From assembly GCA_963833095.1 (NCBI GenBank), contig CAWHWQ010000001.1:576001-640000 (forward strand): DNA of 64,000 bases, written 5' to 3'. Shown in pieces: positions 1-64,000 of this stretch (positions are counted from its first letter, which is position 1; the number at the start of each line of letters is the position of its first letter). The translations under genes and the position numbers were made by a program. The DNA comes from Vulcanimicrobiota bacterium. Its GTDB lineage: Bacteria > Vulcanimicrobiota > Vulcanimicrobiia > Vulcanimicrobiales > Vulcanimicrobiaceae. The notes under the pieces were generated by a model. The model worked only from the letters and a program-made list of their open reading frames with translations, had not been told where the DNA came from and ran no database searches.

Positions 1-213
1 AGCTTGTCATCCCGAGCGTAGCGCAGCTTGTCATCCCGAGCGTAGCGCAGCTTGTCATCCCGAGCGTAGCGCAGCTTGTCATCCCGAGCGTAGCGCAGCT
101 TGTCATCCCGAGCGTAGCGCAGCTTGTCATCCCGAGCGTAGCGCAGCTTGTCATCCCGAGCGTAGCGCAGCTTGTCATCCCGAGCGTAGGCGCGTAGCGC
201 CGCAGTCGAGGGA
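1..213 (+). repeat. Tandem array of a 24-bp unit (AGCTTGTCATCCCGAGCGTAGCGC) ending in a REP-like palindromic element
   Basis: Seven identical 24-bp copies at 1-168. The eighth copy runs into GCGCGTAGCGCCGCAGTCGAGGGA. No spacers. The array may extend left of the window. Confidence 0.9.
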
Positions 214-249
214 GCGCCAAACGTCTTTGCCCTCGTCGACTAAGCTTTG

Positions 250-1140
250 CTACGCTCGGGACGACAAGGCGGTACTCGACTTAGAGCGTTCGATGTACGC
301 CGAGCGCAACATGGTGAACGCGGCGTAGATCACGACGACGACGACCAGCCAGCGCACCCATTCGAGCGGAAGCGATTTTACGATGAACGCGGCGATCAGG
401 ACGCCCGGGATACCACCAACCGTCAGTCCTAGAGCTGCTTTGAACGAGTAGGCATTGAAGCGAATAAAGCGGACGCCCGAGATCGGCATGAGGAACGCGC
501 AGGAACCCATCATAATGGGAAACGCCGCTCGCGGACTCATGCCAAGCAAACTGATGACTATAAGCGCCGGCGCGTAGAGTCCGATCCCGATCGTCATGAG
601 CGCGCCCAGACAGAAGTTCGCAACGACGCCGACAACCAGCAATGTTCCTGTCAGGCCGAGCGCGTTGCCGCCACCCGGAATAAGCTTGAGATTGGTCATC
701 ACGAAGATCAGCGCCGCGACGGCAAGCGCGCCACCCATGCCAATTTGCACGTAAAGGCGCGGCCATCGAGCGACGAGACCCGCGCCAAGCCACGAGCCCG
801 CAATCGACGCGGCGATCAGCAGGATTAACGTGAGCGGATCGACGCCGATTACCGTAATGTAAATCAGCGCCTCAACAATAGTCGGAAGCGCATGCCCGAC
901 GTTGAGCGTCCCGGGAATCTTCTCATCGGGGACAAGACGGAAAAACTTGAAGAGCGAGGTTGTTGGGGCAAACGAGCCGATACCGAGCGTGTCGAAGAAA
1001 TCGGTGACAAACCCGATGCCCAAACCGCCGAGTGTGGGCCAAACGAATTCCTTGCGCCTCCATACCTCAATGACCCAAAGAGTCAGGAAACCCGCAGCGA
1101 CGGCCCACAGCAGACCGATAAGGGTGGGGATAACGCTCAT
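250..1140 (-). CDS. Sulfite exporter TauE/SafE (TSUP) family membrane protein
   Basis: 296 aa, highly hydrophobic, with DTLGIGSFA and GIGLYAP motifs and a two-repeat layout. Confidence 0.8.
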   Translation of the reverse strand: MSVIPTLIGLLWAVAAGFLTLWVIEVWRRKEFVWPTLGGLGIGFVTDFFDTLGIGSFAPTTSLFKFFRLVPDEKIPGTLNVGHALPTIVEALIYITVIGVDPLTLILLIAASIAGSWLGAGLVARWPRLYVQIGMGGALAVAALIFVMTNLKLIPGGGNALGLTGTLLVVGVVANFCLGALMTIGIGLYAPALIVISLLGMSPRAAFPIMMGSCAFLMPISGVRFIRFNAYSFKAALGLTVGGIPGVLIAAFIVKSLPLEWVRWLVVVVVIYAAFTMLRSAYIERSKSSTALSSRA

Positions 1141-1172
1141 TGGTCAGCGCGGTTCGCGAAACATTTCGTCGG

Positions 1173-1209
1173 TCCCTCGACTACGCCCCGCTGCGCTCGG
1201 GATGACAAG
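1173..1209 (-). repeat. REP-like element, inverted copy of the element at 171-213
   Basis: Reverse complement is CTTGTCATCCCGAGCGCAGCGGGGCGTAGTCGAGGGA, sharing both ends (CTTGTCATCCCGAGCG ... AGTCGAGGGA) with 171-213. Confidence 0.85.
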
Positions 1210-1216
1210 GAGAGCT

Positions 1217-4200
1217 TCAACGTACTGCTGCGGCGTTGAAGTACGAAGCGCGCGGGTGGTGGATCACAATCGCAGCCGTCGATTGTTCCGGCACGATTTG
1301 GAATGCTTCGGTCAGCTCGATGTTGATGCGCTCTTGCGCGCCCAAAACCGCAAACGCGATTGCATGTTGCGAGACATCCGGACACGCGCCGTAGCCCCAC
1401 GAATAGCGCTTGCCGCGGTCGTGGCCGAGACGCAGCTCGGTGCGAATGCGGCGGTGCGTCCATTCCGCCAGCGCCTCGGCCGACTGCACGGTAAAGCCGT
1501 GCAAGAAATACGACTCGCTGTAATCGCCGCGAGCTTGAAGCGCGTCGATGCGCTCCGTCGCGGCGCGCCCAACGGTAACGACCTGAAGCGCGACGACGTC
1601 GACACCGCGTCCGCCCTGGGGCTCGCGCAAATAATCGGCGAGGCAGAGATGGTCGCCGCCGACTTGGCGCGCGAACGGGAAGCGCGCGATCTCGCGCGAC
1701 GGATCTTCGGGATCGTAGAGAATCACGTCGTCGCCCACCCCTGCGGCCGGATAGTACCCGTACGCGATCTTCGGATAGAGCAATCCGCCTTGTTCGGCTT
1801 CGTGCTGATAGGCGCGTAAGCGCGGATCGAATTCGTCGCGTAGCAAGGCGTCGAAGGCTTCGCCCTTGGTATTGCTTGCGCCCCACGAAAGCCGATAGAG
1901 ACTCTTGAGATCGAAGCACGGCCACAACTCACGTAAATCCACGTCCTCGATAGTCGTGGCTCCCAAAAACGGGGGCAGCGGTATATCCACGTGCTCGCTC
2001 TTGACTGCCGAAATCGTCGCCGCGGGCGCGTGGGTGGTCGCGCCGTCGCGCGCGCGATCGCGTTGCGCGAACGCTTCGGCGCGGATGCGCTCGACGAACA
2101 CGTCGCGCGCACCCGCGTCGCTGGTGAGGCGATCCATGATGTCGAGGCCTTCGAACGCGTCTTTAGCGTAGAAGAGTCCGGGCGTAAAATAGCGCTCGCC
2201 TTCATCGAGCAAGGAGATGCGCCGCCCGAAATCACGATTGATAGCGGCGCCGCCCACGATTACCGGGAAGGCAAGGCCGCGTACATCTTGTTCGTGCACG
2301 CAAATCGGCATTTGCTTGCTGGTGGAAACCAACAGTGCCGAAAGTCCGATCGCGTCGGCTTTGACTTCTACTGCCTTCTCGAGAATCGTATTCATCGGCA
2401 CCTGCTTGCCGAGGTCGTGAACGGTATAGCCGTTGTTGGTCAGAATGGTGTTGACCAGATTCTTGCCGATGTCGTGCACGTCGCCGAAGACCGTCGCAAG
2501 CACAACGGTGCCCTTGGTGGAGCCTTCTTTCTTTTCGAGGAATTGCTCAAGGTGCGCAACGGCCTTCTTCATCACCTCGGCCGACTGCAGCACAAACGGC
2601 AAAATCAATTCGCCCGATCCAAATTTATCGCCGACTTCTTTCATCGCCGGTAGCAAAATCTCGTTGAGCACCGCGACCGGGTTGCGCTCTTTGAGCGCGA
2701 GGTCGATCTTGGCTTCGATGCCGTCCTTGCGGCGGCGCAAAATCGCGTTGTGAATCTGCTGCGCGACGGGGAGCTCGGCCTCGACATTGTCGGCCGCCGG
2801 AGCGTCGCTTTGCGCCGTGCTCGCGGATTCGAAGTGTTCGATGAAGCGGGCGAGCGCGTCCGGACGCCGGTTGAAGACAAGATCGTCGCACATTTCGCGG
2901 ACGTCGGGTTCGATCTCGGTGTAGGGCGTGATCTCCTTGGCGTGGACGAGCGCGGCATCGAGACCGGCCTCGACGCAATGATGCAGAAAGACCGAGTTGA
3001 GGACGGCGCGAGCCGCCGGTTTCAAGCCGAACGAGACATTCGAGACGCCCAGGGACGTAAGCACGCCGGGCAGCTCGCGCTTGATTAGGCGGATGCCCTC
3101 GATCGTTTCAATCGCCGAATCCGAGAACTCAGGGTCTCCCGTCGCGAGCGTGAAGGTGAGATCGTCGAAGATCAGCGCGCCGGGCGGTAGACCGTACTCG
3201 TCAACGACGATGCCGTAGATGCGCTGCGCGACTTCGAGTTTGCGCTGCGCGGTCTTCGCCATGCCGACTTCGTCGATCGTCAGCGCCACTACCGCCGCGC
3301 CGTGCTCTTTGGCCAGCGGCAGCACGACGTCCATCTTGGCCCGTCCGGCCTCCAGGTGCACCGAATTCAAAATCGCGCGCCCCGGATAGTTCTCCAACGC
3401 AACCTGCATGACTCGGGGTTCGGTCGAGTCGATCATCACCGGCGCTTCGACCGATTGCGCAAGGCGGCGCACGAGTTCGCGCATCTGCGCGTCTTCGTCG
3501 GTGCGCTCGGTCAACGCGCAGCACACGTCGAGCACATGCGCGCCGCCTTCCACCTGCTCGCGCGCGACGAGCATGATCTCGTCGTAGTTGTCCTCAAGCA
3601 GCAACCGCTTGATCTTGCGGGATCCTTGGCTGTTGATGCGCTCACCGACCAACAACGGCCGCGGCTCTTGCTGGAGGGGAACCGCGGTCATGGCACTCGC
3701 AACGTCCTGCGGCACGGGATCGCTTCGCTCGCTTTGTTTGTTTATGCTCGCTGCGCGAACCCGTGCCGCGGCCGCTGCTTTTGCATCGACCGCATTTCTC
3801 AGTGCCGTAATATGTTCAGGCGTGGATCCGCAACAGCCGCCGACGATGTTGACGCCAAATTCTTTGACGAAATCGCTGAGTTCTTTTGCAAGTTCGTCGG
3901 GGGTTTCGGGGTAGATCGTTTCGCCCTTGGGTCCCATCAGCGGCAAGCCCGCGTTGGGAATGACGCTCACGAAGCAGCGCGAGTTCTCCGCGAGGTAGCG
4001 CACCGCGTCGCGCATTTGCGACGGGCCGGTCGAGCAGTTGAGCCCGATGACATCGATGGGCAGCGCATCGAGCGTCGCAGTGATGGCGCGGATATCGGTG
4101 CCCAGCAACATCCGGCCCTCGGTAATCAGCGTGGGTTGCGCTTGAATCGGGACGCGGCGCAGGCCGCGATCGAATTCGCGCACGATTCCGGCGATCGCGG

Positions 4201-4720
4201 CCTTGAGTTCGAGCAGATCCTGCATCGTCTCGAGCAAGAGCAGATCGACGCCGCCTTCAACCAACGCGCGCGCTTGCTCGCCGTAGATATCGGCGAGTTG
4301 TTCGAACGTGATCTTCGAGAGCGTCGGGTCCGATGAGGAGATCAGCATGCCCGTGGGGCCCATCGAACCCGCGACGAACCGCGGCCAATCGGGCGTCGCG
4401 ATCGCATCGCACGCCTCGCGCGCGAGCTGGGCAGCGCGAAGGTTGATCTCGAGGGTCTTTTCGCCTAGCCCGAATTCGTCGAGCTTTAGCCGCGATGCGG
4501 TAAATGAGTCGGTCTCGACCACGTCCGCGCCGGCCTGCAAAAACGCGGTGTGAATCGCGCGAATCGCGTCGGGACGCGTCAAGACCAGCGCCTCGTAGCA
4601 CCCCAAATACCGGTCCCCGCCGAAATCGGCGGCGGATAATTCGAGCGCCATGAGCTGCGTGCCCATGGCGCCGTCGTAAATCAATACCCGCTCTTGCAGC
4701 AGGCGCAAATAGTCACGCAA
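1217..4720 (-). CDS. metH: Cobalamin-dependent methionine synthase
   Basis: DGAMGT, GLNCSTG and GGCCG (Zn ligands), pterin domain GERIN, B12 motif GDVHDIGKN, C-terminal RYSWGYGACPD. Start placed at TTG 4720, just after the upstream stop. Confidence 0.95.
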   Translation of the reverse strand: MRDYLRLLQERVLIYDGAMGTQLMALELSAADFGGDRYLGCYEALVLTRPDAIRAIHTAFLQAGADVVETDSFTASRLKLDEFGLGEKTLEINLRAAQLAREACDAIATPDWPRFVAGSMGPTGMLISSSDPTLSKITFEQLADIYGEQARALVEGGVDLLLLETMQDLLELKAAIAGIVREFDRGLRRVPIQAQPTLITEGRMLLGTDIRAITATLDALPIDVIGLNCSTGPSQMRDAVRYLAENSRCFVSVIPNAGLPLMGPKGETIYPETPDELAKELSDFVKEFGVNIVGGCCGSTPEHITALRNAVDAKAAAAARVRAASINKQSERSDPVPQDVASAMTAVPLQQEPRPLLVGERINSQGSRKIKRLLLEDNYDEIMLVAREQVEGGAHVLDVCCALTERTDEDAQMRELVRRLAQSVEAPVMIDSTEPRVMQVALENYPGRAILNSVHLEAGRAKMDVVLPLAKEHGAAVVALTIDEVGMAKTAQRKLEVAQRIYGIVVDEYGLPPGALIFDDLTFTLATGDPEFSDSAIETIEGIRLIKRELPGVLTSLGVSNVSFGLKPAARAVLNSVFLHHCVEAGLDAALVHAKEITPYTEIEPDVREMCDDLVFNRRPDALARFIEHFESASTAQSDAPAADNVEAELPVAQQIHNAILRRRKDGIEAKIDLALKERNPVAVLNEILLPAMKEVGDKFGSGELILPFVLQSAEVMKKAVAHLEQFLEKKEGSTKGTVVLATVFGDVHDIGKNLVNTILTNNGYTVHDLGKQVPMNTILEKAVEVKADAIGLSALLVSTSKQMPICVHEQDVRGLAFPVIVGGAAINRDFGRRISLLDEGERYFTPGLFYAKDAFEGLDIMDRLTSDAGARDVFVERIRAEAFAQRDRARDGATTHAPAATISAVKSEHVDIPLPPFLGATTIEDVDLRELWPCFDLKSLYRLSWGASNTKGEAFDALLRDEFDPRLRAYQHEAEQGGLLYPKIAYGYYPAAGVGDDVILYDPEDPSREIARFPFARQVGGDHLCLADYLREPQGGRGVDVVALQVVTVGRAATERIDALQARGDYSESYFLHGFTVQSAEALAEWTHRRIRTELRLGHDRGKRYSWGYGACPDVSQHAIAFAVLGAQERINIELTEAFQIVPEQSTAAIVIHHPRASYFNAAAVR

Positions 4721-4727
4721 TGAGAGT

Positions 4728-5696
4728 TTATATACTCGCTTGTTCGACGGCGAAGTCTGCGACGGCCCGGATCGCTCCAACGGCACGCCCCGCCCGATTA
4801 TACACGATTGGCGCGGCAAAGCCCGCCAAATCGGTCGCATCCGCCACCGGGCTGCCGAGGGCTCGCAGCGCCGTCATGGTCGTCGGGCCCCGGCCGCGCG
4901 AACTTCCGTCGAGCACCTTACTGGCAAGGCCGATGGCCTGCGGAATCAACGCGAGGCCATGCACGCCCTCGGCTCCCGACTTACAGACGATCGCCCCACC
5001 TCCGGCTGTCATCACACGCGTGTCGAATTCGAGCGTCCCCGAGACGTATTCAGGATGCGAGACCATCGCGTCGCGTACCACCAGCAGCGCCATCGCATCA
5101 CGGGGCTCGAGGTGCGTAAGTGACGCAAACCGCGCAAACGCCGTCGCCGCCTTTTGCAAGGACGTGGCATAGACCGGAATTCCACATCCGTCGACGCCAA
5201 GCGGCCAGGTCGCTGGGTCGTCGTCCGAAAGGCGCGCGCAAAAAGCTAGAATGTCTTGCTGCGCGGCGTTGTTCACGTCCATGTACGTGGCAATGTCGCT
5301 TCCGAGCACGCGGCAAAGCGCGAGGATGCCGGCATGCTTCCCGGAGCAGTTGTTGTACAAGGGGCTCGGCCCGCGCCCTTCCTGCGAGCCGCATTGCAGC
5401 GCCGATTCATCGAGTCCGATCTTCTCCAAGATCGAACGCACGGCGTCGACGTGAAACGGCTCGCCTACGTGTGACGCACTCATGACGGCAATTTCGCGCA
5501 TGTCGAGATCGAAAGCGTCACGCACTCCCGCTTCGATCGCGGCGCCCGCGATGAACGGCTTGGCCGTCGAACGCAGAAAGACCGGCGATTCGATATCGCC
5601 GGTCCGCAGAATCACGTCGCCTCGCGGAGTTGCCGCACAGGCGGCGACATGATGCACCGATTCGACGAGATCGCCGCGCGTAACCTCGACGATCAT
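4728..5696 (-). CDS. Asparaginase II (AnsA-type) family protein
   Basis: VTRGDLVESVH, RSTAKP, NNCSGKH, DGCG and KSGAEG motifs. ATG overlaps the cysK stop. Confidence 0.85.
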   Translation of the reverse strand: MIVEVTRGDLVESVHHVAACAATPRGDVILRTGDIESPVFLRSTAKPFIAGAAIEAGVRDAFDLDMREIAVMSASHVGEPFHVDAVRSILEKIGLDESALQCGSQEGRGPSPLYNNCSGKHAGILALCRVLGSDIATYMDVNNAAQQDILAFCARLSDDDPATWPLGVDGCGIPVYATSLQKAATAFARFASLTHLEPRDAMALLVVRDAMVSHPEYVSGTLEFDTRVMTAGGGAIVCKSGAEGVHGLALIPQAIGLASKVLDGSSRGRGPTTMTALRALGSPVADATDLAGFAAPIVYNRAGRAVGAIRAVADFAVEQASI

Positions 5697-6666
5697 CCAG
5701 GATAGACGAGCGCGGGTTCGACGACGACCGCTTCCTGGTCCGCGAAGACCGGATTGCTCAAGTAGCGCTCGCCGGTGTCGCAGCCGATCGTGACGATCGT
5801 TTTGCCCTTGAACTCCGGGCGCGCCGCAAGTTGCAACGCCGCCCAAACATTCGCGCCGGCCGAGATGCCGACCAGCATGCCTTCTTCGCGCGCGAGGCGC
5901 CGCGCCATTGCGATCGCGTCGGCGTCGGTTACGCGAATCACTTCGTCATACACGCTTCGTGTCGAGAACCTTGGGAATGAAACCGGCGCCGGTGCCTTGG
6001 ATCTTGTGCGGTCCCGGCGTACCGCCCGACAGCACCGGCGACGCATCCGGTTCGCCGGCAATGATCTGGAGCTCGGCTTTGCGCTCCTTGAGCACTTCGC
6101 CGACGCCGGTAATCGTGCCGCCGGTGCCGACCACCGCGACGAACACGTCGACTGTGCCGTCGGTGTCGCGCCAAATCTCTTCCGCCGTCGTGCGGCGGTG
6201 AATTTCCGGATTGGCCGGATTCTCGAATTGCTGCGGCATGAAATATTTGTTCGGGCGACTCGCCATAGATCTCGGCTTGCCGCGCGATCGCGCCCTTCAT
6301 GCCGTCGGCGCCCGGCGTCAGGACGACTTGCGCGCCGTACGCTTTGAGCAGATTGCGACGCTCGATCGTCATCGTGTCGGGCATCACGAGAATGCATGGG
6401 TAGCCCTTCGCCGCGGCGACGAACGCAAGCGCGATGCCGGTGTTGCCGCTCGTCGGCTCGAGGATCGTCATCCCCGGAAGCAAGCGGCCGTCGCGCTCGG
6501 CTGCCTCGATCATCGCGACGCCGATGCGGTCTTTCACGGAGCCGGCCGGATTGAACGACTCCATCTTCACGAGCACGGTCCCGCCCAAGCCCTTGTTCAG
6601 CCGCGGGATCTTGACCAGCGGCGTGTTGCCGAACGTGTCGGCCAGATTTTCATAGATTCGTGCCAT
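5693..6666 (-). pseudogene. cysK: Cysteine synthase A with two frameshifts (about 6265 and 5950), probably sequencing errors
   Basis: [23 protein letters not shown] in one frame; [19 protein letters not shown] in a second; GISAGA, DTGERYLS in a third. Confidence 0.9.
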
Positions 6667-6728
6667 AGTTCCTCTTCTAACACCGTCTGCGCGCCCTTGT
6701 GTTGCGCGCGAGGTGAATCCCGCCGCCT

Positions 6729-6742
6729 CGAACGAATGTTCG
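6729..6742. promoter_or_regulatory. LexA (SOS/Cheo-type) box CGAAC-N4-GTTCG
   Basis: CGAACGAATGTTCG has perfect 5-bp inverted arms and ends 4 nt before the GTG of a DNA-repair-type nuclease. Confidence 0.75.
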
Positions 6743-6746
6743 TAAT

Positions 6747-7769
6747 GTGTTCTCCCTTTCCCAGAAGAATCTCTACGTTGAAGCGCTCGACCTTTGGGTC
6801 GACAGCATGCGCTGGCAAGAGCGCTCCTATGTCTCCCACGGGCACAGCGATCACGCGCGCGAACATCGCGTCGTTGTAGCGACCCCGAACACCGCGCGCA
6901 TCTGCCGCGCCCGTTTCGCGCGGCGCGAAGAACGCGCGCAGATCTCACTGCTCGCGCCGAAAACCTCGCCGCGTCCTCAACCCGTGTTCGAAGAGCATGC
7001 GTTCAACGAGCCGTGGGAAGAGCGCGATCATCGCCTGACGCTCTTCTCCGCGGGACACGTACTCGGCAGCGCGCAGCTCATGATCGAAGGCGCAAGCGGA
7101 AGCTTCGTCTATACCGGCGACTTCAAGCTACGCGAGTCGCTGACCGTCGAGCCGCCCGAGGTCAAACACTGCGACGTCGTACTGATGGAGTGCACCTACG
7201 GCCGGCCACAGTACGTTTTTCCGCCGAGCGATGAGGTCGCAGGGCAAATGATCGCTTTCGCGCGCGAGGCTTTGGAAGGCGACGCCGTTCCGGTGTTCTT
7301 CGCCTATTCGTTGGGCAAAGCGCAAGAGGCGATGGCGATCCTCGGCGGAGCAGGTCTGCCGCTCACGGTGCACGGGGCGGTCGATAATCTGGCACAGGTG
7401 TACCTGGAGTGCGGTATGGCGCTGCCGCCCTATGCCCGCTACCACGCCGACAGTTTTGATACGCGCAGCGTGCTGATTTGGCCGCCGGGCGGAAAAGCGT
7501 TGCCCAAGGCGCTCCGCACCAAGCCGGTACGCACCGCCGTCCTCACCGGGTGGTCCTTGGATCGTGGCGCCCTGTTTCGTTATGGAACGGAGCGCGGGTT
7601 CGCGCTCTCGGATCACGCCGATTACCCCGCGCTGCTGCAGTACATTGAACGCGCGCAGCCGCGCAAGGTCCTCTTGAATCACGGCCGGCGCGATTTCGTT
7701 TATCGCCTGCGTGCCCTCGGTGTCGATGCCGAGTACCTGGAGAGCCACGCGCAACTATCGCTGTTCTAG
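6747..7769 (+). CDS. MBL-fold/beta-CASP nuclease (ligase-associated DNA damage response exonuclease-like)
   Basis: [32 protein letters not shown] and LSDHAD motifs. Confidence 0.85.
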
Positions 7770-7839
7770 GCAAAGGCAGGCTCACGCCAAAATCTTGGCG
7801 CCCAGCGGATAATTTTGTCGCGCGGCGTACTGGCCCAGG

Positions 7840-9588
7840 ATGAAACCATCGCGCCTTCTAGGTCTGATCTTAACCGCCGTTTTGGCGTTCAACGGTCCCG
7901 CCTTCGCACAAACGACGTCACCGTCGGGTGCACCGACGATGGACGATGCAATCGCCGCGATTCGGGCCTACGCCCCCACAGCGCTCGAACAACAAGGCAC
8001 GCCGGGTCTGTCGGTCGCGATCACCGATCGTACACACACGATCGCGATCATTACCCAAGGCATGGCCGACGTCGCGAGCAAGACGCCGGTGAACGCCGAC
8101 ACCCGCTTCCCCATCGGCTCGATCTCGAAGTCGATGACCGCGCTCGCGCTGCTCCAGCTACGCGACAAGGGTCTTGTCAATCTGAACGCGCGCGTGCAGC
8201 AGTACTTGCCGTCGTGGTCGATCCACTCGACCGGCGGACCGGTGCTCGTGCACCAGCTCCTCTCGCACACAAGCGGAACACCCGACGATTATACGTTCCA
8301 GCAATACGGCTTTGCGATCGCCGCGTTGCGCGACGCGCACACCCTCTTTCCGCCGGGAACGGCGTGGTCGTATTCGAACGACGGCTTTGGTACAATCGGC
8401 GCGATCGTCGCTAACGTCTCGCATAACAGTTGGCAGAGCAACATCGAAAATCACGTCTTTGCGCCGCTTGGCATGGAGAATAGCTTACCGGTCTTCAACG
8501 ATCGCACGCTCTCGCCCCCGACCGCGACAGGTTATCAATTCCGCGACGCCGACTACGTGGCCGCGCCGCCGCACCCAGCGCTCATACCGTCACCGTTCGT
8601 CGACTTCGTCGATCCCGCCGGCTCGGTGATCTCGACGCCTGGGGATATGGCGGCGTACATTCGCTTTTATTTGAACGGCGGGAAAGCCGCGAACGGTAGC
8701 CAGCTGCTCGCGCCGGCAACGTTTGCAGCAATGACCAGTGCGGACCACTTCAACAACGGCGCACCAGACGCGGCCAAGCATGTCGAGTTGGCCGAGTGGC
8801 CCGCATTTTACCACGAGTATGGGTATGGGCTTTCGGTATTCGACACCAACGGCGACCGTCTCGTCGGACATACCGGAGGCGTCTCCGGCTACACGGCCTG
8901 CTTTCAGGCCAATCTCAGCCGCGGTTTCGGTGTGATCGCGCTCTCGAATCTGGTCGAAGCGCCGCTGCACCCTTGCGCAATCGTAAAGTACGCAATGGAG
9001 GTGTTGCGCGCGCAGAGTCTGGGACAAGCGTTGCCGCCGCCACCCGCCGGACCGCCGATTGCGCCGCCGAAAATCGCCGCAAACGATTACGTTGGGACGT
9101 ATCGCAGCGCCGACGGCGCGGGCGTCGTCGTGGCCGACGATAACGGCGCGCTTGCGCTACACGATGGCGCAAAGAGCTATCAACTCGTGGCTGCGGATCG
9201 GGACATCTTCTGGACCGATGATCCTCGCTTTACGATTTTCTACGTCGCATTCGAACGCAATAAGGCCAAGGCCGTCGACGGCTTCACCAACGGGAGTTCG
9301 TATTTCGTCAATGGCGAGCACAGGGGGCCTACGGCGTTTGCGTATCCCGCCGCGTGGGATCGCCTGGTCGGCCGCTACGAAAACTCCATCTTCGGTTCGC
9401 CCGTCGTAATGCGTGTCGTCATCGTGAAGGGCAAACTCACGACCGACGGGTTGAATCCGCTCAGAGCCAACGCCAACGGCACGTTTGCGCTGGGCGATTC
9501 GACGGTGCGTTTTGACACGCTCTTTGAGGGCAAGATGCAACGCCTTTGGCTCGACGGCGCCGACCTCTACCGCATCGAATTGCCCTAG
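7840..9588 (+). CDS. Secreted serine hydrolase, beta-lactamase class C-like family
   Basis: Signal peptide; SISK (SxxK), LLSHTSG, YSN and HTG motifs. Confidence 0.85.
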   Translation: MKPSRLLGLILTAVLAFNGPAFAQTTSPSGAPTMDDAIAAIRAYAPTALEQQGTPGLSVAITDRTHTIAIITQGMADVASKTPVNADTRFPIGSISKSMTALALLQLRDKGLVNLNARVQQYLPSWSIHSTGGPVLVHQLLSHTSGTPDDYTFQQYGFAIAALRDAHTLFPPGTAWSYSNDGFGTIGAIVANVSHNSWQSNIENHVFAPLGMENSLPVFNDRTLSPPTATGYQFRDADYVAAPPHPALIPSPFVDFVDPAGSVISTPGDMAAYIRFYLNGGKAANGSQLLAPATFAAMTSADHFNNGAPDAAKHVELAEWPAFYHEYGYGLSVFDTNGDRLVGHTGGVSGYTACFQANLSRGFGVIALSNLVEAPLHPCAIVKYAMEVLRAQSLGQALPPPPAGPPIAPPKIAANDYVGTYRSADGAGVVVADDNGALALHDGAKSYQLVAADRDIFWTDDPRFTIFYVAFERNKAKAVDGFTNGSSYFVNGEHRGPTAFAYPAAWDRLVGRYENSIFGSPVVMRVVIVKGKLTTDGLNPLRANANGTFALGDSTVRFDTLFEGKMQRLWLDGADLYRIELP

Positions 9589-9611
9589 GGGCGCAAGAAA
9601 AAGCCGCGCGG

Positions 9612-9890
9612 CTAATCCACTCCGATATCCCAGAGTAGGCCAAGATCTTTCTTGGCGAAGGTTTTGAACGCAATCAGCGTTTCGGTGTTTTCGATTCCCT
9701 CGAGCGCAGCAACGTGCTCGGTAACCAAATCGTTGAGTTCGTCGTGCTCGCGAACCCGCGCAATAGCAATGATGTCAAAGGGACCCGCGACCGAGTAGAC
9801 CTCGGCAATGCCGTCGATCGCCAGGAGGTCGTCGGAGATCGATCGCAAGCGCGTGCGAGATACATTCATCAGGATGAAGGCCGTAACCAT
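9612..9890 (-). CDS. Lrp/AsnC ligand-binding domain protein
   Basis: 92 aa with EVYSVAGPFDII and TETLIAF; no HTH. Confidence 0.85.
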   Translation of the reverse strand: MVTAFILMNVSRTRLRSISDDLLAIDGIAEVYSVAGPFDIIAIARVREHDELNDLVTEHVAALEGIENTETLIAFKTFAKKDLGLLWDIGVD

Positions 9891-9923
9891 GAGAAGCGGC
9901 TTCGAAACGACGTTACGGTTCGC

Positions 9924-10928
9924 CTATCCAGATGGCGACGGAGTCGTACTGGGGGCCGGCGAGGAGGTCGCTGTCGGATTCGGAATGGCGCTTTGCTCGT
10001 CGTTGACTTCGGTGACCGGCGTGACGTCGAGGATCAGCTTGAAATCGGTGCGTGTACGCGCTTTGGCAAACGCCTCGAGCGCGCGCACTTGGCCCGGCGT
10101 GATCGTTTCCTGCGAACGCACGAGCAGATGGGCCTCGGCCGGCTTGGTGACCCAGTCGAAGGTCGCGCCGAGCAAGTCGGCGCGATGAAACGTCACCGTG
10201 CCGTTGACCAGCGCAGAACGTAATTCGGCCTCCAGACGGGCTTGTCGCAGCAATTGCGCCGTACTAAAGGCGAGCGGAACCACCATAACGGCGACTGCGA
10301 ATGCGGTCCAAATCAGTCCGCTACGCGCGCGCAACAAATGCGCGTATCCCGAGACGACGAAAACGATCATCGAGGCAAGCATGATGCCGAACAGGTTCGT
10401 CAGGAACAGCAGCAGCGAACCGAGCGCAAGCGTTCCATTGAGATGCGCGATGCCGATGCCGACGACACAGAGCGGCGGCATCAACGCGACGGCGATCGCC
10501 GTCCCCGCGACTGCCCCGACGACGCTGGGGCGAATGCGCGCGAATCCGGCCACCGCTCCCGCCGCCAGCGCCACGCCTAAATCGAGCAGACCCGGCTGCG
10601 AACGCGAGGTGATCTCGCTGCCAAGCGTCGGAAGCGCGAAAAGGCGCGTGACGATGATCGCAAAAACGATCGCGATCGCGCTCCCCAGAGCGAGCGTCAA
10701 GGCGGCGCGCCGCAATCCCCGCGGATCGCCTTCGAGCGCTGCGAATGCTAGCGCGCCGATTGGCCGGGTAAGCGGCGCAACAATCATCGCGCCGATGATG
10801 ACCGCGACGCTGTTCTCCAAGAGTCCGAAGGTAGCAATCGCGGCTGATGCAAGCGAAAGCACGCCAAAATCGAGGGTAAAACGCCCGTCAGCGAGGGCGC
10901 CCTCGCGCAGATTCGCCGGCTGGATCAT
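9924..10928 (-). CDS. DUF389 family membrane protein
   Basis: AVIIGAMIVAPL and GTAIAVALMPPLCVVG motifs. Start at ATG 10928. Confidence 0.85.
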   Translation of the reverse strand: MIQPANLREGALADGRFTLDFGVLSLASAAIATFGLLENSVAVIIGAMIVAPLTRPIGALAFAALEGDPRGLRRAALTLALGSAIAIVFAIIVTRLFALPTLGSEITSRSQPGLLDLGVALAAGAVAGFARIRPSVVGAVAGTAIAVALMPPLCVVGIGIAHLNGTLALGSLLLFLTNLFGIMLASMIVFVVSGYAHLLRARSGLIWTAFAVAVMVVPLAFSTAQLLRQARLEAELRSALVNGTVTFHRADLLGATFDWVTKPAEAHLLVRSQETITPGQVRALEAFAKARTRTDFKLILDVTPVTEVNDEQSAIPNPTATSSPAPSTTPSPSG

Positions 10929-10997
10929 GAAACGGGCGGTTCGCCGATGGCGCGGAGCGACCCGTTCCGGCGCCGGGCGTAGGATATCATTGGGTGG

Positions 10998-12671
10998 ATG
11001 ATCGCCTTTGCCCGCACCTGCGCGAGCGTCGCCGCCACCAGCAGCAAGCTCGAAAAGATCGCCACTCTCGCAGCCTATCTGCGCGAGCTCGACGACGAGA
11101 ATCTCACGGCGGCAGCGCGCTTCTTCACCGGCAACCCGTTTGCCGCGCGCGAACAAAAGCAACTTTCGATCGGTGGCCGCACGATCGTTGAGGCGGCGCA
11201 CCGGGCATGGGGCGTCACCGATGCACAGCTACGCGCGGGCTATCGCGAACACGGCGACTTGGGTGATGCGCTCGGCCCGCTCGCGCGCGAACCGTTCGAT
11301 CTCGGCCTCTTTCACGACGACAACCTCACGCCCGCGTCACTGGCTGCCATCTTCGAAGAGATCGCCGCCGCCGCCGGGCGATCGGCGGGAAAGCGCCGGC
11401 TTGACCTGTGCGAGCGCATCTTGGGCGCGTGCACCGATCCGCTCGAGGCAAGGTACGTCATCAAGATCATGACCGGCGACTTACGCATCGGTCTGCGCGA
11501 AGGGCTCGTTCACGACGCAATTGCGGTAGCTTTCGATCAAACGCCCGAGCGAATTCGACGTGCGGTCATGGTCGCAGGCGACGTGGGAGCGGTGGCGCGC
11601 GCGGCAAAACACGGCGAGCTCGATACCCTGCGCATTCATCTTGGCTCGCCGATCGGCTTCATGCTCGCGTCACCCATTCTCTACGGCGATGCCTATCCCG
11701 ATCTCGAGGCGCACCGCTGGTACTCCGAAGATAAATTCGACGGCATTCGCGCCCAGGCGCACGTTGTGGGCGAAAACGTCGTTCTTTTTTCGCGTACTCT
11801 CAACGACGTCACTCGTTCGTATCCCGAGATCGCGGCCGCGTTACGCGGGCAGTCGCAAGCGATGTTGCTCGACGGTGAGATCATTGCCGTTCGCGAGGGT
11901 AAGGTGCTGCCGTTTCGCACGCTGCAAGCGCGTCTGCAACGCAAAGAGATCGACGCGAAGCTTCTCGCCGACGTGCCGCTGCAATATGCGGTCTTCGATG
12001 CAATGGCGATCGGTGAGGAGTTCTTACTCGACGTTCCGCTGCACGAACGGCGCGCCCGCCTCGCGCAAGCGCTGGTTCCAAACGAGCGCGTTCTCCTCAC
12101 ACCGTTCGAAGTCGTCGAGCCAGGCACGCCCGCGCAAGCAATCAACGCTCGCTTCGAGGCGGCGCGCTCGCGCGGCCACGAGGGCACGATGTTCAAGCGC
12201 GCGGACGCGCCCTACGCACCGGGACGGCGCGGCAAGTGGTGGCTCAAACTCAAGCGCGAACTCTCCACGCTCGACGTCGTGGTCGTGGGCGTCGAGTGGG
12301 GACATGGAAAGCGCGCGAAGGTGCTCTCGGATTACACGTTCGCCGTCCGCGGCCCCGATGACGATCTTCTCACGATCGGCAAGGCCTACTCCGGCTTAAC
12401 CGATGCGGAGATCGCCGCGCTTACGCCGTGGTTTCTCGAACATCGCGTCGACGGCCGCAGCTACAGTGACGCGTTTGCCGTCGACCCAAAGATCGTCCTT
12501 GAAGTGGCTTTCGACATCGTGCAGAAGAGCACGCTCCACCAAAGCGGCTATGCCTTACGGTTCCCGCGGATCGTGCGCATTCGCGACGACAAGCCGGTCG
12601 CGGAGATCGATACGCTCGCCAATGTCGACGCGATCTACGAAGCCATGCTGCAGCGCGAACGCGGCGATTAA
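10998..12671 (+). CDS. ATP-dependent DNA ligase
   Basis: Adenylation motif EDKFDGIR; LDGE, EGTMFK, WLKLK, LRFPR and RIRDDK. Confidence 0.93.
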   Translation: MIAFARTCASVAATSSKLEKIATLAAYLRELDDENLTAAARFFTGNPFAAREQKQLSIGGRTIVEAAHRAWGVTDAQLRAGYREHGDLGDALGPLAREPFDLGLFHDDNLTPASLAAIFEEIAAAAGRSAGKRRLDLCERILGACTDPLEARYVIKIMTGDLRIGLREGLVHDAIAVAFDQTPERIRRAVMVAGDVGAVARAAKHGELDTLRIHLGSPIGFMLASPILYGDAYPDLEAHRWYSEDKFDGIRAQAHVVGENVVLFSRTLNDVTRSYPEIAAALRGQSQAMLLDGEIIAVREGKVLPFRTLQARLQRKEIDAKLLADVPLQYAVFDAMAIGEEFLLDVPLHERRARLAQALVPNERVLLTPFEVVEPGTPAQAINARFEAARSRGHEGTMFKRADAPYAPGRRGKWWLKLKRELSTLDVVVVGVEWGHGKRAKVLSDYTFAVRGPDDDLLTIGKAYSGLTDAEIAALTPWFLEHRVDGRSYSDAFAVDPKIVLEVAFDIVQKSTLHQSGYALRFPRIVRIRDDKPVAEIDTLANVDAIYEAMLQRERGD

Positions 12672-12892
12672 CGTTTGCGCTGCTCGCGAATGCGACGCGC
12701 GATCTCCTCGGGCGATGGCCCGCTTCGTGTCTCGCGCGGGCCCGTGAGCGAGCGATGCAAATGCGCTCCGCCCACCAATGCCAGCAGTACGATCGCGACG
12801 CCGGCGAGCCAGAGGCGTCCGGGAACCGGGAGTGCCGACGCACTCGCGATAATCACAGCAGCTAACGCGGTGAACGTCTCCCAACGGCGCAT
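12668..12892 (-). CDS. Small hypothetical membrane protein
   Basis: Two hydrophobic segments and a basic tail. Stop overlaps the ligase stop. Confidence 0.55.
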   Translation of the reverse strand: MRRWETFTALAAVIIASASALPVPGRLWLAGVAIVLLALVGGAHLHRSLTGPRETRSGPSPEEIARRIREQRKR

Positions 12893-12988
12893 GCTGCGGG
12901 CGCTTCTCAAGGCAGGGCAACCGAGCCTCTTTTTCCTGGGCGCGCCCTCAGAGGGCCGCCGACGCACAGGCGTCGAAGCTCCCGCGCC

Positions 12989-13393
12989 ATGCCCAAACGT
13001 ATCCTTATGTTAGCGTTCGCCGCTACGGCGCTCGCGCTCGCAGCGTGCAACTCCGGCTATAACCCAAATGACCTATACGGCACGCCGGCGCCGACTTCTA
13101 CGATCGCGCCCACCACGCCGAACCCAACCGTCAGCTCGGCGCTGGTCACCGTCTACGTTTCAAATTCGCCGCTGCCCAACCAGCCGATCAATCTGTACAA
13201 TGATACGAATGGGAACATCGGCTCCTTCATCGCCACGCAAGTGACCGGTTCGACCGGGTCCACGACCTTCACCGGCCTCACGCCCGCGGCGAACTATTGT
13301 TTCACGACCAGCTACACGCCGGCGGGTGGTCTTCCGCAAAATGCATCGCAGTGCGGATTCTATTGGTTCGCCGGAATCACGTTTAGCTTCTAG
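12989..13393 (+). CDS. Hypothetical lipoprotein
   Basis: Lipobox LALAAC, Pro/Thr linker and a beta-rich domain. Confidence 0.75.
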   Translation: MPKRILMLAFAATALALAACNSGYNPNDLYGTPAPTSTIAPTTPNPTVSSALVTVYVSNSPLPNQPINLYNDTNGNIGSFIATQVTGSTGSTTFTGLTPAANYCFTTSYTPAGGLPQNASQCGFYWFAGITFSF

Positions 13394-13408
13394 TCGCGAC
13401 GCGTACAG

Positions 13409-13732
13409 CTAATCTTCGTCTTCGTGCAGATGTAAATGGCAGCCGTCTTCGGCGTCTGAAAGCACGTCGCGCGCTTCACTGAGAACGTTCCCCGAGATCG
13501 GCTCCTGCGGCGGCGTAATGGAGCCTTCGGCGGCAAGAAAATCAGCTTCGCTCCAATCTTCCCACGTTTCGAGCGGCTCATCATCGATCTCGGCCGGAAA
13601 CCGCACGCAGAATCCTTGCTCGATGTGCACGCCCACAACCATGACGCGCGTACCCCGCGGAAAATACGTGCCGTCTTTCCATAGCGTGCCGTAGGTCGTG
13701 TCGTAGTGGTGGCCGACTCTTAGTTGCTCGAT
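13409..13732 (-). CDS. Hypothetical acidic protein with probable ATC start (first ATG at 13642)
   Basis: Frame is open 30 codons upstream of the ATG. GAGGAG lies 6 nt before the ATC at 13732. Confidence 0.55.
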   Translation of the reverse strand: MEQLRVGHHYDTTYGTLWKDGTYFPRGTRVMVVGVHIEQGFCVRFPAEIDDEPLETWEDWSEADFLAAEGSITPPQEPISGNVLSEARDVLSDAEDGCHLHLHEDED

Positions 13733-13742
13733 CGTTCTCTCC

Positions 13743-15353
13743 TCAGTATATGGTGTTCATGGGCCCCGGCCCCACCTCCTCGATGCCATCCGTTCGATCG
13801 TCAGGTGGCGCATCGAGTACCCACAGCGAACGATGCGCCGCGAACTCCTCACCTTCGCTATCGGCGAGGCGCTTGAGTATCCGCGCGATCCGCTTGCCGC
13901 CGATCTCTCGTCCCCACGCGATCGGACCGCGCGGATAGTTGACGCCAAATTCCATTGCGCGGTCGACGTCGTCGGGTAACGCGACCTCTTGCGCGACGGC
14001 CATCATCGCTTCATTGACGATCGATCCCACGACACGACCGAGAAAGAGTCCGGGCTGATCTTCGACCAGCACCACGGCTTTGCCGATCGCCTCGAAGATC
14101 TCTTGCGCAAGCGCCAACGCTTCATCGCCGGTGATCTTTGCATCGACGACTTCGACCGCGCTCTGGTCGTCAAGCGAGCCGAGAATACCATAGCCAACTA
14201 GCCGCTCGGCGTGGCGCAAACGCGGCGCGAGAGCAGCTAGATCCGTTGCATAGGCGTCAACGAAGATCATCGTCGCGGGATCGAGGCGCCGGTCGAGCTC
14301 AACAACAATCTCACCCCGATCGTCGAAGCCGTTCCCAACGTCGATGACAAGCGTTGCCTCGGGATCGAGATGATCGAGCAGGTCGTCGTTCTCGACGCGC
14401 TGCACGCGCTCGACGCGCGCTTCAAGCGCTTGCACGAACGCATCGGCCGTTCCGCCGAAACCGATGACAGCGACGAACTCTTCCAACACGTCGTCAGAGG
14501 TGGAAACGCTAAGGTCGAGGCGCGCGTAGCGCCCGTCTTCGTAGGTGTAGAATCCCGATCCGGTCTTGCGGCCGAGGCGCCCTTGCGCGACGAGTTGACG
14601 CTGCATTGGTTGCGGCGCGAGGCGCTCGCTCTCGAGACGCTCGTAGACCGATTCACTGACCGCGAGATTCACGTCGAGTCCGATCAGGTCCATGAGTTCG
14701 AATGGCCCCATGCGAAAGCCCACGCTACGCGCGAGCGCGTCGAGTTCTTCGATCGATGCAACGCCACGATCCAGCGCCCGCATGGCCTGGAGATAGAATG
14801 GGCGCGCGACGCGGTTCACGATAAAGCCGGGCGTATCGGCGCAATCGGCGCCGGTCTTGCCGATTCGCTCGACAAATTCGTGCGCGCGAGCAAGCGCCTC
14901 ATCCGACGTGCGCTCTGCTGCTACGATTTCGACGAGCTTCATCGCCGCCGGGGGATTGAAGAAATGTAGGCCGAGAACGCGCTGCGGATACTCGCAATCC
15001 TGGGCGAGCTCCGCGACGCTCAAGGACGACGTGTTCGTTGCCAGCAGTGATTCGGGGGAGAGCGCCGCTTCGAGCGCTGCAAACACCGCACGTTTGAGGT
15101 CGAGTCGCTCGGGAACCGCCTCGATCGCGATCGTTGCTTGCGTCTGCTGCGGAATTGCCTCGCGAATGGTGATGCGCGTAGCAATAGCGTCGTCGCCCGC
15201 CCGCTGCGCGTCGCCGGCAATCCGCGCAAGCGCGCGCTCGCGTGACGCCGGATCCGGCTCGACCAGATCAACGCAATAGCCACCACGCGCCGCGACGAAG
15301 GCGATCCCCGCCCCCATCGTACCGCCGCCCACGACTAAGATGAGATCTTGCAC
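13743..15353 (-). CDS. 3-hydroxyacyl-CoA dehydrogenase (PaaH-like, duplicated C-terminal domain)
   Basis: GGGTMGAG, EAVPE, TNTSSL, HFFNP, PGFIVNR, MGPFELMD and NYPRGP. Confidence 0.9.
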   Translation of the reverse strand: MQDLILVVGGGTMGAGIAFVAARGGYCVDLVEPDPASRERALARIAGDAQRAGDDAIATRITIREAIPQQTQATIAIEAVPERLDLKRAVFAALEAALSPESLLATNTSSLSVAELAQDCEYPQRVLGLHFFNPPAAMKLVEIVAAERTSDEALARAHEFVERIGKTGADCADTPGFIVNRVARPFYLQAMRALDRGVASIEELDALARSVGFRMGPFELMDLIGLDVNLAVSESVYERLESERLAPQPMQRQLVAQGRLGRKTGSGFYTYEDGRYARLDLSVSTSDDVLEEFVAVIGFGGTADAFVQALEARVERVQRVENDDLLDHLDPEATLVIDVGNGFDDRGEIVVELDRRLDPATMIFVDAYATDLAALAPRLRHAERLVGYGILGSLDDQSAVEVVDAKITGDEALALAQEIFEAIGKAVVLVEDQPGLFLGRVVGSIVNEAMMAVAQEVALPDDVDRAMEFGVNYPRGPIAWGREIGGKRIARILKRLADSEGEEFAAHRSLWVLDAPPDDRTDGIEEVGPGPMNTIY

Positions 15354-15375
15354 GAGTGGTGTACTTCGCGAAGAC

Positions 15376-15921
15376 ATGGAAAAACCGCTTTGGCGCGTCC
15401 GGTCTTCGACATACCTTATTGAGTCCGATCACCTGCGTATCCGCAGCGATGAAGTCGAGCTGCCCAGCGGCGTCGTGATTCCGCATTACTACGTGCGCGA
15501 ATCGGACGGATTCGTGATGGTATTTGCGCTGACGCCCGCGCGCGAGGTCGTGCTGCTACGCCAATACCGCTACGGTATCGACGAGGTGATCGTAGAACTG
15601 CCGGCCGGAAGCATCGACCGCGGCGAAGATGCGCTCGCTTGCGGGCGGCGCGAACTTGCCGAGGAGACCGGCTACACGGCCTTGCACTTCGAACACCTCG
15701 CCACGATTCCGGCCGAGCCGGTGCGTTCAAATAGCCTCTTGCACGCGTTCATTGCCTTCGACGCGGCGCCGACTGCGGCGCAAGCACTCGATCCGACAGA
15801 AGCGATCGAGCCCTTTACCGTACCGCTCGAGGCGATCCGGCCGATGCTGCGCGCAAACGAGATCGGCGCGCTCAGCTGCGTAGCCGTCGCATACGCGGCC
15901 CTTGACCGTCTCGGGGTGTAA
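15376..15921 (+). CDS. NUDIX hydrolase (ADP-ribose pyrophosphatase-like)
   Basis: QYRY and Nudix box PAGSIDRGE...RRELAEETG. Confidence 0.9.
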   Translation: MEKPLWRVRSSTYLIESDHLRIRSDEVELPSGVVIPHYYVRESDGFVMVFALTPAREVVLLRQYRYGIDEVIVELPAGSIDRGEDALACGRRELAEETGYTALHFEHLATIPAEPVRSNSLLHAFIAFDAAPTAAQALDPTEAIEPFTVPLEAIRPMLRANEIGALSCVAVAYAALDRLGV

Positions 15922-16084
15922 TAGGGCGATTCGGGTGTCGCGGCGTTCTTGCTGCGGCGTATCGCCGGCCCGCCAACCCTTCCGGATGAATCGCTCGCGC
16001 AGACGACCGCGTCGTTTTTGTGCGCGCTCGCTGTTCGGTCGTTCGAGCAGGCTCATCGCGCGCAGCGGGAGGACGTCGAAACCG

Positions 16085-16831
16085 CTAATTCTTGGCTACG
16101 CCATCCGATGCGAGCGTGGCCGTGATGTCGACGGTGACGTTGGTGTACTTCCCTGGTCCGGCCTCTTGACGAACGGTATCGAACTCCTTGAGGTCGGTCG
16201 ATATCGTTTTGGCTAGATCGTAGGTATACGTCGCCGTCCCGTTGACGCGGTTCCCCCCCGATTTCGTTTCATTGTCCGTCTCTTGAATCGTCACCGTGTT
16301 CGCGACAACCGAGCCGACGGTAAAATCAAGCGAAACACCGGCCGCTGCATTCCCCGAATGCCAGTGGCGGCTTGCATCGAGCGCTCCCGGATCGAAAAAC
16401 TTCGGCGACATCGTCTTGAGGACGGCCATCTCTTCGGGATTAACCTCGCCGCCGCAGATGACGTTGGTGGTCGGATATACGACGCATTCGGTGAGGGACG
16501 CGTTGCGGTTGTTCCGCGCGGTCTCGCTCACCTTCGTGACCAAGCCGCCGTCCGGCTCGACGCCGAACACGTCGACGGCAATCGTCCCCATATCGGAGGC
16601 AAGGCCGACGTACGAGGTGTCGCCCGATCCCTCAACCGGGCCTGCACCGGCGCTGGTTTGATTGGCGCTGGCCGCGTACCGATTCGAGGCATTCGTGTCG
16701 TGCTGATCGCTGCGGATGCCGACGCTGAAGTTGTAGACGAGATGACGCTGGACGGCCTGTTGCGCTAGTCCAGGGAGCGGACTCATGGCCACGCAGCAAA
16801 ATGCGGCGGCCGCAAGAGGGCGATAGTCCAT
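16085..16831 (-). CDS. Secreted hypothetical protein
   Basis: GGAGG SD, signal peptide, beta-rich sequence. Confidence 0.7.
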   Translation of the reverse strand: MDYRPLAAAAFCCVAMSPLPGLAQQAVQRHLVYNFSVGIRSDQHDTNASNRYAASANQTSAGAGPVEGSGDTSYVGLASDMGTIAVDVFGVEPDGGLVTKVSETARNNRNASLTECVVYPTTNVICGGEVNPEEMAVLKTMSPKFFDPGALDASRHWHSGNAAAGVSLDFTVGSVVANTVTIQETDNETKSGGNRVNGTATYTYDLAKTISTDLKEFDTVRQEAGPGKYTNVTVDITATLASDGVAKN

Positions 16832-16891
16832 GATGAAACCTCCGGTCGCGTGGGTAGGTACCTTCATCAAGAGTGCCACCAGCTTCCCCTC

Positions 16892-17092
16892 ATGAGGTCC
16901 ACGATGCGCCCGATCCTCTCCACCTTCATCCGACTGACCCTGATCATCGCGCTTGCGATCATCGCGATCGTCCTAGCCGTGGTGGTCCTCAAGGTGGTGC
17001 TGGTCGCCGCCGTGATCGCCGCCGTTGTGGTGGGCGCGCTCTTCCTCTATAACATCGTCCGGCGCCGGTCCCGCGCTCCGGTCATTCGCTAG
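16892..17092 (+). CDS. Small hypothetical membrane protein
   Basis: About 40 contiguous hydrophobic residues followed by RRRSR. Confidence 0.65.
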   Translation: MRSTMRPILSTFIRLTLIIALAIIAIVLAVVVLKVVLVAAVIAAVVVGALFLYNIVRRRSRAPVIR

Positions 17093-17876
17093 CCACCCAT
17101 CCGAGTAGGTGCTCGCTTAACTCGTCTGGCTTTTCAAGCATCGGCACGTGGCCGCTGGCTTGCAGCGTCACCAGCTTGGCCGACGGGAAGGCGCCTGCCG
17201 TCCACGCCGCCTCGGCCGCCGGAATCCCCGGATCTTCCGCACCGCAGACAACCAAAACCGGCATCGTAAGATCGCCCGCTATGTCGTGCGCACCATCGCG
17301 CAACGCCATGCCACGTAGCATTGCAGCGAGTCCACGCGGATCGTTTTTTTCGGCAATCTTCGTGAATTTCTCGCGAATTTCAGGGTGTTCGCGCAGCGTT
17401 GTAGCGCCGAGCGTCGCGTCGCGCATCTCCGCAATGATGCGTTCGGCCGTGCCGCGACGTTCGGCATCGTCGGCGAGTTCGTAACGATGCTGCGCGCGCT
17501 GCGGCGTATCGGCGGTGATGCGGGAACAGACCAACGCGAGGCGGTCGAGACGCTCGACGTACATGCGAGCGAAGGCGAGCGCGACGTAACCGCCGAGCGA
17601 GTGTCCAACGAGCGATGCACGCTCGACGGCGAGCGCATCGAGGACCGCAGCCACGTCGCCGGCGAGCGACTCCATCAAGTACGGACCGTCGGTGACAGTC
17701 GATCCGCCCATGCCGCGCAGGTCCATTGCGACCACGCGAACGTGCCCCGATAGCGCGCGCACCTGCGCATTCCAGATCTGACGCGAGAGTGGAAATCCGT
17801 GGATCAACACCACGGTGTCGTCGCCGTTTCCGCTCACCTCGACGTCGATGCGGACGTCACCGTTGCTCACCAACAT
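17082..17876 (-). CDS. Alpha/beta fold hydrolase
   Basis: HGFP, DLRGMG, GHSLGG nucleophile elbow and GHVP. Confidence 0.9.
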   Translation of the reverse strand: MLVSNGDVRIDVEVSGNGDDTVVLIHGFPLSRQIWNAQVRALSGHVRVVAMDLRGMGGSTVTDGPYLMESLAGDVAAVLDALAVERASLVGHSLGGYVALAFARMYVERLDRLALVCSRITADTPQRAQHRYELADDAERRGTAERIIAEMRDATLGATTLREHPEIREKFTKIAEKNDPRGLAAMLRGMALRDGAHDIAGDLTMPVLVVCGAEDPGIPAAEAAWTAGAFPSAKLVTLQASGHVPMLEKPDELSEHLLGWVASE

Positions 17877-17909
17877 GCGCTGCTACGCTCCGCTCGCACT
17901 TATCAAAAC

Positions 17910-17938
17910 TTGCATTGCTGCCGAGAATACTGTATAAG
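17910..17938 (+). promoter_or_regulatory. Sigma70-type promoter for the histone-like gene
   Basis: TTGCAT-17 nt-TATAAG. Confidence 0.55.
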
Positions 17939-17995
17939 GTAGGCAACTACCCTTGGCTACATCTGTGTAGCCAGAGAAAGGATGACTCCACGCAC

Positions 17996-18295
17996 ATGGC
18001 AGTCAAACGTAAGAAAAAAGCGGCGCCGAAGCGCGCTGCGAAGAAGGCCGCGCCGAAGCGCAAGGCCACCCGGAAGAAAGCCGCGGGCCGCAAGAAGACG
18101 ACCCGCAAGAAGGCTACTCGTAAGAAGGCTACGCGCAAGAAAGCAACGCGCAAGAAAGCCACCCGCAAGAAGGCCACTCGCAAGAAAGCCACGCGGAAGA
18201 AAGCCACTCGCAAGAAGGCCGTTCGCAAGGCCTCCGCTCGCAAAAAGACCCGCCGCAAGACGCGCCGGAAGAAAGCCGCTCCCGCAGCAGCATAA
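17996..18295 (+). CDS. Histone H1/Hc2-like basic nucleoid protein
   Basis: 99 aa, almost only K/R/A/T, with seven tandem RKKAT repeats. Has its own promoter and terminator. Confidence 0.8.
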   Translation: MAVKRKKKAAPKRAAKKAAPKRKATRKKAAGRKKTTRKKATRKKATRKKATRKKATRKKATRKKATRKKATRKKAVRKASARKKTRRKTRRKKAAPAAA

Positions 18296-18321
18296 CTTCC
18301 CGGCTCTTTTTATGGCCTTTA

Positions 18322-18354
18322 GCGAGTCGCACCAAGCGGCTCGCCTTTTTTTTT
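18322..18354 (+). terminator. Intrinsic terminator
   Basis: GCGAGTCGC-ACCAA-GCGGCTCGC followed by a T9 run. Confidence 0.85.
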
Positions 18355-18358
18355 GTCT

Positions 18359-19582
18359 TTACACAGTCCTGATAATCGGGTTGAGCGCGTAGGCCAGCAC
18401 GATGCAGATCAGGCTAATCGCGCCGGCAAACGCGAACGCCACATGCAGACCAACGACGGACGCAACGGCGCCGAGAATGAGCGATCCGGCGGGAACCACG
18501 CCGATGGCAACCATCGTGTACACGGCGATGGCGCGACCGCGAACTGCGTCCGGCGAGAGCATCTGAATCAGCGTATTGGTGGCGCCGAGAAAGGCCAGCG
18601 TACCCACTCCGATCGTGAAAAGTGCCGGCAGCGCTCCCACCACCGAATGGATTGTCGCAAGCGCAATCAAGCCGATTGCCGTGATCACGCCCGCCAGCAG
18701 CCACTGCACCGAACGCGGTTCGCGACCGGCAAACGTGGCCGTCACCAACGCACCGCCAAAACCGCCGATGCCCGCGGCTGCCACCGCCCAACCGAGCGCA
18801 CGCGCGTCGCCCCCAAGGGTGTTGACGACATAGGCCGGGATCAGTTGCGCATAGGGGCGCGCGAAGATTGCCATCACGACGAAGACCGCCACGATCCAAC
18901 GTAAGATAGGGTGCGACATCAAGAATGTGATGCCGCCGCGCATCGCGTGGAGCATCGGTTCGCGCTGCGCGCTCGTGGGTGGCGAAGGTCGCATCATGGC
19001 GACCGCGACCACGACCGCCATCGTCGCCACCGCATTGACGTAGAACGAGCCGGCAACGCCGACCCATACGATCAGGAGTCCAGCGATCGCCGGGCCGATC
19101 ACCGCCGGCGCATTGAACGCAACCGAGTTGAGCCCAATCGCATTGCCGACAAACGCTCGATCCACGAGCAGCGGCATCCAACTCTGACGCACGGGTGAGT
19201 CAAACGCGTTCGCGGCGGCGTTGAACGACGTGATCACGACGAGCCACACGAGATCGAGCCGGCCGAAACTTGAAAGAACCGCGAGCGCCAGTGCGGCGAG
19301 CGCCATGGCGGTGTTGGTCGCAAGGAGCACGCGACGGCGCGGAAGCGTATCGGCAACGACGCCGGCGACCGGTGAAAGCAGCAACACCGGAATTGCGCGC
19401 GCTCCACCGAGGATACCGAGGTCGAGCGCAGCGCGGTGCGGCGAGCCGGCGATCTGCGAAACGAAATATCCCTGCGCGGTAAACTGCATCCAACTTCCCA
19501 GGTTGGAGACGAGCAGGCCGATCCAGAGCAGACGATAATCGCGAAAACGCAGCGCTGCGAAAATGCCCGCGTTAGCGAGCAT
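18359..19582 (-). CDS. MFS transporter
   Basis: Multi-TM; GVVADTLPRRRVL motif A and PDAVRGRA. Confidence 0.9.
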   Translation of the reverse strand: MLANAGIFAALRFRDYRLLWIGLLVSNLGSWMQFTAQGYFVSQIAGSPHRAALDLGILGGARAIPVLLLSPVAGVVADTLPRRRVLLATNTAMALAALALAVLSSFGRLDLVWLVVITSFNAAANAFDSPVRQSWMPLLVDRAFVGNAIGLNSVAFNAPAVIGPAIAGLLIVWVGVAGSFYVNAVATMAVVVAVAMMRPSPPTSAQREPMLHAMRGGITFLMSHPILRWIVAVFVVMAIFARPYAQLIPAYVVNTLGGDARALGWAVAAAGIGGFGGALVTATFAGREPRSVQWLLAGVITAIGLIALATIHSVVGALPALFTIGVGTLAFLGATNTLIQMLSPDAVRGRAIAVYTMVAIGVVPAGSLILGAVASVVGLHVAFAFAGAISLICIVLAYALNPIIRTV

Positions 19583-20177
19583 GTACGGCGTCGATCACGA
19601 GTTTGGCCGAGCCATCCGTTCCAAAGCTCGACGTATCGATCGCAAGGTCGACGATCGCGGGCGAGCCGATCTCGACGTTGTACCAATCGCGCAGATGCGC
19701 GCGACGCGCCCGGTCGATGCGATCGACCTCGCTCGCGGCGGCTTTCTGCTCCAGCCCGAGGTCGGCCATGATCCGTTCGACGCGCCAATCGCGCGGCGCG
19801 TACATAAACACGCGCACGACGTCGGGGCGCCGCCCGAGGATTGCGCCCGCGCCGCGCCCGACAATGACCGCGTTCCCGCGCGCGGCGAACTCCCGAACCG
19901 CCTCTTGCACCTCGCGCGCGTACTCCTCGTCGAAGGTTTGCCCAAATCCGCTTACGGCAACCTCCGGCGTGGCCAGCTCGAGACTCGAAATGAGCCGCGC
20001 CCCCAGTGAACGGCCCGTTTCGTCGACAGCTTGCGCTTGCACCGGCGAAATCTGCATCCGCTTGGCCACAACCACGGGGAGCTGGCCGTCGATCAGCTCA
20101 TACGTGAGCTCGGCCGCGACACGCTGTGCGACGGCAACCGCTCCGCATCCGTACTGGTTGGAGATCGTGACGATCAC
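19572..20177 (-). CDS. Cytidylate kinase-like family protein
   Basis: IVTISNQYGCGA, VIVGRGA and DLAIDTS. Confidence 0.8.
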   Translation of the reverse strand: MIVTISNQYGCGAVAVAQRVAAELTYELIDGQLPVVVAKRMQISPVQAQAVDETGRSLGARLISSLELATPEVAVSGFGQTFDEEYAREVQEAVREFAARGNAVIVGRGAGAILGRRPDVVRVFMYAPRDWRVERIMADLGLEQKAAASEVDRIDRARRAHLRDWYNVEIGSPAIVDLAIDTSSFGTDGSAKLVIDAVHAR

Positions 20178-20194
20178 GCCGAAGAAACTACGCG

Positions 20195-21202
20195 ATGCCC
20201 ATCATCGAAACCCGCGACCTGCGCAAGGTCTTTCGCAGCGTCAAACGTATTCCGGGCCCGCTTGGAGCCGTGCGCACGCTCTTTTCGCGCTCGTACGAGG
20301 ACCGGGTAGCCGTCGGCGGTGTCACGATGGCGCTCGAGCCGGGCGAACTGGTCGGCTACATCGGCCCGAACGGCGCCGGCAAATCGACCACGATCAAAAT
20401 GCTTACCGGCATACTGGTGCCGACCTCGGGGGATGTCCGCGTGGCCGGCGTCGTTCCCTACGAATCGCGACGAGCGAACGCCCGGAACATCGGCGTGGTG
20501 TTCGGCCAGCGCAGTCAGCTCTACTGGGATCTGCCCCTGATCGAGTCGTTCGAGCTGCTGCGCGCGATTTACGGTATTCCGCAAGCTACTTACCGCCGCA
20601 ATCTCGACGAATTCATTGCGCTGCTGCAAATGGACGAATTCTTACGAATCCCGGTTCGCCAACTCTCGCTCGGACAACGCATGCGCGGAGACTTTGCGGC
20701 GGCGATGCTGCACGACCCGAAGATCGTCTATCTCGACGAACCAACGATCGGGCTGGATGTTGTCGCCAAGGAGGCGATCCGCGAATTCATCGCCCGCATC
20801 AACGCCGAGCGGGGAACGACGATCATTCTTACCACGCATGACTTAGCCGATGTGGAACGGCTATGCCGCCGAATCGTCCTGATCGATCGCGGCTTGCTCA
20901 TTTACGATGGCGACGTCGAGCGGATCAAGGGCGAGTACGGTCGCTATCGTACGCTCGTCGTGCGTTTCGAGCACCCGACGCCCTCGCCGCACCTCGACGG
21001 CGCCGAGCTCGAGAGCGGCGATGGACTGATCGCGCGGTTTCGTTTCGACCGAAATCTCCAGCGCGCCGACCTTCTGATCCGTCAGGCAAGCGAACGTTAT
21101 AGCCTCGAGGACGTCACCCTCGAAGAGCCCGACCTGGAATCGATCATCCGGCGGATCTACGTCGAAGGATACGACGCTCGCGCGCAGGAGAGCCTACTAT
21201 GA
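20195..21202 (+). CDS. ABC transporter ATP-binding protein (ABC-2 exporter)
   Basis: GPNGAGKS, LSLGQ, YLDEPT and TTH. Confidence 0.95.
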   Translation: MPIIETRDLRKVFRSVKRIPGPLGAVRTLFSRSYEDRVAVGGVTMALEPGELVGYIGPNGAGKSTTIKMLTGILVPTSGDVRVAGVVPYESRRANARNIGVVFGQRSQLYWDLPLIESFELLRAIYGIPQATYRRNLDEFIALLQMDEFLRIPVRQLSLGQRMRGDFAAAMLHDPKIVYLDEPTIGLDVVAKEAIREFIARINAERGTTIILTTHDLADVERLCRRIVLIDRGLLIYDGDVERIKGEYGRYRTLVVRFEHPTPSPHLDGAELESGDGLIARFRFDRNLQRADLLIRQASERYSLEDVTLEEPDLESIIRRIYVEGYDARAQESLL

Positions 21203-21954
21203 TTCTTTCGAGCGGAACCAAGAAACCGAAGATCCATCCGAGCGCCTACGTCGCGCCCACCGCGACGCTCAGCGGCGACGTGACCGTTGGGGCCGGGTGT
21301 GCGATCCTACATGGCGCAGTGATAACCGCCGAGGGCGCGTCCGTAACCGTCGGTAGTGATACCGTGGTGATGGAGCATGCGGTGATCAAAGCGAGCGGAG
21401 GCAGCGCGACGCAGTTTCCCGTCAAGATCGGCGAGCGCTGTATCATCGGACCGCACGCCTACGTCGTCGGCGCAACGATCGGCGCTGGCTGCTTCATCGC
21501 GAGCGGCAGCCGTGTCTTCAATGGCGCTGTGATGGAGGAGGGCAGCGGCGTCGCGCTCGGTGGAATCGTCCACATCAATGCGCATCTCCTCAAGAATGCC
21601 AGCGTCCCGATGCAGCACATCGCCTACGGCAATCCCGCCAAGATCGTATCGCCTGAGAAAGCTCCAGAAGTCGCTCGGGATCTGCAGTTCTACGAAAACG
21701 TCTTCAACATCGACAGCGGTGAGGGCGCTCGTGCCAAGGCAGCGCAAACGTACGCGCAATTCCTACGCAAGACGCACGCGCAGGATACCGTACTTGATGC
21801 GCACGCGAATAAGGCGCCCGTGCGCCGGAGCTCCGGCGAAGAGCCGCCGAAGCAGCAAACGACGGAAGTCGATACCGTTGTCGACGCGATGATGCTCGAA
21901 CTCCAAGAGATGGAACACCGCCGGCAAGAAGGGCTCAAGAAAAAGCCCAAGTGA
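21199..21954 (+). CDS. Gamma carbonic anhydrase-like / hexapeptide-repeat protein
   Basis: PKIHPSAYVAPTA.LSGDVTVG and left-handed beta-helix repeats. Confidence 0.8.
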   Translation: MILSSGTKKPKIHPSAYVAPTATLSGDVTVGAGCAILHGAVITAEGASVTVGSDTVVMEHAVIKASGGSATQFPVKIGERCIIGPHAYVVGATIGAGCFIASGSRVFNGAVMEEGSGVALGGIVHINAHLLKNASVPMQHIAYGNPAKIVSPEKAPEVARDLQFYENVFNIDSGEGARAKAAQTYAQFLRKTHAQDTVLDAHANKAPVRRSSGEEPPKQQTTEVDTVVDAMMLELQEMEHRRQEGLKKKPK

Positions 21955-22742
21955 ATCTCGAGCCATACATCGAATTCGCCAAAAAAGCTTTTGCGCGCGA
22001 GTCGACCTATCGCCTCGAGGTGCTGACCGAAGTCGGGTCGCTGGTCCTGCGCGTCTACCTGCTGCGCTCGCTGTGGACGGCGCTTTACTCGCAAAACGCG
22101 ATGCCGCTGAATCTGCCGCTGCACAGCATGATTACGTATGCGACGGTTGCGCTCCTGATGTCTTTGATTCTCGAAGTCGACGGCACACGTTTGATTCGCG
22201 AGAAGCTGCGCGAAGGCACGATTGCGACCGACCTGATGAAGCCGATTAGCTTGCCGCTCTACTTCTTCGCCGACGGTGTCGGCCAGACGCTACTGCACGC
22301 CCTGCTCGTCATACCGTCGCTGCTCTTTGCGCTGTTGCTCGTGCGCATCGACGTCCCGGGGCCGGCAACGCTGGCGGTCTTTCTGCTCGCGTTTTTGCTC
22401 GGATATTGCGTCAATTTTTTCATCAATTTCTTGATGAACTCGGTAGCGTTCTGGACGCTCGAAACCTTCGCGATTCAACTGATCGTGCGCTGGGTGTCGG
22501 ATCTGCTTTCGGGACAAATCATACCGCTGACGTTCTTTCCGGGAATCTTCGGAACGATCGTCTTTGCGTTGCCGTTCGCAGCGGTGTACTCGACACCGCT
22601 GCTCATTTACGTCGGGGTCATCGCGCCCTCGCAGTGGGCGTTCGCGCTGGGCATACAAGCCGCATGGCTGGTGCTCTTCAGCGGACTCTCGGCTCTAGTG
22701 TGGCAAGCAGCCGAAAGGAGGGTGGTGATTCAGGGTGGGTGA
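21951..22742 (+). CDS. ABC-2 family permease
   Basis: REGTIATDLMKP, LSGQIIPL and C-terminal VIQGG. Confidence 0.9.
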   Translation: MNLEPYIEFAKKAFARESTYRLEVLTEVGSLVLRVYLLRSLWTALYSQNAMPLNLPLHSMITYATVALLMSLILEVDGTRLIREKLREGTIATDLMKPISLPLYFFADGVGQTLLHALLVIPSLLFALLLVRIDVPGPATLAVFLLAFLLGYCVNFFINFLMNSVAFWTLETFAIQLIVRWVSDLLSGQIIPLTFFPGIFGTIVFALPFAAVYSTPLLIYVGVIAPSQWAFALGIQAAWLVLFSGLSALVWQAAERRVVIQGG

Positions 22743-22765
22743 GCGCGAGCGAAGCCGCGCGACTG

Positions 22766-23492
22766 TTAATCGACCCCGGGGACATCCCAGAGGACGAGTT
22801 CGCCGCGGCCCTTGACCGCCAGTCGCGCCACGTCGTAGAAGCGAATCGCGTCGCCTTTTTGCAGCGCCTCGCCGTTGGCTTCGATCTTACCGTCGTCAAC
22901 GAAGAGAAAGCCGAAACGGTTCGGCGCGAACTCATAGACGGCTCGTCTGTCCTCGATCCGTGAGACTCTAGCGTCGCATCCTGCGTGATGCGAATCGGCG
23001 CGTCGACGCCGTCCTGGCCGCTGACGATCCGCAGCCAGCGTATTGTGCGATCTTCGGGCGCGAAATCCATCTGCCCGTAGGCCGGCGCCTCGCCGGTTTT
23101 GCCGGGCAGCACCCACATCTGCACAAAATGGAGCTGGCGCCATCGGACGGCGTTGAACTCGCTGTGACGCACGCCCGTGCCCGCGCTCATAAACTGCACG
23201 CCGCCCGGACCGACGACGCCGTCGTTGCCGAGCAGTCCTTGTGGGCGAGCTCGCCCGTCGAACACATAGGTCACGATCTCCATGTCGCGGTGCGGATGCG
23301 GCGGAAAGCCTGCGCCGCCCGCGACGCGTGTCGTCGTTGAAGACGCGCAGCGCACCCCAGTTCTCGATTCTCCGGATCGAAGTAGTCGGCAAAGCTGAAC
23401 GAATGGTACGTCTTGAGCCAGCCGTGATGGAAAAAGCGTGATAGCTTCGCCGAACGCTGGATCGAAAACGTCGGCGGCATCGAGGTCTTCAT
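22766..23492 (-). pseudogene. Pirin family protein with multiple frameshifts
   Basis: HGWLKTYHSFSFADY, WGALRVFNDD, GFPPHPHRDMEIVTYV and MSAGTGVRHSEFN are spread over three frames. Confidence 0.85.
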
Positions 23493-23511
23493 GGTAGCTG
23501 CCTCAGACACC

Positions 23512-24394
23512 CTACTCGGGGGTCAGGTTGCGCAGCCGCCCGAGCAACAGGTGGTAGTAGAGCATCCCGCGCGTCGGGCCGAGTACGTCGAGCACCGCAT
23601 CCAAATCGAGCGTCTGGTCGCCCGAAAGCAGCTTGACCGTGCGGGCCACGCCCGAGTCGCGCATCGGAAAGATATCGAGACGGCCGAAGCCGCGCAGCAG
23701 CACAACGGAGGCGCTCCACGGCCCGATCCCGCGCATGCGCGTACGAGCGATTCGGCGGCCTGCGCGGTCGGGAGCGCCTCGAGCTCCCGTCTCGTCGACC
23801 GGCCGTCGAGCGCGCGTCGCGACCGCGCGCAGATGCGCGACCTTGTTGGTCGAGAGCCCGCGGCGCGCAGCTGCGCTTCGGCTCGGCGAGCACGCGCCGC
23901 GGCCCGGGAAACGGTACGCAGATCGACGCCGGCGACGTCGAACGGCGTAGCCGATGAGCGCTCGACCACGCGGCGCATGATCGCCGCCGCGGCGTGGATG
24001 CTGATCTGCTGAAAGACGATCGCGTGCGCGCACGCCTCCCAAGCGTCGGGTAGCGCGGCGGCTTAACGCCGCGCAGCGCGCTGCGCGAGCGGCGCAAGCC
24101 ACGGCACGCGCGCGCCGCGCGTGCGCATCCATGGCGGCAGATCGACCTCGACTCCAAGCATCCGCGCGACGAGCGCGCGCACGTGCGCTCGGCCGAGCCT
24201 TCGCGTCGCTTGCACGCACAGATCCGCGCGCGTCCGGCTGCGTGACGCGCACCGCGACGAGCGCCGTGCCTCGTCGGCGAAGGCGCGCGATAGTACGTGC
24301 CGTCGTCGCCGACGACGTCGACGGCGTTGGTCGCGAGCCGGCGCAGCGCATCCGCCGTCAGATCGAGACGAAACGGCGCGCGGACGGGGAGCAC
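23512..24394 (-). pseudogene. alkA: DNA-3-methyladenine glycosylase II (AlkA family) with multiple frameshifts
   Basis: PFRLDLT, GVKPPRYPT, GLSTNK, and HhH motif RGIGPWSA...DIFPMRD in different frames. Confidence 0.75.
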
Positions 24395-24401
24395 GCTCGC
24401 A

Positions 24402-25213
24402 ATGTTGGAAACACGTCTCGATGGTCGGAGCCTATCTGCAGTACTGGCGCGTGAACTTCCTGACGATGCTCGAGTACCGGGCCAACTTCATCATGTGGTT
24501 CGGTTCACCATCGTCTATCACGGCGTCGCGCTCGGCGCGCTGTACGTAACGATGCAACGTTCCCCTCGATGAACGGCTGGGATTTCCGCCAGATGTTCTT
24601 TCTGTACGCGCTCTGGATGACTCGGGCACGAATTCCACAACGTTTCTTCTTCAATGTGGTTGCCGTGCCGGATTACGTCCGCGAAGGCCGCTTCGACCGC
24701 TTCCTCGTGCGCCCGCTCGACACGCTCTTTCAAGCGCTGACCGTCCCGCAGCAAATCTCGCCCGACGGAATCGTGATTGCCATCGCTACGCTCGCCGTCG
24801 CTACTGCTACGGCGCGCGTTCACGTCGACTGGATTTTCGTGGTCTTCGTGCCGCTGGTCGTGCTCGGCGGCGCGCTGATCGATCTCGGCATCTCGCTGGT
24901 CGTCGCGACGATTTCGTTCTGGTTCATACGCGTCGACACGCTGCGCTGGGTCGTCATGTCGCTCGAGCAGGACTTCACCCGCTATCCGATCAGCATCTAC
25001 ACGCGCGGCGTGCAGATCGTGCTGGCGTTCGTCCTCCCGTTCGCCTTCATGAACTACTTTCCGGCGACGTTCTTCTTGCAGAAGGCCGAAACCGGACTTC
25101 ATCTCAATCCCGCCGTCGGTCTGCTGACGCCCGCGATCGGCGTCGTGTGGGTCTCGATCGCGTATTTATTTTGGCAGACGGGTCTACGCCACTATCAGGG
25201 AACGGGATCGTGA
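24402..25213 (+). pseudogene. Second ABC-2 permease, frameshifted in the 5' part
   Basis: MLEYRANF, NGW, VREGRFDRFLVRP, YPISIY and YQGTGS. Confidence 0.85.
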
Positions 25214-26082
25214 ATCGGCAAGCATTTCTTCTGGCCGGCGGTGCATTTGCCGTGGCACCGCTGCGCGCGCGAGCGTCATCGTATACTCGTGTCGAGGCAA
25301 TTGCGCACGGGGTTCCGGGGGTGGTCGGCGCCTATTGCCGCACGCTGGCCGATGGGCCGCCGCTCTTTGCCTTTAACGAACATGTCGTGTTTCCAACCGC
25401 GTCAACGATCAAGGCGCTCATCATGGTCACCGCCTTCGTCGAAGAGGAGCATCGTCCAGGAACGCTCGACGAGCGCATTACCACGCACCGTGGCGAGCTC
25501 ATCGGCGGCTCGGATTTTATGTCGCAACAGCCCGACGGCGCGCGATTTACCGTGCGCGAGTTGATCGTGCCGATGATCACCCTCAGCGATAACACCGCGA
25601 GCAATTACCTCATCTCTTTTTTCGGAATGCCGGCGATTAACGCCGTTGGCGCGCGCCTGAAGATGAATCAGACTCGGCTCGCGCGGCACTTTCTCGATTT
25701 CGCGGCGATCGTACACCACAACGACAACGTGACCACGCCGGCTGATATGTCAAAACTGCTCTTCGCCATCGCCAGCGGCGCCCGCGAGGAAAGGGCCACG
25801 ATCTGTTTGCCCGAGCATTGCAAAGCGATGATCCAGATCATGCTACGTCAGACGGACCGCGACAAAATCCCCGCCGGCCTGCCGGCCGGGGTTCCGGTTG
25901 CAAACAAGACCGGCGAACTCGACGGCAGCCGCAGCGATATCGCAATCGTGGAGCCATTCGGCGATTCGCCCTATATCTTAACGGTTTACAGCAAATGGTT
26001 GCAGGAATATCCGCCGGTCTATAATGCGTTCCATCGCTTTGCGCGTCTTTCATATGGATTAGTGGGAAAAACGGACCTATAA
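25210..26082 (+). CDS. Class A beta-lactamase-like serine hydrolase
   Basis: STIK, SDN and KTG motifs; Tat-like leader NRQAFL. Confidence 0.85.
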   Translation: MNRQAFLLAGGAFAVAPLRARASSYTRVEAIAHGVPGVVGAYCRTLADGPPLFAFNEHVVFPTASTIKALIMVTAFVEEEHRPGTLDERITTHRGELIGGSDFMSQQPDGARFTVRELIVPMITLSDNTASNYLISFFGMPAINAVGARLKMNQTRLARHFLDFAAIVHHNDNVTTPADMSKLLFAIASGAREERATICLPEHCKAMIQIMLRQTDRDKIPAGLPAGVPVANKTGELDGSRSDIAIVEPFGDSPYILTVYSKWLQEYPPVYNAFHRFARLSYGLVGKTDL

Positions 26083-26134
26083 GAAGGCTCCCCTCGCGCA
26101 GGACTTCGCCACCCACCGCGCGGTATTGCATGTC

Positions 26135-27928
26135 ATGAAACGGGCGCTTTGCATTGCCCCTGCGTTGCTATTAGCGGCGTGTGGTGGAGGTGGTAGTGGT
26201 CCTGCGGCATTGCCGCAGCCGCGCAGCAGTGCTGCCGCGAAGGACGTTACCGCCACGGCGAAGATAACGATTCCGAGCGCCGGCTCGACCAGCAACCGCG
26301 CTCTGAGAAAAATTTACGACACGGCGTCCACGACGCAAGGCATTTTGCTCACGGTCTATCCGGTGAGTGGAACGCCGTCGCAAGTCATCACGGTCGCCGG
26401 CGGTGATATCTCGGGCGACGCCGCGTCGAATTGCACGGCAAACGGCAGCGGCCGTGTCTGCACCGTCTCATTCCCGGCTCCGCCGGGCAACAGCAATCTG
26501 CTCGCGCAAACCTACACGCAAATCATTCCCGGCGGCGGCACGGTTCCCGGCGGCGCGCAAGTGCTCGGGGCTGGAAGCACGCCGATCTCGATTTCGGTTA
26601 ACCCGGCAAGCGGCGTCAACAACGTCAACCTCACGCTCAATCCCGTGCTCGCAAGCGTCAACCTGACGCCGGTTCCCTCGTCGCTGCGCGCGCTTTTGCC
26701 CGCGACCTTCGGCGTCTCGGTTGTTGGCCTGGACGCGAGCGGCAGCATCATCGTCGCCGGCCAGTATGTCGATAGCAATGGGAATCCCGTGTCAGCGTCG
26801 CTCGCGTTCGGATCGAATCCAAACAGCTCTTTAGCGCTGTCGACAAGCACGGTGAGCGTGCCGGGGACGACCGTCACCGGTACGTACAACGGCAACGACG
26901 ACGTCGCCGGAAATGCCAGCGCGTCGATCGCTATCACGAGCGCTGCGCCGTTTGCCGCAACCGGCACGCTGACGATGCACGGGCCGACCGTAACGCCGAT
27001 GGCGTCGGCGCAGCCCTACCTCGCGGGCACGCCGCCGCCGTACGCCAACGCGCTCTACGTCAACGTCAACGGCAGCGATCCCCAGATCTGGTACACCGCC
27101 GCGAACAGCGGCACAACGTGCCTGGCAAACTACGACATCGCAAGCGCGAACGGCGCGTGCGCGACCGCTTCACCCGGTCCCGCCGGCCTGAGCACCGACG
27201 GTTCGAGTTACGTGTATGCCGCAGGCGCGACCGCGCCGTTTTACTACCAATTCAATCCGCTCGGATTCCTCACGCAAATCAATTCGTGCAGCACGTACTG
27301 CGGGTCGTCCAGCGGTTCGGCTTACTCTCCGACGAATCACGCACTCTACTACGTGGATAGCAGCGGCCAAGCGGTTGTGATGTATAATCCGCAGAGCGGT
27401 GGCAACGGCGCGCTGGCGGCGGGGGGAGTCGGTGGAACGCCCGAGGCCGTCCAAGTCGAAACGGTCAGCGGAACCGACAGCGTCTGGTTCTTGTCGTCGA
27501 CCGCTTTGTTCGTCGAAAGCCTGGGCTCAGGGATCTTAGCCACGAGTCCGCCGAGCGGAATGCTCGACCTGTACGGGACCGCTGACGGATCCGCCGCGTA
27601 CGTGACCGTGCCCGCGAGCAACGCGATAGCGGTCTTTACCTACAGCTCGAACCTCTCCGTCAGCCAATCGTATTCCACCACCCAAGGTGCGCCGCAATAT
27701 CTCGCCGGTTCATCCGACGGGAATTCGGTTTGGTTCAGCGAGACGACCGCCGGCGGCATCGGCGTTGGGCGCATCGACCTGGTCAACCAACGCGTCAATG
27801 AGTCGCAGATTGCGACCGGCGGTGGAATCGCCGGCGGCATCGCGCTCAATCCCAACAGCGACGCGATATACATCTTGGAATGGTCGGGCACGGCGTCACC
27901 GGGCCAAATCTACCAGGTGACGCCATGA
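26135..27928 (+). CDS. Large S/T/G-rich lipoprotein with C-terminal beta-propeller (type A)
   Basis: LLLAACGGG lipobox; propeller-like repeats such as DGNSVWFSE. Confidence 0.8.
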   Translation: MKRALCIAPALLLAACGGGGSGPAALPQPRSSAAAKDVTATAKITIPSAGSTSNRALRKIYDTASTTQGILLTVYPVSGTPSQVITVAGGDISGDAASNCTANGSGRVCTVSFPAPPGNSNLLAQTYTQIIPGGGTVPGGAQVLGAGSTPISISVNPASGVNNVNLTLNPVLASVNLTPVPSSLRALLPATFGVSVVGLDASGSIIVAGQYVDSNGNPVSASLAFGSNPNSSLALSTSTVSVPGTTVTGTYNGNDDVAGNASASIAITSAAPFAATGTLTMHGPTVTPMASAQPYLAGTPPPYANALYVNVNGSDPQIWYTAANSGTTCLANYDIASANGACATASPGPAGLSTDGSSYVYAAGATAPFYYQFNPLGFLTQINSCSTYCGSSSGSAYSPTNHALYYVDSSGQAVVMYNPQSGGNGALAAGGVGGTPEAVQVETVSGTDSVWFLSSTALFVESLGSGILATSPPSGMLDLYGTADGSAAYVTVPASNAIAVFTYSSNLSVSQSYSTTQGAPQYLAGSSDGNSVWFSETTAGGIGVGRIDLVNQRVNESQIATGGGIAGGIALNPNSDAIYILEWSGTASPGQIYQVTP

Positions 27929-30018
27929 AGCGCAGCATCGCCGCGCTGCTCGCGGTATCATTGCTTTCTGCATGCGGCGGTGGCGGTGCGTCGTCGCTGC
28001 CTCCAACCGCATCGCACGGATCGGGCGCGTCCGGCAAGAGCGTGAAGATGACGCTCGTCGTTCCCGCACCGTCGTCCTCGGCGTCATCGGCGCGCAAGCC
28101 AGCTTATATTTCACCGTCGGCGCTCGGCGCGCAGGTGAGCGTCACCGGTGCCGGTGGTGGGAGCGCGCAGACCGTCCTCGATCTGTCGTCGAGTTCGACG
28201 ATCTGCACAACGACCGGCGGTCAACGCAGTTGCAGCGCGAACGTCACGGCCCCGCTCGACAACGACACCTTCGTCGTCGAAATCTACGATACGTCACCGG
28301 TCAACGGCGTGATTCCCTCGAGCGCGCACGCGCTCGGCCTCGCCGCAGTCACCCAAACGATCACCCTCAGCTTCACCGGCACGCTGGTCATCGCGGTTGG
28401 CGGCGTGGTCTCGAGCATCGGTCTGCAGTCGACATTCCTGTCGGTTGCGCCAAATGGACAACCGCAGTCAGTCGGCATCGCCGTGAATCCGACGGACTTC
28501 GGGAACAATCCGATCGTCACCGGAACCACCAGCCCCTTTGCCAATCCGATCACCGCGATCGTAGCGGAAGTGGGCGGCAGCGGGCATATGTCGCTCGTGC
28601 TTAACGGCACGAACGTCGGTACAACGGCGACGCTCAAACAATCGACCGACACGCTGTCGGTCGCCTACGACGGCGGCGGAAGCGCAGGCTACGGCGGCAC
28701 AATCGAACTTTCAGCAGCCAATGCAACGGCGGAAACCTTCGTGCTCGCGCCGATGTACCTCACCAGCACGTCGCCGTACTACGCGAGCGGTTCACTCGGC
28801 CTACTCGGAACGGCAACCGGTGTGCCATTCACCATTACGGAGGCTAACGCACCTCTGGCCAACGCGTATACCGCAACCGCGAGCGGCTGCACCAACATCG
28901 CGACGGTCTCGAGCGTGAACATGGGGCTTTCCAATCCCGACGGCAGCGTTAAAATCGGGACGTTTACCGCTACGGGCGCATCGAGCGGCGGCACCGGCTG
29001 CAGCATCACCGTGAGCGACGGCATCACCAGCATCGCCATTCCGACGACGAATACCCCAAGCCAGGGCAGCGTCGTACTTTCGGGTGAATCGATTGCGGAA
29101 TACGCGCTGCCGACCTCCTCTCCGCCGCCTTCGTCCACGCCTTCGCCTTCACCGGCGCCGTACGCCATTGTTGCGGGTCCCGACGGGCGCATGTGGTTCT
29201 CAAACATCAGCAATAGCGGCGTCGGCGCGATCACGACCAGCGGTGCAATAACCTCGTATTTGTTGCCGGGTGATCTGTACGCCGCGCTCACGGTGGGAAG
29301 TGACGGCAACATTTGGGGCGCGGACGCGAACACGGTTACGATCGACAAGATCCTTGTGCCGAGCGGCGCACTCTTCGCCCAATATCACACCAGCTACGGG
29401 CCGGTTGGGATCACCAACGGCCCCGACGGCAACGTCTGGTTTACCGAAGCCAGCGGATGTTGCAGCGGCATGGTCGGCTACGTCACACCCGGCGGCACGC
29501 TCACGGAATTTCCGATCGTCGATTCAAGTCCCAACCCGGGCGGTATCGTGACGGTCGGAAGCAATCTCTGGTTCTGCGACAACGCAGCCGGCGGCAGAGT
29601 CATCGATCAAGTCACGACAAGCGGAATCGTAACGGACGTCACCGCCGCGCTCCCGCAGCCATGCAATACCCTCGCGGTCGAACCGGATGGCCTTTACGTC
29701 TGGGCTACGACCGGATTCCAAGGCGGGACGTATCCAGGTATCATGCGCATCAGCGTGTCAACCGGCGCGGTGAATCAATATGCGCTCACCGGGACATCGC
29801 AATCCGTCGCCGCGGCCGCAAACGGCATCATGTACGTCACGGAGGTCACGGCTTCGGGCGGGATGCTCGCGCAAATTCCCCAAGCATCGCCGGCGAGCTT
29901 CACGGAAATCCCTATCCCGACGAGCGCTGCGACGCCGTACGGCATTGCTGCGGGTCCGGACGGACGCATCTGGTTCACCGAATCCAACGAGAGTAAGATC
30001 GGCGCGCTCAGCCCCTAG
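27925..30018 (+). CDS. Lipoprotein with Vgb-like beta-propeller (type B)
   Basis: LLSACGGG; GPDGRMWF, GPDGNVWFTE and GPDGRIWFTE repeats. ATGA overlap with the previous gene. Confidence 0.85.
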   Translation: MKRSIAALLAVSLLSACGGGGASSLPPTASHGSGASGKSVKMTLVVPAPSSSASSARKPAYISPSALGAQVSVTGAGGGSAQTVLDLSSSSTICTTTGGQRSCSANVTAPLDNDTFVVEIYDTSPVNGVIPSSAHALGLAAVTQTITLSFTGTLVIAVGGVVSSIGLQSTFLSVAPNGQPQSVGIAVNPTDFGNNPIVTGTTSPFANPITAIVAEVGGSGHMSLVLNGTNVGTTATLKQSTDTLSVAYDGGGSAGYGGTIELSAANATAETFVLAPMYLTSTSPYYASGSLGLLGTATGVPFTITEANAPLANAYTATASGCTNIATVSSVNMGLSNPDGSVKIGTFTATGASSGGTGCSITVSDGITSIAIPTTNTPSQGSVVLSGESIAEYALPTSSPPPSSTPSPSPAPYAIVAGPDGRMWFSNISNSGVGAITTSGAITSYLLPGDLYAALTVGSDGNIWGADANTVTIDKILVPSGALFAQYHTSYGPVGITNGPDGNVWFTEASGCCSGMVGYVTPGGTLTEFPIVDSSPNPGGIVTVGSNLWFCDNAAGGRVIDQVTTSGIVTDVTAALPQPCNTLAVEPDGLYVWATTGFQGGTYPGIMRISVSTGAVNQYALTGTSQSVAAAANGIMYVTEVTASGGMLAQIPQASPASFTEIPIPTSAATPYGIAAGPDGRIWFTESNESKIGALSP

Positions 30019-30103
30019 GGAACATTGGACGAAGGAGGCGGCCCCTAAACTGCCAAGAGCTTAGTGACGCTGGTCGCTTTGCAACCAGCGTGGAGGCCGT
30101 CTG

Positions 30104-31882
30104 ATGCCGCGATTGATCGGGATCGTTCTCGTGAGCACGCTGCTCGCCGCTTGTGGTGGGGGCAGTTCAAGCGTGCTCCCCAAGGCCGGCGGCAACGCGA
30201 CCCCCTCAAAGATGAAGGTGCAGGTCTCGATCACCATGCGTGTGCCGGGCGCAGCCAGTGCGCGTAATGCCGCGCTGCGACGGCGCTTCACGATAGCGCA
30301 AAATACGGCCGGTGCACTCATCTCCGTCTACACCGCAGGCAATGACACCGGAACGCCGCTTGCGACGACCGCGGTAAACATCGAGCCCTCGCCCGCGCCG
30401 GGTTCGACCTGCACGGCGTCCGATGCGCTTGGCAATCGCTCGTGCACCTTTGATATTTCGGCGCCGGTCGGCACCGACGACTTCGCGATCACCACCTGGG
30501 ACCAGGCCCCGACTGGGGCTTCGATCCCCGTAAGCGCAAATGAACTCGGTTGGGGCCTCGATCCGTCGGTTGCGATCGTCGCCGGTGCGACCGCCAACGT
30601 GAGCGTAACGCTCTCGAGCGTGCTCGCCTCGGTCTCACTCGACCTCACGCCGGCCACGTTGCATCAGATCATTCCATCGACCGGCACGATCGGCGTCTAC
30701 GCGCTCGACGCCGACAACGACGTGATCGTGAGCAACGGCTTCGTGGATCCCAGCGGCAATCCGATTACGCTCAGCCTCAACGACGACAACAGTTTGAACG
30801 GCGCACTCTATCTCTCAACGAGCAGTATTAGCGCGCCAAGTGCAACCGGCGTCCAGTATTTCTACGCGCCGGGTAACGGCCCACTTAGTTCGAGCGGAAA
30901 TCAAACGGTCAACTTCTCGGTCAGCTCGTCGTACGACGCGGTAACAACGACCGGCGCGGCGCTGAACGCGATCTATCCGAGTTTTACGTCGATCACCGAC
31001 CCGAATCTCAGCGTCAATAACACGCATCACGGCGGCGTGGTGTTCGATACCCAAGCCGGCGTCTATTACACGACGCCGCTCAATTTCGGTGGCATATCAT
31101 ATTATAGCGGAAGCGGAAGCAGCATCACCGACAACGCCGCGGCAGTCTCGACGGCGCCGATTCTCGGCAGCATTGTAAGCGTTACTGGAGCGTTTGTCGC
31201 GATCGCAGGCAATCAAGAGCTGACATTCGGGGCGCCGCCGTCTTCCACCATCGCTCCCGGGCCGAATTCAGCCTTGATGCCGGTGCCCAACGGCAGTGCA
31301 GTCGCTTTCAACAACGGTGGAGCAATCTGGTACACGAGCGGCTCGTCGCTGATCAACTACCCGCTTTTCAGCGGCTCGCCGAGCGCGACCGGGATCGGCG
31401 TCAATACCTCGGCCGGCGTCGCCGTAGATGCGTCATCGAACGTTTGGGTTGTCGACAATGTTGACAGCCGCATCATTGAGTATCCCGGCCCCAACAACCC
31501 GCTGCAAGCGGGCGGAGCACCCTGGGACGTCCTCATCAACGCCAACGGCATCTATGTCACCGATCACGGACCGAACCCCGCGATCATTCAGCTCGATAGT
31601 AGCGGCAACATCGTCAATACGATCTCCGTTCCGGACGGCGCAGTGCCCTGGTACATGATGCCGGACAATGCGCAGCCCGGCATCGTCTGGTTCGACTATC
31701 TGCTCAACGGCCAAATCGGTATTGGCCGGATGGATACCAACACATCGCCGACAACTTTCGTGCTCGCGACCGACGTGAATGGTCCATTCGGATCGCAAGC
31801 CGGCGCGATCGGCGCCGCTTCGAACGGCTTGGTCTACCTCGTGTTCGACGGAACGTCGACGCTGGTGCAGGTGCAGCGATGA
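30104..31882 (+). CDS. Large lipoprotein with C-terminal beta-propeller (type A')
   Basis: LLAACGGG; NHL-like GVAVDASSNVWVVD. Confidence 0.8.
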   Translation: MPRLIGIVLVSTLLAACGGGSSSVLPKAGGNATPSKMKVQVSITMRVPGAASARNAALRRRFTIAQNTAGALISVYTAGNDTGTPLATTAVNIEPSPAPGSTCTASDALGNRSCTFDISAPVGTDDFAITTWDQAPTGASIPVSANELGWGLDPSVAIVAGATANVSVTLSSVLASVSLDLTPATLHQIIPSTGTIGVYALDADNDVIVSNGFVDPSGNPITLSLNDDNSLNGALYLSTSSISAPSATGVQYFYAPGNGPLSSSGNQTVNFSVSSSYDAVTTTGAALNAIYPSFTSITDPNLSVNNTHHGGVVFDTQAGVYYTTPLNFGGISYYSGSGSSITDNAAAVSTAPILGSIVSVTGAFVAIAGNQELTFGAPPSSTIAPGPNSALMPVPNGSAVAFNNGGAIWYTSGSSLINYPLFSGSPSATGIGVNTSAGVAVDASSNVWVVDNVDSRIIEYPGPNNPLQAGGAPWDVLINANGIYVTDHGPNPAIIQLDSSGNIVNTISVPDGAVPWYMMPDNAQPGIVWFDYLLNGQIGIGRMDTNTSPTTFVLATDVNGPFGSQAGAIGAASNGLVYLVFDGTSTLVQVQR

Positions 31883-33873
31883 ACGCGCGCCGCCTTGCTC
31901 CGATCATGGCATTGCTGCTCGCTGCGTGCGGCGGCGGAGGCTCGAGCGTTACGCCCGGCGCGCCGACGGGCCAACCAAACGCCAAAATGCAAAGCGTCGT
32001 GATTTCGCTCATCGTCCCCGTCAACTCGGGAACGAGCGGAGCGCGCCGCCCCGCCTACATTTCGGCCTCCGCGCAAGGCGCGGGCATCATCGTGACGCAG
32101 GGCTCGGCAACCGTCAACGCGACGCTCGACCTCTCGTCAGGCTCAAGCGCTTGTACGGGCAGCGGCAGTTCGCGCACGTGTACGACGAGCGTTACCGTGC
32201 CGATCGGCAACGACGTGTTTGCGGTGACGATCTACAATCAATCCCCGGCGAACAATGTGATTCCGGCCGGCGCCGCTATTCTCGGCGTCGGCACCAGCAT
32301 GGTCGATGTGATCGCCGGTTCGACGACCAGCGTTCCGGTGTATATCGGCGGACAAATCGCGCATTTCGGCGCGACGCTGCCGTCAGGCTCACTTCCGGGC
32401 AACGGCCACGCGCAAAGCGCGGTGCTGGTGATCGGGCCGACCGATTTCGGTAACAATCCGATCACCGCGGGAACCAGCGATCCGTATGCCAATCCGATCA
32501 CCGTTGCGGTCTCTGAGACGGGGGGCACAGGGAACGCGACGCTCTCGCTCAACGGAGGCCCCGCGAGCAGCAGCGTGCAGGTGACGAAATCAGCTGATTC
32601 CCTCGCGCTAAACTACAACGGCGGCGGCGCACCGGGCTATTCGTTCACGGTAACGCTCAGCGCGAGCGGCGTGAGCTCGCAGTCGTCGACGATCGCGCCG
32701 CTCATCGCATCGATCGGCGGTTCGGCGGTGACGAGCGTCGGCCTCAACGGCACGGTTTCGAACCTCACCCTGACCGTGGGCGAAGCGGGAAGCTCACGCA
32801 CTTACACGCCTACTCTTTCGACGTGTACCGGCATCGCGACGATCGGCGCGCTGAGCGGCAGCGGCGCATCGGCAACGCTTCCAGTCGGCGGCGGCGCGAC
32901 GCCGAGCGCGAGCGGATGCACGCTCACGATCACCGATTCGGGCAGCGTCGCATTGGTCTTGCCGGTCACGAATACGCCGGTCACCTCGGGCGTAAGCGTT
33001 AACGGCTCGACGATCTTCGAGATGTCGGGCTTCACACATCCCTACGGCATCACGAGCGGACCCGACGGAAATATCTACTTTACCGATTCGGGCACCGTCG
33101 AAGTCCTTCAGCCGAACAACTCCGTGCCGTTGGCACAATGGGTGATCACCGGAAATCTCTTTGACATTACGACCGGCTCCGACGGCGCACTTTGGATGAC
33201 CGATCAAGCAAACGGCGGCGCGGATCGGCTGACGACAACCGGTATCATCGCAAAATACCCCTTTAGCGGCACGCCGCAAGGTATAGCGCCCGGTCCGAAC
33301 GGGCTGATGTTGATCGCCGATAACACAAGCGGCGGCGTCTGGACGCTCGACACCGGCGGCCTCTTTACGATCCTTCCGTTCTCACCGTCGGGCACACCAT
33401 CGGAAGTGACGTGGGTCCCCGGCGGTGCCAACGGCGACGCGTGGTTCGCGGAGGCCAATTTCATCGGTGACTTCAGCTTGAACAACAACGCCGTGACCAC
33501 CGAACTCGGCGTACCCGACGGCGACACCGCAAACTACATCGCCTACGGGCCGGATGGCAATGTCTGGGTGACGGCATCGGGAGGCAGCGCTCCGCTTGTA
33601 CTCGTCATCAATCCATCAACCGATGCCATAACGCAGATACCTTTGGGTGTGGGCGCAACGCCCCAAGGCATTACCGCGGGCGCCGACCACGCGATGTGGT
33701 TCGTCGACCCCGGCACCAATAGCATCGGCGAAATCAACATCACGACGCACGCGGTCACAATGTTTCCCGTCCCCACGAGCAGCGCTGGGCTGCGAGAGAT
33801 CGCTAAAGGTGCCGATGGCCGGCTGTGGTTCACCGAAAATAGCGTAGGGCAGATCGGCTGGCTTATCCCTTAG
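31879..33873 (+). CDS. Lipoprotein with Vgb-like beta-propeller (type B')
   Basis: LLAACGGG; GPDGNIYF, GSDGALW and GADGRLWFTE repeats. ATGA overlap. Confidence 0.85.
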   Translation: MNARRLAPIMALLLAACGGGGSSVTPGAPTGQPNAKMQSVVISLIVPVNSGTSGARRPAYISASAQGAGIIVTQGSATVNATLDLSSGSSACTGSGSSRTCTTSVTVPIGNDVFAVTIYNQSPANNVIPAGAAILGVGTSMVDVIAGSTTSVPVYIGGQIAHFGATLPSGSLPGNGHAQSAVLVIGPTDFGNNPITAGTSDPYANPITVAVSETGGTGNATLSLNGGPASSSVQVTKSADSLALNYNGGGAPGYSFTVTLSASGVSSQSSTIAPLIASIGGSAVTSVGLNGTVSNLTLTVGEAGSSRTYTPTLSTCTGIATIGALSGSGASATLPVGGGATPSASGCTLTITDSGSVALVLPVTNTPVTSGVSVNGSTIFEMSGFTHPYGITSGPDGNIYFTDSGTVEVLQPNNSVPLAQWVITGNLFDITTGSDGALWMTDQANGGADRLTTTGIIAKYPFSGTPQGIAPGPNGLMLIADNTSGGVWTLDTGGLFTILPFSPSGTPSEVTWVPGGANGDAWFAEANFIGDFSLNNNAVTTELGVPDGDTANYIAYGPDGNVWVTASGGSAPLVLVINPSTDAITQIPLGVGATPQGITAGADHAMWFVDPGTNSIGEINITTHAVTMFPVPTSSAGLREIAKGADGRLWFTENSVGQIGWLIP

Positions 33874-34355
33874 ACGGGTTCGACCGTCACCAGATTCATT
33901 TTATCGCCGCGCTTGATTGCGTCGAGCGTTTCGAAGCCCTCGGTCATCTGTCCAAATACGGTGTAGTTGTTATCAAGAAAGCGCGCATCGGCTAGACAAA
34001 TGTAGAACTGCGAGCCGGCGGAATCGGGATTTGACGAGCGAGCCATCGCTACTGTCCCACGCACATGCGGTTGCTTGTTGAATTCGGCTTTGAGGCGATA
34101 TCCGGGGCCGCCCGTGCCGTCGCCGTCGGGATCACCACCTTGGATTACGAAGCCCGGCTCGACGCGGTGGAACGCCAGTCCGTCGTAGAAGCCCTCTTCG
34201 GCGAGCTTCATAAAAGCAGCGGTGTGAACGGGCGCATCATCAGGGAAAAACGTGAAGAGGATGTCACCTTTGTCGGTGGCAATGCGAACTTTGGATTCGC
34301 GAGCACGTTCGGTGTAGGTTTTGACTTCGTCGGGTGTCGGAGCAGCAGTCGGCAT
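33870..34355 (-). CDS. Cyclophilin-type peptidyl-prolyl isomerase
   Basis: FYDGLAFHRV, FVIQGGDP, SAGSQFYI and YTVFG. Confidence 0.95.
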   Translation of the reverse strand: MPTAAPTPDEVKTYTERARESKVRIATDKGDILFTFFPDDAPVHTAAFMKLAEEGFYDGLAFHRVEPGFVIQGGDPDGDGTGGPGYRLKAEFNKQPHVRGTVAMARSSNPDSAGSQFYICLADARFLDNNYTVFGQMTEGFETLDAIKRGDKMNLVTVEPV

Positions 34356-34415
34356 TGCGCTCTCTTGCACCGCACGTGTTTCGTGCCCTTCGCCTTGCGG
34401 TAAATCTCGACCGAA

Positions 34416-34862
34416 ATGCCCGAGAAGCCCACCCTTCACGTCCAGATCCCGCCTGACCCACAGTACGCTCGCACGGTGCGCGGAGCGCTTGCCGCATTTG
34501 CGTCGCTCCACGGCGTTGTCGAGCTGGATCAGGCCGCAGTGGTGCTCGCGGTTGGTGAGGCTCTAGCCAACGCGATCGAGCACGCTGCAGCCCAGGGTGA
34601 CATAAAAGTGACCGTGGAGATCGATCGGGACGTTATCTTCGCCCGAATTGTGGACAGCGGACGCGGCCTCAACGAAACGCCCACCGATTTGCAGCCGCTG
34701 CCCGATGATGACGAAGAGGGCGGTCGAGGCATTCCGATCATGCAGCGCTGCGTCGACCAGTGGAGCGTCGAGAGTTCCCCGGGTCTAGGGACGATCGTAA
34801 CGCTGCGACGCTTCCGCCGCCATACCGCGCCAACCGATCAGGAACAAGTCGCCTTCTCGTAA
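34416..34862 (+). CDS. RsbW-like anti-sigma factor / HATPase_c protein
   Basis: EALANAIEH, DSGRG and GGRGIPIM. Confidence 0.85.
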   Translation: MPEKPTLHVQIPPDPQYARTVRGALAAFASLHGVVELDQAAVVLAVGEALANAIEHAAAQGDIKVTVEIDRDVIFARIVDSGRGLNETPTDLQPLPDDDEEGGRGIPIMQRCVDQWSVESSPGLGTIVTLRRFRRHTAPTDQEQVAFS

Positions 34863-34874
34863 AAGCTTGCAGGC

Positions 34875-36215
34875 ATGAATCTTCACGCCTGCCTTGCGGC
34901 CATCGTCGCAACCGTGCTCTCCTACGCGGCGCCGAGCCCCGCACCGCTCGATCCCCAGATCGCCGCGATGGTCGCCCAGGTCAGCGCCGATCGCCTGCGC
35001 GCCAACGACACCAAACTCGTCGGATTCTTTACGCGCAACGATTTTTCCGAAACGAGCTCGACGGCGACGCGCGGTGTGTTCGGTGCGCGCGATTGGATTC
35101 GCGCGCAGTTCGAAGCGATTGCAAAGACGAGTGGCGGCCGGATGACCGTGGCGCTCGACGACTACACGCAACCCAAGACGGCTCGCACGCCGCGCGCCGT
35201 CGCCGAATCGAGCATCATTGCGACGCTGCGCGGCGACGAGCCGGGGCTCATCTACGTGATGTCAAGCCATTACGACGACTGCAACGGCGACTGCACCAAC
35301 GGCACGCGTGAAGCTCCCGGAGCCGACGATAACGGGTCGGGTACGTCGGCCGTCCTCGAAGCCGCACGCATCATGGCCCCCCATCATTTTCGCGGCACGA
35401 TCATCTTCGCAGTGTTCGACGGTGAAGAGCTCGGGCTGTGGGGATCCTCGCACTACGCCGACGAGCTCAAAGCGAAAGGCGTCCCGGTTGCGGCCAATTT
35501 GAACAACGACATTATCGGGAACTCGACGGGCGGCAACGGCGTGCATGAGCCAAGCGTCATCCGCGTCTTCAGTCAGGCACTTCCCGTCGACGCTAAGCTC
35601 GCCGGCGTGAATCTCGTCGGAACCGAGAACGACTCACCCTCGCGCGAGCTTGCGCGCTTCGTGGGCGAAACGGTTCCCCCGTACATGGACGGATTCACGG
35701 TGCGCCAAATCTGGCGCGCCGATCGTTTTCTGCGCGGTGGCGATCAAGAATCGTTCCAAGCCGACGGCTATCCGGCGATCCGGTTTGTTGAGCCGAACGA
35801 AAACTTCACGCATCAGCACCAAGACGTGCGCGTTGAAAACGGCGTGCAATACGGCGATCTGCTGCAATACATCGACTTCGACTATATGGCCAAGGCAACG
35901 CAAGCCAACGTCGCTGCGCTTGCCGCGCTCGCCCTGGGTCCTCAAGCACCGCCAAACGCGCAGATGGTGCTCCAGCACCTCGGCTACGATTCGACGCTGC
36001 GCTGGAAGCCCGCGATCGGCGCCGCCTCCTACGAAATCGTCTGGCGTTCGACAACGGCGTCCGATTGGCAATACGCGGCGAACGTCGGCAACGTCACCCA
36101 GGCGACAGTTCCGGTTAGCAAAGACGACTACATCCTCGGCGTGCGCGCTATCGACGCGCACGGACATCGCAGCGTCGCGAGCTACCCGACGCCCGTGCGT
36201 GAACCTTCGAAGTAG
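34875..36215 (+). CDS. M28 family metallopeptidase
   Basis: Signal peptide; SHYD, GADDNGSG, GEELGL and NNDI. Confidence 0.9.
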   Translation: MNLHACLAAIVATVLSYAAPSPAPLDPQIAAMVAQVSADRLRANDTKLVGFFTRNDFSETSSTATRGVFGARDWIRAQFEAIAKTSGGRMTVALDDYTQPKTARTPRAVAESSIIATLRGDEPGLIYVMSSHYDDCNGDCTNGTREAPGADDNGSGTSAVLEAARIMAPHHFRGTIIFAVFDGEELGLWGSSHYADELKAKGVPVAANLNNDIIGNSTGGNGVHEPSVIRVFSQALPVDAKLAGVNLVGTENDSPSRELARFVGETVPPYMDGFTVRQIWRADRFLRGGDQESFQADGYPAIRFVEPNENFTHQHQDVRVENGVQYGDLLQYIDFDYMAKATQANVAALAALALGPQAPPNAQMVLQHLGYDSTLRWKPAIGAASYEIVWRSTTASDWQYAANVGNVTQATVPVSKDDYILGVRAIDAHGHRSVASYPTPVREPSK

Positions 36216-36220
36216 CGCTC

Positions 36221-37342
36221 CTACGTATCCGGGGCAAGGTCCGAGCCCAGCAGTAAGGTCGAACTCGTGCCGGGACGCAAGCTCGTCGAGAAGACGTGCG
36301 CGAGCGCCTGCGCGGCAGGCGAACTGCCGACCACGATGCTGGTGGCCTTTGCGGGCTGATCGATTGACGTTTGGACGTTCCAGCCGCCACCACGCAGCGC
36401 CCCGACGATCGTACGATCGAACTCGCTGTTGCCCGTCGCATTCGCGACGAGCACCTGATCTTGCGGCGGCTCTCCTTTGGCGAAAAGGAGCTTTCCTATG
36501 AGTTTCGCCCAGCGATCGTCGACGAAAACAACGGAAGCGTCGCCCACCCACCCGGCTTTGCTCGGCAGCGTAAACGCGCGAATATTATCGTCGGGCACGT
36601 CACGATACACCTCGAGCAACGCGAGTAACTGTTGGTCGCTCAGCGTCGTCTTCATGTCCTTGCGGGCGAATTGCAGAATGCGCGGCAGCTTGGCCCAGTT
36701 CTGCGGTTGGCTGAGCTGATTCATCATCAGTTTGAGGACCTGTTGTTGGCGCTTCATTCGGCCGTAGTCCGACGAGGCGTCATGGCGAAAGCGCAGATAC
36801 CCCGCCACTTGACCGCCGGTTAAATACTGCTCGCCCTTTTTCAAGTGAATGTGCAAGTCGCCGTTGTTGTCGTCGTAGTCCATCGACTCGTCGACGTCGA
36901 CGTTGAGGCCGCCCATCGCATCCACGATCTGGGCCGCGCCCTCGGGCTGCAGCGCAATAGTCGCATCGATGGGCGCACCGCCGAGCAGCTCGCTCACGAC
37001 GCGCGCGCTCATTTTCGCTCCGCCGTAAGCGTAAGCGGCGTTGGCCTTGTCATGACCGTGATTCGGGATGACCACCCAACTATCGCGCGGGATCGAGACC
37101 AATGTTGCGGTACGGCGATCGACATCGAGATGCGCAAGAATGATCGTATCGGTCGTGGCCTCGTCATCTTGGTATCCAAGAACGAGCAGATTGAGTTTGC
37201 TCGCACCGAATGCTCGATGCGAAGTTTGCACGGCCACTTCGTGGCGCACGTGGTCACCGAAGATAAAGAATCCGGCGACGACCGCCGCTGTGCCGGTGAT
37301 CGCTACAAGCGCAACGCGCTTCCAGCGTATGGTCGAAAACAT
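36221..37342 (-). CDS. LCP (LytR-CpsA-Psr) family protein with LytR C-terminal domain
   Basis: N-terminal TM; TDTIIL, SIPRD, KANAAYAYGG, YLRFRH, DYGRMKRQQQ and VLVANATG. Confidence 0.92.
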   Translation of the reverse strand: MFSTIRWKRVALVAITGTAAVVAGFFIFGDHVRHEVAVQTSHRAFGASKLNLLVLGYQDDEATTDTIILAHLDVDRRTATLVSIPRDSWVVIPNHGHDKANAAYAYGGAKMSARVVSELLGGAPIDATIALQPEGAAQIVDAMGGLNVDVDESMDYDDNNGDLHIHLKKGEQYLTGGQVAGYLRFRHDASSDYGRMKRQQQVLKLMMNQLSQPQNWAKLPRILQFARKDMKTTLSDQQLLALLEVYRDVPDDNIRAFTLPSKAGWVGDASVVFVDDRWAKLIGKLLFAKGEPPQDQVLVANATGNSEFDRTIVGALRGGGWNVQTSIDQPAKATSIVVGSSPAAQALAHVFSTSLRPGTSSTLLLGSDLAPDT

Positions 37343-37346
37343 AAAA

Positions 37347-37418
37347 ACTCCTCACGTGTGGTGTTCGCAGGAGCGTCCGTTCGCGGACGCGGGGTTATGC
37401 GAACGAAATCGGAGGAGC
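37347..37418 (-). promoter_or_regulatory. Nested mRNA hairpin sequestering the LCP Shine-Dalgarno
   Basis: Stems: CUCCUC (37412-17) with GAGGAG (37348-53); GUUCGCA (37398-404) with UGCGAAC (37363-69); GCGUCCG with CGGACGC around a CGAA loop (37373-90). Confidence 0.7.
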
Positions 37419-38009
37419 GCGATTGCCGATCCGGCATAGGACCGGAGCGCTGCGTCGCGCCCACGCCATGCCGCGGCGGCGCAGCGCGAGCGGCGAAGGA
37501 GCGTGGAGCGCGCGCGTTGCAAGCGCGCGGAAACGGCGGATTACGCAGAGTGTTGTGTGCGTACAGGTACGCGCAACGCGCGCAATGCCGTACGCGACGG
37601 CAACACCGACGAGCCCGTGGGCGAGCATGCTAAACCAAATCGGGCCGCCAAGCCAAATCGTGCTGCCAAGCGTGTGACCCGTTACGATGACCTGCTCGGT
37701 CGTCTCCATCGCATAGAGCACGACGAGCTGCAGCGCAAGGATGAACGGAAGCAGTCGTCCCACGTGGGTGCGCAGCGCTTCGCGGGAGGCTCGTAGCAGT
37801 TCTCGACGGATGCGCAGCGCCAGATAGCACGCGACCAGGATCGCACCGCACAAAAGCGTCGGCAGCACATCCAAGCTCGAGCGATCGGTGAACACTCCGT
37901 GCCCGAACCAGCCCGCATTCGAGGCGGCTTCGACCAGCGGGTCGGCGATCGCGGCGGCAATCACCGCCGACGCAACGCAGAACCAGAATCGAATGGAACC
38001 GTGCCTCAC
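37395..38009 (-). CDS. Multi-TM membrane protein with C-terminal RAPP motif (candidate arrest peptide)
   Basis: About four hydrophobic segments and a basic tail ending RIGNRAPPISFA. TATAAT lies 7 nt before the GTG. Confidence 0.75.
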   Translation of the reverse strand: MRHGSIRFWFCVASAVIAAAIADPLVEAASNAGWFGHGVFTDRSSLDVLPTLLCGAILVACYLALRIRRELLRASREALRTHVGRLLPFILALQLVVLYAMETTEQVIVTGHTLGSTIWLGGPIWFSMLAHGLVGVAVAYGIARVARTCTHTTLCVIRRFRALATRALHAPSPLALRRRGMAWARRSAPVLCRIGNRAPPISFA

Positions 38010-38060
38010 AGGGGCGATTATACCCTTAGATTCTGAAAATCCGCACAAACCTATCCAGCA

Positions 38061-38153
38061 GACGAGGATCGCCTTCGAAACATCACGATCGGTCTTTTTC
38101 GTGATCCCGAGGGCCGCACCATCGGCCTGGTGGATCCGGGCGCCGCGATGTAA
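38061..38153 (+). pseudogene. Startless 3' remnant of a VOC/glyoxalase gene
   Basis: Reads ...ITIGLFRDPEGRTIGLVDPGAAM*. FxDPEGxxIGL is the typical VOC C-terminus. There is an in-frame stop upstream and no ATG/GTG/TTG before the motif. Confidence 0.5.
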
Positions 38154-38156
38154 CGG

Positions 38157-38195
38157 AGAAGGCCGGCTAGATCCTCTAGCCGGCCTTCTTCTTTT
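38157..38195 (+). terminator. Intrinsic terminator (possibly bidirectional)
   Basis: AGAAGGCCGGCTAG-ATCCT-CTAGCCGGCCTTCT followed by TCTTTT. Confidence 0.85.
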
Positions 38196-38210
38196 CTTAG
38201 AACCGTTTAG

Positions 38211-38822
38211 CTAGAAGCGGGGCGGGCGGCCGTTGGAGCGGCGCTCGCCGCGCGGATAGTAGCCGCCGCGCGACGCCGGTGCGACGTACGTGCGACCGCG
38301 ATAGGTGCCACCGCGATATATGGTATTTACGCGCACGTTGTTGTACACGCGCGCGTTACCGACGTAATGGTAGCCGCCGGTCGCGAAGTAGCCGCCATGC
38401 CACCAGCCGGTGTTGCCGAAGAAAAAGCCCAGGCTGATCGAGGGCCCGTAGAAGCTCCATGGATGTCCGGCGTAGTAAGGCACGCCTGCGTAATACGTGT
38501 AGGGCGTGTCCACCTCATTAGCGGCGAAGTACGGTCCTTCGTTGTAGCCGAGGATGCTGACGACCATGCCCGGTGCGAGCGTAAGGCCGGTCGGATTGAT
38601 GATCGTGCCGTCGTGCAACTGCACGTTGTCGGCGTATCCACGATCGTCTTGAACGATAAGGTTGTAACCGCCGTCAAAGCTCGAGATGCGCCCTTGAATC
38701 TGTCCGTCCTCGGCAACCGGCGGTCCGGCCGGCTGGGCATACGACGGGGCATCTTGCGCGAGCGCGACCGTTGGGGTTATAAAAGCGAGTGCCGCAAGCG
38801 CGGCGAGCAATTTAATGTGCAT
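38211..38822 (-). CDS. Secreted hypothetical protein with Gly/Tyr/Arg-rich tail
   Basis: Signal peptide ending ALA-Q; OB-like core with GTIINPTG. Confidence 0.75.
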   Translation of the reverse strand: MHIKLLAALAALAFITPTVALAQDAPSYAQPAGPPVAEDGQIQGRISSFDGGYNLIVQDDRGYADNVQLHDGTIINPTGLTLAPGMVVSILGYNEGPYFAANEVDTPYTYYAGVPYYAGHPWSFYGPSISLGFFFGNTGWWHGGYFATGGYHYVGNARVYNNVRVNTIYRGGTYRGRTYVAPASRGGYYPRGERRSNGRPPRF

Positions 38823-38924
38823 ACAGTCCAGAAACGTACCCCGCTTTCCTACCGATGCCACATTGCCCCACTCTCGCCGAATTCTAATCAGTTAACCAAG
38901 CTATGGCATACTCCGTTGCCCCAG

Positions 38925-40223
38925 TTACGACAAGAAGGACGCCCGTATTGAGGCCACGGTCTCATCGATATCTTCTGCGCTGTGCGCGGTCGACACGAAC
39001 ATCACTTCGTTTTGACTAGGCGGCAATAACACGCCGCGATCGAGCATGCCGTGCCAGTAGTCGGCGTATTGCCGCTTATCCGCAGCGAGCGCATCGTCGT
39101 AGTCGCGGTTGGGTGGTCCCGCTCGGAATTTAAAATCAACGATCGACTCATGTTGCACCACCGCGTAGGGAAGATCGCGCTCGCGGAAGATCGCGCGAAT
39201 GCCATCAGCCAATCGCTGCGCTAGACCACGCATCTGGTCGTAGTATTCGGGATGCGATTCCAGCAGATCGAGGACGCGATGCGCCATCCCGATGGAAAAC
39301 GGATTGCCGCCGTGCGTTCCGCCGGTAAATGTGCCACCAATCGGCGCCAGCACCGCCATCACGTCTTCGCGTCCGCCGAAAGCGGCGATCGGCGCGCCGC
39401 CGCCCATAATCTTCCCAACGACCGTCATGTCGGGCGTTACCTGCACCAGTGCCTGCGCACCCCCAAGCCCAAAGCGCAGCCAGGTGATCACTTCATCGAA
39501 AATCAGCAAAGCGCCGTGTCGCGCTGCGCGCTCGCGCAATCCTTCGAGAAATCCCGTGACCGGCGTGACGTAGCCCATGTTGCCGACGATCGGTTCGACG
39601 ATGATCGCCGCCAATTCGTGCTCGCGTCCTTTGAGGAACGCATCGACGCTCGCGAGGTCGTTGTAGCGCGCGACCACGACGTCGCGCATAATGCCAGCGG
39701 GAATGCCGCTGGCTTGCGCGTCCGAGGTGTGCGCCGAAGCACCCGCGTCGAGCAACGCAACATCCGAATGGCCGTGGTAGTTGCCGGCAAACTTGAGGAT
39801 CAACGAACGCTTTGTGTATGCGCGCGCAACGCGAATCGCGCTCATCACCGCCTCGGTTCCGGTGGTGACAAAGCGCATCCGCTCCATCGAGGGCAGACGC
39901 TCGCGAATCCGTTCGGCTAGGCGAATCTCATCGGGATGAGTGGTCCCCCACACCAAGCCGTGCCGGGCGAGTTCGTCGAGGCCGGTTACGAGCGCCGGGT
40001 GGGTATGGCCGAAAAGCAGCGGGCCGTACGCCATGATGTAGTCGATGTAGCGACGTCCCTCTTCATCATATGCGTGCGCCCCTTCGGCGCGGGCTTGCAC
40101 GAACATTGGGCCGCCTACGGCCCAGCCGGAACGCACCGGCGAATCGCATCCGCCGGCCAGAACGGCCTGCGCCCGTTCGCGCGTCGACACGCTTAGCGTG
40201 ACAGGGGGGTGTGCTTGCTTCAC
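38925..40223 (-). CDS. hemL: Glutamate-1-semialdehyde 2,1-aminomutase
   Basis: GGCDSPVR, GTEAVMSA, GNYHGH, EPIVGNMG, FDEV, GKIMGGG and PPSQNE. Confidence 0.92.
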   Translation of the reverse strand: MKQAHPPVTLSVSTRERAQAVLAGGCDSPVRSGWAVGGPMFVQARAEGAHAYDEEGRRYIDYIMAYGPLLFGHTHPALVTGLDELARHGLVWGTTHPDEIRLAERIRERLPSMERMRFVTTGTEAVMSAIRVARAYTKRSLILKFAGNYHGHSDVALLDAGASAHTSDAQASGIPAGIMRDVVVARYNDLASVDAFLKGREHELAAIIVEPIVGNMGYVTPVTGFLEGLRERAARHGALLIFDEVITWLRFGLGGAQALVQVTPDMTVVGKIMGGGAPIAAFGGREDVMAVLAPIGGTFTGGTHGGNPFSIGMAHRVLDLLESHPEYYDQMRGLAQRLADGIRAIFRERDLPYAVVQHESIVDFKFRAGPPNRDYDDALAADKRQYADYWHGMLDRGVLLPPSQNEVMFVSTAHSAEDIDETVASIRASFLS

Positions 40224-40392
40224 CGGGCGCCCTTCGCGGGCTGTCGCTGCGGCGCCTCGCCGGGGTGCAACCATTGGGCTGCGCCTGCGGTTTAAGCCAA
40301 TGTTCCAGGTTTTCGTATTCCGCAGTCGAGCTTTTTCCAAGTCCACGAACGAGTCGAACCTAAAGACAAATAGAGAGATAGGAGACTCGTTT

Positions 40393-40692
40393 ATGTACAG
40401 AGATGAAACGCTCGGTTGTGTTGATTGCGGACGCCAGTTCGCATTTACGACCGGCGAACAAGAATTCTTCGCGATGAAGGGCTTTACCAATAAGCCCAGC
40501 CGTTGCCCGGATTGCCGAGTGGTGCGCAAAGCGCGCCAGCCGCAGACCGCAAGCACCAGCACCAGCCGTCGTGAGATGTTCCAGGCAACGTGCAGTCAAT
40601 GCGGGCAGCGGGCGGAGCTTCCGTTCCAGCCGCGCAATGACCGCCCGGTTTATTGCCGGGACTGCTTTGCCTCGCGGCAAGCATACCGCTAG
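40393..40692 (+). CDS. Zinc-ribbon (CxxC-x17-CxxC) domain protein
   Basis: CVDC..F.FT.GEQEFF..KG...P.RCPDC and CSQC...PFQP...PVYCRDC. AGGAG SD. Confidence 0.9.
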   Translation: MYRDETLGCVDCGRQFAFTTGEQEFFAMKGFTNKPSRCPDCRVVRKARQPQTASTSTSRREMFQATCSQCGQRAELPFQPRNDRPVYCRDCFASRQAYR

Positions 40693-40710
40693 CCTTCGGG
40701 TTAGCATCGG

Positions 40711-40740
40711 AGAGGCGTCCCCCCCGGGGGCGCCTTTTTG
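40711..40740 (+). terminator. Intrinsic terminator
   Basis: AGGCGTCCCC/GGGGGCGCCT stem followed by TTTT, preceded by a C(UUCG)G hairpin at 40688-40705. Confidence 0.75.
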
Positions 40741-40763
40741 TTATCAGCGAATAGGAGCGCCAT

Positions 40764-41858
40764 ATGCCGCATATCGAGATCGAGATCGCCCCGCAGACCA
40801 ACATCAAAGACCTGGTCAACGCGCTGCCTATTGCCGCCGACGTACTGACCCAGTTTGGTCTGGGCTGCTCGGGCTGCGGCGTGAGCAAATACGAGACGAT
40901 CGAGCAAGGCGCAAAGGCTCATGGCCTGCGTGCCGAGCCCATCATCGCGGCGCTCGGTCAAGCGCGGCTTTCCGGCTTTGTGCCCCTGATTTCCAACGAA
41001 GATCGCACGCCCGCGCGTCGCGCGCCGGGCGCGTTTACCGGTCGCGCGAAGATCGCGCACGTCGTCCCGGTCATGTCGGGTAAGGGCGGCGTCGGTAAAT
41101 CGCTGGTCACCGCATTGCTTGCGCTCGGCCTGCGCCGCAAGCACCTCGCCGTCGGCATTCTCGATGCCGACATCACCGGCCCATCGATTCCAAAACTCTT
41201 CGGTTTGCACACGCCTCTTGCGATCGAAGCCGATCCCAACGCTCCCAAGACGCCGCAAGGCAATCCGCAGCCGCTCATGGTGCCGGCCGTTTCACGCAGC
41301 GCGATCGAAGTCGTGAGTTCAAACCTGTTGACCGACAAAGAAGACACCGCGATGATCTGGCGCGGGCCGATTCTCTCCGGCGTGATCCGCCAGTTCTACG
41401 AGCAAGTCATGTGGAGCGATCTCGACGTGTTGCTGATCGATCTTCCGCCGGGAACATCGGATGCACCGCTCACGGTGCTGCAGTCGCTCTCGGTCGATGG
41501 CGTGGTGCTGGTCACGATGCCGCAGGCGCTAGCGACCATGATTGTACGCAAGGCCGCGAACCTCGTGCATCAGCTCAAGAAACCGATCCTTGGCGTGGTG
41601 GAGAATATGTCGTACTTCGTTGCGCCGGACACCGGCACGAAATACGAGATCTTCGGCCCATCGTATGCCGATCGCGTCGCCGAGCTCGCGCAGGCGCCGG
41701 TGTTTGCCCGTATCCCGATCGACCCGCGCAAAGCAGCGCTCGCCGACGAAGGCCGCGTCGAAGAGATCGACGATCCGATCTGCGATCAGCTCGCCGATTC
41801 GTTGCTTGCATCCCTCGCCGCGCACCCGAAACCCAAGGAGATGATCTCGCTGGTATGA
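40764..41858 (+). CDS. mrp: Mrp/NBP35 (ApbC) ATPase with an N-terminal DUF1858-like domain
   Basis: SGKGGVGKS, DADITGPSIP, WRGP, IDLPPGTSD and VENMS. N-terminal FGLGCSGC...ETIEQGAKAHG. Confidence 0.88.
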   Translation: MPHIEIEIAPQTNIKDLVNALPIAADVLTQFGLGCSGCGVSKYETIEQGAKAHGLRAEPIIAALGQARLSGFVPLISNEDRTPARRAPGAFTGRAKIAHVVPVMSGKGGVGKSLVTALLALGLRRKHLAVGILDADITGPSIPKLFGLHTPLAIEADPNAPKTPQGNPQPLMVPAVSRSAIEVVSSNLLTDKEDTAMIWRGPILSGVIRQFYEQVMWSDLDVLLIDLPPGTSDAPLTVLQSLSVDGVVLVTMPQALATMIVRKAANLVHQLKKPILGVVENMSYFVAPDTGTKYEIFGPSYADRVAELAQAPVFARIPIDPRKAALADEGRVEEIDDPICDQLADSLLASLAAHPKPKEMISLV

Positions 41859-42334
41859 TGCTCTACTTTCTCCGTCACGGTCCCGCCGGAGACCGTGAAA
41901 CGTGGCAAGGATCCGACCACGATCGGCCGCTGACCCCGGACGGAAAGAAGCGCATCGCGCGGGAAGCCAAGGCAATAGCCGATCTGGATCTGCGGATACA
42001 ACTCGTTGTCACCAGCCCGCTCGTTCGTGCGCGGCAGACAGCGCAGATCGTCGTCGATGAACTCGATCTTCGCGAGGCGCTCGTCGAAGACGAGCGCCTT
42101 GGACTCGGATTTTCACCCGGACGGCTCGTCGACGTTCTGCGCGATCATCCGACCGTGACCGACCTCATGCTCGTTGGACACGAGCCATCGATGAGCCAGA
42201 CCATCGGAGCCTTGATCGGGGGCGCCGACATCGATTTCAAAAAAGGGAGCCTCGCCTGCGTCGACGTGGCGCGCGGCTCCGAACTGCGCGGCCGCCTCGT
42301 GTGGCTGGCGGCGCCGAAGCTCCTCACCCGCTAA
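41855..42334 (+). CDS. sixA: Phosphohistidine phosphatase SixA
   Basis: LRHG, DRPLT, SPLVRARQTA and VGHEP. Confidence 0.85.
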   Translation: MMLYFLRHGPAGDRETWQGSDHDRPLTPDGKKRIAREAKAIADLDLRIQLVVTSPLVRARQTAQIVVDELDLREALVEDERLGLGFSPGRLVDVLRDHPTVTDLMLVGHEPSMSQTIGALIGGADIDFKKGSLACVDVARGSELRGRLVWLAAPKLLTR

Positions 42335-43110
42335 CGTAACTGGGTAAACGTTCCGTGGTCGCGCATCTCGCTCGCCACCTTTTGCGCGGCGTTGTAGGCG
42401 ACACGCGCGAGACCGCTTCCGATGCTGATCCGGCGCACACCGATGCGCGAGAGGTCGTCGAGCGTAAGCGCCATACCGGAGAGACCAACGAGCACGTTGA
42501 GCGGCCGATCCACCGCGCGCACGACCGCGCCGATTTCTTCCTCAGTACGAAGGCCCGGCGCATAGACCACGTCGGCACCGGCGGCCGCGAACGCACGTAG
42601 ACGGGCAATCGTGTCGGCCAGATCGGGGCGATCCGCAATGAAATTCTCGGCCCGTGCGGTTAGCGTGAAGGGAAACGGCAGCGCGTGCGCAGCTTGGGCC
42701 GCTGCGCGCACACGTTCGGCGGCAAACTCGATCTCGTACGGCTCGCCCGCGCGACCGAGTGGCAGATCCTCGATCGAGCAGCCCGCAAGTCCGGCAGCTG
42801 CGGCGAGTCGAATCGTCTCCGCAACCCCGGAAGGATCGTCCGCGTAGCCGTTCTCGAGATCAGCGCTAACCGGAAGATCGGTCGCGGCAGCGAGCTGCGC
42901 AGCGTGCGCAAGCATCATGTCTCGATCGACGGCGCCATCGGCCTTCCCAACCGAATACGCAAAGCCCCAACTCGTCGTCGCGAGCGCTTCGAAACCGAGC
43001 GATTCGAGCATTTTCGCTGAACCGATGTCCCACGGATTAGGGATGATAAAAGCGCGGGTGCGCTCGTGCAGCGCGCGAAAGCCGGCCGCCTTTTCGGACT
43101 GACTCTTCAT
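42331..43110 (-). CDS. Isocitrate lyase/PEP mutase family protein
   Basis: PNPWDIGSA, ATTSWG, PVSADLENGY, IED and ARAE. Confidence 0.88.
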   Translation of the reverse strand: MKSQSEKAAGFRALHERTRAFIIPNPWDIGSAKMLESLGFEALATTSWGFAYSVGKADGAVDRDMMLAHAAQLAAATDLPVSADLENGYADDPSGVAETIRLAAAAGLAGCSIEDLPLGRAGEPYEIEFAAERVRAAAQAAHALPFPFTLTARAENFIADRPDLADTIARLRAFAAAGADVVYAPGLRTEEEIGAVVRAVDRPLNVLVGLSGMALTLDDLSRIGVRRISIGSGLARVAYNAAQKVASEMRDHGTFTQLR

Positions 43111-43113
43111 CGG

Positions 43114-43431
43114 TCAGGGCGACGACGCGGTTACGACGACTGCGTTACGGGCCTGAATGATGCCGTTTGAAAAAATCTGATGAAAGACTCCGGCGACGGT
43201 CAGCGATTGGCCAACGTAGAAATTTGGCTTGGAAAACTCCACGACGTTGATGCATCGGCTATCGCAAAGCGCAAACTGCGTGATGACGCCCCCGGGGATA
43301 GCACGCATTGCAATGCCTTGCACGATGCCAAGCACCGTGACGTTCTTGCGTTCATAACTCGCAGGTGAGGCGAGGATTCCTGAGGGCGCGAGCACGTTCG
43401 CGGCGAGGAGTACGGCGAGTACCTGCTTCAT
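43114..43431 (-). CDS. Small exported hypothetical protein (OB-fold-like)
   Basis: Signal-like N-terminus; P..Y..K.VTV.G.V pattern. Confidence 0.55.
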   Translation of the reverse strand: MKQVLAVLLAANVLAPSGILASPASYERKNVTVLGIVQGIAMRAIPGGVITQFALCDSRCINVVEFSKPNFYVGQSLTVAGVFHQIFSNGIIQARNAVVVTASSP

Positions 43432-43483
43432 ACCAATGGGGTATCCGCATTGGTGCTTGCAATCCTTGTCACAAGCTCCATCG

Positions 43484-44245
43484 CTAGTGCTGCCCCAACG
43501 ATCGGACGATCAAGCCCGCGGCCGAGGCGAGCATCAAGACGATGAACAAACTGCGCAGCACGCGTTCGGGTAAACGCTTGGCGAGATTGACGCCATAGGG
43601 AACCGAGAACGCTCCGCCAAGCGCGAGAGCGATGCCGGGAATCCAATCGACGTCGTGCACCCCGGCGTAGGTGATGATGCTCACCACGGTTCCCGGAGCA
43701 ACCAAGGCGAGTCCCATTCCCTGCGCTGCGACTTGTGAGAGACCGAAGAGCGCGGACATCGCCGGAACGGCAAAGACCGCCCCCCCGACGCTAAAAATCC
43801 CCGAAAGCGCTCCGCCGATTGCGCCGACGATTCCCGCGTAGGGCCACGGAACGATGCGCGGCGCATGCAGGCCCTTGGGACCAAACGTTCGCCAAGCCAT
43901 CTGGGTGGCAATCGCCACGATAAAAATCGCGAACGCAACGCGCAGAGGCCGACTTGGGAGTACCGTAGCGACATGCGCGCCGATGTAGGTAAACGGAACC
44001 GCCGTAGCCGCGAGCGTAATGGCCAGGCGTGCATCGAGGCCGATTTTGCGGACGTAGTTCCAGAGCCCGAGCAGCACATTGGGCACGATCATGACAAGCG
44101 CCGTGCCTTGAGCGACCTGCTCTGAGTAACCAAAGAAGACGCCGAGCACCGGAATGGCGATAAGTCCGCCTCCGATACCGAATAAACCACCTAGGTAACC
44201 AAAGACGAGGCCCAACACGAGATAGATAAGTACGCTCTGCAGCAT
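43484..44245 (-). CDS. Sulfite exporter TauE/SafE (TSUP) family protein
   Basis: GGLFGIGGG.I.IP and AQGTAL, repeated in the second half. TATAAT lies 7 nt before ATG 44245. Confidence 0.88.
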   Translation of the reverse strand: MLQSVLIYLVLGLVFGYLGGLFGIGGGLIAIPVLGVFFGYSEQVAQGTALVMIVPNVLLGLWNYVRKIGLDARLAITLAATAVPFTYIGAHVATVLPSRPLRVAFAIFIVAIATQMAWRTFGPKGLHAPRIVPWPYAGIVGAIGGALSGIFSVGGAVFAVPAMSALFGLSQVAAQGMGLALVAPGTVVSIITYAGVHDVDWIPGIALALGGAFSVPYGVNLAKRLPERVLRSLFIVLMLASAAGLIVRSLGQH

Positions 44246-44361
44246 GAGCGTCATTATAGAGCAATTTAGAAGCTCTTGATTGCGATTTGAGCGACATTTG
44301 GTCGCCGGCTGTCGGGAAAGTCGCACGTCACGTTACGGTGCAGGCGCACGCTGGAATGGCT

Positions 44362-44832
44362 ATGCAAAACCTACATTTCTTGCGACCTTTGGGATCAATT
44401 GCACTCTGCGGTGCGCTCGGCTTCGCGTTGCTCGGCGCGGCCGGCGGCGATGCCGCAAACCCGGCAGACTCGCAGTTCACCCAACAGGCCATGCACACGC
44501 TGCTCCAAAGCGTTTCCAATGCGGATGTCGCCGAGTCCGGCGGGGACGCGCACGTCAAATCGGTCGCCTCGACCATTCAATCCGACGAGGTCGCGATCGG
44601 TAACCAGCTCGGTTCACTCGCAAACTTCTACGGCATCAACGTTTCGACCGACGCCCCCAAAGCGTCGACTGATGCCGCGGGTTATGTGGCAAGCCAAACC
44701 AAAGAGCTCCAGTCGCTGATCGTGCTCTTCCAAGGCGAAGAGCAGAACGGCGGCGGCGCGCAATTGCGAGCGTTCGCCAGCCAAGCGATACCCGTGCTTC
44801 AAAAAGATCTGCACGCGCTCCAAGAGAGCTAG
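44362..44832 (+). CDS. Secreted helical protein, DUF4142-like
   Basis: Signal peptide; ADSQF...A and LRAFASQAIPVLQKDL resemble DUF4142. Confidence 0.6.
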   Translation: MQNLHFLRPLGSIALCGALGFALLGAAGGDAANPADSQFTQQAMHTLLQSVSNADVAESGGDAHVKSVASTIQSDEVAIGNQLGSLANFYGINVSTDAPKASTDAAGYVASQTKELQSLIVLFQGEEQNGGGAQLRAFASQAIPVLQKDLHALQES

Positions 44833-44895
44833 TAACGGTCACAGAGCCCCACGCTCAGACGTCGAAACCCTCGGTATAAGGGGGGTTTCGACGGC

Positions 44896-45936
44896 ATGCG
44901 GCGCTTGGCGCTCTTGGGGCTTTCTTTGCTTATCTGCGGATTCACCGCCGGAGCGCCGATGGCAAGCTTCGACGGCGCCACTCGCTGGGTGAACAGTCCA
45001 ACCCTCACTCCTGCGGATCTGCATGGGAAAGTCGTCCTCGTCGACTTTTGGGAATACACGTGCTTGAACTGCTTGCGCACGTTGCCGTACCTGCGCGAAT
45101 GGTATAAGCGCTACCGCGACGACGGGTTCACGATCGTCGGCGTGCACACACCCGAGTTTTCGTTCTCCGGGGAGCCGGCCGAGGTTGAAAGCGCGAGCAA
45201 ACGTCTCGACGTGACGTGGCCCGTCGCGGTTGACGACAGCCGCGCGATCTGGAATCACTTCGGGATAAACGTCTGGCCGACGGAACTCTTGTACGATCAA
45301 AGCGGCCATCTCGTCGAGACGCAGATCGGTGAAGGCAACTATCCTCAGACTGAAGCCAAGATTCAAGAGCTCTTGCGCGTTGCGAATCCTGCGCTAAAAC
45401 TTCCGGCTGTGATGGCGCTGCTTCCCCAGGATAGTTACAACAAACCCGGAGCCGTGTGTTATCCGCGAACCGCCGAGGTTCTCGTCGGTCATACCCCAAT
45501 CGCCAACGCGCCGCGGTTCGGTGACCCCTCGAGCGATCTTCCGTACCACGATGTGAGCGCGCATCGTGACGGCGCAATCTATCTCGATGGATTCTGGCAT
45601 GCAACGCGCGAAGCCGTGGCCTTCGGCGGCGGCGGTGGATACTTCGATATGGCTTACCATGCAATCGAAGTGACCGCCGTAATGACGGCGGACCGCGGCG
45701 TGACGCGCGTCGACGTCACGCAGGACGGTAAGCCGCTGGCACGCGAGGACGCCGGCTCCGACGTCCGCTACGATTCCGATGGAACGTCGTACGTAACCGT
45801 CGATGCATCACGGTCGTACCAGCTCGTCGAGAACAAGAACTACGGCGCGCACGATCTCCGTCTGACACCCAAAGGCTACGGTCTGGCGGTTTACGACGTC
45901 GATTTCGAGTCGTGCGAGGTCCCGGGGACGCGCTAG
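44896..45936 (+). CDS. Redoxin / DipZ C-terminal-like thiol-disulfide protein
   Basis: GKVVLVDFWEYTCLNC, GVHTPEF and GEGNY. Confidence 0.85.
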   Translation: MRRLALLGLSLLICGFTAGAPMASFDGATRWVNSPTLTPADLHGKVVLVDFWEYTCLNCLRTLPYLREWYKRYRDDGFTIVGVHTPEFSFSGEPAEVESASKRLDVTWPVAVDDSRAIWNHFGINVWPTELLYDQSGHLVETQIGEGNYPQTEAKIQELLRVANPALKLPAVMALLPQDSYNKPGAVCYPRTAEVLVGHTPIANAPRFGDPSSDLPYHDVSAHRDGAIYLDGFWHATREAVAFGGGGGYFDMAYHAIEVTAVMTADRGVTRVDVTQDGKPLAREDAGSDVRYDSDGTSYVTVDASRSYQLVENKNYGAHDLRLTPKGYGLAVYDVDFESCEVPGTR

Positions 45937-45952
45937 ATCGAACTCCCGCCCG

Positions 45953-47134
45953 GTGCGCAAATTGCTGCTGGGACTTCTCGCCGGTGCCGGCGCCGGCTAC
46001 GTCGCGGCCCGCGCGGTGCAAGCGCTTGCGCTGGCGCGTTCGCGGGTAGACCCGATCTCAAGCGATCCCGCGGCCTATGGGCGCACGCGACGGGCGCTCG
46101 CGCTTGCAGGGACCCTTCGCTCGACGCTTTCCGCGCTCGCGTTTGCGTACGGGCCGCTCGCGCCACGCGCATTGCGAGCCCTGGAAGCGTTGCCGCGTTG
46201 GCTGCGCCCCGGCGCATTTTTCGGCGCCCTAACGTTGGTGTCGAGCGTCATCGATTTGCCGGTCACGTTTGTCGAGGATTACGCGATCGAGCGACAATAC
46301 GGCCTAAGCGATCAGCCGGCGAAAGCGTTCTTGGTCGACTGGGCTAAAGGCACCGCAATATCGGCAGTGTTGGTAACGGCGCTTGCGCTCTTAGGTGGCG
46401 TCATGGTGCGGCGTTTCCGCGCAACCTGGCCGATCGTCGCGGCGCTGGGAATGCTGCCACTCTTTATTCTCGCGAATCTCGTGGTCCCAATCTACATTCT
46501 GCCGCTTTTCAATCGTTTCGAGCCGCTGCGCGGATCGCTCGAAGTTCGTTTGCGGGCGCTCGCCACGCGCTTCGGCGTCGGCGGCGCGGAAATCTTGCGC
46601 ATGGATATGAGCAAGCAAACAAAAAAGGCCAACGCTTTCGTTGCGGGCATCGGCTCGACCCACCGGATCGTGCTCGGCGATACGCTTATCGATGCGTTCG
46701 AACCCGATGAAATCGAGTTCGTGGTCGCGCACGAGCTCGGACATTACGTCACGCGCGACACCTGGCGTATGATCGCGCTCGCGGAGACCGTCACCGCAGG
46801 CCTGCTGGGAATCGTCGCGCTCGGGCTACGCGACGATGAGTCGCAAGACAGCCTCTTCTTACTGCGTATTGCTGCGTGGCTGGGCGTCGGCATGCTCACC
46901 GTCCGGCCGGCGATCAACTCCTTTTCACGTTCGCGCGAATGGGCCGCCGATCGCTTCGCGCTTGCCACCACCGGCGATGCTCGCAGCGGCGCGGCGGCAT
47001 TCCGCCGTCTGCGCGATCAAAACTTGGCCGAAGAGGAACCGCCCGCGTGGTACGAGTTCCTCTTCGCGTCACATCCAAGTTTGGGCAAGCGCATCGAAGC
47101 GCTTGAGCTTAATTCGCGTGAACCGGTTTCTTGA
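45953..47134 (+). CDS. M48 (Ste24-like) metallopeptidase
   Basis: [21 protein letters not shown] and SHP. Confidence 0.92.
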
Positions 47135-47966
47135 CCGACGTGGTAACGAATTCGAGCAAGTCGGTGTTGAGGCGATCCTTCATGGTTGAAGGCAGGCCGT
47201 GCGGTGCTCCTTCGTAGACCTTGAGAATCGAACCGCGCACCAGTTTCGCGCTGGCAAGTCCGGCAGCTTTGATCGGCACGATTTGGTCATCGTCACCATG
47301 CACGACCAGCGTGGGAACCTCGAGCTGGCTCATCTTCTTGAGGTCTTCGGTGAAATCGGTCTCCGAAAACGCCTTGATGCAGTCGTAGGACGCGGGCATG
47401 CCGGCGATCATCCCGGCAAGCCAAAACGAATCACGCAATCCCTGGGATACTTTCGAGCCCGCGCGGTTCGCTCCGTAGAACGGCGCCGACAAATCCCGAA
47501 AGAACTGCGAACGGTCGGCATGAACGCCGGCGCGAATCTGATCGAACGCCTCGAGCGGCGTTCCGTCGGGATTGTTCGGCGTTTTAAGCATGAGCGGCGG
47601 CACCGCGCTGATGAGGGCCGCACCGGACACGCGCGCGTTGCCGTGGCGGAGAATGTATCGTGTGACCTCGCCGCCGCCGGTCGAGTGCCCGACGTGAATG
47701 GCGTTGGTCAGATCCAGCTTTTCGGTGAGTTGCGCTAAGTCGTCGGCGTACGTGTCCATGTCGTTGCCGTCAAATGGTTGGCTCGAACGGCCGTGGCCGC
47801 GGCGGTCGTGCGCGATGCATCGATAGCCCTTGGATGACAGAAAGAACATTTGATCTTCCCACGCATCCGCGTTGAGCGGCCAACCATGGCTAAAAACGAT
47901 CGGCTGACCTTTTCCCCAATCCTTGTAATAGAGTTCAGTCCCATCGCGTAAGGTGATCGTTGGCAT
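47109..47966 (-). CDS. cpo: Non-heme haloperoxidase-type alpha/beta hydrolase
   Basis: [38 protein letters not shown] and PHG. Confidence 0.85.
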
Positions 47967-47969
47967 GAT

Positions 47970-49340
47970 CTATTCTCCGTTTTCAAGCGGGGGAGACCAG
48001 CGTACCGCGCCGACGAAGTAGACGCAAGCACCCACCATAAGACTGACGACACCAAAGATAATGGGCCACGTTCCCGCGGAACAAAAAATATAGATCCACC
48101 CTGTGAGCGCAATCAGCGCGGGCACAGGAAACATCCACATGCGGTATGGGGCGCGCACGCCGCGCGCCCGCATGACAAAGAGCGCGATGATCTGCGCGAC
48201 CGATTGCACCAACACGATCCCAGTGGTAAGTGCGTTGATCACCTGATCGAGCGTAAAAAAGCAAGCGACCAATGCGATCCCAGCGATCACGACCAGCGAG
48301 ACGTCGGGGAATCGATGGCGCCCGTGCACGTGAGCGAAAGGCCGCAGAAAGATTCCATTCTGCGCCGCCGCGTAGGGTATCCGCGAGGCCCCCAATAGGT
48401 TGCCGTAGACCGACGCGAACGCCGTGATTAAGATCAGCAGCGTGATACCGATTGCGGCTGGTACACCGAGTACCCGTTCAACGATTGCTGAAGCGAGGTG
48501 CTGCCCGAGCGGCGGGAGCGATCCGTCGGCAAGCGGCACGACCTGCTGCCACGGTATCGCGCCGAGGACGCCGGTCTGCATGGCAACGTAGAGCACCGCC
48601 ACGAGCGTAACCGCGATACCGATCGCGCGCGGCAACGTGCGCGCCGGCGCCACGACTTCATCGGCGATCGTGTTGGCGGCGTTGTATCCGAGATAGTCGT
48701 ACATTGCGATAATCAGCGCCGAACCGAGCCCGGCACGTAGGCCCGCCCAGAATGAATCGTGCGGAGCCACCGTAAATGCGAGGTGCGCAGACCAATGCAT
48801 GAACGCGGCGCCCGCAACGCTCAGCAAGGTCAACACCGCGACTGCACCAAGCAGCACGCTCACCCGTTCGATCGTCTTAATGCCGCGATACAGGGCGAGC
48901 AGCGTCACGACGCCAACGCCGACGGCCAACAGTTTGAGCGCGAGCGGCGAGCCGGCCAGCGCGGGAAACAGGTAGCCCGCATAATTCGCAAAGCCGATGT
49001 ATCCACTGGCAAGTAAGAGCGGTGCAGAAAAAATAGTTTGCCAGACGAAAAGAAATGCGGGCAGCGGCCCGATGCCCACGCGCCCGAAGATCGCGAGCAG
49101 ATAGCCGTACGTTCCGCCCGAACGCGGATAGGCCGAGCCAAGCTCAGCCCAAACCAAGCCGTCGCAGAGCGCCAGAACGGCGCCGAGTAGCCAGCCGATG
49201 AGCGAGAGCGGCCCGTGCAACGCGCCGAGTACCAGCGGAATCGTGATCAGCGGGCCGATGCCGATCATCGTAATGACGTTCACGGCGACCGCGCCGAGCA
49301 GTCCGACGCCGCGAACCAGCGCGGGGCGACCCGCACTCAT
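47970..49340 (-). CDS. APC family amino acid permease
   Basis: MIGIGP, AELGSAYPRSGG and multi-TM profile. Confidence 0.9.
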   Translation of the reverse strand: MSAGRPALVRGVGLLGAVAVNVITMIGIGPLITIPLVLGALHGPLSLIGWLLGAVLALCDGLVWAELGSAYPRSGGTYGYLLAIFGRVGIGPLPAFLFVWQTIFSAPLLLASGYIGFANYAGYLFPALAGSPLALKLLAVGVGVVTLLALYRGIKTIERVSVLLGAVAVLTLLSVAGAAFMHWSAHLAFTVAPHDSFWAGLRAGLGSALIIAMYDYLGYNAANTIADEVVAPARTLPRAIGIAVTLVAVLYVAMQTGVLGAIPWQQVVPLADGSLPPLGQHLASAIVERVLGVPAAIGITLLILITAFASVYGNLLGASRIPYAAAQNGIFLRPFAHVHGRHRFPDVSLVVIAGIALVACFFTLDQVINALTTGIVLVQSVAQIIALFVMRARGVRAPYRMWMFPVPALIALTGWIYIFCSAGTWPIIFGVVSLMVGACVYFVGAVRWSPPLENGE

Positions 49341-50377
49341 TCGCTAACGATCGCCTTGGTAAGACCGCGTGGGGCATCGCTGTTGATACCGCGAGCTCGC
49401 GCAGCGTAGAGCGCAAGGAGTTGCGCGGTCACGAGCCACGCCAGCGTATTATAAGGGTCGTCAACTTGCGGCCCGAGTTGCGGTATGCCGTCAACGGTCG
49501 TCGTTCCGATGACGTAACGCAGCGCACCGCTCTTCTTTGCCTCGTGCAACGGACGGCCGACGATCTGGAGTGCGTCCCGATCCATGATGCCAAGAACGAC
49601 GCTCGAAGCATCGATCATCGCGGCGCTGCCGTGCCGGAATTCACCAGCTTCAAAACCCTCCGCGTGAAGATAGGTCGCTTCCTTGAATTTCAGCGCCGCT
49701 TCCCGGGCGATGGGCGCGCCGTAGTCGGTGCCCAGGACGATGATGTCGTGACGGCCGGCGATGGCAACGCCGGCACGAACGACCGCTTCGACCTCCGCGC
49801 CGTTCAGCCAGATATCGATTCGCTGCGCGGTTTGCACGAGGATATCCGCATCGCGCGTGTGCTCATGCGAAATCAGCGAGGCGGCCGAAAGCAGGATCGC
49901 GATCGTGCACGAGACGCTCTTGGTGGCCGGGATTGCAAGCTCAGGGCCGGCCCCGATGTCGATCGTCAGGTTCGCGCGCGCACCGAGCGGTGAATCGGCG
50001 GTATTCGTGAGCGCAATCGTGCGACGCGGTTGCAAAGCGTCAAGCGCCAGCAGCACGTCGCTCGAGCGGCCGCTCTGCGAAATCGCGACGACAACGCGGC
50101 CTTGATAGGCTTTTGCGTCGCCTTGCGCTTCGGTCGCCGCCACGGCGTGCGCGGTGATCCCGCGACGACGCAACGCAATTGCGCCGAGCTGCGCAGCAAA
50201 GAGTGAACTCCCGCTTCCGACCAGCAGCACTTCTCCTTCGAGAGCTTCCGCGAGACGCGCGGAGGCGTCGGAGCGCGCAACGCGCTCCCACGCCTTCGGC
50301 TGCTCGCGAATCTCGCGCTCGAAATTGAAGCCGGGGTCCACGGAGGGCTCGTTGCGACGAGCGGGCGAGCCACTCAT
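49337..50377 (-). CDS. SIS domain sugar-phosphate isomerase/deaminase (GlmS C-terminal-like)
   Basis: EIREQP, GSGSS, SQSG, EAALKFKE and PRGLTK; no glutaminase domain. Confidence 0.88.
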   Translation of the reverse strand: MSGSPARRNEPSVDPGFNFEREIREQPKAWERVARSDASARLAEALEGEVLLVGSGSSLFAAQLGAIALRRRGITAHAVAATEAQGDAKAYQGRVVVAISQSGRSSDVLLALDALQPRRTIALTNTADSPLGARANLTIDIGAGPELAIPATKSVSCTIAILLSAASLISHEHTRDADILVQTAQRIDIWLNGAEVEAVVRAGVAIAGRHDIIVLGTDYGAPIAREAALKFKEATYLHAEGFEAGEFRHGSAAMIDASSVVLGIMDRDALQIVGRPLHEAKKSGALRYVIGTTTVDGIPQLGPQVDDPYNTLAWLVTAQLLALYAARARGINSDAPRGLTKAIVSE

Positions 50378-50483
50378 GCTCTTGGCCGGAAATGTCCGTT
50401 ATTCGTCCGCGCCCTGCCTTCTTAAGGGGCACTTTATCCCGTAAGATTGAAGATAAATTTCCCTTCGTCCGAGGTAACATTTC

Positions 50484-51071
50484 ATGGCCGGTTCCGACCA
50501 CACGCGAAACGCTTTGCTGGTTATCGACATCCAAGATTCGTTCAAATCGATGCCGCGCTGGCAACATCGCAACAACCCCGCCTTTGAAGCGAACGTCCTG
50601 CGGCTCATTGACGCGTTCCACAACGCCGGCGAACCGGTCATCTATTTTCTGCACAGCGACGAGGACGAACACTTCAAGGTCGACCGCGCCGATTATCGGT
50701 TGATGGATTTTCTTGCGCCGCGCGCAGATGAGCCAATCCTTCACAAAACGTCGCGCAACTGTTTCACCAGCACCAACCTGCTGCAGCATCTTCTTCGACT
50801 TCACGTCGCTCGTTTGACCATTGCCGGGATTCAGACCGAGCAGTGCTGTGAGACGACCGCGCGGATCGCCGCCGACATGGGCTTCGAGATTGATTTTGTG
50901 ACGGAGGCCACGCTCACGTTTCCGATTCCCAAGACTTTAGAACCGGGCAGCGAGACGCTATCGGCAGATGACGTCGTGGATCGAACCGAGTACGCGTTGC
51001 GGCGCCGCTTCGCGCGCATCTGTACGGTCGATGATGTCGCTGCGGATCTGCCCGTTCGCGCGAACGCATGA
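50484..51071 (+). CDS. Isochorismatase/cysteine hydrolase family protein
   Basis: ALLVIDIQ, K..RNCF and GIQTEQCCETTAR. Confidence 0.9.
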   Translation: MAGSDHTRNALLVIDIQDSFKSMPRWQHRNNPAFEANVLRLIDAFHNAGEPVIYFLHSDEDEHFKVDRADYRLMDFLAPRADEPILHKTSRNCFTSTNLLQHLLRLHVARLTIAGIQTEQCCETTARIAADMGFEIDFVTEATLTFPIPKTLEPGSETLSADDVVDRTEYALRRRFARICTVDDVAADLPVRANA

Positions 51072-52013
51072 AGCGCGTCATATTCGTCGTCCCCGCCGGG
51101 GTCGAGCTTTTCGATCTCGCCGGTCCGGTACAAGTCTTTCACGAAGCCGCCGCCGCCGGGGCTGCGTATCGTCTGGTTTACGCGGCTGAATCGGAGCGCA
51201 TTTCGACCGAGCAGAAGCTCGGACTGTCTGGGCTCGCGCCGCTTCCACACGATGTGGGGAACAATGACCTGATCATCGTGTCGGGCCAGCTCCGCGCTGC
51301 GTCGCAGCATCTTAGCCCGCGACGGGTCGATGCGATCGCTCACGCATTGGCTGCGCGCAAGCTATGAAGCAGGCGCGACCGTAGCTTCGGTGTGCGTGGG
51401 CTCCTTCGCGCTCGCCGCTGCCGGATTGCTCGACGGGCGCAGTGCGACCACACACTGGAAGCGAGTCGACGAGTTGCAGCGCGCCTTTCCTCGCATCCTC
51501 GTCCAGCCAAATCGCCTCTTTGTTTTCGACGGGCGAATAGCGACGAGCGCAGGCGTCGCCTCGGGGGTCGATCTTGCGCTTGCGCTCGTAGAGCGCGGAG
51601 CCGGTTCCCGTATCGCGGCGAGCGTCGCGCGAGAGATGGTCGTGACCGCCCGCCGGCCCGGAGCCCACGAACAGCTCAGTCCGTTCTTTGCACTGCGCGA
51701 CCACACGTTCGCAGAAGTACACCTCGCGCAGGATTGGCTCGTTGAACACGCGGGCGAACCTTTTACGCTGGCTTCGTTGGCAGAGATTGCGGGCGTCAGC
51801 CAACGAACGTTGACGCGACAATTTCGCGCTGCGACAGGCAACAGCGTCAAGTCGTATGCCACCGCGCTTCGACTCGAACATGCACGGTCGCTACTGCACG
51901 ATCGCACGCTAACGGTTCAATCGGTCGCCGAGCGTTGTGGTTTCGCTGACGCCCGGCAACTCCGACGCCTGTGGCGCACGCATTTCGCGAACTCACCTTC
52001 AGCGGAGCGCTGA
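51068..52013 (+). pseudogene. GlxA-family (DJ-1 + AraC) regulator with one frameshift near 51310-51345
   Basis: DLAGPVQVF in the first frame; SVCVG, ATTHW, TSAGV and AraC HTH in the second. Confidence 0.85.
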
Positions 52014-52064
52014 CATGCGCTCGCTTGTCGTTTAGACTGTGACGGCGCCGGGAACGAAGACGCC

Positions 52065-53087
52065 ATGCTTGCTACGAGTGCAATGCTTGCGACGCCCGCA
52101 ATTTTTCATCTCGAACGCCTGTGCGCAGAACATGGGATCGTGCAATTCGCCTGCGGCGACGTTCCCGACGTCGATTCGGGCTTTTGCCTCGACGACAACG
52201 CACGTCTACTCGTACTTGCGCTCACGATCCGCCGCGAAGATCCGACCAGCAGGTTTGCAATCCGGGCCGGTAATACCGTCTTCAACTTCATCGCCGACGC
52301 GTCACGCGAGGCGCCCGTCTATCACAATATGATGGATCGTTACGGTGCCTTCACCGATCGCTTTGCATCGCCCGAGTCGATCGGTCGACTAATTCAAGCC
52401 CTTGGCCTCGTTCTACGCGACAGCGATGACTCGCGGTGGTGCGCGCTGGCAACGCTCGAGATGCGCCGCGCGATGGTCGCCTTGCCCGCACTTTCGTCGG
52501 AGCATGCGCGCGCATTTGCCGCGCTCGGCTTCGCGGCAGCGGTCGAAGGCGGCTTTCCGATGTACCGCGCACCGCTGCGCGCGGTCGCAGAGGGGATGCT
52601 CTTCGAACTCGAACGCAATGCACGCGGGAATTGGATTTGGCCGCTGGGGGAAATGAGCTACGACAACGGCCGTCTTCCCGAAGCATTGCTGCGCGCAGGA
52701 ACGGTCCTCAAGGATCAGACGCTTTTCGACGCCGGTCGCCATGCGCTAGAGTTCCTCGCGTCGGTCGTGCAGTCGAGCGATTTCTTCGAACCGATCGGCG
52801 CGCCGGGCTGGTATCCGCGCAGCGGCGAGCGGCCGCACTACGCTGAGCAGCCCCTCGAGGCGCTCGCAATGATGGACGCGTGGCTCGCCTTCGGCGACGT
52901 CGAGCGCGCGCGCGTGGCGTACGAATGGTATCTCGGGCGAAATCGCAACGGAATGATGGTCGCCGACGTCGCCACGGGCGGATGCCACGACGGAATCGAT
53001 GGGCCGCACCGCCTCAACGAATGCATGGGTGCGGAGAGCACGCTCGCGTATCAGCAAGCCGCCTGGACGATGCGCAAACTCTCGTAA
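52065..53087 (+). CDS. Glycosyltransferase-associated helical domain protein
   Basis: DDNAR, YDNGRL, W.LGRN, GGCHDG and GAESTLA motifs. Confidence 0.65.
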   Translation: MLATSAMLATPAIFHLERLCAEHGIVQFACGDVPDVDSGFCLDDNARLLVLALTIRREDPTSRFAIRAGNTVFNFIADASREAPVYHNMMDRYGAFTDRFASPESIGRLIQALGLVLRDSDDSRWCALATLEMRRAMVALPALSSEHARAFAALGFAAAVEGGFPMYRAPLRAVAEGMLFELERNARGNWIWPLGEMSYDNGRLPEALLRAGTVLKDQTLFDAGRHALEFLASVVQSSDFFEPIGAPGWYPRSGERPHYAEQPLEALAMMDAWLAFGDVERARVAYEWYLGRNRNGMMVADVATGGCHDGIDGPHRLNECMGAESTLAYQQAAWTMRKLS

Positions 53088-53133
53088 GGCCCGCTAACTC
53101 GTCAAAGCGGACGGGGGGTCGCCTGCGACGAAT

Positions 53134-53457
53134 TTGGTTACGGTGCTTGTACGAAATTTCAAAGCCCGTGCCACACCCGCGAACGCGCCAAAATACTATG
53201 CGTTCTTTCGCGACACGCTGGCGCCGCAACTCAGACAAATACCCGGCCACCGGGGTGCACTCGTATTGAGTGAAGCCAACGGCCCAGCCGTCTCGATCAC
53301 TGTTTTCACATTTTGGGAATCGATCGAATCGATCCGCGCGTTCGCCGGCGATACGCCGAACAAAGCGGTGGTCGAGCCAGAAGCGCGCGCTATCCTCGCC
53401 TCATTTGACGATGACGTCGAGCAACTCGTCGTCGAACTCGATACGACGCGCGATTAG
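53134..53457 (+). CDS. ABM-like dimeric alpha-beta barrel protein
   Basis: PGHRG and TFWESIESIRAFAG...AVV.PE. Confidence 0.75.
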   Translation: MVTVLVRNFKARATPANAPKYYAFFRDTLAPQLRQIPGHRGALVLSEANGPAVSITVFTFWESIESIRAFAGDTPNKAVVEPEARAILASFDDDVEQLVVELDTTRD

Positions 53458-53467
53458 GCGCTATCGT

Positions 53468-54892
53468 TCAGGGGGCAAGCACCGGAGACGGACGCGTACC
53501 GAGCCACGACGCTAGGTCGGTTTTCGTCGTGACATAGGCGCCGCTGTTGAGCTCTTCGCGGAATTCGCCGAAAAGCCCAAAGGCTTCCGCGAATGCATCA
53601 TGCTTGTGGATCGATTCGTAGTTGACCTGACTCGCGAAGACGAACGTGTCGTCGGGCAGATCGGCGTACATGTCGAGCGAGCGCGCAAGAATTCCGCGCA
53701 CCACGTCTTCGACGAACTTCGGATTGTGATGCGCCTTGTTGACGATGAAGAACTCGTCGGGGCGCTTTAGCAAGTCGTAGGTCTCGCTCGACATCGAACC
53801 CTCAACGATCTCGACCAAATCCTCGGCACGCACGACATCGGCAAAGCGCTCGTCGACACCGAGCAAAATCGCGCCGCGGCCACGTTGGTTGTGCGTGGCG
53901 ACCGGCAATGCATCCAGCGCGCGCTCCGCATCGGCTTCGGAGAAGCCGGATTCGATCAACTGATGCAGCGAGTGTTCGCGGACCATTTGCTGCGCGCACG
54001 GGCAGGCGGTCATGCCTTCGGCCTCGACGCCGACCACGCGACGGGTGCCGCGCTCGTCGGCGTGCGCGATGCCGACCAAGGTGTAGATCTCTTCGCCGCG
54101 CTTGCCCGAGACCGGCGTCCAGCGCTCGAGGCCGAAGTCGGCGCGCAACCGCACGTCGGCACGAATCGCGCGCTGGCTGCGCACGATCTCGCGGGCGATC
54201 GACTCGACCAGCCCTTCGATCCGCGCCGGCCCGGGCGAGGCAGCCAGCACGTCGAGCGTCGCCTCTTCTAAGATCTCCGAGAAACGCGACATATGCACGC
54301 CGGCTTTGTCGGGCGCGAGATCGGCGACCATCGTGAATTCGCCGTTGAAGACCCGCGGTTGTCCGTCGATCTCGAGCTGCACGATGCGCCGCACGTGCGA
54401 TACCCCCACACGGTTGAGGGAGAGGCGCACGTCGGGCAATTCTTCCTGACGATTGGCAACGAAGTGCAAACTGCGCGCGCGCCGGCGCGGCGCGGTGCTT
54501 CCGTTGCTCTGGACGAAGTGGGCGAACTGCGGTGCGATCTCAGCCAGCGGCACCGCGTTGTACGGGCGGTGCGCGAGCTTGGGATGGGTCCAGTCACCAA
54601 ACACGAGCAGGTCGATGTCGATGGGGCGCGCCTGCAGGCGCGCGTTGGAGATTCGGCCGACCGCAAGTTCGACCTCACGCGCGAGGCGTTCGAATTCGGG
54701 AAGATCAAGCTGCGTGTCGATCTGCGCCGCGACATTTAGAAAGGAGGGGCCGCCGGCGCCATCGGCCGGATCGCTCTCGTAGAACGATGAAACACGCTCG
54801 ATGCGCGCGAAAGCACGCAGGCGCTGCAGCGCAGCGAGGATGTTCGCTTGCCGGTCGCCGAGGTTCGAGCCGATCCCGATATAGACGTGCAC
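53468..54892 (-). CDS. folK-folE2: FolK (HPPK) fused to GTP cyclohydrolase FolE2/MptA
   Basis: N-terminal YIGIGSNLGDR, SSFYES, FLN, RPIDIDLL. C-terminal GVHMSRF, GMTACPCA, ATHNQRG, LLKRPDE, NPKFVED, ESIHKHDA. One uninterrupted frame. Confidence 0.88.
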   Translation of the reverse strand: MHVYIGIGSNLGDRQANILAALQRLRAFARIERVSSFYESDPADGAGGPSFLNVAAQIDTQLDLPEFERLAREVELAVGRISNARLQARPIDIDLLVFGDWTHPKLAHRPYNAVPLAEIAPQFAHFVQSNGSTAPRRRARSLHFVANRQEELPDVRLSLNRVGVSHVRRIVQLEIDGQPRVFNGEFTMVADLAPDKAGVHMSRFSEILEEATLDVLAASPGPARIEGLVESIAREIVRSQRAIRADVRLRADFGLERWTPVSGKRGEEIYTLVGIAHADERGTRRVVGVEAEGMTACPCAQQMVREHSLHQLIESGFSEADAERALDALPVATHNQRGRGAILLGVDERFADVVRAEDLVEIVEGSMSSETYDLLKRPDEFFIVNKAHHNPKFVEDVVRGILARSLDMYADLPDDTFVFASQVNYESIHKHDAFAEAFGLFGEFREELNSGAYVTTKTDLASWLGTRPSPVLAP

Positions 54893-54894
54893 GC

Positions 54895-55365
54895 TTACCG
54901 TTCTTGTAGCAGGGCCTCCGCCGTCGCACGCACCTGGTCGTCTTGCGAGTCGCCGACGATGACCTTCCGTAAGCGACCGTGGCGATCGAAGAAGAGTTGC
55001 GTCGGCCAGGCGTTGACGCCATACGCGTCCCACAGCGAGAACGTGTTATCGACGGCGACCGGCCAGACGATGCCTTGTTGTCGAAGGTTCTCCGTCACGT
55101 AGGCCCGTTGCTTCTCGGCCGGGGTCTCGGGCGTATGGATGCCGACGACCTCGAGCCCCTTGGGATGGTCGCTCGCGTAAAGCGAGCGAAGCGTGGGTAC
55201 GACATTGCGACAATTGAAGCAGTCGACGGTAAAAACGTCGAGGATCACGACCTTGCCGGCAAGCTCCGCGGCATTGACGCGAGCGCCGATCCAGTCCTTC
55301 GCAGCCAAAACCGGAGCAAGTGACGTCGTGGCGGCAAGGAGCACGAGTGCAGCAAGTTTGAACAT
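54895..55365 (-). CDS. Exported redoxin (TlpA-like)
   Basis: GKVVILDVFTVDCFNC, GIHTPE and WP. Confidence 0.85.
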   Translation of the reverse strand: MFKLAALVLLAATTSLAPVLAAKDWIGARVNAAELAGKVVILDVFTVDCFNCRNVVPTLRSLYASDHPKGLEVVGIHTPETPAEKQRAYVTENLRQQGIVWPVAVDNTFSLWDAYGVNAWPTQLFFDRHGRLRKVIVGDSQDDQVRATAEALLQER

Positions 55366-55414
55366 ATCTCAAGGTACGCCGCAACCGCGGCGGCGGATCA
55401 ATACTGGAGCCTGC

Positions 55415-56480
55415 GTGAGCAACGACTCAGTCTACCCCTTAGCCGTCGAACCCAAGGAGACCCCCGCCATTTGGGGCGGCGACGCTTTGGTCAAACGCTT
55501 CGGGAAAAAGGCCGATCCGAACGCGAAGATCGGCGAGTCGTGGGAGTGTTGGGACGAAAACCCCGTACTCAACGGTTCGCTGGCCGGTAAGACGATTGCC
55601 GCCTTGCGCGCGCAGCTTGGCGCGACGTTGCTCGGCGATCTCGATCCGCAGCAGATCTTTCCGATTCTCACCAAGATCATCGACGCGCAAGACGCGCTCT
55701 CGGTGCAGGTGCATCCCGACGACGCCTATGCGCAGCGCGTGGAACATCAGCACAACGGCAAGACCGAGTGCTGGTACATTCTCGCGGCGAACGACGGCGC
55801 CGAACTCGTATACGGCTGGACGCGCGACACGACGCGCGAGGAGTACGAACGCCGCGTGGCCGACGGAACACTGGGCGACATTTTGCGCCGCGTGCCGGTC
55901 AAAGCGGGCGAGACGTATTATCTTGCCGGCCGGAACGCTGCACGCGATCGGCGCAGGCATCATCCTGTTCGAAACGCAGCAGGCCAGCGACTTGACTTAT
56001 CGCATCTTCGATTGGAATCGCGTCGGTGCCGACGGCAAGCCGCGCGAACTGCACGTCAAGAAGGCCGCGGATGTTCTTGACTATCACCAGGGCACGCACG
56101 CTGCCGCCGAAACGATTGCCTATCACTATGAAGGGCTCGAGCGCACGGCGCTGATCGGAAGCAGTCGCTTCATCGTGGAGCGCGTCGTCGCGACCGACGA
56201 GGCGGCCTCACTGGAGACCTCGGGACGCCCGGCGATCCTGATGACGCTCGATCACCCGATGACCCTGCGTGTAGGGGACGCAGCGCTCGATCTCGACCGC
56301 TATCAAACAGCGCTCGTGCCGGCGGCAGCGCAGTGGTACACAGTCTCGGCGGTCAACGGCCGCGAAGCGCCGTTTATGCTCGTCGCGCCACCCAAGAGCA
56401 CCGAGACTATGACGGTGCGGCTTCTCGCGGCCGGCATAGAACAAGACCGCATCGATCGCTTCATGGCGCAATTCACATGA
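55415..56480 (+). pseudogene. manA: Type I mannose-6-phosphate isomerase with one frameshift near 55925
   Basis: IWGG, GESW, LSVQVHP and KTECWY, then PAGTLHAIG and DLTYRIFDW in the next frame. Confidence 0.88.
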
Positions 56481-57661
56481 TGACGATCGCCGGTGAGCGC
56501 GTCGATGCGCTGGCCGAACGCTTCGGCACGCCGCTGCTCGCAGTCGATCTCGACGTGCTCGATAGGGCCCTCGATGCGATGCTGGCTGCAGCATCGCCGC
56601 ACGACATTGCGATCTCGTACGCAGCGAAGGCCCTCTTACTACCGGGGCTTGTTCTTCATTTGCACGATCGCCCAATCGGCATCGACGTGTGTTCGATCGG
56701 CGAACTCGCGGTCGCGGAACACGCCGGCTTTGAAGCGTGGCGCATGACGCTGCACGGCGCGGGCAAGACTCCTGAAGAACACGAGACGGCACTCGAGGGT
56801 CGCGTCGGCCGCATCGTGATCGACGGGATGGACGAGTTGCGCCGGTTCGTGGCGCGCGTGAACGGACGCAGCGCCGAGGTGCTGCTGCGTTTCAATACCG
56901 GCATCGAGGCGCACACCCACGATTTTATTCGCACGGCCGGCGATCGCAGCAAGTTCGGCTTCGCGCCGGGCGAAGCCGACGAGGCGTTCGCGCTGCTGCG
57001 CGAGCAACCGTCGCTACGCGTACGTGGCGTTCACGGGCATATCGGCTCGCAAATTTACGACGCGATGCCATACGTCGAGAACGCGCGGCGCTTAATCGAA
57101 CTGCTGCATCGCATGCGTGCAGCGGGATTTGCCGAGGCGAATATCATCATCATCGGCGGTGGCTTCGGCGTGCAGATGCGTCCGGATGCAAAGGATGAGG
57201 CCATCGATATCGCGGGGACGCTGGACGCAGTGGCAAGAATCGTTCCAACAGATATTCAAGTCGAAATCGAACCCGGACGCGCGCTGATCGCCGCAGCCGG
57301 GACGTCTATCTACCGTGTGATGGCGGTCAAGCGCTTCGAGGGGCGGCGCTTTGTGATCGTCGACGGCAGTATGGCCGACAATCCGCGCCCCGCGTTGTAT
57401 GGCGCGTATCATCATTTCGAAGCCGTCGAGCCGCGCACGCCGCTTGCACCGGCGATGGTCTGCGGCCGTTCGTGCGAAGCCGACGAACTCGGCGAAGCCA
57501 TGCTGCCCGAAGATCTAAGTGCCGGCGATCTCGTCGCGATGCGGACGACCGGCGCGTATACTTACAGCATGTCGAGCAACTACAATCGCTTCCCGCGCCC
57601 GCCGGTCATCGCCGTCGGCGCAGAGGAGCGGCAGATTTGGGCAAACCGAGAGACGCTCTAG
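56477..57661 (+). CDS. lysA: Diaminopimelate decarboxylase
   Basis: FGTPL, YAAKA, SKFG, HIGSQI, EPGR, DNPRPALY, CEAD and GAY...MSSNYN. Confidence 0.93.
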   Translation: MMTIAGERVDALAERFGTPLLAVDLDVLDRALDAMLAAASPHDIAISYAAKALLLPGLVLHLHDRPIGIDVCSIGELAVAEHAGFEAWRMTLHGAGKTPEEHETALEGRVGRIVIDGMDELRRFVARVNGRSAEVLLRFNTGIEAHTHDFIRTAGDRSKFGFAPGEADEAFALLREQPSLRVRGVHGHIGSQIYDAMPYVENARRLIELLHRMRAAGFAEANIIIIGGGFGVQMRPDAKDEAIDIAGTLDAVARIVPTDIQVEIEPGRALIAAAGTSIYRVMAVKRFEGRRFVIVDGSMADNPRPALYGAYHHFEAVEPRTPLAPAMVCGRSCEADELGEAMLPEDLSAGDLVAMRTTGAYTYSMSSNYNRFPRPPVIAVGAEERQIWANRETL

Positions 57662-57762
57662 AGCGAAAGCTAGGGCGCCACGCGCCACACAAGTGTGGTC
57701 GGCAAAATCGACTTGCACAACGCTTGCGGTGAGTGCCGCGGTTGCGAACGAGTTGAGAAGCT

Positions 57763-58032
57763 CTACTCCCACATCACTTCATCGACGTAGCAATATTTCC
57801 AATCTTCGCCGCGCTCGACCGAACGCATGATCGGATGGTGCGTGGACTGGAAGTGTTTGGTCGCGTGCTTGTGCAGCGAGGAGTCGCAGCACCCGACGTG
57901 GCCGCATTCTAGGCACTCGCGTAGATGGACCCAGGTCGAGCCGATCTTGAGGCACTCCTCGCAGCCGTTGGCGCTGGGTTTGACGTCGCGGACGGTCTGC
58001 GGATTCGCGTGAGAACAGGGGCCTTGGTCCAT
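57763..58032 (-). CDS. UBP-type zinc finger protein
   Basis: CEEC..WVHLRECLECGHVGCCDSS..KHATKH. Confidence 0.92.
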   Translation of the reverse strand: MDQGPCSHANPQTVRDVKPSANGCEECLKIGSTWVHLRECLECGHVGCCDSSLHKHATKHFQSTHHPIMRSVERGEDWKYCYVDEVMWE

Positions 58033-58041
58033 GGTATCCTC

Positions 58042-58542
58042 TCAGTGTGCCGAGGTGCTCGGCGCGCTATGCCACACGGTCCCGTCGACATATTTAACGT
58101 AGATGACGGTGCCGTTCATCGTGGAGTGCTGACCGGCATAGTAGAGGTCGAGGGCGTCGTCGATTTTGCCCTTGAACGGACGGCACTCCTTCTTCGTCCC
58201 ATCGATCGCGGCACCTGGCGAAAACATGCCTGAGATTGTCAGCTCGTCCGCACCGACGATATCACCGATCGCGTCGACATATGAAAAACGGAATTCGACT
58301 GCGGTGGCAGTTTGCCGCGAGACGTTGGTAAACGCAGCACACTCGTAGGGTGGGTCGAGCACCGTAGGCCGATAGCTGTTCGAGAAGACGCCGTTGTCGT
58401 AGTACTGCACGGTATTGAGCCCATAAATAGCATCGATCTGAATTCCCGACGCGGCGTTCTGCACCGCGACGCCGTGGAAGACGTCGAGCCGTTCGTAGAC
58501 ACGCGACGTCATGATCAGCGCCAGCAGCGGTTGCAGGATCAT
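58042..58542 (-). CDS. Hypothetical exported protein
   Basis: AAAGGA SD; F.NVS...ATAVEF and VKYVDGTVW. Confidence 0.65.
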   Translation of the reverse strand: MILQPLLALIMTSRVYERLDVFHGVAVQNAASGIQIDAIYGLNTVQYYDNGVFSNSYRPTVLDPPYECAAFTNVSRQTATAVEFRFSYVDAIGDIVGADELTISGMFSPGAAIDGTKKECRPFKGKIDDALDLYYAGQHSTMNGTVIYVKYVDGTVWHSAPSTSAH

Positions 58543-58556
58543 GCTATCCTTTCCAT

Positions 58557-59495
58557 ATGTCGTATCCTATGCTCAGCCCGCTTCCCTACGCAGACTGGAC
58601 TCCGACGCTGACCACCTTGCACCTGATGAGCCAGATCGTCGGAAAGATTCGTCTGGGCCATGTGCCGTACCGCTCGCACTGGTGGAATGTGACGCTGCTA
58701 CCTACCGCTCGAGGACTCTCGACCGGCCGCATGCGCAAGGGCACGACGTTCTTCCAAATCGATTTCGATTTCGTCGATCATCACCTGGTGGTCAGCGCGA
58801 ATACCGCGCACGAGCCGGCGATCATCCCGTTGCGCGACGGCCTAAGCGTGGCCGAATTCTATGAAACGATCATGAAAGCGCTCGCCGCATTCGGGATTGA
58901 CGCGACGATCGTCGACAAGCCGTACGGCATGGGCGTGGATATCCCGTTCAGCGTCGATCGCGACCACGAATCGTACGATCGCGTGATGGTACGGCGCTGG
59001 TGGGAGATCATTCTGTGGAGCGCCGACGTCTTCGATCAATATGCCAGCGACTTCATCGGCAAGGAAAGCCCGGCGCACTTGTTCTGGCACAGCTTTGACC
59101 TTGCCATCGCGCGCTATTCCGGACGCCCAGCGAACAAACCGCCCAGCGACAACCCCGTCGAGCAAGAGGCCTATTCGCAAGAAGTGATCGCGGTCGGCTT
59201 TTGGCCCGGCGATCCCAACACGCCGGCCCCGACCTACTACACCTACACCGCGCCCGAACCGGCGGCACTCACCTCGATGCCGCTCGCGCCGGTGCAGGCG
59301 GCGTGGTTTCCATCGGGATCAGGACACATCGGCGCCCTTCCCTACGACACCGTGCGCACCGCAGCCGACCCTCGCGCGACGTTGCTCGAGTTCATGCACG
59401 CGGGATTCAACGCCGGGACAAAGGCCGCAAATTGGCCCGACTTCCCCAAGCACGTGCCGTACTGCGATACGCTCTATCGCGCCGACGTTAAATAA
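58557..59495 (+). CDS. DUF5996 family protein
   Basis: TLHL..QIVGKIRL, HWWNVTL, HLFWHSFDLA, EAYSQE and GFWPG. Confidence 0.8.
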   Translation: MSYPMLSPLPYADWTPTLTTLHLMSQIVGKIRLGHVPYRSHWWNVTLLPTARGLSTGRMRKGTTFFQIDFDFVDHHLVVSANTAHEPAIIPLRDGLSVAEFYETIMKALAAFGIDATIVDKPYGMGVDIPFSVDRDHESYDRVMVRRWWEIILWSADVFDQYASDFIGKESPAHLFWHSFDLAIARYSGRPANKPPSDNPVEQEAYSQEVIAVGFWPGDPNTPAPTYYTYTAPEPAALTSMPLAPVQAAWFPSGSGHIGALPYDTVRTAADPRATLLEFMHAGFNAGTKAANWPDFPKHVPYCDTLYRADVK

Positions 59496-60303
59496 CGCCG
59501 CGCAGCCGGTCCTCGAAACGGCCGATCCGCTCGGGCGCGATCGCCACGTAGTTGGAGTATTCGAAATACTCTTCGTAGCGTAGATAGTCAAGCGTGTAGA
59601 GTCCGTCGCGCTTGAGGACGAAGACACGGTAGCCGCTTGATTCGAGCAGCATATAGGCTGCGCGTAGCGTATCGCCGGCGAGTTGCCAGGCGCGGTTGTA
59701 CTCAAACTGAATCACGCCGATCGAACGCGAGGCAATCGATTCGCGCGCTCCCCGCATCACCTGCAAATCGTAGCCTTCAGCGTCGATCTTGAGCAGATCG
59801 GCGCGGCTCCAGCCGGCCTCGCGCAGCGCAACATCAAGCATCGCGACGGTCACGGTGCGTGTCGTTCCACCCGTTCGCATGAAATCCGCAACCAGCGTGC
59901 TGCCGCGACCGGCATTCGGCTCCTCGAAAAATTCCATCGATCCAGGCGCGCTGCCCAGGGCGACGTTCGAAAGCACGATGCTTGAATCGGCGCCGAAACG
60001 GCGCTGCAATTTTTCGAATGCGCTGCGCGACGGCTCGAACGCCAGCGCCGCAAATGGACGCTCCGCCGAGCCCTCGCGCACCATCCCCAGCCAATCACCG
60101 ACGTTCGCACCCACGTCGATGAAGCGATCGCCGTAGGTTGCCACCCGTTGCACCAGCCAGCGCTCTCCCGTATCCAGGGCGTCGGGACTCTCAGCGAGAT
60201 GATATTTGATCACGCAACGGCACTGATTGCGCAAGGCAACGGCAAACCGCACCGCCTGCGGAGATTTTGCGGCCATACGCTGGAGGCGGTCCAAGAGGTT
60301 CAC
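59488..60303 (-). CDS. FkbM family methyltransferase
   Basis: IDVGANVG, AFEP, LLKIDAEGYD and QFEY. Confidence 0.9.
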   Translation of the reverse strand: MNLLDRLQRMAAKSPQAVRFAVALRNQCRCVIKYHLAESPDALDTGERWLVQRVATYGDRFIDVGANVGDWLGMVREGSAERPFAALAFEPSRSAFEKLQRRFGADSSIVLSNVALGSAPGSMEFFEEPNAGRGSTLVADFMRTGGTTRTVTVAMLDVALREAGWSRADLLKIDAEGYDLQVMRGARESIASRSIGVIQFEYNRAWQLAGDTLRAAYMLLESSGYRVFVLKRDGLYTLDYLRYEEYFEYSNYVAIAPERIGRFEDRLRGVI

Positions 60304-60878
60304 CGCCGGCACCGCGCGCGCAGTTCCTCTCCCGTGCGGCGAGCATCTTCTTCGGTCAGCGGTAACGGCGAAGGCGCTAAGCGCGCGATGTCCCAGCGCT
60401 CGTCGTGGCGGCTCGCGCCGAAGTAACCGTCTACAATCGCTGCCTCCGCGTGCGTCATCACGTGCGTCGCGTCGAGCGGAATGCCATAAGCATCGGCGAT
60501 TGTCGCGGCGATCGCGCATAAAGCGTCAATGGACTGCGGCATCAACGGAAATTCCCCGAAATCATTCGGCCGCGCCTCGCGCATCGCCATCACGGCGATA
60601 CCCGCTGCAAAGCTGTTTCGTCCAGCGGTATGCGCAGCATACGGATCGGTGCTTTGGCGAACGTCGTGCATGTTTGCGCGCAGGTCGTTCGTCTCAACCA
60701 CCAGGGGGACGCCGCCGGAGAATGCGACGCAATAGTGATAGGACGGATAGACCGTTTCGTAATCGCCCGCCGACCAATGTAAATAGATGCGCTCGAGCCG
60801 GCCCGACGCAAACTGCGGGCGCCACCCGTCAAGCGGCGCGTGGGGGAAGCGATCGTAGCGGGCGAAAGGAGCGGCCAT
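60300..60878 (-). CDS. N-acetylmuramoyl-L-alanine amidase (Amidase_2-like)
   Basis: IYLHWSAG, YHY, AHTAGRNS and VMTHAE. Start is uncertain. Confidence 0.75.
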   Translation of the reverse strand: MAAPFARYDRFPHAPLDGWRPQFASGRLERIYLHWSAGDYETVYPSYHYCVAFSGGVPLVVETNDLRANMHDVRQSTDPYAAHTAGRNSFAAGIAVMAMREARPNDFGEFPLMPQSIDALCAIAATIADAYGIPLDATHVMTHAEAAIVDGYFGASRHDERWDIARLAPSPLPLTEEDARRTGEELRARCRR

Positions 60879-62187
60879 GCTCGCGCTTTTCGCGCTTCTT
60901 CTTCCCGCCCCGCTTTTCGAGGCGCCGACGTTACGCGGTGCGTACGTGAGCGCGTACGTGATCTCGGCGCAAACCGGCGCGGTACTTTACCAGCGCGATC
61001 CGGATGCGTCGATGATTCCCGCTTCGACGCTCAAGGTCTTGATCGGTTCGGCCGCGCTTGACGATCTCGGTACCGCGTTTGCGTTTACGACGACACTTGC
61101 AAGCGACGGCACCACCCTGTATTTACGCGGCGGGGGAGATCCGCTGCTCGAGGCCGACGACTTCAACGATGCGGCTCGAGCGCTTGACGCAGCTGGGCAA
61201 ACGCACTTTGACGCACTCGCCGGTGACATCGGCGACGCGCCCGCGTCACGCTACCCCGACGGGTGGCAAGTCGACGATCTCGCCTATTACTACGCCGCGC
61301 CGCCGAGCGCGCTGTCGATCGGCGAAAACACCGTGCGCATCGGCGTGCACCCGAGCGCGCCGGGCGTGGCGCCGACGCTCTCGATCTTTCCGGCAACGGC
61401 AATTACCGTCGTCAATGCCGCGACTACTGGTCCCGCGCAGTCGGACGACACGAGCGACGTGCGCGTGTCATGGGGCGAGCCCAACACGTTGATCGTCACC
61501 GGTAGCGTTCCCGCCGATGAGACCAACGACGAGCTCGACGCCGCCGTGCTTGATCCAGCGCACGTAACGCTCGCTCTTGCTCGTGAAGCGCTTATTCGCG
61601 GACGCGTGACGTTCGCGCGGCCACCGCGACTGGCGACGACACCGCCTGGCGCGCATGTGCTCTGGTTGCACCACTCACCTTCCCTCCCGGATCTGCTCCG
61701 CGCGATGTGGCAGCCCAGCGACAATCTCCTCGCCGAGTCGCTGCTCGACGCACTCGCTCCCACACGTGATGCCGCTATCGCGAGCGAGCGCGCCTGGCTG
61801 CAATCGATTGGGGTCGATCCCGCGACGACCACTCTCGCCGACGGGAGCGGGCTTTCCGCCTACGACCGCATCACCGCGCACGATCTTGTCACAATTCTCG
61901 CGCACGATTGGAACGGCCCCAATCGCACGGCCGTTCTCGGCGCGCTTCCCGTATCGGGTCAAAGCGGGACGCTGCAAAAAATCTTCACGGCTCCGCCGCT
62001 TGCAGGAGCTGTGATCGCGAAGACCGGCACGGTCAATCACACCCGCACGCTAGCCGGCTATCTGCAGACACCCCACGGCACGCTGATCTTCGCTTTGATG
62101 ATCAACAACTGGATGGACGATGGCCCGCACGCAACCGCGGATCTTCACGCGTTTGAATCAACTTTCTTGGAGGCATTTTTTGAATGA
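60877..62187 (+). CDS. dacB: D-alanyl-D-alanine carboxypeptidase/endopeptidase (S13, PBP4)
   Basis: PASTLK, GGGDP, SDN, DGSGLS and AKTGT. AAGGAG SD. Confidence 0.92.
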   Translation: MLALFALLLPAPLFEAPTLRGAYVSAYVISAQTGAVLYQRDPDASMIPASTLKVLIGSAALDDLGTAFAFTTTLASDGTTLYLRGGGDPLLEADDFNDAARALDAAGQTHFDALAGDIGDAPASRYPDGWQVDDLAYYYAAPPSALSIGENTVRIGVHPSAPGVAPTLSIFPATAITVVNAATTGPAQSDDTSDVRVSWGEPNTLIVTGSVPADETNDELDAAVLDPAHVTLALAREALIRGRVTFARPPRLATTPPGAHVLWLHHSPSLPDLLRAMWQPSDNLLAESLLDALAPTRDAAIASERAWLQSIGVDPATTTLADGSGLSAYDRITAHDLVTILAHDWNGPNRTAVLGALPVSGQSGTLQKIFTAPPLAGAVIAKTGTVNHTRTLAGYLQTPHGTLIFALMINNWMDDGPHATADLHAFESTFLEAFFE

Positions 62188-63329
62188 GCCCATCGCTTCG
62201 TAAGGCGACGTCGATCGACGATTTGCGCACAGTCGCGCAGCGCCGCGTGCCGCGCGCGTTCTTTCAGTACGCCGATCACGGATCGTACACCCAGTCGACC
62301 CTACGCGCTAATCGCGACGATCTCGAAGCACTGCGCTTGCGGCAGCGTATCGGGATTGACATGGCCGAGCGCGATCTCTCGACCACGATCGCGGGCGAAG
62401 AGTCGTCACTGCCCTTCGCGCTTGCGCCGATCGGGCTATGCGGCATGCAGCACGGTGACGGCGAGATCCTCGCGTGTCGCGCAGCCCACGCGGCAGGCAT
62501 TCAATTTACCCTGAGCACGATGTCGATTTGCTCGATCGAAGACGTGGCCGAGGCGGTCGCGAAGCCGTTTTGGTTCCAGCTTTACGTTATGCGCGATCGC
62601 GGCTTCGTGCGCGACCTCATCGCGCGTGCTGCCGCCGCGAAGTGCAGCGCGCTCATGGTGACGATGGACTTAACCATGCTCGGACAGCGCCACTGCGACG
62701 TAAAGAACGGGCTCTCGGTGCCGCTCCAGGTTACCTTTCCAAATCTCCTCGATGTGGCAGGCAAACCTGCGTGGGCTCTCTCGATCTTGCGCGGCAAGCG
62801 CAAAACATTCGGTAATCTCGCCGGGCACATCAAGGGCATGAACGACGTCACCAGTCTTGCCACGTGGGTTTCCAGTCAGTTCGATCCGACGCTAAGCTGG
62901 CGGGATCTCGAATGGATCCGCGAGCTGTGGCCGGGACGCATCATCCTCAAAGGTGTGATGGACGCGGCGGACGCGCGGATTGCCGCAAAGACCGGCGCGA
63001 GTGCGATCGTCGTCTCAAATCACGGCGGACGTCAGCTCGACGGCGCCCCGTCGAGCATCTCTGCCCTCCCGGCGATCGTCGACGCGGTCGGCGGCGAGAT
63101 CGAGGTCATCGTCGACAGCGGCATTCGCACCGGGCAAGACGTACTACGCGCGCTTGCGCGCGGCGCGCGATCGACGTTGCTCGGCCGCGCGTACATTTAT
63201 GGTTTGGGTGCCGCGGGTCAAGCCGGCGTCACGCGGGCAATCGACATCATTCGTAACGAACTCGACATCTCGATGGGCTTGACGGCGACAACGAGCGTCC
63301 GGCACGTCGACCCGTCGATCATCGTCTAA
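62184..63329 (+). CDS. lldD: FMN-dependent alpha-hydroxy acid dehydrogenase (LldD-like)
   Basis: WFQLY, LKG, VSNHGGRQLD and DSGIRTGQD. Confidence 0.88.
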   Translation: MSPSLRKATSIDDLRTVAQRRVPRAFFQYADHGSYTQSTLRANRDDLEALRLRQRIGIDMAERDLSTTIAGEESSLPFALAPIGLCGMQHGDGEILACRAAHAAGIQFTLSTMSICSIEDVAEAVAKPFWFQLYVMRDRGFVRDLIARAAAAKCSALMVTMDLTMLGQRHCDVKNGLSVPLQVTFPNLLDVAGKPAWALSILRGKRKTFGNLAGHIKGMNDVTSLATWVSSQFDPTLSWRDLEWIRELWPGRIILKGVMDAADARIAAKTGASAIVVSNHGGRQLDGAPSSISALPAIVDAVGGEIEVIVDSGIRTGQDVLRALARGARSTLLGRAYIYGLGAAGQAGVTRAIDIIRNELDISMGLTATTSVRHVDPSIIV

Positions 63330-64000
63330 ACGACGAGCACGATCTTTCCGCTTGTGGTACGCGACTCGAGGAGCCGGTGCGCCTCTGCCGCCTGCGCGAG
63401 TGGAAGGGTCCGATCAATGCGCAAGTCGAGCTTCCCGCTTTGGATCGCTGCGAGCACCTCCTCCGAGCGGTACAACAGCTCCTCGCGCGTTGCGATGAAA
63501 TTCGGCAGGGTGCCGCCTGCAAGCGTGAGCGAGCGTGCTTGCAGGGTTCCCGGCACGACCGGGTCGGCCGGACCGCTCGATGAACCGAAAATGACGACGG
63601 TGCCGCGTGTGCGCACGCACTCGAGACTGCCGGGAAGCGTCGATTTACCGACTCCGTCCAACACGAGATCGACGCCGGCTCCGTTGGTCACCGCCTTTAC
63701 CGCGTCGGTGCAATTCGTTTGCGTGTAGAGAATGACGTCGTCGGCGCCGGCGCCGCGAACGATCGCGGCCTTTTCCTGCGTCGACGTCGTGCCGATCACG
63801 CGTGCGCCGATCGTTTTGAGCATCTGCACGAGCAGCAAGCCGACTCCGCCCGCTGCAGCATGGACGAGCACGGTGGTCTTCGGCGTCACGTGATAGTATT
63901 CGTGAACGAGATAGTGCGCGGTTAGCCCTTGGAGCGGAAACGCCGCCCCTTCGATCATCGAAAGTCCGTCGGGCAGCGGAATGAGCCGGTCTGCGGGAGC
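63326..64000 (-). CDS. qor: NADPH:quinone oxidoreductase (zeta-crystallin/MDR family), 5' end outside the window
   Basis: LQGLTAHYL, HAAAGGVG, DGVGK and TSGKIVL. Confidence 0.9.
   Translation of the reverse strand, partial: APADRLIPLPDGLSMIEGAAFPLQGLTAHYLVHEYYHVTPKTTVLVHAAAGGVGLLLVQMLKTIGARVIGTTSTQEKAAIVRGAGADDVILYTQTNCTDAVKAVTNGAGVDLVLDGVGKSTLPGSLECVRTRGTVVIFGSSSGPADPVVPGTLQARSLTLAGGTLPNFIATREELLYRSEEVLAAIQSGKLDLRIDRTLPLAQAAEAHRLLESRTTSGKIVLVV

Follow-up and report, generated by a model that had tools for sequence, protein, structure and literature searches.

In SecM, the SD of the downstream gene is masked by mRNA structure. MifM of Bacillus subtilis, a single-TM leader with a non-RAPP arrest sequence and yidC2 as its target, stalls and thereby opens a hairpin that covers the SD of the gene behind it, and membrane insertion relieves the stall. 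Leaders carrying RAPP or RGPP, some of them with four TM segments, have recently been described before diverse genes (Fujiwara et al., EMBO J 2025, December 2025; PMC12992588). That article reports that no other arrest cores are as robust as RAPP and RGPP, which are refractory to EF-P and underrepresented in proteomes. It further reports that arrest of four-TM RAPP/RGPP proteins from S. lividans depends on the motif, in vitro as well as in vivo, and the weak arrest of S. lividans peptides on E. coli ribosomes marks RAPP arrest as ribosome dependent (PMC12992588). It also lists eight SecD-upstream proteins whose C terminus is GERAPP followed by 4 to 5 residues and presents CruR of Bordetella pertussis as controlling a TonB-dependent receptor (PMC12992588). 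For CutF of Rhodobacter capsulatus, a preprint describes a stall that melts a stem-loop hiding the downstream ribosome-binding site (CutF preprint).

The window analyzed here is a 64,000-nucleotide stretch of DNA from a Vulcanimicrobiota bacterium, on whose minus strand a leader gene and an LCP (LytR-CpsA-Psr) gene follow one another (Table 1). We propose, with a probability of roughly 0.7, that the two genes make up an operon whose first product, the leader, is a ribosome-arrest peptide of the RAPP type. Its C terminus reads CRIGNRAPPISFA directly before the stop codon (TAA, 37397 to 37395, minus strand; the longer tail reads ...APVLCRIGNRAPPISFA), and the LCP ATG (37342) follows on the same strand after a 52-nt gap. 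All coordinates of the original prediction, which had described a 204-aa leader with RAPP near its C terminus that ends 52 nt ahead of the LCP start codon, were confirmed. An alternative in-frame TTG start at 38048 would give a leader of 217 aa. The downstream protein, also called LCP in that prediction, belongs to this family by its Pfam match, exceeding the gathering score of LytR_cpsA_psr (1.1e-39; 136.5 bits against a cutoff of 24.6; profile positions 2 to 149 of 150); LytR_C is matched as well (1.3e-6, 29.7 bits).

Table 1. Features of the leader-LCP locus (window coordinates)
Feature	Position	Strand	Basis or remark
LCP (LytR-CpsA-Psr) gene, 373 aa, N-terminal membrane anchor	36221..37342	-	Pfam
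Helix P1, 3' arm, holding the LCP SD GAGGAG (37348-37353)	37347..37356	-	MFE fold
Helix P2, 3' arm, UGCGAAC	37363..37369	-	Exact complement of 37404-37398
Helix P3, G+C-rich hairpin straight after the stop, 7 bp, CGAA loop	37373..37390	-	Sequence and fold
Leader gene, GTG start, 204 aa	37395-38009	-	ORF list and sequence
Helix P2, 5' arm, GUUCGCA, last leader codons	37398..37404	-	Pairs with 37363-37369
Anti-SD, helix P1, 5' arm (GCUCCUCCG, Ala-Pro-Pro codons)	37410..37418	-	MFE fold
RAPP codons CGC GCT CCT CCG	37421-37410	-	Residues 197-200 of 204
Arrest block APVLCRIGNRAPP, codons of residues 188-200	37410..37448	-	RAPP = 37410-37421
Spacer codons, residues 170-187, poorly conserved, disordered	37449..37502	-	pLDDT 55-61
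Four-helix membrane domain codons, residues 1-169	37503..38009	-	AF2 helices, invariant residues
TATAAT, possible -10 box	38017..38022	-	7 nt ahead of the GTG start

By layout and motif, the leader is like those in PMC12992588: it is shorter than 300 aa, has TM segments, carries RAPP/RGPP near the C terminus, is conserved in the region after TM4, and precedes a co-oriented gene unrelated to Sec/YidC. It differs from them in its target, LCP, and its lineage, Vulcanimicrobiota, and arrest here is predicted. LCP is absent from the top-30 target classes of PMC12992588 and was not found in the searchable part of its supplements; the literature searched held no nascent-chain stall control of LCP. 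The novelty originally claimed therefore narrows: TM-bearing RAPP/RGPP leaders before diverse genes are already published (PMC12992588), so what is new here is the family member and the target class, which lies outside the top 30.

The resemblance to the DUF2946 leaders CutF and CruR lies in the export of the leader and in a stall, predicted here, at a Pro-rich or RAPP sequence near its C terminus, and the paralogues of the present family, like CruR, also precede TonB-like genes. In contrast to CutF and CruR, the present leader has neither a DUF2946 Pfam match nor a CXXC-type motif, has four TM helices where they have a signal peptide and a periplasmic Cys/His domain, and precedes an LCP enzyme gene. 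Membership in DUF2946 was rejected (0 Pfam matches, four TM helices, no Cys/His metal motif). With SecM, ApdA, ApdP, and ApcA, the leader shares an R-A-(P/G)-P core near the stop codon, Pro occupying the A site at their stall, and with SecM a downstream SD masked by mRNA structure, predicted in our case; the SecD-upstream peptides, too, have their RAPP close to the end, as GERAPP plus 4 to 5 residues. However, the gene downstream is not a protein-localization component, and N-terminally the leader carries a conserved, folded membrane domain instead of a simple signal or anchor. A role as a Sec/YidC-monitoring substrate (as for SecM, MifM, VemP, ApdA, and ApdP) was also rejected, the gene behind being LCP and not sec or yidC. 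Like MifM, the leader is a membrane protein whose predicted stall would open the SD of the next gene; unlike MifM, it ends in RAPP, has four TM segments, and has LCP as its target.

No Pfam family matched the leader at an E value of ≤0.01, and its AlphaFold2 (AF2) model matched no PDB entry at ≤0.001 (Foldseek). The model (pLDDT 82.5) contains four long helices (residues 3 to 31, 48 to 72, 83 to 110, and 124 to 169), which agree with the hydrophobicity read off the sequence; on these two grounds, taken in place of a dedicated TM predictor, the multi-TM leader of the original prediction is supported as a four-TM membrane protein with TM segments on the N-terminal side. The charge distribution suggests an N-in/C-in topology. 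Nine residues (E27, D42, P50, Q94, E105, Q106, G115, W119, and P123) are invariant among 51 aligned sequences, the polar ones being E27, D42, Q94, E105, and Q106. Several His residues had been pointed out earlier, of which only H131 is conserved at 90% or more. The four-helix domain is presumably the sensor or force-generating part. Homologues of the leader number 173 at an E value of ≤1e-3, and among the loci found, the wider set of which was gathered by searching genomes across the phylum, all members come from a single phylum (Vulcanimicrobiota/Eremiobacterota), in which they fall into three related families. Paralogues of ∼160 aa have no tail and stop just past the four-helix domain. In the ESM Atlas, two Actinomycetota clusters are among the nearest to the leader (score 0.96), which we take as a lead only.

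TATAAT or TACAAT stands at the same spacing before the leader in L001 to L006 and L011; as a -10 box, the TATAAT is a lead, since a consensus promoter scan of 36000 to 38400 returned no full sigma-70 site. A -10 box 7 nt from the GTG could possibly make the operon mRNA leaderless. The region is contained in six DNA sequencing runs from three studies and in no run on record as RNA.

The original prediction had proposed following the terminal motif, the downstream gene, and stem covariation through homologues, and all three bore it out. RAPP or RGPP lies within the last 30 residues in 116 of the 120 closest homologues, with exactly 4 residues after PP in 101 of those 116. Among 149 representatives (50% identity; last 20 residues scored), R[AGSP]PP stands 1 to 12 residues from the C terminus in 138 (111 RAPP, 23 RGPP, 3 RSPP, and 1 RPPP). 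Within the arrest block, conservation reaches 90% or more at G195, R197, A198, P199, and P200. If the register is that given for ApcA/ApdA/ApdP and CruR in PMC12992588, the predicted stall would hold CCT (37413 to 37415) in the P site and CCG (37410 to 37412) in the A site. A WLGGP motif and the R of RAPP stand 76 to 80 residues (78 ± 2) apart in 252 of 256 proteins, while the sequence of the spacer varies. The last AF2 helix ends 30 residues before the stall site; the ∼50 residues originally given between the last TM segment and RAPP stand if TM4 ends near residue 146 but not if it extends to residue 169 with modeled helix 4. When all six frames of the genome were scanned, C-terminal R[AG]PP turned up in 20 frames and the control A[AG]PP in 27; in so G+C-rich a genome this count is too noisy to give the number of such leaders, and the present one is the only clear case.

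Of the 30 best loci, 27 have LCP directly 3' of the leader, even at 27 to 32% LCP identity, as do 14 of 17 further loci and 3 more. Paralogous leaders precede TonB-receptor-like genes (eight loci plus L030) or genes for a phosphoesterase, DUF1007, or a cytochrome c protein, and the products encoded behind leaders are all exported or membrane proteins. Four of five genomes without the leader also have no close orthologue of the LCP protein (no match at an E value of ≤1e-30); one of these doubly negative genomes belongs to the same genus and is 95% complete.

The minimum free energy (MFE) fold of 37330 to 37430 (minus strand) is a three-tier nested structure of -34.8 kcal/mol, compared to -24.3 ± 3.2 kcal/mol for 200 shuffles (z = -3.3; no shuffle equaled the native value). 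This fold is identical to the nested structure originally drawn, in which two further perfect 7-bp stems accompany the pairing of the Ala-Pro-Pro codons with the LCP SD GAGGAG (37353 to 37348), a complementarity that both sequence and fold confirm. In the 13 congeners, the six aligned pairs of P1 are 100% paired (13/13), and compensatory changes occur at three of the six aligned pairs of P2; column covariation comes only from P2 because P1 never varies within the genus. Across these congeners, 98.1% of the alignment cells are paired, against 40 to 46% when partners are slid. A hairpin of other sequence occupies the P3 position in 12 of the 13 (L002 has none). A second anti-SD, CUCCU, had been suggested to permit an alternative fold. 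It is present in the window (CTCCT, 37373 to 37369, minus strand), but among the 13 congeners it stands at that place in this genome (L001) alone, and the alternative fold is therefore not a conserved feature.

Codon choice at the motif is unusual for the genome. GCT CCT encodes Ala-Pro in 13/13 loci of the genus, whereas genome-wide GCT makes up 9.6% of Ala codons and CCT 7.2% of Pro codons, and the pair occurs in 1 of 116 Ala-Pro(-Pro) cases in long ORFs of the source genome. At 21 of 38 loci, the native codons outranked 90% of their synonymous recodings in pairing with the SD; 6 of the 38 recoding tests were above 0.5. An RNAduplex search of the tail against 160 nt downstream yielded long, messy duplexes and was discarded in favor of SD-restricted tests. 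In 46 non-redundant loci, each tail paired with its own SD at -16.4 kcal/mol, compared to -12.9 ± 0.39 kcal/mol for permuted partners (0/20,000 permutations), where the loci are related and the samples thus not independent. Pro-Pro and Leu codons resemble an anti-SD by nature, and the baseline with foreign SDs is already -12.9 kcal/mol. Within the genus, a tail paired no better with its own SD than with others, because the 13 SDs are nearly identical and the test has power only between subfamilies. In 33 of 52 loci (∼9% expected), the stretch from -9 to +12 nt around the predicted P site contained the best SD partner, which lay away from the stall site in the other 19; some downstream start codons were set by rule and may be wrong. 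Two loci, L079 and L059, form perfect or wobble duplexes of 12 and 11 bp with differing sequences. These comparisons support an anti-SD that lies in or just past the stall codons and appears to change in step with the SD of each gene, the between-locus counterpart of the P2 covariation.

Under the arrest reading, the LCP SD would be locked in free mRNA by P1 (Ala-Pro-Pro codons with the SD), P2 (last codons with an intergenic segment), and the hairpin P3. The ribosome translating the leader would halt at R-A-P with Pro-tRNA in the A site, a stall and register that we infer from published RAPP systems, and its footprint (about -12 to +15 nt) would cover the anti-SD and most of P2, releasing the SD so that a second ribosome could start on LCP. 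At that moment the exit tunnel would hold only the ∼30-residue spacer, with the four-helix membrane domain just out; insertion or folding of this domain, possibly ligand dependent, may pull on the chain and so set the duration of the stall and the amount of LCP, although control by force or ligand, and its sign, we only infer. Modeling agreed with the original expectation that a ribosome at RAPP unmasks the SD: in the window, the probability that the SD is unpaired was 0.01 in the free mRNA, 0.43 with a ribosome at RAPP, and 0.01 with a ribosome 30 nt upstream, so that exposure in the modeled stalled state is partial. Over 51 loci, the mean was 0.12 free, 0.30 at RAPP, and 0.14 with the upstream ribosome, and a ribosome at RAPP raised accessibility by 0.2 or more in 23 loci, the upstream control in 3. 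The downstream gene is co-oriented and, in the models, has an SD that is masked and would be opened by the stall, as looked for behind a RAPP/RGPP leader.

Plain translational coupling is a rival reading: the leader would be a membrane protein of the usual kind, possibly an LCP partner, the stem would simply couple translation of the two genes, and RAPP would serve the finished protein. Any ribosome reading the last leader codons would briefly open P1 and P2, so simple coupling needs no stall; the four-helix domain, with its nine invariant residues, surely has a function of its own, and the LCP orthologue comes and goes with the leader. However, the same tail stands before unrelated genes (TonB-like, phosphoesterase, DUF1007, and cytochrome c) and is therefore not an LCP-specific partner motif, and the only replacement of RAPP seen with any frequency is RGPP, likewise a strong arrest core. 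The motif also keeps within 1 to 12 residues of the stop codon and at 78 ± 2 residues from WLGGP while the sequence between drifts, which fits a constraint of tunnel length better than a binding site, and tail-less paralogues retain the domain. We regard plain coupling as unlikely. The hairpins could instead be a transcription terminator or attenuator between the genes, given that a G+C-rich hairpin follows the stop codon straight away in 12/13 congeners. The conserved pairing, however, is with the SD itself and shifts with the SD sequence between loci; no U-tract follows P3 and the terminator scan lists none there, which ruled out P3 as a terminator and leaves an attenuation role for the hairpins with hardly any credence.

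If the stall does occur, it might be constitutive and sense nothing, boosting or localizing expression by holding the mRNA at the membrane with the SD open for a fixed time and thereby supplying LCP, which is membrane-anchored too, there in a set ratio. The exported or membrane nature of all the downstream products would suit such an arrangement, and leaders before different genes have the same invariant residues, which argues against gene-specific signals. Yet the RAPP systems known so far are under regulation, with copper acting on CruR and CutF and secretion on ApdA and ApdP, and a mere anchor would not need the polar cluster E27, E105, Q106, and H131 or the conserved loop 1; we consider an unregulated stall quite improbable. 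In a tentative extension of the arrest reading, possible but doubtful at present, the four-helix domain would be a cotranslational membrane sensor that turns an envelope signal into pulling force while the ribosome waits at RAPP, the module having been copied, in one lineage of Vulcanimicrobiota, before LCP, TonB-receptor-like, phosphoesterase, DUF1007, and cytochrome c genes. Candidate signals for such a sensor are a metal ion, the proton gradient, or a lipid carrier, and candidate parts are the intramembrane polar cluster and the conserved outer loop.

Attachment of glycopolymers, among them teichoic acids and capsules, to the cell wall is the task of LCP enzymes, and to our knowledge, little has been established about how the amount of these enzymes is set. 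The leaders described here are very probably a new family of the recently described RAPP/RGPP translational switch, with LCP as a new target class, and they add an almost uncultured phylum to the published range of RAPP leaders. One sensor-plus-arrest module reused before at least five kinds of envelope genes makes a clean natural data set, and the fixed 78-residue spacing offers a handle on how the folding or insertion of a multihelix domain could tune a ribosomal stall. If the sensor reading is true, nascent chains of this family would run a posttranscriptional envelope regulon, and the attachment of glycopolymers to the wall would for the first time be known to be under translational control.

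Two genes in the same orientation occupy the minus strand of 36221-38048. The 373-aa product of the downstream gene matches Pfam LytR_cpsA_psr (1.1e-39) and LytR_C (1.3e-6), and open reading frames, sequence, Pfam and RNA folding together confirmed the original prediction of a RAPP leader, an LCP gene and pairing of leader codons with the LCP Shine-Dalgarno sequence (SD). An alternative in-frame TTG at 38048 would extend the leader to 217 aa; 204 aa is the length of most homologues. The TATAAT upstream of the leader GTG recurs at the same spacing in loci L001 (the window's own) to L006, and as TACAAT in L011, and a block preceding it is also conserved (GGATTTTCAG...). The operon mRNA may be leaderless, starting at the GTG. 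Further upstream, a T-run hairpin may be a bidirectional terminator insulating the operon, and the 216-aa protein encoded beyond it matched no Pfam family. The lipoprotein-like protein and the M28 peptidase on the plus strand appear to have no link to the leader-LCP system.

Features of the leader-LCP region and its neighbors
Feature	Position	Strand	Basis or detail
Leader ORF	38009 (GTG) to 37395	-	204 aa; C-terminus APVLCRIGNRAPPISFA
RAPP codons CGC GCT CCT CCG	37421-37410	-	Sequence
Leader stop codon	37397-37395	-	Sequence
LCP gene start ATG	37342	-	52 nt after leader; product 373 aa
P1, GCUCCUCCG : SD region	37418-37410 : 37356-37347 (GAGGAG 37353-37348)	-	RNA fold
P2	37404-37398 : 37369-37363	-	RNA fold
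P3 hairpin	37390-37373	-	RNA fold
Second anti-SD, CUCCU	37373-37369	-	Original prediction
TATAAT	38017-38022	-	Exactly 7 nt upstream of leader GTG
Hairpin, 17 bp	38155-38191	+	T-run; just past stop of the gene at 38211-38861
216-aa protein	38211-38861	-	Signal-like N-terminus; Gly/Tyr-rich C-terminal half (GGY-type repeats)
Lipoprotein-like protein	31879-33873	+	664 aa; repeats
M28 peptidase	34875-36215	+	Pfam 1.3e-23; convergent with LCP gene

The leader itself matched no Pfam family; a database search gave 173 homologues at E<=1e-3, and a profile searched against 1.84 billion cluster representatives matched 405 of them at that threshold. The terminal RAPP/RGPP, whose conservation had been proposed as a check, is kept within the last 30 residues of 116 of the 120 closest homologues (RAPP 114, RGPP 2), 101 of them with exactly four residues after PP; the remaining four are two with RAPP and a longer extension and two tail-less forms. 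Among more distant representatives, 138/149 carry R[AGSP]PP within the last 20 residues (111 RAPP, 23 RGPP, 3 RSPP, 1 RPPP), followed by 1 to 12 residues (modes 4 and 6), and the other 11 resemble fragments, frameshifts or tail-less forms. Nine body residues are invariant in an alignment of 51 diverse members (E27, D42, P50, Q94, E105, Q106, G115, W119 and P123), H131 and G195-x-R197-A-P-P200 are at least 90% conserved, and the 25 residues preceding the block xPVLCRIGxRAPP vary freely. AlphaFold2 run on this alignment (pLDDT 82.5, pTM 0.73) modeled four long helices (3-31, 48-72, 83-110 and 124-169) and a disordered tail (170-204), and Foldseek found no PDB relative of the model at E<=0.001. 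The N-terminus, loop 68-87 and the tail are Arg-rich but loops 28-47 and 109-122 are not, from which we infer an N-in/C-in topology. The motif Arg lies 76-80 residues past a W[LIVM]G[GA]P marker in TM4 in 252 of the 256 proteins having both, suggesting that stalling would occur with the exit tunnel filled by a spacer of ~30 residues and all of the helical domain newly emerged.

A subfamily of tail-less paralogues (L031, at G000:C1:282091-282648 outside the window, and L032-L038) was also observed. These proteins of ~160 aa (about 160-195) end right after helix 4, lack RAPP and are 52-64% identical over the four-helix domain. Several genomes have another long open frame after the paralogue, in the same frame and sometimes past a single stop codon; the downstream ORFs had no Pfam match.

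The predicted RNA fold of 37330-37430 (minus strand) reproduced the nested structure proposed originally, with its two further stems: P1 pairs the Ala-Pro-Pro codons with the SD, P2 pairs the last leader codons with an intergenic segment, and P3 follows the stop codon. Its energy was -34.8 kcal/mol, compared to -24.3 ± 3.2 for shuffles (0/200 as stable). RNAalifold on 13 aligned same-genus loci recovered P1 and P2, with 98.1% of cells paired versus 40-46% when the 3' partners were slid 1-3 columns. The anticipated stem covariation held for P2, in which three of six pairs show double-sided, compensatory changes (UA to CG, CG to UA and GC to AU), but not for P1, which is invariant in these loci. 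A G+C-rich hairpin, variable in sequence, occupies the P3 position in 12/13 of them. Ala-Pro is written GCT CCT in 13/13 same-genus loci, with neighboring codons varying synonymously; in this genome's long ORFs, GCT accounts for 9.6% of Ala codons and CCT for 7.2% of Pro codons, and GCT CCT occurs in 1/116 Ala-Pro(-Pro) cases. The second anti-SD of the original prediction was rejected as a conserved part, since only L001 of the 13 has CUCCU there.

In distant loci, the anti-SD is shifted to codons just past PP, and its sequence tracks the local SD: CUCCUUCA with UGAAGGAG in L030, AUACCUGUUC with GAACAGGUAU in L024, GUCCUCCA with UGGAGGAC in L078, and matches of 12 bp in L079 and of 11 bp, including one wobble, in L059. 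Leader tails paired with their own SD regions at -16.2 kcal/mol in 26 loci, versus -12.9 ± 0.49 for permuted partners, and at -16.4 versus -12.9 ± 0.39 in 46 non-redundant loci (0/20,000 permutations each; the loci are related, so this count is not a true probability). The own SD had a median rank of 7 of 46, and the baseline is high because Pro and Leu codons resemble an anti-SD anyway. Real tail codons out-paired 90% of synonymous recodings drawn from genomic codon usage in 21/38 loci and were worse than half of them in 6/38. When 12-nt partners of the SD were scanned over the gap and the final 180 nt of leader sequence (195-471 windows per locus), the best partner started -9 to +12 nt from the predicted P-site codon in 33/52 loci (~9% expected if uniform). 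Some of the downstream start codons used in these tests were assigned by rule.

We read these data as a RAPP-type ribosome-arrest leader controlling the LCP gene, with a probability of roughly 70%. A ribosome would stall at RAP/P, its footprint would take the anti-SD and P2 out of the RNA structure, and LCP initiation would be possible for the duration of the stall. In a partition-function model of 51 loci, mean SD unpaired probability was 0.12 in free RNA, 0.30 with a ribosome at RAPP (modeled by blocking positions -12 to +15 relative to the P site) and 0.14 with a ribosome 30 nt upstream (0.01, 0.43 and 0.01 in the window), rising by at least 0.2 in 23/51 loci with the ribosome at RAPP versus 3 with the upstream control; the modeled exposure is partial. 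Plain translational coupling, with RAPP playing a protein-level role, seems unlikely to us, and a constitutive stall that boosts expression by localizing translation to the membrane somewhat less likely still. A transcription terminator is very improbable. Under regulated arrest, release would be set by the just-emerged four-helix domain through insertion or folding force, possibly with a ligand on its conserved polar residues contributing; this control, and the sign of the signal's effect on LCP, are presumptive.

The downstream gene, also proposed as a check, proved conserved: LCP directly follows the leader in 27 of the best 30 loci, and of the three exceptions two stop at a contig edge and L030 has a CarboxypepD_reg-domain protein instead. 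Adjacency persists where LCP is only 27-32% identical to that of the window, and the link is therefore old. In the best loci of a phylum-wide search, LCP orthologues (54-72% identity) follow in 14/17 with an assigned downstream ORF, lie further downstream in three more (L063, L065 and L069), and in L074 lie beyond an intervening ORF. Among five leader-less genomes, four, including a 95% complete same-genus genome, had no LCP match at E<=1e-30, and the fifth had LCPs of 34-39% identity only. This joint absence and the adjacency across loci indicate that the leader and this LCP travel as a module. Leader matches were found in 42/61 relatives' genomes (a tally that, alone among these results, takes in the unpublished genome G025) and 91/251 genomes of the phylum, in three related families (78/160, 2/3 and 10/18) and not in 69 genomes searched from 18 other families. 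Source names include Candidatus Baltobacteraceae and Candidatus Aquilonibacter, placed by NCBI in Vulcanimicrobiaceae, phylum Vulcanimicrobiota (formerly Eremiobacterota).

In genomes with a second or third leader copy, the extra copies stand ahead of other genes, which encode CarboxypepD_reg plus TonB-dependent-receptor barrel proteins (L040, L042, L043, L045, L046 and L047), CarboxypepD_reg only within the stretch fetched (L041 and L049), a phosphoesterase-family protein 301 nt away (L039), a DUF1007 protein (L044) and a distant LCP (L048), both after RGPP leaders, and a cytochrome c protein after an RPPP leader (L050). This type of leader serves different envelope genes as a reusable front end. 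At L039/L060 (G057:C38), the leader ends RAPPLLVS and the complement of this tail, CGAGGAG, precedes a short basic ORF in the 301-nt gap, so the switch may act on this intervening small gene. At L041 (G028:C3:113000-118500), two to three tandem leader copies, one apparently split in two pieces, stand beside the CarboxypepD_reg protein, an arrangement suggesting that the module has duplicated and decayed locally.

According to Fujiwara et al. (EMBO J, December 2025; PMC12992588), RAPP/RGPP motifs are concentrated close to the C-termini of small proteins, secreted or membrane-bound, that are encoded ahead of genes with a wide range of functions; these motifs are depleted from proteomes and cause robust arrest not relieved by EF-P. 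RAPP/RAPG peptides stall the ribosome when the codon of the third residue occupies the P site and that of the fourth the A site, and motif-dependent arrest is reported for seven S. lividans proteins, of which four have four TM segments. According to a preprint, CutF stalling melts a stem-loop covering the cutO ribosome-binding site. The top-30 RAPP target list in the PMC12992588 supplement is headed by TonB-dependent receptors, PCu(A)C, SecD and PepSY and lacks LCP; "lcp," "lytr" and leader-family motif strings had no match in the searchable portion of the supplement, and its lists may still hold such cases. Full-text literature searches combining LytR-CpsA-Psr with arrest peptides, or Eremiobacterota with RAPP, found nothing relevant. 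Eight SecD-upstream proteins in uORF_List_RAPP.csv of that supplement end ...PLGERAPPxTSGS, sharing the GERAPP hexapeptide and a similar distance to stop with most members of our family. The leader is not a DUF2946 protein by Pfam, and unlike Sec/YidC arrest leaders, its gene does not precede sec or yidC. Two Actinomycetota clusters among its nearest ESM Atlas neighbors (0.96) are a candidate link to the four-TM leaders of S. lividans. The arrest-leader class is already known; the leader is a real feature and probably represents a new, lineage-restricted family of that class with a new target class, LCP. The interest of the family lies in this LCP link, its modular reuse and unusually clear sequence evidence.
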